Source: Octopus vulgaris
Lineage: Eukaryota
Length of the DNA: 64,000 bases
Direction of reading: 5' to 3'
Assembly (NCBI GenBank): GCA_951406725.2
Contig: OX597819.1
Location: 85,994,001 to 86,058,000 of the forward strand
This document shows, piece by piece, positions 1-64,000 of the stretch. The notes beneath the pieces were generated by a model that saw only the letters and a list, made by a program, of their open reading frames with translations, was not told the origin of the DNA and ran no database searches. Within the stretch, counting starts at the first letter, position 1. The number at the start of each line of letters is the position of its first letter. The translations under genes were made by a program, and so were the position numbers.

Positions 1-1902
1 AATAGTACAGCTGCGGCCAAAGTAAAACGAAAAGATTGATCACTTCAAATCAGGAACGATACCAATACAGGCCAAATGGCAAAGTTATAAAACAATGACT
101 GTGATATCACTGACCACTGACATCAGTAGCGCTGGAATGAAAGTAGGAAAATTTGTTCAGTCCATGACAGCGGTGAACCACTGAAGCAAACGGATAACCC
201 CAGCAAAGTGAAAATCAAATTTCCATAATGGGTCCTGGAAATGCCACTGGAAAGGTCATTGTACTTTATCTTCAAGAAAATAAGTTTACTTTTCAAGTAA
301 ATAGGAATATTTAATTCATCCGTCTTTTCTACAATGATATTTGCAAAACAGACTTTCTGTGTGTGAGATACAGAGTACTTTAACACAAAGAATGTGAGAG
401 AAATATACCTCGATGCTATACCCCGAGGATGGATATATTGAATCAATGTATTAAAGATGCAATACTGTTCAGTGTAGATTTTGTTGTCACATCAAGTTTA
501 AATAAAGGAAACATATTTGTGTTAGGATGGAAGAAATAAGAATTTAATCTATTCTGCTCCAAATTAACTGGCATGGGGTAATATTTTTTACAAACACACT
601 AACTACGTACAGACAAAAACGCCTCCCTCTCACACTACATATGTCTGTGTATGTATTTGTGTGTGTGATTGCGTTTGTATATATTTATGTATGTATATAT
701 GTATGCATATATGCATGCAGACATTGGGTGCTCGCACACAACAGAACCTCCATGAACTTGAAAGACCTCAACAAGAAATATCTTTACCAGACTTAGAATC
801 TATATGAATGCCAATGGCGCGTTATAAATGTATGGCATAATATATACATAAAAACTACCATAAACCGAGAAACCAATACAATACTACCTAAACTAGTTTA
901 TCACAACCAGAACAAGAATTTCAATGAAAGACAACTTACTACCGCAATAATACAAAAAACAAAACGTTAGCAGTCAACAAGCACATTAAACTTACTCATC
1001 CATCTTCAGTTGCTAAATGGACCTCCTTATGATTTCCCCAGTTGGGGAGTGCCAGACAGCAAGATAGTGTCAACAGCGTTAAAAATATAACGCTACCTGG
1101 AAATTAATTTACAAGTAGCATAAGCAAAACATTAGCACATTACGTCTATATCTATTTAATGCTTTTCAAACACCTATATCTATTTAATGTTTCAAACGCA
1201 AACAAATCTCAAACATAAATCGTTATGTGCCTATGGCTACAAGCAAAGAAATTAAAATGTAAAATATTGAATACAAAGAAATATCATCAAAATGGACTTT
1301 TCCATAGTAGAAATTCAAATATATAGAACATTAAAGTGAACTACAGTACTAAATGTGTAAACAAAGCACATTGAAAATAGTCGAAAACAGGTTGCCAATA
1401 CATAAAACGGAAAATAATAATAATCTAACAATCTGTGTAAAACGTTAAACATATAGATTAATTAGAGATAAACAAAAGATGTGTATTATAAACTATTGCT
1501 ACCAAATAATCTATAATACGTGTTAAGAAGCAAGCAAATATAAACTAAGAGAATAGCACATCAATTTAACTTAGCTGAAGAGTCTCAGGCGTCAATCGCC
1601 TTAAAATAACACGACGCGGAAAATCAGTCAATGTTTACCAATATTTGTTAAATATAAACAGCAACTATAGTAATATTTAAGCTAACATTTCCACTTAATG
1701 AAAAGCATATACGTAATATAAAATTGAGTAAAACAGTCAAATCGTAACGAAAATACTTTCTGACGCTTAATATTTAAAAACATAATTAATACTCACTGAA
1801 TATAAACATATCATTTTAATTGTCTATAACATGGGAATAACTAAGTGTAGAGCTATAACTCGGATTATAGAAAGTATATTTAAGCCAATATTTTCGCCTA
1901 AA

Positions 1903-1952
<50 letters not shown>

Positions 1953-2190
1953 AAATTTACTAATACAATAGCAGCCATAATATGAGTCAGTAAGAACGAG
2001 TGTATTGAGATATTTATTATAGAAGATTAACAAAACGTTGAGACTAGTACTGTTTCTACTTCGTAGATTTTCACCTATCGCGAGGTGTTTTGGAACGTAA
2101 CACCCGCGATAGTCGAGAGTTTACCGGTTTTTTTTAAACAAAAGTGACGTTGTACACAATAGCAGATCTTTATATATGGTAGTCTAAGTT

Positions 2191-2588
2191 AGCGAGCGAG
2201 CAGAATCTTTAGCACGCCGAGCGAAATGCTTACCGGTATTTCGTCTGCCGTTACGTTCTGAGTTCAAATTCCGCCGAGGTCGACTTTGCCTTTCATCCTT
2301 TCGGGGTCGATAAATTAAGTACCAGTTACGCATAGGGGTCGATGTAATCGACTTAATCCGTTTGTCTGTCCTTGTTTCTTCTCTCTGTGCTTAGCTCCTT
2401 GTGGGGAGTAAAGAAATAGGTATTTTGTCCGTATTCACGTTCCGAGTTGAAATTCCGCCGAAGTCGACTTTGCTTTTCATCTTTTCAGGGTCGATAAAAT
2501 AAATATCGTTCGAGTAGTGAGGTCGATGTAATCTACTTACACTCTCCCTGGAAAAATGTTGGTCTTGTGCCAAAATTTGAAACCAATA
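2191..2588 (+). mobile_element. Two tandem tRNA-derived SINE copies (family A, Nin/Deu-domain-like core); second copy 5'-truncated
   Basis: B-box-like GAGTTCAAATTCC followed by the core GCCTTTCATCCTTTCGGGGTCGATAAATTAAGTACCAG, which recurs many times in the window. Confidence 0.8.
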
Positions 2589-2724
2589 TATGACAATCTA
2601 CCCACAAACTGACATTACTTTCAACATTAATTAAAACAAATGAATCTGTAAATCTAGACTAGGTTAAAACTAGAAATTACTTGAATTTTTTCAAAGATCT
2701 CAATATATCTAAATAAGCAACTGT

Positions 2725-3105
2725 TATCTTTTCTATTTTACTTGCTCCAGTATTCAGATCATGGTCATGCTGGGGCACCGCCTTGAAAAATTTAACGGAA
2801 CACATCGATCTCCCTCGTATCTATTTTTAAACCTGAAACTTGCTCAATTGTTTTTTGCCGAACCGCTTATTTACGGGAACGTAAACAAGCCAAAACCGGT
2901 TAACAAGTGGTAGTGATTGGGGGGGGGGGGGACAAATACACATACTCGCACATGCACGTATACGCACACATGCACGCACACACACAAGCGCGCGCGCGAC
3001 GAGTTTCTTTCAGTTTTCCGTCTAACAAATCCACACACAAGGCTTGTGGGAGTATCACGCACTGAGATGGAAACAAAAACCACATGGCTGGTAAGGAGGT
3101 TTCTT
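2725..3105 (-). mobile_element. Degenerate tRNA-derived SINE (family B)
   Basis: Reverse-complement similarity to 11447-11866 (GCCGAACCGCT, TTTCAGTTTTCCGTCTA, internal CA repeat). Confidence 0.7.
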
Positions 3106-3459
3106 ACTAGAAAGTCTGCTAAACATTTAACTAACATTTTTCTAACGTAACCTTGTTTTTCCATAGGCATCTTTTAATACTTTCCAAAAAAATGCACCAA
3201 CCTCATTTATATTCCTAGCTCATCTAATAACCTGACTGTAAAAAACATGTTATAACTTACAATTTGAAGAATTATACATAGTTCCCAGGGTAAGGATATG
3301 AAAACCTTCTATTCGCTTCGACGTCATTTAGCTCTATTTTCTCAAAATACTCGTCATTAGGAATGAAAATATCCAATTATCTGCCATTAAAACTAAGTTG
3401 CTTGACTAAACATATCTTTATTTTCAACCTTTGCTATAAATCATTAAAACTAAATTCAC

Positions 3460-3517
<58 letters not shown>

Positions 3518-3685
3518 TTACATGTAAAGGGATACACTTATCACACATCAAAACGCCATCAATTTATTTCAGTATCCTCTCCGCCTAGGAAATACTTGTG
3601 TTAACGATAAAGCTTATCATCTCCTTTAACCTACTTTCATTCAAACAAGTAAAACCATTATACCGACAATATGGCTACTTCATAA

Positions 3686-3793
3686 CGCGGCGAACTGGCA
3701 GAAACGTTAGAACGCCGGGCGAAATGCTCAGCGGTAATTCGTCTAAAGCTACGTTCTGAGTTCAAATTCCGCCGCGGTCGACTTTGCCTTCAT
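3686..3793 (+). mobile_element. SINE family A, 5' part only
   Basis: GCGGCGAACTGGCAGAAACGTTAG...GAGTTCAAATTCCGCC...GACTTTGCCTT. Confidence 0.75.
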
Positions 3794-3934
3794 TGTCACT
3801 ATTACTTGAAACTCTGACATCAAACTATACTTTGAACCTGCGATTCTGCTCGTCTAGTTTATACAACTGCATCATATTCATTTAAAATTTATCATTATAG
3901 AGAAATAGATAACATAAAATTATTTACATTAATA

Positions 3935-5213
3935 CGAGGGGCGTTCAATAAGTAATGCCCCTGACCCACTTCCCATAGCACTAGAGCAACGAAACTTGTC
4001 ACAGTTATTAGTCTTTTTCTACATAGGAACCACCCAGTGTTACGCATTTCTCCCATCGTTTGATGCAGCTCTGGAGACCGGTTTTGTAGAAGACCCCAGC
4101 TTGGTCCTCCAACCACGACGTGACTTCAGAAATCAAGGCTGCATCATCTGGGAAACGCTTTCCTTTCAAAAACAACATCATGGCTGGGAAGATGTGAAAA
4201 TCAGAGGGTGCAAGATCAGGAGAGTAGGGGGATGGGGGAGGAGTTCATAGCCGCGCGCCTCTGCTTCTGATCTGGTGACACGCGAGTTGTGGACCGTAGC
4301 GTTGTTCTGCAGGAGGAAGATGCCTTTGCTGATCTTGCCCAGCCTCTTGATTTTGATAGCTTCTCTTAATTTCCTCAAAAGTGAAGCATAATAGGCTCCT
4401 GTAATTGTGGTACCCTTTGCCAGGAAATCTGTCATCACTACACCGTCCTGGTCCCAGAAGACTGTGAGCATGACCTTGCCAGCGGAGGGCTGCACCCTTG
4501 CCTTCTTTGGAGGAGGTGAGTCACGGTGCTTCTACTGCATTGACTGGGCTTTGGTCTCTGGATCATAGTGATGGACCCAGGTTTCATCCTGTGTAATCAG
4601 ACTTTTGAAAAATTTTGACTCATCTTCTTGGCACATCTCCAATTCATCCTCGAGCACTCGACGCGTTCTTGCTTCTGGAAAGGTGTGAGCAGCCTGGGAC
4701 TCCTTTTTTGCATATGCAAATGGTCATGAATGATAGTTTCCACAGACCCGGTACTCTTCTTGACCTCATGGGCTATTTGGCGAATAGTTATGCGTCGATC
4801 TTCCAAAATGGCAGCCTCAACCTGACGGACAGATGCCTCATCAATGGCAGAAGGGGGGCGACCAGATCTGGGAGCTGTTTCAACAGAGTTCCGACCATGT
4901 TTGAATTCACGATGCCAGCGTTTTACAAGGTCATATGATGGAGCATCATCACCATAAGTTACTTTCATTTCATCAAAAGTCTCCCGTGGTGTGCGTCCTT
5001 TCAAATACAAAAACCGGATCACTGCTCGACACTCAACAGGCTCCATTTCACACTTGACTCAGTTCAAACACCTGTAAATCAGAAACCACAATTAGTTCAG
5101 AGCTGTAATTTGTCACTCCATCTATAGAGATATAAATAATTGCACATGCAAAATGTCAGCTAGATAAAACAACTGCAAGTGGGTCAAGGGCATTACTTAT
5201 TGAACGTCCCTCG
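3935..5213 (-). mobile_element. Full-length mariner transposon (irritans-subfamily-like) with TA TSD
   Basis: TIRs CGAGGGGCGTTCAATAAGTAATGCCCCTGACCCACT / AGTGGGTCAAGGGCATTACTTATTGAACGTCCCTCG; TA at 3933-3934 and 5214-5215; ~1.28 kb. Confidence 0.95.
3990..5046 (-). pseudogene. Mariner DD34D transposase, frameshifted
   Basis: MEPVECRAVIRFL...PRSGRP HTH region, DETWVHHYDPETK, SAGKVMLTVFWD and YSPDLAPSDF motifs split across frames; 3' end approximate. Confidence 0.93.
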
Positions 5214-6641
5214 TAACAGCGATTAAACAATTTTTATCAAATAGCATTTTCTTCATATTTATTTCATATAAAATATGCATTTCAGTTATATTAAAATGAT
5301 AAGTTATTAGAAATGTATAGTATTATGTAAATCATTGTTTTAAAATGATTGATGTAAGAGCATGAAAAAAAGATTATTTCTTCTGAGAATACTAAATTGT
5401 TGAGTTTAGGCGAATATAATTTCATATACCAAAACAATAAAAGTTTATCTAATAATTGAACTTATAATAATTACAGGAATAAATAAGAAAGCAATCTTGT
5501 AAAGTCGGTTTGGTTGGTATGTTCAGAGGATGTTTTAAGTAGGAAACAATTCCAAACACTGTCGATGCACTAAGTCTGTTGACACACAGTATTATGTCTG
5601 CAGCTATAGGCAATATTTTAATGAGAACTATTGTGACTATACACTCATATCGTTCAGCTAATGATATTTCTTGTTCCAGGACTTTGCCAAGATATAGAAT
5701 TCGCATTACTGATCAAGAGCTTATAGTAAAATGCACTTTCAGAAAATTGGTCTATTTGAGAAAGAGATTTAAAAAAAATATTTGTCGAAGTTCTGTAGTA
5801 AGTCAATAATTCTCTACTTCTATTTTCTTTCCGCTGATAAATAACTTGTACATTCAACACTGACTGTACCTATAGCACCAAACAAACCTGCTAACGTACA
5901 GCAGCAAATATATAGAGTAAGTTCTTAAAGTTTGTCAGTTTCTGTTAGTTGCAACTGTCGTTTGAGTAGAATGTTTTGTTTGATTTACAAACTTTGATGT
6001 GTTGGTTTTATCATGGTTTTAAAAATAATGAAGTGAGAGTGATTTAGATCATGCTTAAGAAATATTTATTATCAGGTATCGAAATCATCTCTCCTAATCG
6101 GAAATTGTGCCGCCAACGGTAGAATTGACCTCCTCGGACCTGGAGGATGAAGAACCGTTAGTCTTTTATAGAGGTGGAAAAGATGGTGGAAGAATACTAC
6201 GAGGGAGTACCTTTGGCCTTCACACGGGATCCCGAATAGCCTCCGCATATAGCTGTGGAGGTCATAACGTTGCGCGTGTAACATAGGCTGGAGTGAATAA
6301 AAGAGGAATATCGTTCGTGGCCAGGTGATGCCAACTCGGAGTCCGCCTTGATTTTAAAGCATGGGCGATGGTAGAGTACACGGACACAAGCGATGATGAG
6401 GTGGAAAATTGACAAGAGGTTGAAAAGCCTCAGTGTTATAAAGTGTAAGAGATTCAGCACCTCATTTGTAAATGGACTAGTGTTGATTGTATATTGAATA
6501 TTTTATTGTATGTTATTGCATGTTATTATTTGTAATGGACAATTAAGTCCAATAATTGTAAAAACAGTCGGCCTGAATCTAGGTTGGAACAGACTGGCCA
6601 GCTGATTATCATCGAGACCAAGGGCTTCCCCCAAGGTATCG

Positions 6642-9071
6642 TCACAAGTGCCTCAACCTCAGCGCGTGCCTGTGCATCATCAGCCCACCCTTTAACTGTT
6701 GTTGGCAGCAAATAGAACGTCTCACAAGCGGTTTCGAGACCTTCAACAAGAAGCGGAAGAGCTGTCTTTTCAGCTTCATCAACCACGAATCAGGGCAGGA
6801 AACGGCGGTTAGGCGGTATGTTATGACCGATGCGATGAACACATTGGCCACCTCCAACCTCCCTCTCAGGCATAGCAACCGCCAAGACCTGGTCTTGACT
6901 AAGCGGGCCACCCTGCTCGCTACCTCGGCCCAGTTTTTCTCTATTTGGAGGCCTGGTCCAAACCAGACTCCGAGCAACTTAATCGGACCCTCCGTCCAAC
7001 GTCCCACGACGCTGTCAGGAGGTATCGACGTGTCTTTCCAGGTGCCGAGCTGCAAGCCGCCTGACTATTCATGATTAACCTCTGCGCCTGCTACCGTCTC
7101 GATGTTGAGATAAATTTCAAGGATCCACCTAAGGAGCCAAGACCCAGGCCGAACTGTGTCAGAACGGACACCAGGTAAAGATGGTCAACTCTATCAAAAG
7201 CCTTTGATTGGTGTAAATGGACCACTGCCCCTCCCTTGCTAGAATCATTATTAAACCCCTCTACGGTGTACAGAAGATGGAGATTATCCTGAATGGTTCT
7301 ACTGAGAACGGCACATGCATGTGCCTTCCCAATCAAGCCATCCACGACACACGCCAGTCTTTTCGATAACACTTTGGCCCAAATCTTCAGCTCTGTGTTT
7401 AGCAGAGTGATGGGCCGAAAATTATCAATGCAATTATCAATCTCGGAATTGCCAGTTCGCGTAGACATCCGCCAGCAGGTGCCCGAACAAGTCTGGCATA
7501 CTCTTATACAGTTCATAGGATAAATTATCCAGTCCTGGCGCCCTACCTGTGACGTAATCTGCCATAGCCTCAATTACCTCCTCAGGTGTGATCGGCCCTT
7601 TACAACACTCCACATCCTGCCCCGAGAGGCGCAGCAGCCCGGCGAAGAAGTCCGTTAGGTCCCTCCTACTGTCTGCACTCCTCCGAAAAACTGGGCAATT
7701 TGCTCCTGCAAGTCCTCACACATCTCCTGGGCATTGTCTATCAACTTACTTCCTTGATTCGTCAAAGATCGAATTGTGCCATCGTTGCCAAGTTGGGCTT
7801 CCATCACTCAGACCCATTCTGCGGCCTTGATTCATTCACAACCCATTATACGAATCCTAGTTCTGACAATACAACCCATATGTTGGGCTTTGAGGTGCTA
7901 ATTTAACGCCAGTCTCTTGGCCGTCACCTGACCTGCAGAGCCAGATTCCATTACTTCCTCTAAGTCAAGCTAATGATAATCCCTTCCTAGTCTCTCTAGC
8001 CACTAACCCTATGCTATATCTAATAGACACAAATTTAATGGCTTGCTTGAGGGCATACCGCCATTTGTTATTAATAATGGATCCGGTTAATGCCCTCTGA
8101 ATCAATTACTTAATCCGGTCTCTGTACTCCTTAATCGCCAAAAGGGAGGTATTAAGTTTCCAGTAGCCGGACCCCCTATTATATAACTTATCTATGTCGA
8201 GCGTACAGGTGATCACTGTAGCTGAGCGGAAAAAAACTATGGACACCTAACAATATCCTTATCTGCTTTCCTAACTAACACCCTATCTAGGTATGACCTG
8301 GATGATCCATCGCTGTTTGACCATGTCCACAATGGCGCGTTCGGAATTTCCAGCCTATAAGTATCTACTAGCTCAAAGCGGCTTAGCAGTTCCAGGAAGC
8401 AAGGATTACCTCTTCTATCAGAACACAAGCCAGCATAATCTACGCGTGTGTTGCAGAATTTGTTATAATCTCCTAGCACAACTAGAGAATGTGATGTACT
8501 GAGAAACTTCTCCAGGTTCCGAAAATATCCACTTTGCCCGTTTTCAGTGGGTGCATAAATTGCAACCAGTCTGATAATCTTACCACGGCTGAGCCTCAGG
8601 TGCACGCCGAGCAGCCTACCTTCTGGATCTGAAAAAAATAATTTTTCTCAGAAACCTGGTTTCTTTTTAACAGTATCAACACCCCACTCCCGCCAGTAGG
8701 ACAGCCCGGAGAGAAAAACTCTCGTAGCCATCAAATAGCAGGAGATCTCTTGACCTCCTTAACCGGGTTTCCCTAGAAACAATGACATCCAAATCACGCG
8801 ACTTGATGTCATTAAGGAAGCGACCTTGCTTCCAGCTTGACATCAGGCCACGCACATTCAAACAACCTACATGAATACAAGCCATCTACTTATCTTGGCA
8901 TCTTGTAACCGTCAAACAGCGGAGAAGATCTCTTGGGCCCTTCAACCGGGTTTCTGTAGCAACAACATCTAAATCCCGTGACCTGACGTCATTTAAGAGG
9001 CATTCTTGCTCCCAACTAGACGTTAGGCCACGCACATTTATACATCCAACGTGAATGCTTGACATGGACAT
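6642..9071 (-). pseudogene. LINE ORF2 (apurinic-like endonuclease + reverse transcriptase), disrupted
   Basis: VGCINVRGL, ETRL, LVAIYAP, VVLGDYN, SYLDRVLV, GYWKLN, NFRPITLLNTELKI, SKAFDRVDH, IKLLGVWF motifs. Confidence 0.9.
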
Positions 9072-9079
9072 ACCTTAGT

Positions 9080-10653
9080 CAGTGGTACTCTCTTTTTCAC
9101 TGGTTCTTGGGGTGGTATTCTGACATAGGTCCTTGTACATCGACTTGTTAAAATCAAGTCTTGGAGGAGCCATGTCAGTTGGGTATTAGTTTTTAAGATG
9201 TTATAGTTCATTTTATCTATTTTATAAATGGCAATATTTTCTGGAGTCTTACGGTGATGCTTGTAAATTGACGGCGTTGATATTTGCCTTAATTGTTTTT
9301 CAATTGTTCGTTATCATTGTTTATTGCAGTCATTATTTCCTTATATTCATTAGATTTTCTTGGACCTGATATCGTGGACAGATTGCCTGGGCTTGGAGAG
9401 TGGAGTGTGATGTGTGAGAGAGGAGGGAAATCCGAACTAGAGGAGCAAGTGGGGGACTTATCGCCGAGGGGAGGTGTGAATAGGATAGCGAGTAATCTTA
9501 TATCGTTGACTTTTGGAGGGAATAGTGGTGGGGTGGTGTAATTTTTCTTTGAGTGTCCCGGGGTTTTCTTTTAATTGTTGCAAGTTTAGGTTCGTTGTAA
9601 TTATTTTTCCTTTTTTTTTTGCTCTTACTACCGACCAACCGTCTTTTTCTCCGGCTTGTTGAACACCATCAGTGCCGGGGTTCTGCTGGTCGGTCTTTTG
9701 GTTTTGTTCTTTTTTCCTCTTCCTCTTTCTCCTTGCGGTTTACCCGAATGTGGCCTTTTGCACCACATTCGGAGCATCTGGGTTTGCTGCCCCCATCATT
9801 TAACCGCAAGTTGGTTTCTTCTCTGGTGTGGATGTTCTCAGCAATTTCTTTTTATGTCTGAGGGGCCGTTTGGATTATGATCTCAAGCCCTTGACCTCGC
9901 CAGTTCTGTTGTTGTATTCTGGAAGCTACAAGAATCTTGATTTGATCCTCAAATCCCATTAGAAGGGCTGAGATAATCCAGATGACATTTATTTCTGGAA
10001 GGATTTCCCCAATAACTATTTTGGGTGTTCTCCTACCCATATAAGTTGGTAATGAAATGACTTCATTGGTTTTTTATCGGTTGGGGCGAGTGTTTTATTG
10101 CATTTTCCTCATTTTTGAAGTACGCCACTACTGTGGCGTATCTTCTCCCACAGGTCAAGATCTCAATGTCTTGCCAGATGGGTTGTAGACATTTCTCGAT
10201 TTATTCTTTTGATGCCTCGTCTATTTTTTGTCTTTTATTATCATTGTCTTATATGTTATTATTTTTCTCTTTGTTTCTTCGATAAGTTCGTTAGGGAGGG
10301 TGGCTTTAACATCAAAACCTTCCCTTTCGAACATACATCTGTGTTGTCGCAGTGAATCTAGCTCTATGTTCAATTTATCTTTTCTCACACCATCTGCGGT
10401 AGTAAAATTAATCTTCTCTTTGTTGCCTTGTGTTGGGTTTATTTTTCCGTTATACATTTTATCGTTTTCAGCATTTATTTTCTCCTTCTTCGTTCCTTTT
10501 TCCGTTTACTGCATTTATGTGGTTTTCGTTTACATTTTCGTTCATTTTGTCTTGTTTTACAGTTGCTTTTTGGTTAGCTTGGTCAGGGTTAGAAGACTTG
10601 TCCTCCGAATTCATTATCACAAAAATATATATTTTCTCATATATTTTTTCCAA
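9080..10653 (-). pseudogene. LINE ORF1 (RRM-like region + zinc knuckle), disrupted
   Basis: GRRTPKIVIGEILPEINVIWIISALL..., then KPRCSECGAKGHIRVNR (CCHC knuckle with last Cys lost) near 9735-9780; several stops and frameshifts. Confidence 0.7.
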
Positions 10654-11446
10654 AATTTATTTCAAAAAATATTTTCCCCTCCGTAAGGAGGGGAACAACA
10701 GTCCACAACGTCTGTTAAAACAGAACGTAGAACAATAAGAAAAATTCAAAGTTTAACAATAAATGGCAACAATAACAATAAATAATAACGATTACTAACC
10801 AAATTCTTGCCAAGATAAATAAACCGCAGCGTGCTAACGTTTGTGCCAGCTCGCCGCCTTAAGAGATAAATTAATGTGATATTAATCTAACCTAAAGAAT
10901 TTTAAGTGCTGTGCTATAATGTTTTTGTTTCCCGCAGAGCACCCGTATTCGCATATTAAATATTCATTTCTAGCCTCGGCAAATACAAATTTGAAGGAAT
11001 AACGCAGTGAAAGAAGTCAATGTGTTACACAACGGCATGAGGCAGGATTTGAATTTGAATAAGAAAACAACTAATATTTGAAATGATACTGCACTGACTG
11101 GACATTGAAATTACATTGTAGATTCAAATTGCTATATGTAAATCTCTTTCCACGTAAAACTATTTGTGCAAATCATTCAGCTCATGTATTGTTACGCGTA
11201 TGCAGTAGTGAACATTAAAATATCACCCCATAAAAATCACTTTCACTTTTACCTCATTAAAGCGATTTCGTATTTTTGCTTAAGGAAAAAAAAAAAAAAG
11301 GTTATTTCTAAAGGGAAAAAAGGGTATTTCTAACCAAGTTCATACTTTCGCTCTGAATTGATAACCAAGTGCCGTTATTTTTTATTTAAAAAATATTACG
11401 GATAGTAAAACAAATACCAGGATTTGTTCAAAAGATTTCAGATATT

Positions 11447-11866
11447 GGCGCAGGAGTGGCTGTGTGGTAAGTAGCTTGCTAACCAACCACATGGTTCCGG
11501 GTTCTGTCCCACTGCGTGGCATCTTGGGCAAGTGTCTTCTGCTATGGCCTCAGGCCGACCAAAGCCTTGTGAGTGGATTTGGTAGACGGAAACTGAAAGA
11601 AGCCTGTCGTATATATGTATGTATATATATATATGTATGTGTGTGTATATGTTTGTGTGTCTGTGTTTGTCCCTCTAGCATTGTTTGACAACCGGTGCTG
11701 GTATGTTTACGTCCCCGTCACTTAGCGGTTCGGCAAAAGAGACCGATAGAATAAGTACTGGGCTTATAAAGAATAAGTCTCAGGATCGATTTGCTCGACC
11801 AAAGCCGGTGCTCCAGCATGGCGCAGTCAAATGACTGAAACAAGTAAAAGAATAAAAGAGTAAAGA
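11447..11866 (+). mobile_element. tRNA-derived SINE (family B), near full length
   Basis: GGCGCAGGAGTGGCTGTGTGGT A-box-like head, GGTTC..TCCC B-box-like motif, internal TA/TG microsatellite, AAAGAGT-type tail; matches 51110-51515 in reverse. Confidence 0.85.
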
Positions 11867-12319
11867 GTATATGATAGAAAAATATGTGTATATTGTTACT
11901 GTCTTTTTTTAATCCAACCAGATTAAATTGACGTGCTTTCGCTCTTTCTATTTCATTTCCCCCTTACTGTATATTTGCTGGTGTACCGTGAGCATATTTT
12001 CTGGTGCATCAGTGAGTGTGCGAAATACTAGCGTGTGAAATATTTCACAACGCTTTTTCAGTATTTGGAGTTCCGAGGACCAGAAATGTATTGGATGAAT
12101 TTTGAGGCAAAATAACCCGTTTGGGAGTATATCAATCTTGACATTTTACCAACACAGAGAAATGTTTTACGGAACACAGTCGTGACGTTTTTAGTATTAA
12201 CACGTATGTAATTATATATATATGTATAGGGGCCAATAAATTAAGTACCAGTTACGCACTGGGGTCGATGTAATCGACTCAATCCCTTTGTCCTTGTTTG
12301 TTCCCTCTGTGTGGTAAAG

Positions 12320-12382
<63 letters not shown>

Positions 12383-12765
12383 CTGCTAAAACGGACAGGT
12401 CAGTAAACAACCTCGCCACTACATTAATGTCAATCTTAATGTAAATTTTTTTGAATTCATAATATTCTGTACTGAACTTTTTTTGATAATTCCTCCTGGA
12501 ACTTACCCTGAGAGGTATAATATATTTGTTTTAATCTTTTCTGCCCATTTTTTCAAATATTCTCATCATACTGTTGTACTTTTTTATGTCCTTAACATGT
12601 CCCTGTTACCAAAGACTGTATATATACATGTAATGTGGCAATTTGCAACAACCAATAATTAACGCAACCAAACTTCCATATGTTACTTTTGACAATCTTT
12701 TTCCAAAGAGTGAAACCGGTTAAGTAAATAAACATCTTTTAAATTGCATTTTCAAACCTTCTTTC

Positions 12766-12807
<42 letters not shown>

Positions 12808-12809
<2 letters not shown>

Positions 12810-13098
12810 TTAGGGCAGTGGACTTGCGGTCGTAGGATCGCGGTTTCGATTCTCAGACCGGGCGTTATGAGTGTTTTTTGAGCGAAAACACCTAAAGCTC
12901 CACGAGACTCCGGCAGTGGGTGGTGGCGATCCCTGCTGTACTATTTCGCCACAATGTTCTCTCACTCTTTCTTCTGTAGGCCTGCTCGCTTGACCGGCGG
13001 GGTGGCGTCATTTGAAGGCTAAAACAATGCGAGGCGCATTGTGACCAGAGATGTGTAGCAACATCTGATAGCCTGGTCGGTCACGTGATCCCGTGATA
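12808..13098 (+). mobile_element. tRNA-derived SINE (family C)
   Basis: tRNA-like head GGTTAGGGCAGTGGACTTGCGGTCGTAGGATCGCGGTTTCGATTC; GC-rich body ending GGTCACGTGATCCCGTGAT; follows (TA)n. Confidence 0.7.
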
Positions 13099-13600
13099 TA
13101 TAATGTGTGTGTCTGTGATTTATATGCAAATCTATATAAGTATATGTATATGTACGTGCATCAATATATCTATCTCTGATATATAAAATATATTTGTGAC
13201 AGAAAATAGAATTCACGCGAGTCTTTAATTAGAACCATTAGGATCATTCCGACTCACCATGCAACCATACTTTACAGATGAAATGCTGTGCAATTAACTG
13301 TAACGCATCATAGCTGCAGATGCATCCCCTTAGGTGACATTTCAAAAGAACCCCGTTTTTGATTTTCTGATTTGCTTATTTGTATGATAAACTGAGATAT
13401 AATGATAAACATCTTTTTCTCATATAATAAAATAAAGTATACAAGGATAAAATAATAAGGAATCAAAATATGAAATAAATAAAATAAAATAAAATAGAAT
13501 ACACCGATTATAAGACAGAGTTAAATAAAAACCAAATATATGTGCGATTAGAATAGAATAGACCTTTACATTTCATCAAAACAGATAAGTTATATTTGAA

Positions 13601-13674
<74 letters not shown>

Positions 13675-13693
13675 ACTATCTATCTATCTATCT
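13601..13693. repeat. (TCTA)n microsatellite
   Basis: Direct reading. Confidence 0.95.
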
Positions 13694-13710
13694 CAATAGT
13701 AATAATAATC

Positions 13711-14366
13711 ATTTCTACTAAAGGCGCAAGGCCTGAAATTTTTTTTGGGCGGAGGACTAGTCGATTACATTGACCCCAGTGTTTTACTGTTACTTAATTT
13801 ATTGACCCCAAAAGGATGAAAAGCAAAGTTATAGTCGGTGGAATTTGAACTCAAAAACGTAGCGATGGCGAAAATATCGCTAAGCATTTCGTTCAGCATG
13901 CTAACGATTCTGCCATCTCGCATATATCAATAATAATAATAATAATAATCATCCTTTCTAAGGCGACGAGCTGGCAGAATCGTTAGAACGCCGGGTGAAA
14001 TGTTTAGCGGAATTTCGTCTGTCTTTATGTTCTGAGTCAAACTTCCACCGAGGTCGACTTTGCCTTTTATCCTTTCGGGGTTGATTAAATAAGTACCAGT
14101 TACGCACTGAGGTCGATATAATCCACTTAATCTGTTTGTCCGTCCTATTCCTTTACTACCCACAAGGAGCTAAACACAGAGAGGACAAAGAAGGACAGAC
14201 AAACCGATTAAGTCGATTATATCGACCCCAGTGCGTAACTGGTACTTATTTAATCGACCCCGAAAGGATGATAGGCAAAGTCGATCTCGGTGGAATTTGA
14301 ACTCAGAACGTAGCGGTAGGCGAATACCGCTACGCCCGGCATGCTAACGATTCTGCCAGCTCACCT
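13711..14366. mobile_element. Cluster of three family-A SINEs: minus (13711-13922), plus (13962-14143), minus (14144-14366)
   Basis: Same core as 2191-2588 in alternating orientation, separated and flanked by (AAT)n. Confidence 0.85.
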
Positions 14367-14406
<40 letters not shown>

Positions 14407-16319
14407 TACATTCTCGTTTTATTTTGTATTTCTTTTGGAATTTTGCTCATTGGGTTATGGACATCCTAGGCAATATTTTAGTTAATAATGAAGGTTTCAC
14501 AACTCAGCCTTGTACATTAGTTTCTCACTGATTGAAATAGAACTTAAAAATATCTATTTTGTGAACCAATTTACTGTTTTACATCTGCATACACGAAATA
14601 AAGCGAAAATAGATATTATGCCACATCCTAGTATAATATATTTTTACCTAAGTTGCAGTTTAAATAAGTTTTCCATAAGTATTAATGAATACTATCACCA
14701 GGATACATTATTGTAAGGACTATGTAATGTTGTAAATGTTACTTCACATGCAAATAAGGACTGCCAAAAGTGGTTTGTGCATAGAATTTTAGACATATGA
14801 GATGCAAAAACTACCTCTTGTGTATACTATATATACTTTATCTATTACCTTTTCACTCACACTACTAAGTGCCAAAAGTGTTACGTGCTTATTTCACGTA
14901 ACCTTTTACATTTAGAATCTTAGATGTATGGGACGTAATATTACCTCTCGTATTTGAATGTATAAATCATTTATTACCTTTTAACCTGCACCACTAAATA
15001 AAGATATTTACAGAATGGTTACAACAGTTTTTCAGATGTTATCACTGCCTGAATGTAAAGAAGAAGAAAGGAAGTAAATTCAAAACAAATTTTGAGGCTA
15101 TGGACATTTATATATTGCAAATATACATTACCAATGCGAACAAGATTTACCCATATAAACAATATTTTTCTCTTTCCTTTGCCTTAAAAGACTTCTTTGA
15201 ATATATTATACACTAATGTATAATTGTCGTGTTCGCATGTATATTGAATAGGAGGAAAAAGTTTGTATCTGCTACGAACATCGTCTTAACGAGAAATGAA
15301 ACTTTTAAGCTAAAGCTGCCATGAATAAACGTTTTTACTCTTATACGATTTATCTAGTCTTTTTCTGGTGTGTACTAATCGATATGACTATTAAGTTAAC
15401 TATAAGTTGTAAAAGCAGAATAGTATACTTCTTTCCAGTTACCCTGGTATACCTTAAAAATTGCAAAAGAATTGACAGGCTCAGTATTGAAATGTTATTG
15501 TTTTGTGAGGAAGCTATGCCTGGGATCATAGCTACAGATATATTCCAAAAGTACTCTAGTTTGCAACAAATGCAAATATTTGAATTTTTCTCTGTCTTAA
15601 GCTTCCTACAGTTTTGTGTTCTCTGTACCAAAATTCGTTTTCCCTCTTTGAATGTCGACAAACATACATATCTGGTAAAAGTATCAGTTGCGTGTTGTTT
15701 TTTTAAAATTTTTATTGCATGTGTTTTAAAATACAATAAAATATTAGATTACATAATCATTGTACCCGCTTACGACAACATTATTGCGATTTGGAAATAC
15801 GAGGATTTGATATACTAAAACATGTTATATCTAAGGATAACAAAACAAGATATATATTTCAAATTGACTATGAGTAATGTATACACACATCCGCACACAC
15901 ACACACACACATACACACACACAAAGGTCTATATTATATATATGCGTGTGTGTATATGTGTTGTGTGTGTGTACGTAGGCATACATGTATTTACAAAATC
16001 TGGACGAAATGATGGAAAAAATACTGTTCATTTGTAACATGACAAATTCGAAACTGTCTATACATAAGGGTTTATATACATTTTGGATGTTGTGTACATC
16101 ATGATACAGGCTTATGTCTTTCTATCTCTGCAGATAATTTATATATAAGTAAGTTAAAATGAATGAACTATTTCATTTCCAAAAAGAAAAGATTTTGAAG
16201 CACGGATAACTGGAACTCCATTCACTAAAACTTCTCATTGTTTACTGTTTCAAGAGAAAACATCTCGAAAATCAAGTTAGATTTCAAAACCAAGTCAAAA
16301 CAAGTTTAAGTAATTCAGT

Positions 16320-16830
16320 ATCTGTTCGCATTTTTTCTAGTGTTAGTTTCTCTCAGAGGGTTCGTTGTTGTTCTAGTTCATCTGGAATGGGTTTGGTTTG
16401 GAGTTTTCGTGGCACGATTAACGGTGTTGATCGATTTTTCATATATTTGTGCCTTATTATCATTTTTTACCATGTTCCAGAATGTGAGTTTTCTGGTGTC
16501 GAGGTCTTTGGACCAAGTGTATCTAATGCGGTTAGGTATGCTAAAATTGGTGTGTTTTCATTTGGGGTGGGTGATTTTTGTAGTGTATCTTTTATGGCAT
16601 TGTTTGTGAAAATGCTGGTAAAGAATTGGTTTAATGTAGTGCATAGTTCACTTAGATTTTGACTGATCTTCTCTGTAGATTGCTTTCTTTGAAAGTTTTC
16701 TAAGTCTTCGTGGGTCCGATGGTATAGTCCATCGATTTTGTTGGTTAGAGTGACTAAATTTGTGTTAATTTCTTTTAATTCCTTAAGGATGTCCTCGTTA
16801 GTAATTATATCCTATGAGGTGGATGTAGGT
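16320..16830 (-). mobile_element. Probable retroelement ORF fragment (possibly a Penelope-like N-terminal region)
   Basis: A-rich, nearly open minus frame (NEDILKELKEINTNL...NRSTPLIVPRKLQTKPIPDELEQQRTL); assignment by resemblance only. Confidence 0.35.
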
Positions 16831-17059
16831 TTTGCAAGCATTTTGTGTACTACGTGAGGCAAATAGTAAAGATATGAAGATATAAAAGTAGCAAAAATAC
16901 TGGAGGTTCAGTATACACCACATGGTAAAATTATGAGTTGGAAATATGTGGAAAACATATAAAAAGTGGAAGAGAACTGCCTTCATTTCACATAGATTAA
17001 TATCTTTTCATAAAGAGTTTATACATATATATATACATACATACACACATATATATATA

Positions 17060-18435
17060 CAGTATCTCACAGAAGTATGTACACCCCCTAACAAATTCAG
17101 TAAAATTGCCATTACTCTGAGAATATGAAAGGAAATTAATGCTGAATGAAATATATTATACATGCAAGCATTATACAAATGTGGAACACAACACAATAAA
17201 CATTTTCAAAGATATGAACGAAATATTAATTTTCAGACGTTACAAAAATATGTATACTCTAAAGGAAATTTTCTATATTCAATATTCTATCCACTTTTTT
17301 TTTTACTAAATTCAGATCTTGCTGATAATTTCAATTGTAATAAATTATATCCCCTGGCATTTTTGCACCGGTCATTGTTATTGCATCTGCAGGAAAATCT
17401 TCACTGTGATTAAAATGCCACCAAAAGGAAACAAAATGTGTGAAGATTTGAAAAAAGATTTTTTAAATTTGCACAAGAATGGTTTAGAATACAAGCTCAT
17501 TAGCAAACAAATACATATTAGTGTAAATTGGACGGCTAAGTAATAAACATCGTCCAGGTCATCCTAATTTAACTGCACGTGATATTTGCTACATCCAACG
17601 TTGCATGATGGACGACAGGCGTCGTACCGTTTAATCTCTGGTCCAAGAAGTGTATTCTGTTAGTGAAAAGAATGTATCTGCCCAAACAGTTCGCCGAAGT
17701 TCGAACCAGTGTGGTCTTCATAGACACATTCCTCGTAGAAAGTCTCCTCAATGGAGGTATAAATCAAGTCGTTTTTCTTTTGCCGAAACCTTTGTAAGAC
17801 GAAGGGGTTTGGGAGCAGAATTATTTTTTTCCTGACGAGACTAAAATCAATTTGGTTTGGTCAGATTGCTTAAACGAGTATGACGACAACCAGGTGAAGT
17901 TAAAAGCGACGTATGCACCGTGCCTACCGTCAAACACGGCAGCAGAAGTATTATGCTTTGGGGATTCATGATGACTAAGTTTTTATCAGATAAAGAAAAG
18001 GTATTGACTTGGCCTTCCATGTATCTGATTTAAACCCAATAGAATATATGTGGGGCGTTTTGAAAAGGAAGGTTGAAGAGGAAAAACCCCGCAATGTAAT
18101 ACAGTTGAAAGACATCATTCATCGGTTATATGCGGAAATTTAGTCGACTCTATGCCCATAAGATTTAATGCAGTCATTGAAAGCAAGTGTAGTCACATCA
18201 AATATTGAATATAGCAAATAATGCTTTAGGGTATACATATTTTGTATCATTTTAAAATTAATGTTTGGTTCATATCTTTGAAAATGTTTATTATTTCGTG
18301 TTCCAAATTTGTATTATGTTTGCATGTATAATATATTTACTCAATATAAATTTCGTTTGACTTCCTTTCATATTATCATATAATGGCAATTTTACTGAAA
18401 GTGTTTTGAGGTGTACATACTTCCGTGAGATAATG
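17060..18435 (+). mobile_element. Tc1-like transposon with ~200-bp IR/DR-type TIRs and TA TSD
   Basis: CAGTATCTCACAGAAGTATGTACACC... mirrored by ...GGTGTACATACTTCCGTGAGATAATG; inner repeat of the TATGTA(C/T)AC motif at ~17250 and ~18230; TA on both sides. Confidence 0.9.
17415..18208 (+). pseudogene. Tc1 DD34E transposase, internally deleted and decayed
   Basis: MPPKGNKMCEDLKK...LHKNGLEYKLISK, DETKINL, PTVKHGSRSIMLWG, WPS..DLNPIEYMWGVLKRKV. Confidence 0.85.
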
Positions 18436-19694
18436 TATAATAAAAGATAGATAAATCTCCTTCACATTATACCTACGGTGTTAAAATATATGAAATTACT
18501 GGATAAAGAAATTTATATTAAAATATGCAGTCACTGCTTGAATACTGGGTAAATAATGTTATTTCGTCACAAAGTTTGAGTAGTCAGTGATGTCTAATTG
18601 TATGTGTATGACAGTTACTCTCATAAGAAGCTACTTATTTTAAGATCTCAGAGTCTATTTCAATCAAATGACTGAAACAAGTATAAAATAAAAGATAAAC
18701 CATATGACATTCACGCTTTTTATGTTAATTTAGGACTCAAAGTCTAAACAAACTGTAAAGATGTACGTATAACCCCCTACCTTCACTTTATTTTCGGTAC
18801 TTTATGATACTTTTCCCATTCTTTATTTACTAAGTGGTATCCCGTACTAGAAGAGGCACTGGTACAGAAGCACTTCCATAGGGGCGTTAATGCAAATATT
18901 TGATTTTTCGGTCTATAACATTAATTTGTTTACTACTATTTACAAATAACACCACAGAATATCGCAACGCAAATGTATTCTCACACCTGTGTGTGAATTC
19001 ATATGTATGACTCACGTATTTTATTACATTCGCTTTAATGACGCTATGATTACCAATCTTTTATGCCAGTATCTTAACAACATCAATCTAAACTCAACCG
19101 TTATGTGTATATAATGGAATCTTGAGCATATTACAGATGTAAGTGTCTTTGGTATAGATAAGTTAATTTCTTAACTGATTATCGAAACGAATCGTATAGA
19201 TGTTCAATATGGTTTATTTTGAATTGGATAAGAAAACAAGTTTCATTGGGTAGAAGATTTGCTTGTTACATGTTTTTTTTTTTTCCCGGGAGAAACTTAG
19301 TTAATGACTGAATTCAAAGTAATAGTTGTAAACTGCCTATTATTTTAAATTGCTTATAACCGTCAATTTTACCTTTAATGACGTCTACTTAACACTGTTT
19401 GATTTAACTGTTGAAATCTACGTTTCTTCAGATCTACAAGTTGTTTCGTGGCTTATCTACTTAGATATCTACGAACTATAGTTTTAAGAAATCACTAAAT
19501 TTCTATAAATATGGGATTATTAATGAAGGAAACAATGAATGGGGTATATGCAAAAAGAAGTAATATGACCTAATACGTGTAACACATGTCTTCAAATTTT
19601 AAAAATATATCCTCATTTCAATAATTATGTCATTGTGAGATGATGTTATGGCAACGATTATCCTACCCTGAAATATTCTACATATGATCAATTA

Positions 19695-22551
19695 CTCTGG
19701 TCAATAAAAATAAAATATTTGAAATGATGTCGAGATACCAAACATCTTTTTTTTTAGCTAATTTGAGAGTGCTGAATCTGAAAATAACCTTACTTTTTCT
19801 TGGTTAGCTACCGCTTTTGCTGTACAGAAATGCCTCGTTTTTGGAAAAAAAACATTTTTTTCATTTGTTTTCTGTATACTTGATATTGATCGATGGCAAT
19901 ATTTCTCAAAGTAAAATCGTAGAAACCTCTCAATTCGTATTTAAACCAACAAATATTGGTCTGTCTATTGAGAAATACTATTTTTGCAATAACAATTAAA
20001 CCCTAAGTCTTTAAAAATAACACGATTGAATATACAAAGACCATCAAGCATTTTCATAAAATCATTAAATAAACTAACAGCAGAAATTAAATCTTCGTGA
20101 ACATAAGAACTATGGTAAAAATGTTTTCTTTCTTGATTGACAGTCATGTTCAATGTTATTTAAGCCCCTTTTGATACTCCAGCAGTAGTCAACCATCATT
20201 CCTCTGTCCCACCGTCCCTGGTAGTGCTTTTCCATTGTTTTCATATCCTGATGGAATCCTTCTCCTTGCTCATCACTCACATTGCCGCAATTATCTGGAA
20301 ATTCATCTAGATGGCTATGTAAAATGAACCTTCATACTCATATAAGTGTCTATGTCCTGTACACTTTTCAACAGCTTTTCCACTAACTCCTTGTAGTTTT
20401 CGGCCCGGCGATTGCCTAAGAAGTTTTTCGCCGCGTCAACAAACGATGTCCAAGCACGTAATTCCAAGTCATTCATTGAATTAACAAATTAATCATCCTT
20501 AATGAGTTTTCTGATATCAGGACCATCAAAAATTCCTGCATTGAGTTTTTCGGTGCTAAGTCCTGGAAACGAGTTACATATATACTCAAAACATTTACTT
20601 TCTTTGTCGTGTGATTTTACATACTGTTTCATTAATTCCAATTTGATATGCAAAGGAGGGAACATGATTTTTCTTTCGGAACTAGCGCTGCACTAATAAC
20701 GTTCTTTTCACTGACCTTCAACTCTCGGGGTGGCCACTCTTTCCTTTTCCAGTGCTCCTTTTTTTCTCTATTGTCCCACATACACAAAAAACATTGGAAT
20801 TTCGTGTAGCCACTTTGTTGGCCAAACAGGAAATTTACAATTTTCAAATCGAATGTAGTCAATCTGTTCCATAACCCTTTTGATGGCATCGTATTTTTCT
20901 TTCAGTGTTGTTGAATGTCCTATAGGTATTGGCGCATACATATTGGTATTATGGAGCAAAACACATTTCAAACTACGTTTTGAACAATCAATGAACGATC
21001 TCCTTTCATCAGGATCGTGTTTGTGGACGCCTAGTCGAAGAAGAACGCTCTCAACGTCATTGCAATGAACAAGATTCGTGTTCTCCTTAAGGAATGGTAC
21101 AAATTCGGCATCCCTATTTCGATAGAATGTTACCTTTGTGCCTTTTGCTAACAGGTGTTTTTCATTGAGCCTAGACGTCAAAAGTTCTGCAGATGCTTTG
21201 CTTACATTTAAGTCTCGAACCAAATCATGCATTTAGTTAAACAGCTGATGTTGGCTTAAACAGCTCTGGCACAGTTTCGGGAACATAGTCAGGATCATTT
21301 TCGCTGTGTCTCTCATTTACATCAGTGTCAGACTCGTCACTTTCAACAAGTTTCAACAAATTTGCGTGTAAAACTGTGATTGGCAAATCATCTGAATGCG
21401 GCACTGGTCGAATAGCGGAATGAAGACTGGGATAGTCGATAGATCTGCGTTTCTTTTGGTTCAGTCCTTCAACACTGACTGAACAGAAGTAAAATTAGTC
21501 AGAGTGGTTCTTTGGCTCACGCCAGATCATAGGTATAGCGAATCTCAGCGATTTTCGGGTACCTGAAGTCCACTGTCTCATGTGTTCCAAACATGCCTTA
21601 CAAAAACAATGTGAGGAGCCCATGGTTTGTCCTGATCACCAAGATTGGCGTGAAAGTAAGCACGACAGACTTTCTTGTAAAAGTCAGATATCGGTTTCCT
21701 GTTGTCTTTCGGTGTGAACTCGCCGCATGTATAGCAAAATAAGTCGGGATCATTTTTGCATCCTCTCGTTGAAGTCGTGTCATTTGATATCTATCTCTAT
21801 GATTAAAAAAGAACATAAGTTGGTTGAGCATTTACATTACACATTGCGTGTTCACATTTAAGTAATTTGATCTTTTCCTGATTTCCTACGGAAAGACTCG
21901 TAAAAGTGTCAATATCAAAAGACGGAAAGAGTCCGTATCTTCGTAATACCGTGTGAAGGGCAGATGCTATGGTGAAACCATTTTCATGATGTTCATCATG
22001 TAGAATGGAATAGGTGCATTCAATTGGGATGTCTTTAGTTGGATTCTTTTTTTCCAACTGTGAAAACAAAAACTCTTAATGTGCATGGTTTCCTTTCGTG
22101 TTGAAAGGATAAAAGTGATGGGAGAAATTTATGAATATCGAACAGAAGATTTTAGGGTTTCCTTTGTTTTGATGTCACCTTAATTCTCAGGTTTACTAAA
22201 GTGTATTACTGATAAAGTTCGTCAGTTAATTTGAATTTTGGCAATAAATTAGAAAAGTTTGGTACTTCTATTTAAAATTTTTGACTGAAAACACTTTTTT
22301 TTATAAAAATAGTTTATTTCAGGCGGCTGACATAAATTACTTGGCTTACCTGAAAATTCATGGGTTTCTATTACATTTTTTAAACTAAATTTTGTGATCA
22401 ACCAAGATCGGAAATTGATCTTTTTCCAAAAATGAACAATTTCAGTGCAGCAAAAACGGTAGCTAACCATGAAAAAATAAGGTCATTTTCGGAATCAGCA
22501 CCATCAAATTAGCTAAAAAAAAAAACGTGTTTTGTTTCGTGTTGACCAGTG
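19695..22551 (-). mobile_element. Full-length Chapaev3-type (CMC) DNA transposon with TTA TSD
   Basis: Termini C(T)CTGGTCAA.../...TTGACCAGTG, imperfect TIRs of roughly 130-170 bp (TTAGCTAATTTGA..GTGCTGA.TC.GAAAAT.ACCT), TTA at 19692-19694 and 22552-22554. Confidence 0.85.
20110..21783 (-). pseudogene. Chapaev3-like transposase, frameshifted
   Basis: FCYTCGEF, LGDQDKPWAPH, IWREPKNH, DLVRDLNVSKASAELLTSRL, FIDCSKRSLKCVLLHN, QQSGYTKFQCFLCMWD, PPLHIKL, SDEQGEGFHQD, YQGRW, DYCW. Confidence 0.85.
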
Positions 22552-22699
22552 TTATCAAATTATGACAGAGCAATTAAATGGAGTTGTCTCTTGAAACATG
22601 GTAAATAAACCTTCAGTTTATTTAATTTTTTATTTCCATAATAGTCTTAATTTTTCATAACGCTGGGGAATTCTGAAGCTTTTTAGTTGCTTTGGTTTT

Positions 22700-23440
22700 G
22701 CCAAACTATTGTTTTTCTTCACTTTTCAGTCATTTGATTGCGACCTTTTTACTAGCCTGTATTGCCCATTCAATTTTCTGATTATTACCTAATTTTTCAG
22801 TTGTATCATTAACTTATTCAGTTTCCCCAGTTTTTCCCGTATTTTTAGCAGCTGCATTCTCATCCTCTTCCTCCTATTTAGTTCCTTGTTTTCCTTCCCC
22901 CTCCTCTTCTTCAACAGTCTTCCTCTTATGTCAGCTAAAACATTAGCAGTAGCTGGTTTGTTTCTTTAATGAATGGTTTTGTAGTCAAGCTCAAAATGGC
23001 ATTTACTTTGAATGTGGCTCCTTAATTTTCTTCTGTCCATATACCTTACATTTTATGAAACTCCATTGGTCGTACCTTGCATTTTCATGCGCACCATTTC
23101 TAGAATCTCCTTTTCTTCATCATCCACTCTTATGCAACACTTACTGCCACTTGTCCAGCTAAATTACCTTCACTATTTACTTCTTAGGCATTCTCAAGCA
23201 CATGGCGATTTTCTCTTAATTTTCTTCATCTCTTATCCCTTCATTACCACTTTCTGCTAATGTTGTTCCACACTCTTCCTGTTTATTTTCTTATTCTTCT
23301 GTGAATTTCTTCAAACTCTGATCTTGTAAACCAATCGTTTATACGACTACCCTTCCCTGGTTTATAAATCGTTGGTAAGAAGCTTCAAAACCTTCCTTTT
23401 ATCTCATATTCCCTTCATTCATTTCATGAAACCTCTTTTA
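22700..23440 (-). mobile_element. Highly decayed retroelement-like fragment
   Basis: Purine-rich minus strand with coding-like pieces but many stops; family not determinable. Confidence 0.3.
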
Positions 23441-23723
23441 ATTGGTTCACTTCTCAGTAACATACAATCACAATCATGTTTACCTATTTTTTCCCATTTC
23501 ATGTTTTTCCGTTTGCACTTTTGACTTCGATTCTGGTCCTGATCAATGGTTTGATGACGACTTACCGTACATTATCAGACACTCTTTGCTTGTCGTGCAC
23601 AACAACTTACCTGTTAGCAGTTCTGGTCTCGTTAACGCAGTTAAGATTATTACTTGAATTTGACGTCACTCATTTTGAGGTAATATTTATAAGGAGGCAA
23701 TCACCAGTATTTTTATCATAACA

Positions 23724-23957
23724 CCTATTTCTTTACTACCCACAAGGGGCTAAACACAGAGGGGACAAACAAGGAAAGACAAACGGATTAAGTCGATTAC
23801 ATCGACCCCAGTGCGTAACTGGTACTTATTTAATCGACCCCGAAAGGATGAAAGGCAAAGTCGACCTCGACGGAATTTGGACTCAGAACGTAGCTTTAGA
23901 CGAAATACGGCTACGCATTTCGCCCGGCGTGCTAACGTTTCTGCCAGCTCGCCGCCT
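23724..23957 (-). mobile_element. SINE family A, full length, low divergence
   Basis: Reverse complement of GGCGGCGAGCTGGCAGAAACGTTAGCACGCCGGGCG...GTGGGTAGTAAAGAAATAGG. Confidence 0.9.
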
Positions 23958-24710
23958 TATTTTTATCATAACACTATCACACGTTGCATTGCCAACCATG
24001 ACTCAGTGAGTCCAAACCTACCCTCATATACACTCTGATGAATGGCTGTTGACTCTCATGAGTTCATCTGCCCTTCAACGGGACTTGTTTTGCTCCTGCA
24101 TCCACCATCCTCTTCGCTGAGAACTCTTTGTGGGTTTGGCGCTTTAGTTCCTGACGACCCGGCCATTGCAGTGTTTATTGTAAACCAAATTACAAGATAC
24201 ACTCATTAATACCAGAAGCTCGCAAGGCACACTCTCTAGACCAACACAATAATGCAAGCACAACATATAAAACTACAAAACCTCCTACCCCTCAGTTCCC
24301 ACTATCACTGCTTGATCTAACACATCTATCTTCATTTTCTTTATCAGCATTATTATTACTCTACTTATAATAATAATTATCACCATCCTCATCACGGCTA
24401 CTATTGCAATTACATGTTACTAACACTTCTAATTTTATACTCACTATCACTACAAACTATGACTATCACTATTTTTATCATCTTTAGCACAATCTTTGTC
24501 AAGATTTCTGTTATAGGTAGCGAGAGATGGATTCAGCGAGTACATCGCCAAAACACCAGCAAGTTTTCAACGTTAGAGATATAAGTAAAACAAAGTAGAA
24601 ATATAACCTATCATCTGAAATTTGATGCGAAAAAGAAAACAAATTAACAAACATTGCCATACTGTTATTCTACATGCAAAAGAAGTAAACAAATGATTTT
24701 ACCTGATTTT

Positions 24711-24711
<1 letters not shown>

Positions 24712-24795
<84 letters not shown>

Positions 24796-24808
24796 GTTAT
24801 TATTATTA

Positions 24809-24887
<79 letters not shown>

Positions 24888-24915
24888 CATCATCATCATC
24901 ATTATTATTATTATT
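24712..24915. repeat. (AAT)n/(ATT)n compound microsatellite
   Basis: Direct reading; strand switch near 24752. Confidence 0.95.
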
Positions 24916-26770
24916 CAGTAGTCATATTTTTATCATGTGCTTTCACGGCACTGCCAATCGCCGCTCTGTGTGCCTTGGGTATCTGTTGTAGTTTGTTGTG
25001 ATGTCCTTATTTTTACTGTATTGAAAGTGCTTTACATAGGATGTGTGCGGTGCCTAGAAGTGCTATCTATATATGTTGTATATATTAGCTAGTTGTAGTG
25101 ATCTTCTTATGTAGTTAATGCGTCTACTGCGATTGGAATTGTTTCTGTTTCTAGACTCCACATTCTATTTCCAAATCTTTGTATTTTGAAAGTTTATCCG
25201 CTTTTTAAGAGAAGCTTTGTCATGTGTTGGTATTGATACATCGATTAGAAAGCATATTTTGTTCTTGGTGATCTCTAACAACTATATCTGTCCTATTGGC
25301 CTTAATTTCTCTAAGTGTATTGGCATATGCCAGAATAGGGTTGCTTTCTCATTTCTTGTGACTTTTCTGGCGTGTACTGACTTTTCTAGGAGTTGATCTT
25401 TGGTATCTCTGCACTTACACTTGCAACCCTTCTGCTCATGTGGTAGGACTCCATTTTCTGGTGATTGCTGTTGTCCCTAAACTTTTTCCATATGCTGTCA
25501 GTTCTGTCCTCCACTTCGCCATACTTTTTCCAAGCATTCGCTCAATATTAGATGCAATACCAAACAAGTTTATACATTCCATAATCTACGAATGTAGGAT
25601 CATATCGTACGCCTTGCGATAATCGATCCATGATATGTCTAAATTAGTTTTCCTCCTCTTGAAGTCTCTAAGTACATGTTTGTCTACTAGGAGTTGATCT
25701 TTGGTACCTCTGCACTTACACTTGCAACCCTTCTGCTCATGTGGCAGGACTCCATTTTATCCAGATGTCCGTACGTTGATTCTGTAAATATTCCAGTCAA
25801 TTTCCACATAAGTAGCAAGCAGGATATCGGCCTGTAATTGTCTACCGCATTGCCATTTGCAATGTTTTTCAAGCACACCACTTTCCTAGCCATTGACAAC
25901 CACTCTGGTGCTGCTTGGTCGGTATTTAACAAGGTGAGGAATTGTGCCGCTATTCGTGGATGATATTCACCAAATCTTTTCATCCAGTAGCCTTGAACTC
26001 CATCTAGTCCCAGAGCCTTCCCGTTGCCCATTTTTTGTTGATTTCCTTCACTTCCTTAACCGAGATCACTAGTTCTGCCTGTTTTGGACAGACTACTGTT
26101 TGTTTCAATTCTTGCAACCATTCAGCATCCTTCTTGTGCCCCTTGTCTTTGCCCCAGATGTCACTCCAAACCTTTGACTTTCAATGTTATCTGGTACCAA
26201 CTTTTCCTCTGTACACTCTGCATTTATTTCTTTGTAGAATCTCTTCTGATCTACTCTGAATAACCTATTCTGCTGGTAACCCTTCATTCTTTGGTCGTAT
26301 CTTACCATTTTTGTCTTCTTTGCAACGAGGCGTTGTTTCAGTTTCTCCATTGCCACTTTCAGGTCCTTTCTTTCAATATTATATTTCCTGTTAAGCGCCC
26401 TGTATTTTTGTTCGCATTTAAGCTCCTCCTTTTCTTTTGGACCTGACGAAAAAAAAAAAAATGTCCTTCGAAAGCATTTCTAATCTCACCTGTATTCTTC
26501 TTTTCTACCGTGGATCTTTTCTTTTGTCACTCCCATTATATTTCTTTTTCTTGACATCAACACCAACATTTTCTTCTACAACAATTCTTGCTGCCTTAAT
26601 TAAATTATTTGTTTCTGTGATGTTTTCCGTTTTGATGTATTTCAGAATTTCATTGACATTTTTCGTTTCTTTGTTCAATTTCACTGATCAACCTTTTTAA
26701 GGTTTCAAATAATGTCGCTATCGCTCTGCTGTAGCCTTTCCCTTATTTTGTTGAAGATTGCCTTTTGCAT
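24916..26770 (-). mobile_element. Composite of Dong/R4-like RLE retrotransposon fragments (3' end + RT region)
   Basis: 24916-25375 matches the 3' end of 34447-37551 in reverse; 25500-26770 encodes [61 protein letters not shown]. Confidence 0.85.
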
Positions 26771-26835
26771 ACATACATACATACACACGTGCATACATAC
26801 ATACATATATATATATGTATGAATATATGTATAAA

Positions 26836-26893
<58 letters not shown>

Positions 26894-26929
26894 TATATTT
26901 ATATAATAGGCACACATATACACATACAC

Positions 26930-28810
26930 AGAAAATGTAAATCTAATATATCTAACACTACCTATAAGTTTTAAAAATTTAGAAAAAGAATCTTCGAAAT
27001 TTAAAAATGTATTTGATGATGGAGGAGCAATCGTAATTATGGAGGAAACAATTGCAATTACAATTACTTGATTTTGGAAGAACTTAACCAACATTTCTAC
27101 AAGAGGCTAAATAAAAAGGAAGATAAAAATACTATGAACGAAATAAAAACACTCGCCTCAAAACATTGAAATAGCCTTAGAGAATATGAGGTCGATTATA
27201 AAACGAACTTCTAAGTAAAGAGCATTATATTCTATGGACTAAATAAAATCCATAAAGCAACAGAAAATCAAGATAATATAAAAGGAAAAAATACAGCATG
27301 TGTTGAAATTCCAAAGCCTATTGACTTCAAACTACTTCCAATTCATTGCAGGACCACAATCAAGCGGGCAGCGCCTTGGATACCTAATAGATGTAATTTT
27401 AAAGCTTTTATACAAAATGGTGCCAAGCTATGTCCAACATGATACGGTCTTTCTGAATTACGTACCTGAAGACAATTCTGTTATTTTTGATACTAGATTT
27501 TACATCAATATTTGAAATAGTTTTTACACCAATATTCCACACGACATGTGAATTGAATATGTGAATTTGTGTTCGACAAAACACACAGACACAAGGAAAG
27601 ATTCTCAAACAATTTTATTTTAGAAGGATTGAAAGTAATACTTGAAAATAATCACGTCTTCTTTAACAATAATATCTATTTACAAATAATAGAAATGACA
27701 AGAATTACAAAAGTCGCTCGTCCTAACGAACACACGGAATGAGAGAATCGTTCTTAATCTACACCTAACTACCAGGAACTTTTAACCAACAATTCTCCAT
27801 TTATATATTAAAAAAAACCCACTTCGAAACGATATTTAGAGGTCTACTTCATACTTAGGAGCAAAAATCAAGAAGACTTAGAAATCTTTCATCCACACTT
27901 ATCTAACATACATGCCTAAATAAAATGTACTATGCAATGGCATACGAATGAACATATTTCTTTTTCAAGAGAATCACAATATAAAACAGCTTTTCAATAA
28001 ACCTACAGGCAGGCACACACCAGTACTTGAAATTTCATTCCTTCCATCTTTCACCTTTAAAAAAACATGCCCTTTATTATGGCAAAACGAGTTCGCATTA
28101 TTGCAATAGTCACAATATTTAGGGATAAATGACTACAAGACTTAAATGCATTCCTAGAAGAGCAAAGAAATCCTACTAGACTTATTGGCCCGGCTATTAA
28201 CAAAGTGAAAAATTTACCTACTAGAGAACAAAAATATAAAAATGAAAATGAACTCATATACATTCTCGTTTTCGTCACCAACAACCCAAGAAATAGCTAC
28301 AATCTTAATACTTCTAAAAGAGATCTCCCAAATCAACAGTCCTGAAATATGAATAAAGTTATGACAGAATCAGAAATTATTTATAGCAGATGCCAGGAAT
28401 CCAAACCAAAATTACTTTTAGCTAAAGCAAGGTAGCACAAGAAGCAACAAAGAGTGTTCAAAAATGTGCATTGAAGAAGGATAATAATTACATTTAAAAG
28501 CAACAATGTTTTAAAATCAGTGGAGATATGAATCGCAAATCCAGAAACCTGATATCACGTGCCTACAACGCGAAGAATACTGGATTAGAGAAATATATAT
28601 TTCATTAAATGAGAGTAAATGCATAAGCAACCAAATTCATGACCACTCCATTATAAACAGAAAATATGAACATTTTGGAAAAAGAGTAGCAAAAAAAACA
28701 TAATTCAAAATATTCCCATTTAAAAAAATATAGGCTGCAAATGAACTGTTTTGAAGAGCCAAAGTAGAATATTTTATTAAAAAATACACAACAAACCTGA
28801 ACAAAGTTAA
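26930..28810 (+). mobile_element. Decayed Penelope-like retroelement (RT + GIY-YIG endonuclease)
   Basis: FYGL.KIHK, IAGPQSS.QRL..LID.ILK, VPSYV..DT.FL, KVILENNHVFFNNNIYLQ, RY(L/I)(D/E)-like RT core, KPT.THQYL.FHS.H, and C-terminal MN.KSRNLI / LNER / FKIFPF GIY-YIG-like remnants; many stops. Confidence 0.75.
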
Positions 28811-28968
28811 TGCTGAAGTTGCACGAATTACTATTACAAAAATTTAGAATCTACATGAAAACATCAACTAAACACTGTCTGGGTAATCAAAGATACATAC
28901 ACTAGTGTGATTATGAACTCTTTCATACCAATTTTTTTTATATATAAAGGAAGTACTATACAGTTGTG

Positions 28969-29080
28969 TACGAAGGGGTGCTGAAAAGTTCATGACTGTG
29001 TAAAAGACAAGAACACACAGTCACATCAGTTAATCATGATTTTATTCAGCATATTCTCCACTCGGATTCACACACTTGTA
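28969..29080 (+). mobile_element. Mariner-like terminal fragment
   Basis: TACGAAGGGGTGCTGAAAAGTTC, a mariner TIR-like start; no partner end found. Confidence 0.5.
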
Positions 29081-29261
29081 TGCATATATATGTATATATA
29101 CATGCGCGCGCGCGAATGTGTCTGTATATATATGAGTGTGTGTGTGTATGTAGTATATGTATGCGTGTGTATATGTATGCATGTAATATGTGTATATGAG
29201 TATTTATGTATATATGCGTGTATAAGTATGCATGCATATGCATGTATATGTGTATGTGTTT

Positions 29262-29299
<38 letters not shown>

Positions 29300-29317
29300 A
29301 GTATATATGTTGTGGGA

Positions 29318-30541
<1,224 letters not shown>

Positions 30542-31172
30542 ATGTATGTGTGTGTGCGTGTATGTATGTATCCGAGCGTCAATACGTATATGGAAGTAAT
30601 AATCTGATTCTTAAAGGTCAGCTAAGGACAATTGCGTTTGAAGTCAACTATAAAGAACAATTCAACAGTACATAAAAATTAAATGCCAATTGCTTTAAGA
30701 CGGCAACCACTTTAACTGTAGCAGAATCACCCTCCCACTGCATCTACAAATTCAAAGCAGTTTTCCATCGATCTTTCAGTAAAGACACACCTTGATAAAT
30801 TCAGTGACTACTACTAAACTGAGGTCACTACAGGCAGAGAAGATATTCTTGAAGCCGAAAATTTGAACTTACGGAGAAAATATTTCGAGGAAACACAACT
30901 AGATCTCATAATGCACGGAAACTGTTGCATAATGAAGTACCTGCAAGCCAAGAGAACTACATTGTGTAGAAACAACTGTAGTGATAGAAAATATATGTCC
31001 AACTATACTTCTTGTTGACTCCAAATTGTTTCAGCTATCGATTCACACACAACAGATGCCCAAACACAAATCTCGAAGAACCTAAAATACTACTATTGGA
31101 GAGCACAGCGCGAAATCTGATGGTGAACGAGCTTTATACTCTACTACGGTCTTAACAGAATATATCATAACG

Positions 31173-31209
<37 letters not shown>

Positions 31210-31235
31210 TACATACATACATATATATATATATG

Positions 31236-31276
<41 letters not shown>

Positions 31277-31320
31277 CCAAAGTGTACCTACGCCGCTATA
31301 TTATATATATAAAAATATAC

Positions 31321-32303
31321 AAAAATGGGACAAGAACGTAAACATCCAGACAGAGGATACAAGGAAAACAAGAACGGACCATTCGGAGTTTTCTATCGAG
31401 TTCCAGATTATAGGCTGGTTATACTGCAATTTCCGCTGGTTACACTCGAGATTGCTCCAATCTGGCCAGCCCCAAGGAAAAATATAAGCGAAGAGCATTA
31501 GATTCTTTGGAAGAAAGCAGCGAATGTATACGAAAAAAGGACGGAAAAAACAGACAAATGTTACACAAATACAAATAACAAGACATGACAACAAGTATCA
31601 TTCGACTAACGACGAATTAAATTAAGCTGGCGTGGTGGGTCTCTTATATGTAAGTATATATATGAATTTTGTACGACTCTATTATTATTTGTATTCCTTC
31701 CTTCTTTTTATCAGCTCTCTCTCATTTCCCGGCCTTCTCTTCATGCTTACTTTTCTCTTTCACTTCACTGTGTGTCTTTCATTTTTTCTCGCCCCTCCTT
31801 AATATTTCTATCCCTCTGCCTCTATCTCTCTTCTCTCCCCACTTGACCAGTGTTCGGCCAGGCCTGACATTTCTTAGTTCGACTACCATCTGTGAAACAT
31901 CTATATTCCTTCTAGTGCTTGTTAAAACTCTTGTCCCTACCGTAAGGCTTTACTTCCACACACGCCAGCTTAATTTAATTCCTCCTTAGTTGAAAGAAAT
32001 CTGTTGTAATGTCCTGTTATTTGTATTTGTGTAACAATTCTCTGTTTTTTTTCGTCCTTGTTTTAGTATACATTCGCAGCTTCCAAGGAATCTAATGGTC
32101 TTCGCTTATTTTTTCCTTGGGACTGGCCAAATTGGAGCAATCTCAAGTATAACTAGCCGAAATTGCAATGATAATCTGGAACTCGACTGAGGATTGAAAA
32201 CTCCGAATGATCCATCCTTGATTTTTTTGTATTGTCTGTCTGGGTACTTTGTTGGCTCTCTTTTGTTTCACCTAACTGTCTGGATGTTTTGCGTTCTTGT
32301 CCC

Positions 32304-32310
<7 letters not shown>
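31321..32310. mobile_element. Inverted-arm repeat element (arms 31321-31638 and 31956-32310) in TA repeats, probably Penelope-pLTR-derived
   Basis: Arms are reverse complements (e.g. AATTAAATTAAGCTGGCGTG / CACGCCAGCTTAATTTAATT; AAAAATGGGACAAGAACG / CGTTCTTGTCCCATTTTT); no ORF; origin inferred. Confidence 0.75.
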
Positions 32311-32703
<393 letters not shown>

Positions 32704-33434
32704 CATAAAAACGGCGGTGCATCACCATGGCCGCAGCTCTCAGAGAAAAAAACATATATATATATATATATAGTAACCCAATAATGTACATTTCAATGCT
32801 TCTATACGGCTATCAGCTATGTTATGCCATCATGCAACAGGATTATTCTTTTTACTGGATATATATATATGTAAATCTGTTAGTGTTTGCAGAATTTATA
32901 TTAAAATTTACAAGAAGAAGAAGATTGAATAAACAGGCTTTAATCACCATTTACCACAATTGTTTATGTGCACTACTAAGAGTTATTAGTTGCTGAGTTT
33001 TCCATATCATGCTATAAGAAAAATTTTATACACAGAAGTATGATCCAGCAGCTGTTTACTGGCACGCCATCAGGTGAGTGGCTTTGATAGTACTGGTGGA
33101 TTACGTCACTTTCCATTGTTTGATACTTATATTTTATTTTTAGCATTCTCTCTATATTGAGTAACATATAGACTCAAACAGACATAAAACATAAAATACC
33201 AAATAAAATAATGTTACTAAAAATCCAAATATATATTAAAAAACAGATAAACACAAAAATGTACTTAAAAGTTGATGATTACTTATAATAGCAAGTTTGT
33301 TTTGTTACTTACCTGAACTATGTGATATCTGTAATAATTGAATGAGCCTATGATCATACCACTACATTATGTCACCGAAAACGCTATTTTAAAGTTTTCA
33401 GTATCGTTTCCCGTACACCGAGATACATACATAC

Positions 33435-33504
<70 letters not shown>

Positions 33505-33597
33505 TTTATTTAAAGCAGCAGAAAATTCAACAAAACCTGTTACTCTGAGTTTCCCGTTGCCGTTCATCGGACATATATATATATATGTATATATATA

Positions 33598-33651
<54 letters not shown>

Positions 33652-33866
33652 CATATATATATACATATACATACATATATATATACATATACATACACAT
33701 ATATATATATACATATATATGTGTGTGTGTGTGTGTGAACAAAATGCATGTGTAAAAGTGTGCAAAAACATCGTGGGTGGGAAAAATATTGATGTTACAG
33801 AATGCTACAAAGCAAGAGGTATCTTCAGTTATACACACACACATGTATGTATGTGCATGTGTGTGT

Positions 33867-33940
<74 letters not shown>

Positions 33941-34358
33941 GTGCGAATATGGGTGCAGGTGAATAATTATTTTCCTGTGTGATAGGATATTTCAATGTCT
34001 GATTAAGCGGCTGTGATGGGTACCAGATAAACTAAAATTAAATTTTACGAATGGACTGACAGACAAGAGGGTATCCCGCAGAGCTAATAGGGTGACCATG
34101 GGTCTTTTGAAGAAAAACATTAACGACATAAGAGATACACGAATACTTCTATATCCAGACGTAACAATGTGTTAATATATCTTCAAGAAAATGGAGGCAT
34201 GCTCACGATATATTTCCATTAACTAATTTTTTCTATTTCTTTTTCGATTTATATTTTTGAATTTTACTGCCACTATACAACGCTGTAGAAGAAATAATAC
34301 TGGACATACAGAAGTATGTTGGAAAAATAGTGAATTATTATTGTCCAGTATCAAAAAG

Positions 34359-34423
<65 letters not shown>

Positions 34424-34446
34424 TTAATAATAATAATAATGATGAT

Positions 34447-37400
34447 GATAAAAATAAAATAATCAAAGAACTGAAAACCACAGAGCTCAAAATGGACCAC
34501 CGACTATACCTCCCAAGAATCAAAATAAACGAAATAACAACACCTATTATAAACAGCATAAACCTAGCCGTCACTGAACTGATAGCCACTGAATCAAAAA
34601 AAAGTGATATCACTGAGCTAAATAACTTAATATACGCAGCAGCCACTGCAGCCACAAAAGAAGCTGGATACTCACCCAAACCCGCCCAAACAGGAGTACC
34701 ACCACCCAAACAAACCCTGTGGATAAATAACATCCAAAACAAAATACAAAAAAATGAGAAAAGATCTGTCAATTCTTAAAGAAATCAGTAGACAATCAAC
34801 GCTACTGAGCAACAAAAAGAAAACAAAAATACTCCGCAAATACAACACCAGAGAAAAAGATTTACCTGAGATAAAAGAAAAGCTAAAGCAAGATATCCTT
34901 GCCAAAGCACAAAGGATCCGCCGGTACAAGAAACGCCAACGCTTCTTTGAAGAAAACAAAAAGTTCAACTCCAACCCCAAAAAGTTCTACCAAGAACTGG
35001 GCAAAAATAAAATAGAAGTCACTGCAGCACCAACGGCAGAAGAATTGGAAGAATTCTGGAGAGAAATATGGTCGGCGAACGAACCACCAAAAAAAAGGAG
35101 TATCAAAATAACAAACTCGGCATCTGAACAACTTTGGACCCCCATAACAACTGAAGAGGTCACCCAGGCACTGCAAAGACTAAGCAACTGGAAGGCACCT
35201 GGGCATGACAAGATCCCCAACTTCTGGTTGAAATATCTAACAGGAATGCACAAAAAGCTGGCTGAAAACTTTAACAACGTACCAGCAGAGCCAGAGACAA
35301 TGCCTGAATGGCTCACGAAGGGGAAAACCATCTTAATTCCCAAATCAAATGAAACAGAAAAACCAGAAAACTACAGACCAATAACCTGCCTCCCTACTAT
35401 GTTCAAGGCATTTACTGCAGTGATATCACAAAGGCTGAACAAGCACCTGGACGAAAACAAACTGTTCCCAGAAGAGCAGAAAGGATGCCGCAAGGGCTCA
35501 TATGGCTGTAAAGATCAACTAATGATTAATAAAGCCACAACTGAAGACAGCCACAGAAAGAAGAAAGGCCTCAGTATGGCCTGGATTGACTACAAAAAGG
35601 CGTTTGATAGCATCCTCCACACATGGATCCTCGAAACACTAGCCATTAACAAAGTAGCACCAACAATCATAAAATTCATAGAGCACTCTATGAATAAATG
35701 GCAAACAGTCCTACACCTCCAAACAAAAGAGGGACTCATGAAAACCAAAGACATCCCCATTAGAAGAGGAATATTCAAGGGAGACACGCTCTCTCCACTC
35801 CTTTTCTGCTTGGCACTGTCACCTCTATCTGATATGCTAAATAGAACTTGATGCGGATATAAATGTTACGGCAAAACGATCAGCCACCTTTTATATATGG
35901 ATGACCTAAAACTATACGCTGCAAATGACAAACAGCTGGAAACACTATTAAAGACAGTTCATGGATTTACCAAAGAAATAGATATGAAATTTGGATTAGA
36001 AAAATACGCGAAAGTAACCATGAAAAGAGGAAAACTAGTTAAGAGTAACAACATCATACTAGATAAAACCAATGAAATAAAAGAATTAGACCAAAGCCAA
36101 ACTTACAAATACTTAGGAATCCATGAACTAGATAAGACACAACACACACAAATGAAAGAGAAAATAAAAAAAGAATATTATAGACGAGTTAGATCAATAC
36201 TAAACACAGAGCTCAATGCTAAAAACAAGATAATAGGTATCAACACTTTAGCTGTCCCAGTTATAAGTTACAGCTACAATATCCTTAACTGGACACGAAA
36301 TGAACTGACCAAAATAGATAGGAAAACAAGAAAAATAATGACAGGATCTAGGATGCATCACCCAAAATCTGACATAGAAAGACTATATATACAACGTATA
36401 GAAGGTGGTAGAGGCCTTATACAGCTGGAAAACTACTATAAAATAACCACCATAGGACTGCAAAAATATCTACTTCAGAAGGAAGGAAAACTGATCCAGA
36501 TAGCGGCAAAACACGAGCAAAACAAAAAACTGTTCTCAGTATTTAAGGAAGCTGACAAATACAAACAAGAAGTCATACCACCTAATAAACATGAAGAAGA
36601 AGAAGAAGAAGATGAAGAAACAACAAAAGCTATAAAACAAATGAAATCCAAACTAAAAATAGAACAGCAACGAATCATGATAAAACGATGGCAAGAAAAG
36701 CCCCTTCATGGTAAATACTGGACTAAACTAAACGCAAAAGAAATAGACAAAGAAAAATCCCAGCAATGGTTGAGAAGCTGAGGACTCAAAGCAGAAACAG
36801 AGGGATTTTTAATTGCAGCACAAGACCAAAGCCTCCCCACCAGAAATTACCAAAAACATGTAATGAAAAGAAATATTACAAGTAACTGCAGAATATGTGG
36901 AGATGGACAAGAAACAATAAATCATATTATCTCTAGCTGCCCAGTCCTGGCTAAGAAGGAATATATTCACAGACATGACAGAGTTGGAACCTACATACAT
37001 TGGAAGCTATGCCAACATTATGGAATAACAACAGAAAAAAGATGGTATAGGCACACACCAGAAAAGGTCACAGAAAACGAGAAAGCAACCATACTCTGGG
37101 ATATGCCGATACACACAGATAGAGAAATGAAGGCCAACAGACCAGATATAGTTGTTAGAGATCATGAAGAAAAAAATGCTTTCTAATTGATGTATCAATA
37201 CCGGCTGATGACAACGTGTCTCTAAAAGAAATGGAGAAACTCTCAAAATACAAAGACCTGGAAATAGAGGTAACTAGTATGTGGAATCTGAAAACAGAAA
37301 CAATTCCTATCATAGTAGGTGCATTAGGCATGATAAAAAAATATTCAGACAAATACATAAAAAAACACTAGGACTTACAAACACATATAACATACAGAAA

Positions 37401-37454
37401 ATTGCACTACTAGGCACTGCACACATCCTACGCAGAACACTTTCCATACAATAA
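34447..37454 (+). pseudogene. RT + restriction-like endonuclease ORF with few lesions
   Basis: NWKAPGHD, NYRPITCL, EQKGC, WIDYKKAFDS, RGIFKGDTLSPLLFC, LYMDDLKLY, YKYLG, CRICG..ETINHIISSC, HRHD, RPDIV, IDVSIP, KLSKYKDL; in-frame TGA at 35849 and 36779; frameshifts in A-runs near 34750, 37175 and 37360. Confidence 0.93.
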
Positions 37455-37548
37455 CCATCAGAGCATCACAACAAATCACAGCACATACCCAAGGCACACA
37501 GAGCTGCGCTCGGTAGTGAAGTGACAGCACGCTATAAAAATAAAACTA

Positions 37549-37551
<3 letters not shown>
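34447..37551 (+). mobile_element. Dong/R4-like RLE-type non-LTR retrotransposon, 5'-truncated, inserted in (AAT)n
   Basis: Single RT+RLE ORF; flanked by (AAT)n at 34360-34440 and 37552-37636. Confidence 0.92.
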
Positions 37552-37587
<36 letters not shown>

Positions 37588-38574
37588 CATAATAATAATA
37601 ATAATCATAATAATAATAATAATCATAATAATAATATATGTATATTGTAACAATTTATGAATTTTAAAAAACAAAACAAAAAATAAAATAAAACAAAGTA
37701 AATGAAATAATCGACTTTTCCTTTTCTTATAAGGCTAGCTGATTTCGTTATCTTAATCTGCTATGATAATCATGTCATCGCTACACTTGAGTTAAATACT
37801 CACCCTAGTTATACATATTGAGCTTTAGAAAGACTTTGTTATCCACATTAAACGCTGGATACCGAGTAATTTATACTCAGACAATTATGAAGTTTTATTT
37901 ATGCTTTTCAATCAATTTAATAATCTACCTCATAAATCCTTTTCTATTTTATTTTATCATTGAGGATTATTTCTCAGTTTCTTATTCTTTGAAGCTATTA
38001 TTGGTTCCATTGTTTTGGCTTTTATTGGTTTTGTGAAATATTTTCACAATTATGGTTTCAAAAACATTTTAAAAATCATTTTCATGATGTTTTCAAGATG
38101 TTTTAAGTTTAGCTCGATCAGTGGTGTTTCTGTATTTCCTTTACCGTAAAGATTTTCCTTATCTAATATCAAAATAATATATCAAAATAATGCCTACAGA
38201 CATACATCAATTGTGTTTGATGAATGATAGTGGGAATTATAAAAAGAACTAAACTCTCTCCGTTTATTTACGTAGCAATTTATATTTCATACCTGTTTAT
38301 TCATGAATATACTTATCTGTTCGCATATTAAATTTCACTATTTTATAAGAATTATCACCAATTTACAATACTTTGAGATTTTATGCTTTACTTATATATA
38401 TATCGATGCTTCAATGCTTCAATGAGTGTCACTCACATACAATGATTCTGATGAAAAAGATAAGCATGTTGATGATGATAACGCAGCTACGGATGCAGGC
38501 GTTATATTGGCTGATAATGACGTTGAATATAATAATAATGTCTTTCTTCTATATGTATTATACATGGATCTTTG

Positions 38575-38970
38575 TGGAACGGAGCTAGTCGATTACAGTG
38601 ACCCCTGTACTGGTAATTCTTTTATCGACACCGAAATAATAAAAGCCAAAGAAGAACTCGAAGCGATTTGAACTCAATGCATAAAACCAGAAATGCCGTT
38701 ACGCATTTTGTTCGGTTCGGTAACTATTCTATTCTGCCAGCCCTCTGCTTTAAACGTTACCATAAATAATAATAAGCCTTTCTACTGTAGGCACAAGGCC
38801 TCATATTTGGTGAGGAGGGAAAAGTCGATTACATTGACTCAGTACACAATTTTATCAACACCGAATGGACAAAAGGCAAATTGGACCTCGGCGGAATTTG
38901 AACTCAGAATGTAAAGACAAAATCACGCGAAGCATTTTGCCCGGCATCCTAACGATTCTGCCACCTCACT
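38575..38970 (-). mobile_element. Two decayed family-A SINEs
   Basis: GTCGATTACA..GAC, GGCGGAATTTGAACTCAGAA and AACGATTCTGCC motifs. Confidence 0.65.
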
Positions 38971-39008
38971 GCGTTATAAATGACAACAATAATTATATTA
39001 ATAATAAA

Positions 39009-39047
<39 letters not shown>

Positions 39048-39929
39048 GATTTATAATTGAAGCATAAGGCCAGCGAATTTGAAGTTTGTCGGCGACGTGA
39101 TACCATCGATCGAAGTACTTGAGTGCCACTAAGTCAAAGTGCCTTTATCCAGCTGTCCTTCTTCAATCTACAGGCGTATGCTTGGAGCAGACCAATTCAA
39201 TGAAACATCTGCCACTCTTGTCCACCATTCAACAAACTTGTTAGGATGTAACCTTTCTCTGTGCATCTTCATATTCCTTTACGACTGAAATTTGGAACTG
39301 CCGCTAATAGAATGGCTAAAGAGGATGTGTCTATCTCTGGTACTTTCAAGTGTCTTGTAGTATGCAACTCCTTTCACCAATGCTACCACATAGATAACAA
39401 CTGCCTGTCCATCCCACGAAATCAAGGATGATTTTCACATTCGTCAGAACTACTCTGCGTGCGATATCTGTTTGACATAACTCAGTATGTCAACGATACC
39501 TGAGCACCGATTAATGCGTGCAGAACGGCTTCATTTACTTAAAAGCATCTAGTACAGGTATTGCTAACGGCAATGCTGAGTTTGTATTGTTTATCTTCAA
39601 CTACTATGCCTTCCACTCCGGTAACATTTCCAGATTAAGGATTACTGGAGATTATTCTTGAGTCTCGAGCCAAAATCCTCCGGTATATACCATCTAGATG
39701 ATTTTTATCAACCTTTAGTGCTACTACGAGAAACACCCAGTAATCCTTAACAAAATGATGTGAAACTTGCATCTACCGCATTGTCCGACTGGCAGAGGAC
39801 TGAGAGTACTTGATGACATTCTAGATGCCAAGCGCCATATCCCAGCTGTTGCTTGGTCAAAACTGCTGCTCTTTGAAGGAAACTAACCGGGGAGAAAAAT
39901 GCGTCTGATTAGCGGAGACCATACTTGTT

Positions 39930-40870
39930 CATAGTCAAGTAATCGCTGAAGATGCCGCAGTCACAGCGCATGCATGTGCATCATCAACCATTGTATACTC
40001 AGTCTTCCATGCAGCGGCCAACAAATGGTGTGTCTGGCCAGGGGTAAAAGTTCCCTTCACAAGAATGGAAGATAGACATATCTTGTTCTGTTAATTATAA
40101 ATGGAGGAAAAGCACAACAGACAGGCGGTAAGAGACGGTGAAGATCTAGGCTTCGCTGCGTTTGCCGAATTTTTCAGGGATAGCTTTCTATAGGTCTTTT
40201 TTCTGAATGAGACTGCCCACAGTATCCGGCACCTTCTTTCACTTCTTCTCCATCTGGAGGCTAGGACAAAACCATCTGACAAACTTAACCGTTCCTTGAC
40301 GTTGTTGGGCTGTTCGGACCTTACTCTCCAGATGCCAAGTTTCATGCTCATCAATTTTAGCTAATGATTTTGGACTCCTGCTAGCGCCTTTCACTCCATC
40401 AGAATGGTGTAAAGCACGTCGATGTGCTTAATGCCCAACATAAAGATGCAGTCGTCCATATATGTTGATAAAGATCTTCCTCAACCTAGTTCACGCGGCC
40501 TGCTTCTCCATGCATCTTTGCTTCTGCAGTAGCGGCTCAGGAATTAGTACATTCACAAGAGACATGATAGAATGTGCTATGCCGAATGGTTCCGGTATGG
40601 GGCCTTTCATCCAAAACACTGAACAGATACCGCTATGCACTGCAGTGGCACTACCCCTCTTGACAGAATCGATATCGGCTGATGTGAGGACAGCTGCCGA
40701 GTAGTGGAGTGGAGCTTATCGAAAGCTTCCGATTGAGCTAAATTGACCAGGACCCCACCTGTGTTAGATTTCTTTAACCATCCTTACTATGAAGTATTAC
40801 TTGAGTATCTCGTTTTACCGATCCTATCAACGACAAACGGCAACTTCGTTTACAACTCGCTAAAAATTTT
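39930..40870 (-). mobile_element. Decayed Tx1/L1-like ORF2 fragment
   Basis: GC-richer segment; KLGIWRVR, AHACA (shared with 6660-6680) and RT-like pieces in the same order as in 6642-7500. Confidence 0.55.
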
Positions 40871-41402
40871 GAAGTCTTTATAAGTACCACATCACTATTT
40901 GTTTACTTATTCTGTCTTTTATCTGTTGATATATGAGCTGGTTTATCTTTGCAATAATAATTAATGATGATAATTAATAAGAAAAATCAATAATTTCAGA
41001 ACTCTTCTTCAAATGATTTACTTGCTCTATCTGTGTACCATCTATCAATAAAGTTGTGTATTTTTTCACCTCTGTTTTTCAATTTATGTATCAATTTATG
41101 TAGTCATCTATTCATCATGTAACTTCATTTATTTATCTTCATTTTTCTTTAAACATCTCTCTCACTTGACACCTTGCTATTATCAAATTCCATCTTCATT
41201 TGATATAAAGATTTACGCCTAAAACCTGCCCTCTTACACGTTCCTACCATTTTCAACCTTGCTTTATCTCTCCCGGAGTATGCGTGCACCACAATTTCTC
41301 GGTTGCTTTCATTTCTATATTACAATGTAAGACGAGACAAGTGGTTAACATTCAGGTTACTCACACAACTACCAAAATCCACTTCTGAATACTACTTACC
41401 GA

Positions 41403-41840
41403 AGGCGACGAGCTGGCAGAATCGTTTGCATGCCGGGCAAAATACTTAGCGACACTTTGTCTGTCTTTACGTCCTGAGTTCAAATGTCACCGAGGTTGAC
41501 TTTGCCTTTGATCCTTTCGGAATCGATAAAATAAACTATAGTTGAGTACTAGGGTCGATATAATCGACTTAACTCCTCCTCAAAAATTGCTGGCCTTGTG
41601 CCAAAATTCGAGCCCAATATTACTTACCGAAGGCGGCAGCTGTCAGAATCAGCACGCCGGACTTAGCGGAATTTCCCCCGTCTTTACGTTCTCAATTCAA
41701 ATTCCACCGAAGTTTATAAAATGAGTGACATTGAAGACAGAGGTCGATAAAATAAGTACCAGTTGAATACTGGAGTCGATGTAAACGATTTATCGCCTCT
41801 CCTGAAATTGCTAACCTTTTGTCAAAGTTTGAAATTAAGT
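41403..41840 (+). mobile_element. Two tandem family-A SINEs (41403-41620, 41631-41840)
   Basis: Family-A head and core; TACTTACCGAAGGCG precedes both copies. Confidence 0.8.
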
Positions 41841-42229
41841 CCTTCGCTCCGTATGAAGCATAGACTATCGACGACTTTTCTCCGCTGCTATCGACTTTCG
41901 GCATTCTTCACAGCCACTCTCAAAGTAATCCACCCACTGAGAGAAAGCCTGCCTCTTCCAGGTCTTGTTTATGTTGAACTATCATCGATATTTCTGTAAC
42001 TTTGCCTTGTTCTTGGTAGGGATATTGACCCTATGCGAACCCATTTTACTTTTTGCAAGAAGTGGTCCATATTAGTGTAGCTTCTTTCCTTAATCTGTCC
42101 AGTATGGGACAACCTATTAGGGTGTTGCACTCCGCTGGCATGCCGTCAGCATCATTGAGGCACATAAGTCAATACACTGCAACAAGGATTGGATCTTGTG
42201 GAGGTTCGCAAATTCTGCCCTGCCACAAA

Positions 42230-42415
42230 CATCTATTTAACTCCACTTAAACCTGGATATTTTGCTAGAAGAATCTATTCTGTGGTAGATAGCATGAGAG
42301 AAACACCGTCTTCTCTAGCGCTGAGACCACTAGAACACATGATTTCGACCTTCCTTGGTCTCGTCCATGATGGACACTCGACCTCTAGAGATAGCAGCAA
42401 TTTATCTCCTCACCA
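42230..42415. mobile_element. Deleted older copy of the HHR fold-back element
   Basis: CACTTAAAC.TGGAT.TT...TGGTAGATA.CATGA and CCTTCCTTGGTCTCGTC.ATGATGGACACTCG shared with 42467-42934. Confidence 0.75.
42327..42373 (-). ncRNA. Degenerate type-I hammerhead ribozyme motif
   Basis: Minus strand CCATCA TGGACGA GACC AAGGAA GGTC GAAA TCATGTG TTC TAGTGG: stem II and GAAA intact, CUGA box mutated. Confidence 0.55.
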
Positions 42416-42466
42416 GTCCCAGAACAGGCATTGCTGTCACAATTTGCCAGTAAGTTTATCAACAAT

Positions 42467-42934
42467 TATATATTAGCAGCAGAGGAAGTATTGTTACCGA
42501 GAGCTAATATTTATTCACACTTAAACGTGGATTTTCTTTTGGAACAAACTATACTTGGTAGATACCATGAAAAAAATTCTCATATTGGCTTTTGATGAAA
42601 ATTACACTCGTGTTTATATCGCTAGAGGGAAGATAAGTCCTCGCCATCTCCAGCACCGAGACCACCAGATCGCGTAATTTTGTCCTTCCTTGGTCTCGTC
42701 AATGATGGACACTCGGCCGCTAGAGATAGTGACAATTCATCTCCCTGCCAGCGATATATAGAAAACAGTGCCCATTAGCGAAATAAATAAGCGTGCATTT
42801 TGCACGAAAGGCCCATATGAGAATTTCTCTCATGGTATTTACCGAAGTATAGTTTGTTGTAAAAGAATATCCAAGTTTAAGTGGGGATAAATATTACCTC
42901 TCGATATTAATACTGCCTCTGTCTCTAATATATA
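42467..42934. mobile_element. Fold-back (palindromic MITE-like) element with an HHR motif at its centre
   Basis: Left and right halves are imperfect reverse complements from the TATATATTAG/CTAATATATA ends in to CCGAG/CTCGG next to the central motif. Confidence 0.85.
42662..42708 (-). ncRNA. Degenerate type-I hammerhead ribozyme motif
   Basis: Minus strand CCATCA TTGACGA GACC AAGGAA GGAC AAAA TTACGCGA TC TGGTGG: stem I and stem III base present; C3, G12 and one stem-II base substituted. Confidence 0.55.
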
Positions 42935-43136
42935 TTTTTTACAAATTTTTATATGTAAGAATTATCTTTTGCTCCCTCATGATTTCATAACAGAAAAAAA
43001 TGTCAATAGACTTATAAGAGTCACTAAGTTAATATAATCAACATTTCTACTTCATTTCAGGTATTGTGTATTTTACATTCTGAAATGGAAATTCATTTTG
43101 TATTAGACGGAAATACATGGCAAAATGAAAGAATAG

Positions 43137-43178
<42 letters not shown>

Positions 43179-43923
43179 TATTCAACGTAACGATGATATC
43201 AAAGGTGATTATACGGGTAAATGAAGTTGTGACAGAATGATGTCGCGGTTACTAAGAAATGAATGAATGAAGCTACTACTTTTATTGCAGCCACTTTATC
43301 TTTGTTTTCCAAGAATGTTCTTAAATTAATAGACACACACACACAGACATACATACACAAACACATACACAAGTAGATATAAACATTTCTCATCATATGT
43401 TCAGATACTCACATATTACGTTTCATTATACACACGCACGGCCCCCTTTATATACATACACACACAGACATATATGCATATATACATGTACGCATACATG
43501 TAAACTGTATAACTCTCGAATAAATCTCTAGGAACTAATAAATCAAGGATTTCATAGATTGGATATGTAAAGTATACATCATTTAATTTTTAAAATATGA
43601 CCTTACATGGACGTTACTATTTTAATACATGTCGTATTTCCTCTGAGATAAGCAGATATTGGAAATCATTATACGCATATAAATATAGGCCAATGTTGGC
43701 TTGTCTTAAAACTTAGTCCTAAACATGTGACTAGGTATGTTTGTGTGGTTAAGAGTAAACTTGTCTGTCATAATGATTTCCAATAAATATTCATCCCTGA
43801 CTTCAGATGACATGAAATACGGTATGTATTGTCACAGTTACGCTCTTGTAGGGTCATAATTCTAACATAAATGTATACACATATAACACACGTATACACA
43901 GCAACGCTTGCATGTAAACACAT

Positions 43924-43971
<48 letters not shown>

Positions 43972-44653
43972 GTGTACACACACAGACACATATATACATA
44001 CACATGTACACACACAGATATATATATAAATATATACGTACATACATACGTACATACACGCACATACACATCTATTAATCTGGTATTCTGTTTTTTTTGT
44101 GACTACTGGTACGTTTTGTGTTCTATGTAAAATTATATCAATAAGCAAACTTGGAAGAAAAAAAAGATTATAATCTGAAAAAATAACCAACTCGGATGTG
44201 AAAGCGAATTTCTGTAAGCAAAGCATTATATTTTTACAAAGCATATACATATCACAATAGAGTCTTATGCATGCACATACAAATTAGAAAAGTGCATATG
44301 TAAATGCATATGTACACATACATATAAATTTTTATGTGTGAGTTTGTGTGTATGCATATAGGTTTGTGAGTGCATATATATTTACATTTATAGATCTAGG
44401 TATGTGTAAATAAATGTGTTTTTATGTATGTATGTATATATCTATCTATATCTATATCTATATCTATATCTCTCTCTCTATATATATGTACGTATACGTA
44501 TGTTTGTATATATATATATATATATGTAAATATGAATGTATTTATGTATGTGCATAACTATCTATCTATATTTATAGATACATATACATACATATATATA
44601 ATATATATATTTGTAGAGGTATCTATCTTTAAATATATATATATATATAAATC

Positions 44654-44742
<89 letters not shown>

Positions 44743-45120
44743 GTATATATTGATACATGCATAATTACATACACACAAATACACACGCACAACACATAAA
44801 CACACACTTACACATATATACATATATATATGTGCTGTGTGTGTGTGGTTTCCGTTTTTGTTTTGAGAAAATGCACGAAACATTGCAAATTTGAAATTAC
44901 AACAAAAGCCTGAAGAAGGCAAAAAAAACCTCTAGTTTTTAATACAACAAAGGAGATGTATCTTCTCTAATGATATATAAAGCTTAGAGGCTCTTTTTCA
45001 TGATAGAATGGGAAATAGTGATTAAAAAGGTAATATTTCTCGAACTCACGTCCATTTCAGCATCTCTTCATGTCAAACATTTCGGTGTAACATTTTCATT
45101 ATGCTGTAGATATTATATTA

Positions 45121-45336
45121 TTCTTTTGCTCCTTTATTTGTGTCAGTCATTAAACTGCGGTCATGTTGGGGCACCGCTTTGACGAATTTTTGGCGAAGTA
45201 AACGACTTATTTTTAATTGCTAAGCCTTGTACTTATTCTATCGGTATCTTTTGCTGTACAGCTAAGTTATTTGCAGGTAGAAGCACGAACACCGGTTGTT
45301 AAGCGCTGGGGGTATGTACAAAAACAGACACAAACA

Positions 45337-45376
<40 letters not shown>

Positions 45377-45590
45377 CATGCACACACACACAACACACAC
45401 ACACACTCACACACATATATATATATACGAAGGACTCCGTTCAGTTTCCGTCTAGGAAATCCGCTCACATTTCTTTGGTCAGCCCAAAACTATAATAGAA
45501 GGCGCTTGCCTAAGGTATCACGCAGTGGGACTGAACCCGGAACCATGTAGTCGAGAAGCAAGCTTCTTATCACATAGCCACGCTTAGGCC
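45121..45590 (-). mobile_element. Degenerate SINE family B
   Basis: CACGCAGTGGGACTGAACCCGGAACCATGT, CAGTTTCCGTCTA, internal (CA)n. Confidence 0.75.
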
Positions 45591-47384
45591 TATATTTCTA
45601 ATTTGTTTTGTATTGCCAGAATAAATGAAATATGAGATAGAAATTTGAATAAAAGAAACAGTTGAGTTGTCACAGTAACTTTTTGTTTTATTTTTGTCTT
45701 AAAATATTTGAATGTCAAAAGATCGCTTAACTTTCGATCTAATAATAATGAATTCAAACCATTTTAACGCCAACCTAATTCCCCTTTTCATCAGAAATAT
45801 GAGTTTTAGAAGCTCGAAATGTAATAAAATAAAATAAATGTTATTTTTTTGAGTAAAAAACATATTACATTGCTATAAGTTCTTTTTAATCCATTTTCAA
45901 ATTCCTGCTTATTAACTCTCGTCAAACAACAGAATTGAATCACCACGCATTTTCCAGGGAGGCTGAGAAAATACTTCAAATTAACAGGTTGCCACAAACT
46001 CCAAGGTGGTTGAGAAATGAAAATAAAATTACAGATAGTAATAATCGACCACTTCCGATTCTCATCAACCACTTGTGATGATGATGGTAAAACACATAGA
46101 TATACAGCTTGTTTGGGAAAAGTTCTTATAGAAACATTTTTACTCTGGGGAAATGTTAACACAGGCCATCGATTGAAGAGTAAAAGTTCTGAATACTGCT
46201 GTATTGATGTTGCACAAGCAATTAGGAATCACCTGCTCTAGATAACAGAAATTCGGAGCCATTGAAACAGGGAGAGGAAAATGTCACCGATGTTCTTTGT
46301 AAAACTTTTAATAGAGTTTTATATATTGGAGTTGGTGTAGATCGATTACTATGTCTGGCAAGAAGAGAAAAACACCCTAAAGCGAGTAAATAACGGTAGA
46401 ATTTGTTCAATTAACCAGTCGAGCAAAGATTTTCTTTTTCTGCATGTTTTAGTTACCAGTAACACGGTTAGGCAGATATATAACGCTAGCATTTTGCAGG
46501 AAAATACTTGCAACATCATTTTACATTTTCATATACAATTTTATTAAGTTTAAAATAGTTTGGGTCCTATGTGACGCAAAACTGCAAAATCTTGCTTTTG
46601 AGTGACAAATCACCAATATAACTAGTATATATAAAAAAATACACGATATCAGAAAGGGTGATTTCTTTTCCTATGCTTTCGGTGTGTTTTTAGAATACAT
46701 AATGGCAGAAAAATTCGGTCTTTTCAAGGAATTGTTGAAGTCTGAAGTAGTGAAACAATGATCCCCGTTTCACTGATAATATTCATTTAGGAGTACTTAC
46801 AAATATAACAAAATGTTTCGAGAGAATTGCATGAAGATATGGAATGGAAATAATTGCCGAAAAAGAAACAAAACAGTAAAAATAACTCTTAGAAAAGGAA
46901 GAATGTTTGCTTCGGCTACATTAGCTTCAGGAAATTTAGCAGCTGTTTGGATGAATACAAAGATTACAGTGACAGCAAAAATCATTGCATAATTACAGTA
47001 TTAATTTCAACTGTGTTGTATGAATTCGAATTATTGAAATTGACTAGTAAGAGTGACAAAAACATAATATTCCTTAGAATTAAATGTTATGCAAATTTGT
47101 TTTAACATTCTATTTACAAAATATTGTGATGGCCATTGTACATGGAGGATAATGCAAGCGCATTTACAACAAAGTATTTTCTGATGATGTTATACTCACT
47201 TAACTGAGACACTAAACGCATTGTTTTTATGAACACAGAGAGCATCCTTTCAGTGGGTTTGTATCAAATTGTCTTTTTTAAGAGCACAAACATTACGAAT
47301 ACTACTCATATCAAGAAAACCTCATTGCACCGCAAATCCTCTTAACATGAATGACAATTAGCTAGAGCCCTCTCAGTCGCTCCA

Positions 47385-47855
47385 AATTATTATTGAGTGA
47401 CAGAGAAGTGCGTGCCATCAAAGTGACACTGGGGTACAAATAAACGAAGCCAAATACACCTATCATAACTGCCCGTCTGATAAGAGTACACCAGGCACAA
47501 GCAACACAACCATATGTGCGCGACATGGTGATCTTATATCAAGATAATCAGTGCGTGACCTTGCAGATCGGGGCCCAGTTAGAATTTTCTTCAGAGTGAG
47601 TAGCCCATCCTACTGAAAAGGTTCTTGAATAAGGTTAGTTTAAGGATGATGAACAAAACACCTGTTTTAACAGAAGTGAATTATTCAAACCCCCAGAGTA
47701 TTCCTTTCAACACATGGCTATGATGCTCCCCAAATACTTCTGCTCATGATCAGAGATGCACATACCGTGAGCCACGAAAATACATGCTCGACTGGTTGAG
47801 GTAAAAGAAATAACGATCAAATCTGTGATATCGAGCAGAATATTTGCTGTAGCCC
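47385..47855. repeat. Interspersed repeat (probable SINE-like family D)
   Basis: GC-richer non-coding block (GCGTGCCATCAAAGTGACACTGGGG...ATATTTGCTGTAGCCCAT) resembling a common octopus repeat; single copy here. Confidence 0.45.
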
Positions 47856-47857
47856 AT

Positions 47858-48319
47858 ATTTTTTCTTCACGATCTCTGACAACTATAGAGAAATTAAGGC
47901 CAACAGACCAGATATAGTTGTCAGAGATCATGAAGTAAAAAAATACTTTCTAATTGATGTATCAATACCGGCAGATGACAACGTGTCTCTAAAAGAAATG
48001 GAGAAACTCTCAAAATACAAAGACCTGGAAATAGAGGTAACCAGAGTGTGGAATCTAAAAACAGAAACAATTCCTATCATAGTAGATGCATTAGGCATGA
48101 TAAAAACATATTCAGACAAATACATAACAAAAACACCAGGACTTACAAACACATATAGCATACAGAAAATTGCACTACTAGGCACTGCACACATCCTACG
48201 CAGAGCACTTTCCATACAACAACCATCAGAGCATCACAACAAATCACAGCACATACCCAAGGCACGCAGAGCTGCGCTCGGTAGTGAAGTGAAAGCACGC
48301 TATAAAAATAAAACTACTG
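47858..48319 (+). mobile_element. 5'-truncated copy of the Dong/R4-like element with (AAT)n tail
   Basis: Near-identical to 37120-37551 (IKANRPDIVVRDHE...SLKEMEKLSKYKDL...); tail 48320-48395. Confidence 0.92.
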
Positions 48320-48331
48320 AATAATAATAAT

Positions 48332-48396
<65 letters not shown>

Positions 48397-48419
48397 CTCA
48401 TGGTGCTGCACAGTGCACA

Positions 48420-50100
48420 CATGTACATAAATACATAGATACGTAATCCGTTCACATGTTCAGTTCTCTGCTGGACGAAGGAGTCAACATATTTTCTCCA
48501 GCAACAACATTCTGATATTTTCCTCAACCATATTCTAGCTTCTTCATGTTCCTCCTCTCCTTCTTCTTTTTGGACGTAGTGTCCATTCTGTCAGTTTGAT
48601 ATTGCATCTATTGTCCTTTTATCTTAACACTTGCCCCGCGAAATACCACTCCGGGATGTTTATTTTCCAGATAACGTCCGTTAAACCTGTTGTCACTCTT
48701 ATCATGTTGTGTGTCCACTTATCCATTTTGTTAATTTTCCACCATCTCCTTTTCATGACCATAATTGATCTTAATTTATTTTCAATGATCTTGTAGGTAG
48801 TCCATGTTTGCGATGCATATGTAATAGTAGGCAGTTCACACTGGCCGAAGACCTTTCTTTTTAGACACATACACAAGTTACTGTTCATGATGTGATTCAA
48901 TTTACCAGAGGATGCCCATCCTAATTGTATTCGCCATTCAATTTCATTATGTGTACTGGTTCACATGTTAAACTATTTCATCAAGCTGTTATTAGATGTT
49001 TGGAGATAATCTTCGTTTTACTAATATTAATCCTGGGTCTCCATATTTTGCTTTCTTCTTTTAGTTATCGGAGCATTTCAGTTGATTCTGTTGATTCTTT
49101 AATATCATCAGTAAGTCCGACTTGATTTAGAATGAATGCATCTGTTTGTCTTTACGTGAACAATATAATCTTTTAAAAACTTTTTCTAATACAGATTTGA
49201 ATAATTTGGGTGATATGGTATCTCCTTGTCTCACTCCTTTACCAACTTTTACATCAATCGTTTTTTGTGTATAGTTTCTGTTGTCCTGCAACTGGTGTAC
49301 ACATTCTTTAATGATTTCACGTAGTCACTTTCGATTTTCCCTTTCTCTAGCGCTCTTTGTACACCATCAATTTCCACAGAAACAAAAGCTTTCACAAAAT
49401 CAACAAATGGTAAGTATAATGGTATGTTGTAAGTTTGGTATTTTCCCTCAGCTGGTTTCTAGCATGTATGTGATCTATTATGCAATAGTTTTTTCTTGAA
49501 ATTTGCCTTTTCTGCTGTCATGTTCCCATTGAGCTGTTTCGTAATTCTTTTTGATAAGATTTTTGAGATCTTGTAGATGTGCGATAGTCAACTTAATAGT
49601 TTATCGCACTTTAATTTCTTGGCATTACTTTTTTTTATTAAAGGAGGATCTGTTTGGAATTTTCCCACATATCCAGTGTCTTATGTTCATGTAGGCATTT
49701 TTGTATATAGTTTAGCTAGTTCTTTCCTTGTGCTTGCTCCAACCACTTTTATCGTATATACTTCAGTTCCTCCTCGGCTCGCAGTTTTATTATTTATAAT
49801 TTCCTTTATCACATTTCTAACTTCGATTATTTATAATTTCCTTGATCACATTTCTGACTTCGGCTTCCAAAATGTCTGCGGCTCGTACCTTTGAATTTAC
49901 TGTTCAAGCAACTTCGTTTGATTAATATATGTCTCCATAAAATTCTTTTATTTTTTCAGATATTTGAACATCTCCTGTAAGTTGTTTTCTGTCTTTGTAA
50001 TTTAAACTAATGATTGAGTTACATCCCATAATCACCTTTTCCTTAGTGTTTTTAAAGATTCTTCTTGTTTCAATTGCTTCCTTGATCATCTCCATATTTG
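48420..50100 (-). mobile_element. Decayed RTE-like LINE RT region
   Basis: VKVGKGVRQGDTISPK, DFVKAF, LKRKVFGQCELPTITYASQTWT, WYFAGQVLR. Confidence 0.7.
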
Positions 50101-50990
50101 TACCTACGACAATGGGTACAAATGAGAATTTATTGCCTGGATATCAGAGCTGTCGATTTCTTATCAGTTCTCCATAGAGGTTCTCTTTTTCTTCATTTTT
50201 TTTTACGAGATATTCACATTCATCGGGCAGCTGATCTCTACAACAGTGCATAAGATTTATTTCCCTTCTCATGCAACAATATCCCAGTTATTGCGGTAAA
50301 ACCTGGTTGTTTTTAAAGAAGTGGATAATTTTTTCTTCTGGAGTGCTTTTAGTATTGGTATCTGTACAATCCTTGCTGTGCATAACATTGCAGCCTGTTT
50401 TGGTAAAATGACATATTTGAAGGGAAGGCAATATGTAACGGACATTTTTGGACAGCTACTGATGATACAGGTGATATCTTCCACACCGCAGTAAGACACA
50501 ATTGGTATTTTCTGTCACAAGAAGGAATTATAGACGCAACCATATCTCTCTAGATAACGACATAATTAATAACTGTTTACTTTACTTGGATACCAATGGT
50601 ATAACCTTCTAGGTCAGATGTAATACATTTATCACAAGTTAAGAAGAATTTTCTATTGCTGCTAATATTGTAGGTATTTTCTATTAATTTCTGCTAATAT
50701 CTCCTTCAAGTCTCTATTTAGCTAAGTCAGTCCAGCCACTCTTGGTTATCTTGGAAGTAGTGTATGCTCATATTTCTTATTCAGTTTTCGCCTAATCTTC
50801 TGAAGCTATTTCTTTCACTGTCAAGTATAAACATGATTCACTCAATACCATCTGGATTAATCTTATGCCTCTGCTGCTAACCCTTCATTTAACATATATC
50901 CTCTGCCAGTGTCACTGTTCATGTGAGATTTATCATTCGTTGTAACTGTATTCTTAGTCCTCTGGTAGACATTGCGTTTTTTTTTCAGTC
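50100..50990 (-). mobile_element. Decayed RLE-type LINE fragment
   Basis: VEDITCIISSCPKMS (zinc-finger region), VVEISCP, YGELIRN.QL.YP motifs. Confidence 0.55.
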
Positions 50991-51109
50991 TAGAACCCAA
51001 ATGTTGGAACTAGCAGTGCCACCGCGAAGTATAGAGGAATAAAGATTTTATTGAATGCAGACGGTACTGAATTCCATTATTTCCGAAGTTTGCTGAATCA
51101 TGCCTCTTT

Positions 51110-51515
51110 AACTCTTTACTCTTTTACTCTCTTTTACTTGTTTCAGCCATTTGACTGCGGCCATGCTGGAGCACCGCCTTTAGTCGAGCAAATCGACCCC
51201 GGGACTTATTCTTTGTAAGCCCAGTACTTATTCATCGGTCTCTTTGCCGAACCGCTAAGTGACGAGGACGTAAACACACCAGCATCGGTTGTCAAGCAAT
51301 GGTAGGGGACAAACACAGACACACAAACACACGCATATATATATATATATATACGACAGGCTTCTTTCAGTTTCCGTCTACCAAATCCACTCACAAGGCA
51401 TTGTCGGCCCGGGGCTATAGCAGAAGACACTTGCCCAAGATGCCACGCAGTGGGAGTGAACCCGGAACCATGTTGTTGGTTAGCAAGCTACTTACCACAC
51501 AGCCACTCCTGCGCC
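51110..51515 (-). mobile_element. SINE family B, near full length
   Basis: Reverse complement of 11447-11866. Confidence 0.9.
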
Positions 51516-51677
51516 TATATAACCCTAACTTTCTTACCAACACCAGCATATGCAATATTTTCGTCGATTCTGAAATATTTATATTGCAATCATCGTTGTT
51601 ACACACGCAGGGAAACACTCAGCAACACGTGTTCGTATATGCGGGAAAGAGAGGAAGAGAGAGAGAAAGATAGGGAG

Positions 51678-51741
<64 letters not shown>

Positions 51742-52158
51742 TGTATGTGTGTGTATACGTATCTCTGTATCTTTGTGTGCATAGATTATGTTGTTGAAGA
51801 TAAGCTTAAATTCACTACTGTCCTAGGAGCAATTATCAGTTATATCAATAATATATATTTTAAACGAATTTAAGCATACATTATTTTCTTACAGTAACTT
51901 GAAATATTCACACTCAACTGCCAGTAACAAAAGCAAAATTAATCTAAAATACATAAACAGTGTTTTATATATGTTATCGCAAATTATTTTATTTCTAAGA
52001 CAACTTTTAGTGGGTTTTTTTTCAGCTTTGAAAATGTATTCTGCAAGAATTGTAGGAGATATTCTGAAGAGACTTAAATCTGTTCTAACAACATTATCAC
52101 GCAGAAGCTTTTGATGTTGATCATGATGATGATAATAATAATAATAATAATAATAACG

Positions 52159-52247
<89 letters not shown>

Positions 52248-52248
<1 letters not shown>

Positions 52249-52404
52249 TGCTGCTCATGTATTTTAATTTAACTTAAAAAAAAAATGAACGAACTATTGA
52301 GTTTGGTTTAATGGCCTACCAATGTATACTATGAGTTTCTTTACTCTAGGAGTCGGGAAGACACTCGGCAAGAAATGGAAGCAAATTTGAAAGAAGAAAA
52401 AAAT
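52248..52404 (+). mobile_element. 3'-UTR fragment of a Dong/R4-like family between two (AAT)n arrays
   Basis: Reverse-complement match to 60020-60175. Confidence 0.75.
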
Positions 52405-52442
<38 letters not shown>

Positions 52443-53029
52443 TAGTCGCTGAATAACAACATGGATGTGCTACACCGGGATCCCCATTCAAAAACAAGTC
52501 CAATCTAATAACATCGGTGAAATGGCATAAAGGAACCTGTAGAAGACTTGAAAGGATCGGTCTTTTAAACGAAAATAAACACAAAAGCGAAATTTTACTG
52601 TCATACAAAGCACAGTTTCTCCTATGCAAGATGTCTCAGTGAAACATGTGCGAAACACACGCGAAAGCAACAGCGGAAAGATTACAAATTATAAAATATA
52701 AATGGAACAAAACAGTAAATACATAAATTGAGTAATTACGCATACACTCCAATGTCTACTCAATCATATATGCATTTTGATACCCATAGGACTACACATA
52801 CATCCCAGTGTTTACAAAACTACGTGAAATTTACAGGACACTATCACGTATATGAAAACATGTCACAAATGAATCAAAAACAAAAACAACAAAAAAAATC
52901 TCTTTTTTTATTTTTCGAACTAACACAGACAGAGTGAACTATTCATCAGCTACTGGTTCAAATCTTCCCGAAACACAAAAGCTGGAAGTACTCCACAACC
53001 GGAATATTCCGACAGATTGCCATCCATGC

Positions 53030-53594
53030 TCGTCATCAAATAAGCAAAAGAAAAAGAATGAAAAATGGTCTAGGGGGAGATAATAAAGTTCTTAAGGCCT
53101 TCTACCATGTCATATATTTCCCAACATATAAATCTAATACTGTACAAACCTACTTCAACTGGAGACAGGAACACCTTGAAGTAAGACTCTACATAGACAG
53201 CAACAAACTCGCCAACATCAGAAGAAACATTATGGAAAAGAAATTACGAACTGAATTAGAGATTGACCAAATTATACAATCAGTAAGGGATAAAAGAAAC
53301 GAAACTGCAGCTAAAGAAGATACTACAGAGGAAATAATTATAGACCAGCCCAGGGTTGATGAAAGTACAATAAGGATTCAAAAAATTAATGTAACTGATA
53401 AGCAAAGTGAAATACTCTCTGAGCCAACCATAAACACTAAGGCAGATAAAAATCAAACAGATGAAGAAAGTCATACAGAAATTGACCCAACAGAACTACA
53501 TGTTCTAAAAGTTCAAATCATGATTGAATGGCTGAAAATTGAAGAAACCAGTACGAATGAACTATACTTATCAAAAGTTCTAACCAAAACCTGA
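53030..53594 (+). mobile_element. N-terminal part of a Dong/R4-like ORF
   Basis: KVLKAFYH...YFNWRQEH...IDSNKLANIRRNIMEKKLRTELEIDQI resembles R4-clade N-termini; no RT follows. Confidence 0.55.
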
Positions 53595-56500
53595 AAATAA
53601 TTGATTGGTAAAATCTTCCTTGCACTGTTTGCACGGTTTATGTGATTGTATTTTGTCTCGTCTTTATATTTGGAAAACTCATTTACAGAATCTAGTTTAT
53701 AATCAATATATAGCGTACAGAACTATTAGTATTTGTGTTCACAGATTATCTATAGAATCAGAGCTAGGCAAAAAGAAATGGTTGATATGGTGTCTCTCAT
53801 AAAGATATCATCTAATGGGGTTAGAACAGGTGCTTATAATCTCTTTTATTTTGCAGTGCTTTTGATATATGCAATTTGTATGACATTATTAATACAGACT
53901 TTATGTTTGATATCTTTAATAACCTGTCGGATGTTGTTATGAAATAATTCATGCTTGGATATTTGGGCTCGTTTTCTGATGTTTATATTTACTGCTCAGT
54001 ATAATCTCTAGATGATCTTTACACTTGTACCCACGCTTCCATTTAGATGAATAATCACTCTGTTGCACAAAGTATCAGTTGATTCACAGTTTAACAGTTG
54101 GAAGTATTGCATGTGATATTTTACAAAGAATTGGTATTGTTTTCAATTCTATCAGGCAGTCAGATATTGACAAGCTATGGATTCGTATGCACTTAAAATA
54201 AACTAAAATTATCATTCATAACTGCTCAACTACTTTTTGCTGTTGCTAATGTTATCTTTTTATTGCTATTGTTGATTAGATTCAAATCACTTCTGCTTAG
54301 ATAGATGTGTGATCTACAAATATTCTGTGGTGGTACCACACATTTTGGTTTTCTTTTCCCTGCTGGTGCGTATCTAGAATCATATTTATGCCAGTACAGA
54401 AAAATTTGGCTGTTACTTCAGGTAGATTGAAGGACCACATTGAAGCTCACTGCTGTGCTCGACGTTACCGTGTAATATTCTTATGGAATACATGCAGGGT
54501 GTTTTCAAATGCATGGTTTTGAAAGTGATGATTTTTTCTCCAATGCTATATCTGTTTAATCCATTATTTACTCTGAATATTTTTGTCTTAAGCATTCTCA
54601 TGTTTTCAGCCGCTTTTGTACATTGTACATCATAACGTAAACAATTTATTGATGTTTACAGAATAGTTATATACTGCCACCTGAGTTATGTAAATCTTTA
54701 TATTTTAATTTTCTCTTCCATTCGTCTATTCTTTGTTGGTAACTTCTGACTAGTGTAACGATAGATTGTTCACCTATTCATTCATTTCTATTGTTATAAC
54801 TATAAACATGTGTTTTATTGTGTAATAGAATAGGGAATCATAAGATGATTTATCTCTTTTTGCACATTCCTGATAGCGTCACTTCATCTATGTTAGTCTT
54901 TAAGAGGTGTACTCTTACACGCATAACAGCAATTAATCAGGATAACAGTTTTACCAAGTTCTTAACAGGTGAATCGTAGGTTATGCTTTCCCAGCTGCAA
55001 TGGAAAATAAAACACATATCCTAAGAGTTAAAAAGACTAGAATAATTGTCGTTCCTAAAGAAATATGGCCAGAAGTGATGTTTACACTGTTTACATAGCT
55101 ATTATTATAGAAGGCTCCTGGGTCAATTGTTTTTCGTTCTCCTACGATTTTTCGTGTGTAAGTTGTGTTTATATTTAAACAATAGGTATGTGCATTGTAT
55201 AAATATAAGGTTGCAAATCTAAATACAAAGAACATTATAATTTGATATATCAATTTTTTTCCTCGCGTTGTTTATATATATTCCATAACTTTGATGTCTC
55301 CCAGCACTGTGATAATTTCTGATATGTTGATGTGTTCATTTGATTGGATAATGCATTCTGTTGACAATCCTATTATTTTATCAGAAAGCATGTGCTCAAA
55401 GTATTCTTAAAAATACACTACTTCAAAATGAATTAGTTCAAGTCATTAAAATAATAAAGAAGGTGCCATTAAAACTAGAGGCTCCGAACAATGTGAACAA
55501 GCCCCAAAATTAAAAAGGAGTTTCGGAAGATTCAGAGGATACAGTAATTAAGAAATCAGTCCAATAATTAAAAAGAAAACTATTGGATTGAAAATATTTA
55601 AATAAGTAAAAAATATCTATATAAACTGACTGCTCTAAATGTTTTTACTTTTTATTTTCAAGCTTTAGGTTTCTCCGAGTTAAAAAGTCCCCCAAGTACA
55701 GGAGCCCCCGGGCCATGGTCCATATTGGTCTAAACATAAATCCTGCCCTAATCATAGGAGACAATATCACTGCTATCGCAATTTATGCTGTTATTCTTAC
55801 TGGTTTTAATAACATAACCCACTTTTCCTTTTGTAACTGCATCATCAAATAAATTGTCAAGATATCACTTTAGAAGTTAGATTTCTAACATCATCAGTCA
55901 AAGTTTTCTGATACAGTATATTTTTGTACTGTCTATGTAGTTGAATATGTGTTAAATATTTATCGGTTATTCATTGTTTCATGTAAATTATATCTCTTTG
56001 TAATAGCTTTCAGTATCGGTAAATTAATCGCTTGTATGACGCATGGGAATGTATGATGGCTGGAAATTAGCAGGGGACAACAAACAATTTCATTTGTTTT
56101 GTCCATCAAATTCTTTGTCTTGTTTTGACAGGATAATCTAAACGTTGTATTTTCCATTGCACTAGCATGTATTGAGAAATAAACGGTTATCGGTAGACAA
56201 ATGAAATTTTCAAGAGTTGAAAGTTCAAAGTCCAAATAATTGCACTACTGCAATAGAAGCAATCGGCAGCAGCAGCATTATAATCATCGTCAACATCATC
56301 ATCAGCAGCAGCAGCAGCAAAAGGAACCGAAACAGCAGTAATGGTAAGCAAATACCATAATATTCCTATGAAAGCGGCAATACATTTTCATAAGGAAAAA
56401 AAAAATTGAAATTAAAATTAGAACACTCGTATGACGGCAAACGACAGTTGCAGTGAAAGCAGCAACGATAACATTAACAAACATAACCAGAATAACTGCA

Positions 56501-56779
56501 GAAGGAAAGAGACCAAACGCAACAGATGGTAGCAGCTAGAGCGGCAAAGACAGTAATGGTAAAAACAGCAGCAGTAAACACAGGAAAACATATACCTTTC
56601 CCAAGATTACCAACGGTTTCTAAGGCTGTGGAAATGCGTATTCTAACTTAGTGTTAGCATCGAAATAGAGGCATTTGCTCAACAGCATTTTAAAGATAAA
56701 AAACAGCTTAGTTTTCGACGGTTTGAACTCAGGCTATGCAAAATTTTAAGATATAGATGTGGTGGTCATCACAGAGACG

Positions 56780-57060
56780 AGAATTCTGGGCCACGAAGCT
56801 TCACATCAATTTTCGGTGAATATGAGGTGTCCACATCTCCAAGTTTATCAAGTAAGATATGAAGTGGATCTGTTGTTTCGAAGGGGGACATGGATCTCAT
56901 GATACAAACCAACGCCTTGGGTCCAAAAGCTAAGTTAGTAGTCCTGACTATGAGCAACAGCGAAGGAAGTGCCTTCAAACAAGTAGTTCTCTACACTCCG
57001 ACGGAGTCGAGGCAACCAACACAGAATTTCATATTACACTTTTCCACAACTTGACAGAGA
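56780..57060 (+). mobile_element. Decayed Tx1/L1-like endonuclease fragment
   Basis: EGSAFKQVVLYTPT parallels EGSAFRLVAVYAPT at 57915. Confidence 0.5.
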
Positions 57061-57112
57061 CAGCTGGCTTTTCTGAATATAGCAATGACAAACCGTGACA
57101 GGTCATCTAGAT

Positions 57113-57321
57113 CAGCGTTTTTCAAACTGTAGATCCCAACTCTTCAGTGGGTCACGAAATAAATAAAATGGGTCACAGTCAAAAAGGAAGGAAAGAAAAA
57201 GTGCAAGTGGATGCAAAGTGCAGAATATAAACCAGCGTTTTTCAAACTGTGGGCCCCGACCCTTTAGTGGGTCAAGAGATAAATAAGAAAGGTCATGACA
57301 AAAAAATATTGAAAAATGCTG
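57113..57321. mobile_element. hAT (Charlie-type) MITE with 8-bp TSD ATCTAGAT
   Basis: TIRs CAGCGTTTTTCAA / TTGAAAAATGCTG; ATCTAGAT at 57105-57112 and 57322-57329. Confidence 0.9.
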
Positions 57322-57559
57322 ATCTAGATCATATCAATAGAATAGCTTCAGCCAATAGATAAGAACAGCATAGGCTGTGTGGATTTTTAAATCGTCGGAT
57401 ACACAGACTACAGATTTGTGATCTGTACGTTGACCTTGTCCCTAGCTTGTAGGGAACTTTCAAAAGGACCTCAGTATCAGATTTTACAAGAAACTGCTGG
57501 GGAAAAACCAGCATCCAACGAGAGGGAGGAAGTAGGCACCCCCACTCCCCTACATAGCA

Positions 57560-58965
57560 TTGGTAAATAACTCGCTCCTATTTTCACAAATTCCCATCGT
57601 CCAACATGGTATTGCTTAGAGTGGGCAGTATAAAAGTACGCGGCCTGGGGGTCGTCATGGAAGCAAGCTCGCTTGCTTAATGACCTCAGGTGGTGAAAAT
57701 TACACGTAATAACTGCCAGTGAGACCAGCATCACGGACACGCGCACCTGCGCCTTACCACCCATTTTCGAAGATTATGAGATCTTTGCATCTCTTGGTCG
57801 ACTGGGAATAGGGGCAGAGGTAGGGGTGTTGTTCAGGAAAGTTCTGGATCTCGAGATACGGTCGGTCTTTCTGGACCCGGAAGGTAGGATATTGGTCCTG
57901 GACGTGAATGATAAACGAAGGCAGTGCCTTTAGACTGGTCGCTGTGTACGCACCGACCGGAGTGGGACATCTGGATTTCTTTAGACGTTTGGAGGTCTTT
58001 TTTGGGACGTCTCGCTCCTTAGAATTAACGGGCGACTGGAAAGCCATCTTGGATGTTCATAGGTACTGGGTAGAACTAGCCGACAAGAAAGTGGGGTGCG
58101 CAAGCCTCGCTAACCTGCTCAGTCGTTTCCAATTAGTTGACAGGTTCAGACTGGATTTGCCGAAAGCTTCAATGTGAACATAGGCAATGGCATTTGGTCA
58201 TCCAGATCTTATCTAGACAGGGTACTTTGTAGGCAAAGTGATAAGGATAGCATAAGTTGTCCACAATTTGAAGTTGTCAGCTATACAGACCACAAATTTG
58301 TAATCTGTATGGTCGACCTAGGTAGGCTCAATAAGCAGGGCCACGGATACTGGAAGCTAAACGCGTATTTCCCAGCGCGTTCATTGCTGACTTGTGGAGT
58401 ATCGTCGGACAGTTATTGTTACGTGTTGGACGGGTTCAGCTATCGTCCGATTTTATTGTGAAGATTGCCCCCTCTCCTTCCTTTGGCTGAGAAAGAAAGG
58501 CAGTTTTTCTCTGTCTGGTGGCTATGACGGAAGAGGTTGTACGGGGGACACGATTGAAAGGGTTGAAAACAGGTACCTTTCTCTTTGGCCAGGGCCTCAT
58601 TGATTTTTCATGTTCCACTTGAGAAGGAAGGTGAGACTGCAGAGGGTGGTGCTATCACCCAATAGGTTTGTCGAAGAGTGGGTGAATGTAGCAAGGATAG
58701 CCCATGTGGGTGGGCCTACACTAAGTGTGCGCACGTAGGCCGGATGGAGTGAGGAGGAGAGGGGTGCCTATCTGAGGTGCCTTGGTGCTAAGGGCCCAAA
58801 TTGGGTGAGGTTGTTTTGGTCGCGTCTTGGTTAATCACCCACAATAGGGAATTATATATTAATTGTTGTATTTGTTGGCAGTTTACACGTTTAAACTCAC
58901 TGTCCCGTGTCTGTGTGTCGTCCTCTATGCATTGTGTTCGGCCCTGGTGGTCAATAAAGAAAGAA
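57560..58965 (+). mobile_element. Internally deleted Tx1/L1-like element (endonuclease + 3' end)
   Basis: FLDPEGRILVLDV, FRLVAVYAP, GDWKAILD, SYLDRVLC, YTDHKFV, GYWKLN; ends with AATAAAGAAAG then (ATT)n. Confidence 0.8.
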
Positions 58966-58974
58966 TTATTATTG

Positions 58975-59020
<46 letters not shown>

Positions 59021-59024
<4 letters not shown>

Positions 59025-59130
59025 TAGTTTTATTTTTATAACATGCTTTCACTTCACTACCGAGCGCAGCTCTGTGTACCTTGGGTATGTGCTGTGATTT
59101 GTTGCGACGCTTTGATGGTTACTGTATTGA
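59021..59130 (-). mobile_element. 3' tip of the 34447-37551 Dong/R4-like family
   Basis: CAGTAGTTTTATTTTTATA...CGAGCGCAGCTCTGTG is the reverse complement of 37450-37551. Confidence 0.85.
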
Positions 59131-59142
59131 ATATTATTATTA

Positions 59143-59194
<52 letters not shown>

Positions 59195-59204
59195 CATTAT
59201 TATT

Positions 59205-59900
59205 CTATTGTCTTTGCACAGCTTCTAACGCTGGAGATGTACTAGGGTGTCAGCTGTTCCTTGCTAGTGAACTAAGGTAACACCCCTTATTTTTCGAGCA
59301 CCATCTGGGGTATTCGTGTGGTTCCAAGCAGTGCTATGTTCTGCAAGTGTTCCACCCTTATTGCAGCCCCTATTTGTTCCATGTACTTCTCTATATTTAT
59401 CTTCGCCGTCCCCAGGGCTCCGACAATTATTGGTACTACTACCACCTTTTAAAGCGACCACAACTACTTAACGTCCCAAGCTAACCTGTTATATCTATCG
59501 ACTTTTCTTTCTTCCTTATCGCAAATCTTGTTGTCAGTTGGGCATGCTATATTTAGGATCCAGCATTTTTTGCATTATTTCTCAATTAACACTATGTCTG
59601 GTTACCTATTCTTTATCCCATGGTTGCACTGAATTATAAACTTCCATGGGATCTTTACATTATCATTTTCGATGATGTCTTCAGGTTTATGATTGTACCA
59701 CGTTTTTGCTCTGTCAAGTCCATACTTCTTGCAAAGTGTCCAATAGACAATCCTTGCTATATTGGCATGATGCCTCATATTCTCTCTAGGCTAATGGCGT
59801 ACATTGACTTGTAATATGCCATATCGTTTCACCACTTTGTCCACAAATTCTGCACTTATCACTTTATGGTGTGTTGTCTATTCAGTATTTAATGCAGTTG
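59205..59900 (-). mobile_element. 3' part of a second Dong/R4-like family
   Basis: PDIVLIE, WILNIACPTDNKI, VVVVPIIVGALG, LQNIALLGT; flanked by (ATT)n. Confidence 0.75.
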
Positions 59901-59939
59901 CTCCTTCTGAGAATTAAACAGTAAAGAGAAAGAGCAATG

Positions 59940-59995
<56 letters not shown>

Positions 59996-60014
59996 CATTA
60001 TTATTATTATTTAT

Positions 60015-60350
60015 GGGTTTTTCTTCTTTCAAATTTGCTTCCATTTCTTGCGGAGTGTCTTCCCGACTCCTAGGGCAAAGAAACTTATAGTATACATTGG
60101 TAGGTCATTAAACTAAACTCACTAGTTCGTTCAATTTTTTTTTGAAAGAAATAAAGTTAAATTAAAATACATGGGTAGTAATAGTTCTCACATCGACAAT
60201 GCTCTTCTCAATACGTGTGATGTACCAGTTAAGACAATCTTTTGCATTTCTTGGGGGATGGTAAGCCAGGGATCATTCTCATATAATTTTCGGTTCCCAT
60301 CTTGATCATTCCTAGTGCTCTTGCGATCACTGGTATTGTAACCGCCTTGA
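60015..60350 (-). mobile_element. 3' part of a third Dong/R4-like family
   Basis: KAVTIPVIARALGMIK...EMQKIVLTGTSHVLRRALSM plus 3'UTR; flanked by (ATT)n. Confidence 0.75.
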
Positions 60351-60373
60351 GATTATTATTATTATTATTATTA

Positions 60374-60461
<88 letters not shown>

Positions 60462-60812
60462 CGAGTACGCAACTTTAAGACTATTAAAACGGTTGTTATG
60501 AACAGAAATAACATAGTACTTCTGTATCAAAGAACATTAGAACAGTTTTTATATTTATGAATTACTCCAATAAGAAGATTATGTTTGAAGCAAAACGTGC
60601 AGGTAAAGCTATGTTTACTGATATTCCCCATCATTATAATCACCATAAATCCCTGTGCATGTCATGCTCATAAAAAATACTTCTGTTTGACTTGCCACAG
60701 ACAGACCATATCAAAAGGATTTAATTCACAAATTTAGTCTAATATTTAGTCTATATTTATATAAAGACTAAATATTTAGTCTATATATATATTCTATCTA
60801 TCTATCTATCTA

Positions 60813-60873
<61 letters not shown>

Positions 60874-61036
60874 AGTGGTTGTATAAAGTCAACAAAACGT
60901 GACAGTCCCGTAGAGGGAATTACAACAACGCTATATAGCCCTAGGAAGCATCGACGCTTCCTGTCGACTTTGACACATTTTCTATGTCCTTATATTCGCA
61001 AAGGGGAGGCAAGCACCCCCACCAGCTAGGAACAGC

Positions 61037-61086
61037 AACCTGAATACATGCATGATTCTGGGTATTGCCCATCATCAGTTCAGGTT
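61037..61086 (-). ncRNA. Minimal type-I hammerhead ribozyme motif (left arm)
   Basis: Minus strand AACCTGAA CTGATGA TGGG CAATA CCCA GAAT C ATGCAT G TA TTCAGGTT; GAAT instead of GAAA. Confidence 0.7.
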
Positions 61087-61684
61087 AGCGTGTCCTTTTC
61101 TCTTTATTATAGACACAATGGTCTGATTACATAGAGGGGACAAAACAAGACAAAACGGGAACATAAAACAAATGATGTATGATTGATGGAGTTATTAATA
61201 ATTAATGAGAATGAAACTGTTCGACTCACTCCCGCTGTGAGACGTGCAGTGAATTTTTTCACATTAATTCTCAATACCATCGGGTCTCACTGTGAGGCGA
61301 AACCGCGATGGTCTTCTTTATCAATATCGTAAACTTTATCATTAATTGTTCACATTAGTATTTGTATTTTCCATTTCTATTTTATCTTTTTTTTCCAGCG
61401 TTACATCTTCCTTTTTTTTTCATATGAAATTTGACAGACAAATAACACAAGTTCAATTCTCAGTTCATTTGCAGTTCAATTCATTTTTTTTTTTAAACAA
61501 TTAGTTGCGTTACACTCATAATTATACTTACCGTCTACGTTTTTTTTTCCACATTTATTATTGTCACATTTCTTTTTTCTCTCGTTCTCTTCTCGAGTCT
61601 ACTGCTTCGTTCATCTCCGTTTGTGAGAAGCTGCTCGAAAGTTCGTGTGAGGCCGACGTTTGTCGGTGAAAGAAGAAACTGGAA

Positions 61685-63035
61685 ATGAAGAGCTACGCTG
61701 AAGCGACAGCGGAAGACCCGGAGAAAGAGAAATTAAGAAAGCTAACACTGAAGTCGTTGAATTGGGACCCTGAAAAGATGAAGAGATACTTGAGCAAAGT
61801 AGAAATAGAAGCAACGAATGTGAAGCTTGTAATGCCGGAGGAGAAAAAGAAAATGTTAAGGGATTTAACAAGAGTATACAGAACATTCTCCAACGAATCC
61901 AGGAGGATTGAAATAGCACCGGAATTTCAAATAGAAACAATGGTATCATGCTGTATGGATAGAGTGGTTTTCATAAATAGAGGAAGCCAATACGGCACGA
62001 TAAATATTACATTTGAAAATGTGGAGGCGGAAAAGAAGAATGACCAAGTGATAGAAGGAAATAGTTGGACTCTCATTCCCGACAAACCAGGAAAAAAGTT
62101 GGGGAAAATTAGAGTTGGAAGAATCCCACCCATAATAGAGCCCGAATGGGTAATAGTGGGAATCTTCGGAGAGAACTTGAAGAAAAGAAGTACAAAGTTA
62201 AACGTTCTAACAGTGAGTAAATCACAATGTTTGAATTTTTGAGGTTATGAAATTGAAGCAATTTGCGCTATAACCGAAGAATACTATCAGGAAATACCGG
62301 AAACGGTAGAATTACCGACTGGTGAAAAGTTGGTGATTGTGCTACAGGGAAGACCCCCAAAATGCTACTTGTGTGGCATAAGGGAGCATATGCGAAGGAA
62401 ATGCCCGAATACAGAAGTAGAAAAAAGGTTGGAAACAACAGTGGAAGAAAAAGCAGCCGATGAATAGAAGATGGAGAACAATAATAGAACGAATATGGTG
62501 AAGAGAAGGAAGAGAAAACGTAAAAAGTCGCCAACTTTGGAAGAAGCTAAAAAGAGTAAAGGAGCGGCAGAGAATTTAACTTTTCAGAACGGTAACCCCG
62601 AGGAGCCAACTATGGAAGAGAGAGAGAGATGAAACTGCAAAACGAAGATGAAACAGCGAGAAAATTTAGAGTTATGTGAGCCAAAAGATAGATAACAGAT
62701 GGGAGAGACGCATTTGAAAAAGTCACCAACTTTAGAAGAAACGGAAAAAAAGTAGTGGAATGGCAGAGAATATAACAGACCAGGACGGTAACACTGAAAG
62801 AATATATATGGACGATATGTTGAGAGCGATGAACCTGCAACGCGAAGAAGTGTGGCAGTGGTTTAGGCTCAAAGAAAAAGAACATGGAAGAGAGGTATTT
62901 GCAGTCGGGAGAAAATTCAGATTACACAAACGGAGACGATCGAAGCAGTGGTCTCGAGAAGAGAAACACAAGAAAAGAAAGAGAACGAGGGGGAAAGAGA
63001 AATGTAACAATAATAAATGTGGAACAAAAACGTAG
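61685..63035 (+). pseudogene. LINE-ORF1/Gag-like nucleic-acid-binding protein (RRM-like + CCHC knuckle), with stops
   Basis: MKSYAEA start; reading through TGA 62240 gives ...LQGRPPKCYLCGIREHMRRKCP (CX2CX4HX4C at 62363-62404); basic KRRKRKRKK tract; collinear with the ORF1 at 9080-10653. Confidence 0.8.
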
Positions 63036-63467
63036 ACGGTAAGTATAATTATGAGAGTAACGCAACTAATTGTTAAAAAAAATATATATAAATTGAACTG
63101 CAAATGAACTGAGAATTGAACTTGTGTTGTTTGTCTGTGAAATTTAATATGTAAAAAAAAAGGAAAATGTAAAGCTGGAAAAAAAGATAAAATAGAAAAG
63201 GAAAATACAAAGGCTAATGTGAACAATTAATGATAAAGTTTACGATATTGATAAAGGAGACCATCGCGGTTTCGCCTCACAGTGAGACCCGATGGTATTG
63301 AGAATTAATGAAAAAATTCTCTGTTCGTTTCACAGCTTCATTCCCATCAATTATTAATCACTCCATCAATCATACATCATTTGTTTTATGTTCCCGTTTT
63401 GTCTTGTTTTGTCCCCTCTATGTAATCAGGCCATTGTGTCTATAATAAAGAGAAACGGATACGCTAC

Positions 63468-63513
63468 CCTGAACTGATGATGGGCAATACCCAGAATCAT
63501 GCATGTATTCAGG
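63468..63513 (+). ncRNA. Minimal type-I hammerhead ribozyme motif (right arm)
   Basis: CCTGAA CTGATGA TGGG CAATA CCCA GAAT C ATGCAT G TA TTCAGG; predicted GUA cleavage after 63507; GAAT instead of GAAA. Confidence 0.7.
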
Positions 63514-63733
63514 TTGCTGTTCCTAGCTGGTGGGGACGCTTGCCTCCACTTTGCGAATATAAGGACACAGAAAATGTGTCAAAGCCGACAGGAAGCGTCG
63601 ATGCTTCCTAGGGCTATATAGCGTTGTTGTAATTCCCTCTACGGGACTGTCACGTTTTGTTGACTTTATACAACCACTTTATCGCTCCACCACCGCTCAT
63701 GTCTCGTTCAGACACTTAGAAATTCATTATTTC

Positions 63734-63908
<175 letters not shown>

Positions 63909-64000
63909 GACTATAATAATAGTGTATATTTATCTCTGCATAGATTTCATCGCCTCAAATTACCTGTCAGTATGAGCTGCCAGGAAAGTCTCTACGTTAT

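Follow-up and report, generated by a model that had tools for sequence, protein, structure and literature searches.

An imperfect palindrome of 468 bp occupies positions 42467-42934 of a 64,000-nucleotide stretch of Octopus vulgaris DNA (the window; GenBank assembly GCA_951406725.2, contig OX597819.1, positions 85,994,001 to 86,058,000), and its unpaired centre resembles, on the minus strand, a hammerhead ribozyme. The question raised by this locus is whether the palindrome is a mobile element in its own right, one long stem capped by a ribozyme, or a structure left behind by the insertion of something else. A first-pass annotation, made from the letters alone, described the former, namely a 470-bp MITE-like or rod-shaped, retrozyme-like element. 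MITEs of the Tc1/mariner type create a TA duplication and are short, non-coding, present in high copy, able to form hairpins and TA-rich at their ends; apart from the duplication, which is taken up below, the octopus repeat resembles them in each of these respects.

Family data

Copies of the repeat were studied in contigs from four public runs, aligned to the window at 80% likeness: another sample of the same species (X2), two related organisms (X6 and X9) and a presumed RNA sample (X13). What is said below of the listed family data refers to the best 40 of 183 letter rows, 15 of 392 joints, 24 of 1844 loose ends and 32 of 10,062 pieces.

Structure of the palindrome

Read on the minus strand, the palindrome consists of a 5' arm of 232 nt, an unpaired core of 35 nt and a 3' arm of 201 nt. 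Global alignment of the arms gave 160 Watson-Crick pairs out of 201, along with 14 G-U, 10 A-C and 17 other oppositions, and the predicted fold (MFE -219.5 kcal/mol, z -17.96) was matched in stability by none of 100 shuffles; the imperfect hairpin described by the first-pass annotation is real. Its very stable fold and its near-symmetric arms with TATA ends are points in favour of an element of fixed length, mobile as a whole palindrome with the hammerhead at its tip.

The further claim that stem I is continuous with the long arms did not survive, as a 27-nt gap in the 5' arm splits the alignment where an outer and an inner duplex meet. The outer duplex pairs 42776-42934 with 42467-42624 (130 of 158 pairs Watson-Crick; 81.8% alike across 159 bp), while the inner duplex pairs 42703-42761 with 42612-42667 (40 Watson-Crick and 8 G-U pairs out of 56). 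The minus strand of 42703-42761 is the native 5' strand of an extended stem I, in which the 6-bp helix I is followed by a bulge and approximately 50 more pairs; it is also present in a second local copy of the repeat (21 of 23 letters identical at 42703-42725), and the inner-stem region (42605-42765) folds at z -6.4. That this inner stem of approximately 56 bp is native and caps the ribozyme also agrees with a palindrome mobile as a whole, but the outer arms show no G-U bias towards the RNA strand (6 G-U versus 7 A-C), which counts against it. Over the whole arms the figures were 14 G-U versus 10 A-C (P = 0.54), and in the inner stem 8 versus 3, numbers too small to be informative.

The outer 159 bp (42776-42934, plus strand) behave as a locus-specific, inverted and 5'-truncated copy of the 3' arm, which creates the outer palindrome and ends at the longer (tailed) end of the family. 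This copy meets the 5' end of the hammerhead-bearing copy at 42762-42775 (minus strand), the site of the alignment gap. Sixteen arm sites were checked against the family majority: 13 carry the majority letter in one arm, 2 have a minority letter common to both and 1 differs in both, which indicates that both arms derive from one sequence. The three arm segments of the locus are mutually 77-82% alike, which fits one insertion event. An assembly artefact was ruled out: X2 record 9 matches 41950-42715 letter for letter, and the orthologous contigs of X6 and X9 diverge from the locus by approximately 2-3%, one of them (X9 record 31) crossing the junction. The presence of orthologues in both related organisms indicates an insertion much older than their split.

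A hammerhead core in two local copies

The letters of the core quoted in the first-pass annotation are exact. The core of copy 1 (42668-42702, minus strand) is that of a decayed type I hammerhead whose cleavage site is predicted to lie between 42668 and 42667. The same strand holds a second core, at 42333-42367 and 335 bp from the first, within a hammerhead module (42307-42416, minus strand) that is identical to 42642-42751 at 88 of 110 positions. Copy 1 has U at position 3 (42702), mismatches in stems II and III and a lost G12 at 42681, a CpG site at which copy 2 keeps the G; its letters suggest that it is probably inactive, as had been proposed. Copy 2 retains a perfect 4-bp stem II and an intact GAAA, has U at position 3 and is decayed at U4 and in stem III, so that the defects of each core are mostly intact in the other. 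Helices I, II and III are paired in 11/12, 7/8 and 5/6 cells over both copies, with no double-sided stem change between these two sequences. The centre had been expected to be better conserved than the arms; between the local copies it is not (core 28/35 versus arm 29/38), as expected for two dead copies.

The family letters were more telling. In X2 the majority letters differ from copy 1 at core sites 42683 (2790 of 3123 depth), 42672 (2850 of 3500) and 42676 (2436 of 3374), and from copy 2 at 42366 (9980 of 10447) and 42335 (6359 of 6775). Together they repair the 4-bp stem II, restore U4 and turn stem III with its loop into a perfect 10-nt palindrome, and the majority letters of X6 and X9 agree with those of X2 at these sites. 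All five majority rows that fall inside the cores, among the best 40 of 183, thus shift toward the hammerhead pattern. The resulting three-helix layout (6, 4 and 3 bp) corresponds to that of canonical metazoan type I hammerheads, in which helix I has 6 bp, helix II 4 bp and a short palindromic helix III enables cleavage as a dimer (PMC4209133). On the strength of these letters, a hammerhead is well supported at the level of the family, as is the assignment of a type I hammerhead to the centre of the palindrome.

It is scarcely credible that the core is a product of chance. No Rfam hammerhead match was obtained in the window or in 42250-42950, loose core matches with up to 2 mismatches number 26 in 64 kb, and the two copies show no compensatory change, all of which would suit a chance match. 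Against this stand the concerted direction of the majority letters and the complementary defects of the two copies, and when the 91-nt apex was shuffled with its dinucleotides preserved, a core with at most 2 mismatches together with a 6-bp stem I arose in only 4 of 1000 trials. Under strict descriptors, copy 2 scored 0 with all four, because of a mismatch at the second stem I pair, and copy 1 scored 0 with the two that require a 4-bp stem II.

Position 3 deserves comment. U3 lies opposite G8 in both local copies, and the compensating A8 is seen in neither. The listed letter rows (40 of 183) include neither position 3 nor G12; a majority of C at position 3 would probably have appeared among them, a weak inference. 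It is possible that the family amplified while carrying a U3-G8 wobble in the catalytic core. The U3-A8 pair is a known natural core variant (PMC3088659), while a search of the literature for hammerheads with a U3-G8 core found no paper.

Organisation of the locus

Along the minus strand, which is the hammerhead sense, the locus begins with the 159 bp of inverted 3' arm, continues with hammerhead copy 1 and its native stem of approximately 56 bp, and passes through a spacer into the decayed copy 2, which extends to approximately 42234. The 3' arm of copy 1 (42467-42667, minus strand) spans the stretch between the predicted cut and the long end of the family and has high family depth from 42496 upward. 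Its last part (42466-42500, minus strand) is the 'tail' between the two 3' ends of the family, is homologous to 42901-42935 and lies within a small stem-loop (42470-42510, -7.6 kcal/mol). The spacer that follows (42417-42466, minus strand) is itself family sequence, and the consensus of loose ends at 42940 agrees with it at 23 of 30 letters (by eye). Beyond the copy 2 module, a remnant of its 3' arm (42234-42303, minus strand; 56 of 70 letters shared with 42824-42893) has suffered a deletion of approximately 62 bp. With a decayed tandem copy 335 bp away and family sequence between, the 470-bp palindrome is not the whole element, contrary to what the first-pass annotation had supposed.

Position 42234 corresponds to 42893, and the locus therefore ends at the equivalent of 42893 on one side and at 42934 on the other. 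The direct array stops 8 nt before the equivalent of the short family end at 42901 and adjoins another repeat: the left flank (41950-42222) is repeated DNA, with a depth of 300-950 in most bins compared to 20, and blurs the left boundary. No convincing target-site duplication was found at the insertion, where the best flank matches are 5-6 bp, and no empty site was seen. As to the TA duplication that a Tc1/mariner-mobilised MITE would leave, proposed earlier as a check, the left TATA end is internal to the tandem.

With family spacer between them and a distance of 335 bp, the two cores on this strand correspond to the tandem arrangement of retrozymes, with one type I hammerhead per unit and a period within 150-450 bp, although both are decayed and do not qualify as 'active' in the sense of the preprint (bioRxiv 10.64898/2026.07.22.740005). 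The decayed copy has no coding capacity and no LTR, PBS or PPT; the longest stop-free frame on the sense strand of 42200-42950 is 57 codons, which in a decayed copy could include the eroded start of an ORF. No RT or GIY-YIG ORF lies within the unit, no PLE ORF was identified among the 8 window ORFs scanned, and no tRNA was called in the insertion region or in the SINE-like repeats of the window. Direct evidence of a closed 335-nt unit comes from a single instance. No significant likeness was found between the 5' end of copy 1 and the spacer (429 of 2000 shuffles scored as high), and the decayed cut-to-cut monomer of 335 nt, folded as a circle, was no more stable than shuffles (z -1.2).

Copies in other contigs

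In X2, 3434 contigs align to the repeat, with a summed depth of up to 27,926 (which is not a copy number) compared to 20 for the locus's own contig. Depth peaks at the 3' ends and drops just 5' of the core. Across 42730-42807, which includes the 42760-42776 junction, it is 1,283-2,183, in comparison with 4,400-27,900 on either side. Of the listed pieces, those that other copies contribute closest to the junction either terminate at 42744-42760 or begin only at 42776, two X13 contigs extend before 42776 as ordinary 3'-arm sequence, and only the orthologous X9 record bridges it. X13 contains 42467-42623 exactly, along with the unique flank 42995-43100 at equal depth, and is therefore uninformative on transcription.

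The family has two 3' ends approximately 34 bp apart, at 42901 and 42935, among the listed loose ends. At 42901, 38, 36 and 31 contigs in X2, X6 and X9, respectively, pass into unrelated AT-rich flanks, as do 31 contigs in X9 at 42935. A different behaviour is seen among the listed ends at 42940-42941 in X2, where 40 and 72 contigs continue in conserved sequence that matches the 42417-42466 spacer. Many of these contigs continue as loose ends (median 121-255 letters) and not into a next core, and they may lead to longer sequence beyond the spacer.

Three of the listed joints (42555>42807, 42555>42825 and 42593>42846) occur in each of X2, X6 and X9 and apparently represent head-to-head junctions located elsewhere in other copies, whereas the joints 42765>42935/42940 and 42706>42941 can be read as tandem junctions. 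Each joint rests on one or two contigs per run, which probably represent loci shared by the three organisms.

The idea of a fixed element, mobile as a whole palindrome, fares badly with these data and is largely refuted; we regard it as very improbable. In place of the fixed terminal inverted repeats and uniform interior of a MITE, the octopus repeat has two different 3' ends, inversion points that vary among the listed copies and a tandem continuation of family sequence past its TATA end, and so possesses neither a fixed pair of ends nor a fixed centre. The junction that such an element would carry in every copy is of low depth and, in the listed pieces, peculiar to this locus and its orthologue. 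The 'retrozyme-like' half of the first-pass description comes close to the reading preferred below, while 'MITE-like or fixed rod-shaped' falls with the locus-specific inversion.

Within the window, no family copies were found beyond the two local ones; a weak match at 15557-15592 (E 0.024) was not convincing. A pattern scan matched 2 loci in viral contigs, and 1 match in metagenome contigs was without the rest of the hammerhead motif. Literature searches on cephalopod and octopus hammerheads yielded no account of such a family, although the supplements of the 2026 preprint may list related families, and none of the 25 matches listed, of 132, in a search on MITEs with hammerheads combined the two.

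Other repeats in the window

The window is AT-rich (25-48% GC per 2 kb), with many microsatellites and LINE and mariner remnants. An unrelated PLE-type insertion lies in (TA)n at 60870-63738, with inverted arms of 756 bp that are 89% alike. Both arms contain a type I hammerhead in which stem III is palindromic and the core reads GAAU, and an extension of approximately 55 bp is present on one side only; no Rfam hammerhead match was obtained in 60950-61150. In the centre, flanked by the two inverted hammerhead repeats, is a gag-like frame that encodes a zinc knuckle (zf-CCHC in Pfam at E 5e-4, just under the cut-off); this sequence may have been captured or may be ORF1-like.

Elsewhere, a LINE with RVT_1 and zf-RVT domains and TAA-repeat tails was found at 34727-37186 (plus strand), LINE-related 3' ends at 24831-25066, 48169-48393 and 58965-59131, a broken LINE with an endonuclease domain (Exo_endo_phos) and RT-like pieces at 6642-8647 (minus strand), and a broken mariner-type transposase (HTH_48) at 4178-5058 (minus strand). 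A dispersed SINE-like family, 71-90% alike, occupies 2183-2427, 13957-14146, 23717-23959 and 41399-41588. The 154-codon frame at 20768-21232 (minus strand), which has no Pfam match, is presumably a transposase fragment, which it resembles.

Discussion

Penelope-like elements (PLEs) leave partial tandems, next to which lies an inverted copy truncated at its 5' end, and one end of the insertion carries a tail of 30-40 bp (Craig 2021, PMC8557442; Arkhipova 2013, PMC3846280). In vitro, a PLE initiates reverse transcription at two adjacent internal stem-loop sites downstream of its hammerhead and cuts both strands of AT-rich DNA; the sequence between the two start sites forms the tail (Frangieh 2024, PMC11167929). 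The octopus locus shares with these insertions a partial tandem and an inverted, 5'-truncated copy next to the 5' end (42776-42934, with other positions in other copies according to the joints). Its 3' ends likewise lie downstream of the hammerhead and close to a stem-loop, its flanks are AT-rich, and a palindrome is formed at the inverted junction. The two family ends at 42901 and 42935 match a one-sided tail of 30-40 bp between two start sites of reverse transcription. It differs from PLE insertions in lacking an RT or GIY-YIG ORF in the unit, in having a canonical hammerhead in place of a minimal one, in carrying the tail on the inverted copy and in the absence of a clear target-site duplication.

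Metazoan non-LTR retrozymes are the other point of comparison. Their periods are 150-450 bp (350-390 in mussel; 330 and 350 in axolotl; Cervera and de la Pena 2020, PMC7229834; bioRxiv 10.64898/2026.07.22.740005), and the 2026 preprint traces them to PLE terminal repeats (Li, Clavereau and Pollet 2026, bioRxiv 10.64898/2026.07.22.740005). The octopus repeat resembles them in being non-coding, of high copy and below 50% GC, with a canonical type I hammerhead and a tandem period of 335 bp; it differs in that the locus is a decayed dimer with U3 and a very long native stem I. The octopus family also has a tail and inverted copies, neither of which features in the main texts on retrozymes (PMC7229834, bioRxiv 10.64898/2026.07.22.740005).

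The best reading of the unit is a non-coding repeat of approximately 335 nt with one canonical type I hammerhead, that is, a non-LTR retrozyme type of non-autonomous PLE. We consider it probable that the palindrome is an old, decayed copy of such a high-copy retrozyme-type repeat, moved by PLE enzymes. Tandem copies would be transcribed, and the hammerhead, probably acting as a dimer through its palindromic stem III, would cut out monomers, which may circularise. A PLE reverse transcriptase-endonuclease would nick AT-rich DNA and start cDNA at two internal sites, 167 and 201 nt past the predicted cut and approximately 34 nt from one another, where the two family ends are seen. At this locus, one cDNA would span approximately 1.8 units (42234-42775) and the other 159 nt, halting just inside the base of the native stem, and the two would have been joined head to head, perhaps in a single event, to give the outer palindrome that is observed. 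A multimeric or circular template, as proposed for PLEs (PMC4209133), would yield the tandem. All segments would later have decayed by approximately 10% each, leaving a copy that is probably dead.

A possible but rather unlikely alternative is that the family consists of 5'-truncated terminal repeats (pLTRs) that carry the hammerhead and belong to an autonomous or long PLE, the locus then being made up of two tandem stubs and one inverted stub with no independent retrozyme. The family depth, highest at the 3' ends and falling just 5' of the core, is as in truncated retrocopies, the listed loose ends at 42940-42941 continue into further sequence, closure of the unit has no statistical support, and the combination of partial tandem, inverted copy and tail is the standard PLE layout (PMC8557442, PMC3846280). 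A second, unrelated inverted insertion of PLE type in the same window also fits. The core-to-core distance of only 335 bp, with family spacer between, and the recurrence of tandem-type joints in other contigs weigh against truncated terminal repeats, as does the hammerhead, whose canonical form is tied to retrozyme repeats while PLEs mostly have minimal ones (PMC7229834), although in some PLEs helix III is small and palindromic (PMC4209133). Both this alternative and the retrozyme-type repeat that we prefer trace the palindrome to a PLE-type insertion, its most likely origin.

Mobilisation of animal retrozymes by PLEs is a published hypothesis, based on shared ribozymes, co-occurrence and sequence kinship (PMC7229834), and the mechanism 'remains to be elucidated' according to the preprint (bioRxiv 10.64898/2026.07.22.740005). 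PLE insertion scars in a high-copy retrozyme family would test this hypothesis from genome data alone. Only tentatively do we propose that the octopus family is exactly that, a 335-nt retrozyme family with the two-start-site tail and the inverted copies of Penelope insertions. If this is true, it would provide direct evidence, from structure, for the copying of retrozyme RNA by PLE enzymes, perhaps over more than one turn of a circular template. A U3-G8 core throughout the family, if true, would be a natural variant beyond U3-A8 (PMC3088659). Hammerhead-centred 'MITEs' can be by-products of PLE insertion, and the octopus repeat is most likely not a new MITE but one more representative of an already known type of element.

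Follow-up and report, generated by a model that had tools for sequence, protein, structure and literature searches.

Sequence anatomy of an ORF1-only LINE derivative nested within a hammerhead retrozyme of Octopus vulgaris

Introduction

According to the available sections of PMC8557442, insertions of Penelope-like elements (PLEs) can be recognized by an inverted copy truncated at its 5' end, a tail on one side only and a TA target; animal retrozymes have been proposed to be PLE dependants (10.64898/2026.07.22.740005). Among the targets of the Tx1 clade covered by the accessible parts of PMC4494074 and PMC4640811, Keno inserts into U2, Tx1L into Tx1D and SINEU into Mariner-N4.

The window examined here is a 64,000-nucleotide stretch of Octopus vulgaris DNA (contig OX597819.1, positions 85,994,001 to 86,058,000; positions below are counted from its first letter). 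An initial annotation, made from the letters alone, had described part of it as a fold-back element, in which hammerhead-bearing inverted arms surround an RT-less gene, and had proposed a protein-coding ribozyme retroelement mobilized in trans, for example by a Penelope RT. Judged from its sequence, the locus is a dead copy of a nested pair, an ORF1-only LINE derivative within a non-coding hammerhead retrozyme. The non-autonomous character of the retroelement and, from its structure, its Penelope-made look have both held; the single protein-coding ribozyme element has given way to the nested pair.

Results

An ORF1-only LINE derivative inside the locus

The features of the locus are collected in Table 1.

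Table 1. Features of the nested locus (positions in the window)
Feature	Position	Strand	Details
Left (TA)n/(CTAT)n flank, insertion target	60782..60873	.	Basis: sequence
Inverted 5'-truncated copy of the composite 3' end	60874..61625	-	LINE 3' UTR and retrozyme, without tail
Left-arm type I hammerhead	61039..61084	-	Core 61078; GAAA>GAAT
5' UTR of ORF1-only element	61626..61684	+	~19 nt shorter than full copies, without their 5' target duplication
Broken LINE ORF1	61685..62632	+	ATG 61685; stops TGA 62240-62242 and TAG 62465-62467; CCHC knuckle from 62363
Internal ~200-bp duplication	62549..62797	+	Decayed ORF1 C-terminal part; family-wide
ORF1 remnant end and LINE 3' UTR	62925..63456	+	Family 3'-end motif; AATAAA 63444-63449
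Downstream part of ~355-bp non-coding retrozyme unit (family A)	63457..63735	+
3' target-site duplication copy	63457..63471	+	From entry of the LINE derivative into the retrozyme
Right-arm type I hammerhead	63468..63513	+	Core 63474-63480; GAAT 63494-63497
57-nt tail	63679..63735	+	Right side only
Right (TA)n/(CT)n flank	63736..63908	.

The zinc knuckle seen by the initial annotation matches PF00098 (E 5e-4), but the ORF said to carry it into the right arm is neither intact nor continuous: two stops interrupt it, more breaks follow downstream, and the right arm is overlapped only by a separate 99-aa stop-to-stop frame (62736-63035). Inside the element there were no matches to RT, endonuclease or transposase, just as had been claimed. 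A PDB sequence search matched the zinc knuckle alone, the protein database matches (4 and 15) were exclusively uncharacterized Octopus vulgaris proteins, and the clusters matched in a protein atlas (0.87-0.92) were of the CCHC and ZCCHC3-RNA-binding-domain kinds, which serve as a lead only.

Homologues of this ORF1 sit directly 5' of ORF2s that encode APE and RT (L092, L093/L206, L205 and L219-L238). ORF1-only elements and full LINEs have a common 3'-end motif, and both are found with target duplications (14 bp in L094). In a set of 110 ORF1 units at 80 loci, ORF2 was absent from 66 of the 67 units with a recognizable 3' end. With ORF1 homology, no ORF2, and a common 3' end with target duplications, the inserted gene is, on these sequence features, an ORF1-only LINE derivative that is HAL1-like. 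The 5' target duplication lost from the window copy is present in L002, and in L007-L011 of an older subfamily. The APE, RT and zf-RVT architecture of the full-length LINEs fits the L1 group; the label 'Tx1' is provisional, and no named reference RTs were among the 120 matches listed. Intact young elements exist, with 1134-aa ORF2 frames in L225 and L238 and 504-aa ORF1-only copies.

Three kinds of candidate were rejected. Links between ORF1 and ORF2 in the window's own clade (L149, L152, L162 and L175) fell away, three having an intervening second ORF1, and the ORF2 of L149 coming from a family with a different ORF1. The apparent fusion of ORF1 to a PLE RT at L110 involves an RT that belongs to an abundant stand-alone family, and a putative Penelope-style intron (GT..AG before the ORF) proved to be target duplication plus LINE 5' end.

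Between deep ORF1 families dN/dS was 0.14-0.39, indicating purifying selection. Within the window family no recent purifying selection was detected (0.48-1.23), and the comparison of fixed with private changes was not significant: pN/pS was 0.83 between the two subfamilies, while changes private to single copies gave 0.69 (Fisher p 0.83, with only 34 fixed differences). ORF1 in this family is likely to be passive cargo by now. The same ORF occurs in three retrozyme families; at L004 the retrozyme that hosts the window's ORF belongs to another family, and the insertion has a duplication of its own.

The surrounding hammerhead retrozyme

Each arm carries a type I hammerhead, as the initial annotation had recognized; in the right-arm copy, helix III is palindromic (63498-63505) and the cleavage site follows 63507. 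Rfam reported no hammerhead in the window region, and on 16 target loci only U2, in L224. GAAA was present in 34 of 35 distinct motifs from the fetched loci, GAAT being the window's and occurring in both arms, so that neither window copy retains an intact catalytic core and both hammerheads are probably inactive. The predicted fold of the window hammerhead pairs the core away.

Matches to the 3' part begin sharply at 63457. ORF-free units of ~355 bp occur in partial tandem and have the form of a non-LTR retrozyme, whose non-coding tandem units measure 150-400 nt and contain a type I hammerhead. Among 30 retrozyme loci chosen through the promoter, 28 continue uninterrupted into the hammerhead with no ORF. 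In three runs, contig depth over the hammerhead module exceeded that over the ORF by roughly two orders of magnitude.

LINE insertion at predicted snRNA-type starts

An upstream motif lies at -57 to -59 in all 19 distinct U1 upstream sequences and at -57 to -61 in all 25 from U2. The same motif is present at matching spacing (~-58) in retrozyme families A, B, C, D, G and H, whose start sites we predicted from this spacing; in families A and B it sets +1 about 5-6 nt past the 'ATC' aligned in D, G and H. The U1/U2-type motif ~58 nt before the predicted start may function as a promoter, and the start would precede the hammerhead core by 25-40 nt. Promoter spacing was also sought with a strict hammerhead scan, which yielded 13 cores, 3 of them having the motif; its stringency was too high and it was set aside.

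All samples were top-scoring subsets of larger families. Twenty full-length LINE copies were picked by ORF2 similarity, and the 3' end was available for 16: 11 ended just before a hammerhead core and 2 at a retrozyme-start duplication that leads into another element, which puts 13 at the retrozyme position corresponding to U2 +1; 2 ended at U2 +1 itself and 1 elsewhere. Insertion at the predicted retrozyme or U2 starts duplicated 14-21 bp. Diverse ORF1-only families likewise lie at predicted starts, and another ORF1 family occupies the same family-A site (L298/L046). Across 51 duplication-defined sites, the motif was found 40-78 nt upstream in 25, as against 7.2% of control windows; it was absent at 26, some of which are missed tandem units or false duplication matches. 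We found no earlier account in the literature of LINEs or ORF1-only elements at U2 and retrozyme predicted starts. As the target duplications show, APE-RT LINEs (L1/Tx1 group) and their ORF1-only derivatives insert in sense, at or just after the predicted start, presumably by means of the LINE enzyme, and would thus be transcribed from the host promoter.

A broader reading, which we hold tentatively and at somewhat less than an even chance, is that octopus has a radiation of LINEs and ORF1-only satellites that find Pol II starts (snRNA-type and TATA) by position, with ORF1 binding the initiation complex, and that they parasitize the snRNA-type promoters of retrozymes and then the Penelope pathway, in three layers of parasitism with one RNA open to mobilization by two unrelated reverse transcriptases. 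The same nested anatomy could arise with no promoter recognition if site choice reflected an ordinary sequence preference of the endonuclease encoded by the LINE, or re-insertion guided by homology, through read-through RNA that carries the target at its 3' end; this is a serious competitor, of which we are nevertheless doubtful. In its favour, duplications of the full-length family at U2 and in retrozyme families C, G and H start with a similar pyrimidine-ATCG, and the available parts of PMC4494074 attribute Tx1-clade targeting to the endonuclease and indicate that co-transcription with the target can strengthen it. The ORF1-only sites, however, vary in sequence, yet have the motif 54-70 nt away (13 sites, one false match at 73), and a TATA-like box stands 26-39 nt before other sites (6 out of 10 chosen by hand, of which 3 represent a single repeated promoter, against 4-8% in the control). 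The jump between retrozyme families at L004 also argues against it.

Probable Penelope-type recopying of the composite

The 5' duplication is missing from 9 of 11 young composites. Their 3' ends fall into two classes (63664-63687 and 63724-63735), the same as those of ORF-free retrozymes, and mostly enter TA/CT runs. In the window, the inverted 5'-truncated copy, the one-sided tail and the TA target occur together, and from this structure the insertion looks Penelope-made, by a putative partner. Intact PLE families with RT and GIY-YIG are abundant in this genome. Neither domain matched inside the element, which is therefore not an autonomous PLE, and at none of the 30 loci of the one Neptune-like family compared did an autonomous PLE have sequence in common with the retrozyme.

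That result leaves some room for the LINE enzyme having made the composites alone, by 3' transduction of the retrozyme and twin-priming inversions with no Penelope step, which we consider improbable. LINE mobilization of the ORF family did continue after nesting, as L004 indicates, and the inversion at L019/L042 lacks a duplicated 3' end and resembles twin priming. Twin priming leaves the 3' end unduplicated; in the window, L016 and L029 it is duplicated. Moreover, the composites end as ORF-free retrozymes do, in TA targets and not at promoter sites, and ORF-free retrozymes themselves form inverted pairs (L305/L313 and L309/L310).

Origin of the inverted arms

Aligned as reverse complements, the two arms (60870-61625 and 62925-63682) give 698 matches against 35 mismatches (95.2%), along with 48 gap columns that include one 18-nt indel and one split ~20-nt indel. 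The arms of ~750 bp with scattered substitutions and two ~20-bp indels were thus correctly described, as were their (TA)n setting, which we find on both sides, and the derivation of the left arm as an inverted copy of the element's own 3' end. The left arm meets the main copy at 61625/61626 via a few bases of microhomology. The right arm is bipartite, LINE 3' UTR to ~63456 and retrozyme from 63457, and the element continues past it, with the tail, to 63735. The window copy has decayed by ~3% per arm.

Identity between the arms (0.94) is no closer than that of the arms to other copies (0.91-0.95), and the arms have five private states in common, including the hammerhead change, as against 0-4 for other pairs; a single event is therefore favoured only modestly. 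If the left arm had inserted next door independently, had arisen by inverted duplication at the locus later on, or were an artefact of assembly, this would fit the unremarkable arm-to-arm identity and the absence of the 61625/61626 junction from contigs of four runs. We nevertheless think such a separate origin unlikely, since the 35 substitutions and the indels between the arms speak against duplication at the level of reads, the arms share the five private states, and the left arm joins the truncated 5' end precisely and lacks the tail, as in L016 and L029.

Fold-backs as such are a recurrent product: in L104, arms of 676 bp (98%) enclose a different ORF1 family, and the arms of L016 and L029 are shorter. 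Of the 30 family loci, one carried the 750-bp left arm itself; the remaining copies had different inverted pieces or lacked them, and inversion junctions and arm lengths vary from locus to locus. An arm-ORF-arm unit with shared boundaries is thus not recurrent, nor are there the fixed inverted ends, common to copies, of a fold-back or TIR element. The initial annotation had itself held that a left arm unique to this locus would count against its reading, and for the arms this is the case. A self-contained, protein-coding ribozyme retroelement whose inverted arms are fixed and whose ORF and hammerheads cooperate is therefore already largely refuted for the arms and very improbable overall. The ORF does adjoin a hammerhead across many families and copies (24 of 67 units were flagged) and the composite does spread as a unit, but the hammerhead module mostly lacks the ORF, a LINE 3' end and a target duplication delimit the ORF segment, one ORF serves three retrozyme families, and the pN/pS comparison lends this reading no support.

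Discussion

We believe, with good though not complete confidence, that the ORF1-only LINE derivative, now decayed, entered the retrozyme at its predicted start, and that both were then recopied as one RNA by a Penelope-type RT. Transcripts reading through the uncut hammerhead to the retrozyme 3' end would carry the retrozyme cis signal, and the machinery that moves retrozymes may then reverse-transcribe the composite RNA into TA microsatellites. The expected outcome would be 5'-truncated copies, an adjacent inverted copy and a one-sided tail; such recopying would explain the inverted second copy.

These observations bear on how animal retrozymes are transcribed, through a predicted U1/U2-type promoter inside each unit, and on how they move, their cargo having Penelope-type insertion geometry. 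They also suggest that APE-type LINEs may choose sites by position at a predicted start rather than by sequence only. That ORF1 may carry the targeting would suggest why ORF1-only elements persist. The intact young elements make these ideas directly testable, and a promoter-directed LINE would be of interest for site-directed gene insertion.

Comparison with known systems

Ty3 and Dictyostelium TRE5-A are tethered by transcription factors at a fixed distance from the promoter, and HeT-A is a Gag-only partner. The octopus elements resemble them in their fixed promoter distance, with putative tethering, and in the ORF1-only partner, whereas those systems use Pol III promoters or telomeres. Newt satellite 2 has an snRNA-type promoter, and the Keno site is inside U2, not at +1.

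Like the Tx1-clade LINEs treated in the available parts of PMC4494074 and PMC4640811, the octopus LINEs are APE-type and enter multicopy RNA genes or mobile elements, often in head-to-tail arrays; unlike the examples given there, they occupy U2 +1 and the corresponding position in unrelated ribozyme repeats. HAL1, as presented in the accessible portion of PMC5753468, likewise has ORF1 only, a 3' end in common with autonomous LINEs, target duplications, and long independent lineages under purifying selection, as in our deep families. It derives from mammalian L1, whereas the octopus element has a CCHC-type ORF1, inserts position-specifically at predicted starts and probably went on to spread as retrozyme cargo.

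Metazoan non-LTR retrozymes (10.64898/2026.07.22.740005; PMC7229834, in its available sections) share the type I hammerhead, partial tandems, lack of coding capacity and presumed PLE dependence, with units of 350-390 bp in mussel against ~355 bp here. The octopus units differ from those described in having a U1/U2-type motif, in being LINE targets and in carrying a 1.8-kb LINE insert. With PLEs, as far as the accessible text of PMC8557442 describes them, the locus has in common 5' truncation, an adjacent inverted copy, a one-sided tail, a (TA)n target and a 3' hammerhead; it differs in having no RT or GIY-YIG, and in a tail of 57 nt compared with 30-40 nt. Finally, the octopus CCHC ORF is LINE-derived, whereas the upstream zinc-knuckle ORF of Chlamys-2_cBra, in the description available, belongs to an RT-coding PLE.

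The window element and its fold-back

Two arms in reverse-complement orientation flank the gene; their alignment matches at 698 positions, with 35 mismatches and gaps in 48 columns. Each arm contains a hammerhead motif, as the initial annotation had described, and the motif is of type I. The gene between them is ORF1-like with a CCHC knuckle, as also proposed; its reading frame, taken there as coding, is broken by stops. The right end lies 57 nt farther out than first drawn, and this extension is found on the right side alone. GAAT replaces GAAA in both window hammerheads, a state seen in 1 of 35 distinct motifs from the fetched loci, and with GAAT the predicted fold of the window hammerhead pairs the core away. 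The window copy is dead, and the fold-back is a by-product in it. The initial observation is confirmed in part, and the initial reading of a protein-coding fold-back ribozyme retroelement is partly supported. Other ORF1-only families (L106, L108 and L201) have hairpins resembling the LINE 3' UTR hairpin of the window.

Features of the window, in window positions
Feature	Position	Strand	Remark
SINE-like repeat	2370-2416, 14110-14152, 23685-23728		abundant; same 3'-end motif as the LINEs
LINE	6569-10830	-	decayed, full; same group
ORF1 homologue of this LINE	9741-10400	-	
APE-RT of this LINE	6569-9065	-	
Penelope-like RT fragment	27068-28216	+	broken; 27% to the Neptune-like family
Further LINE ORF2 fragments	35105-36058, 57649-58720		
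Left arm	60870-61625		
Right arm	62925-63682		
Hairpin in LINE 3' UTR	63255-63292, 61266-61303		GC-rich; fold-back joint there in one run
ATG of ORF1-like gene	61685		
Stops in ORF1	62240-62242 (TGA), 62465-62467 (TAG)		plus more breaks
Hammerhead cleavage site	after 63507		
Right end of element	63735		

A search of the genome (2.8 Gb, 227 contigs) with the spacer listed 72 candidates; the 40 that were scored held 43 matches, of which 13, the window counted, were near full length at 81-100%. The arms are not a fixed feature: among 30 fetched loci the 750-bp left arm was present in the window alone, and the other loci carry inverted pieces of lesser length, pieces in direct orientation, or no such piece. 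Fold-backs with different boundaries occur in the window's family (L029, L016), L104 has 676-bp arms (98%) around an ORF1 that is 31% identical, and retrozymes without an ORF also form inverted pairs. The window arms have in common 5 private substitutions, the hammerhead change included, and carry 23 and 17 arm-specific ones; other copy pairs have 0-4 private states in common, and arm-to-arm identity is not above that of the arms to other copies. Taken together, these substitutions modestly favour one template for both arms. The copies clustered on contig C17 (L009, L011, L012, L013, L018, L020, L021) have their flanks in common, as well as a second ORF1 element arranged back to back; they are probably segmental duplicates rather than independent insertions.

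The right arm contains a retrozyme

Searching with 63200-63678 produced 2,607 candidates at first look; 40 were scored, and many matches start at 63457. These are units of ~355 bp without the ORF, in partial tandem, ending at 63674-63683 in 4 of 12 and at 63724-63735 in 8 of 12. Judged by its sequence, the unit is a non-LTR retrozyme, and the right arm is two elements. When 30 loci were picked by the upstream part of the unit, 28 ran uninterrupted into the hammerhead, one carried a deletion, and in one the unit was broken at the same site by a different ORF1 family. Contig depth over the hammerhead module was about two orders of magnitude higher than over the ORF (three runs; summed depth, not copy number). 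Hammerheads show compensatory stem changes across retrozyme families, and helix III, whose palindromic form is a mark of dimeric hammerheads, is palindromic in 32 of 35, a lenient count as the motifs were chosen for pairing.

An ORF1 lineage without ORF2

The window ORF belongs to the ORF1 family of APE+RT LINEs, relatives of which carry zf-RVT; we label these LINEs 'Tx1' provisionally. Searching with the unbroken natural copy L006 gave 11,775 candidates (135 scored). All protein relatives found were labelled Octopus vulgaris. Eighty fetched loci yielded 110 ORF1 units, 67 with a recognisable LINE-type 3' end, and ORF2 was absent from 66 of these 67. One solo copy, L094, has a 14-bp target duplication. 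In a midpoint-rooted tree of 97 sequences and 221 columns, from which units with <165 aa in one frame were excluded, the ORF1s with a true link to ORF2 form a grouping separate from three large ORF1-only clades. Between deep ORF1-only families dN/dS was 0.14-0.39, against 0.48-1.23 inside the window's family, whose two subfamilies differ by 8 synonymous and 26 non-synonymous fixed changes, a ratio not distinguishable from that of the copy-private ones (33 and 89; p 0.83). On this evidence the lineage is HAL1-like and old; recent selection is not evident in the window's branch, at low power.

Young ORF1-only families (L091-L098) form head-to-tail arrays, often beside full-length LINEs at the same site, with units of ~1.95 kb in a 504-aa family and 1.86 kb at 98% in L098, an arrangement like that of HeT-A.

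Insertion at predicted promoters

A hammerhead core was flagged <=90 nt from the 3' end in 24 of the 67 ORF1 units, from several unrelated retrozyme families; inspection by eye found one flag (L149) false and at least 5 degenerate cores missed. Twenty full-length LINE copies chosen by ORF2 similarity gave 16 3' ends. Eleven of these lie immediately ahead of a hammerhead core, 10 by flag and that of L238 on inspection by eye, and two stand at the very start of U2, as Rfam confirmed for L224. Two more are at a retrozyme-start duplication with another element behind it, and one lies elsewhere.

All distinct upstream sequences of U1 (19/19) and U2 (25/25), which are array paralogues of a few types, carry a common hexamer at -57 to -61. 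Retrozyme families A, B, C, D, G and H have this hexamer as well. Of 51 duplication-defined non-tandem sites, some missed tandems and false matches included, 25 have it at a distance of 40-78 nt upstream, compared with 7.2% of control windows. The full-length LINE family has it at 12 of 15 sites, 10 of them exactly at -55/-56, like U2; ORF1-only elements range from -54 to -70, with one false match at -73. A TATA-like box precedes 6 of 10 hand-picked motif-less sites (3 being one repeated promoter; control 4-8%). In the window's family the duplication begins 67 nt past the hexamer of family A, ~+9 from the predicted start. In L004, where the window's ORF stands in family C, a new duplication accompanies it and part of the family-A duplication persists on the 5' side, as expected if the RNA begins at the host promoter.

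Two ORF1-only insertions, L187 and L183, lie 26-29 nt past a TATA box, with an upstream CCAAT box in L183; the sequence downstream of L187 resembles a mariner transposase start, by motif and by eye. At L163 an ORF1 unit lies ~1 kb or less from a U1 gene (U1 array, G000:C18:48.97-49.21 Mb). The decayed window LINE begins at its 5' end inside the head of an abundant SINE-like repeat, a target also used at L191, and was possibly inserted at a Pol III start. An abundant SINE-like repeat with three listed window positions, and present at L002, L095 and L222, may be the SINE partner of these LINEs, because the 3'-end motif is common to both.

Mobilisation and relation to known systems

Nine of 11 young composites (ORF1-only derivatives nested in a retrozyme) have no 5' duplication, and their 5' truncation points vary. 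All 11 terminate in one or the other of the two end classes that the retrozyme itself has, for the most part within TA/CT runs. Target duplications are present in the older L008 and L010. PLE insertions are described with an adjacent inverted 5'-truncated copy, a one-sided tail and TA targets (PMC8557442). It is thus likely that the enzyme responsible for moving the retrozyme also copied the composite RNA. Intact PLE families are present in this genome; sequence common to PLE and retrozymes was found at 0 of 30 loci for the one PLE family compared, which is Neptune-like. A very young, abundant PLE family (L111-L140; 20,772 candidates, 90 scored) has intact RT, CxxC and GIY-YIG, ends at (TA)n and carries a variant hammerhead-like core, and another has 781-aa open frames.

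The literature searched, mostly without subscription papers and Repbase reports, described neither LINEs that target retrozymes nor insertions at position +1 of U2, nor LINE cargo carried by retrozymes. The main text of PMC13282606 does not use 'ribozyme' or 'snRNA'; its supplements and repeat library may hold these families.

We consider it probable that hammerhead repeats receive LINEs and their ORF1-only derivatives at predicted starts of snRNA type, and that the inserted elements ride the repeats' pathway; that the site is chosen by tethering is a more tentative proposal, which we hold to be somewhat doubtful. Newt satellite 2, with its snRNA-type promoter, and Keno, with its site inside U2, are relevant here, with Ty3, TRE5-A, HeT-A and twin priming as further background. 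Each part is of a known kind, with counterparts in HAL1, retrozymes, PLE insertion geometry and Tx1-type targeting of other elements.
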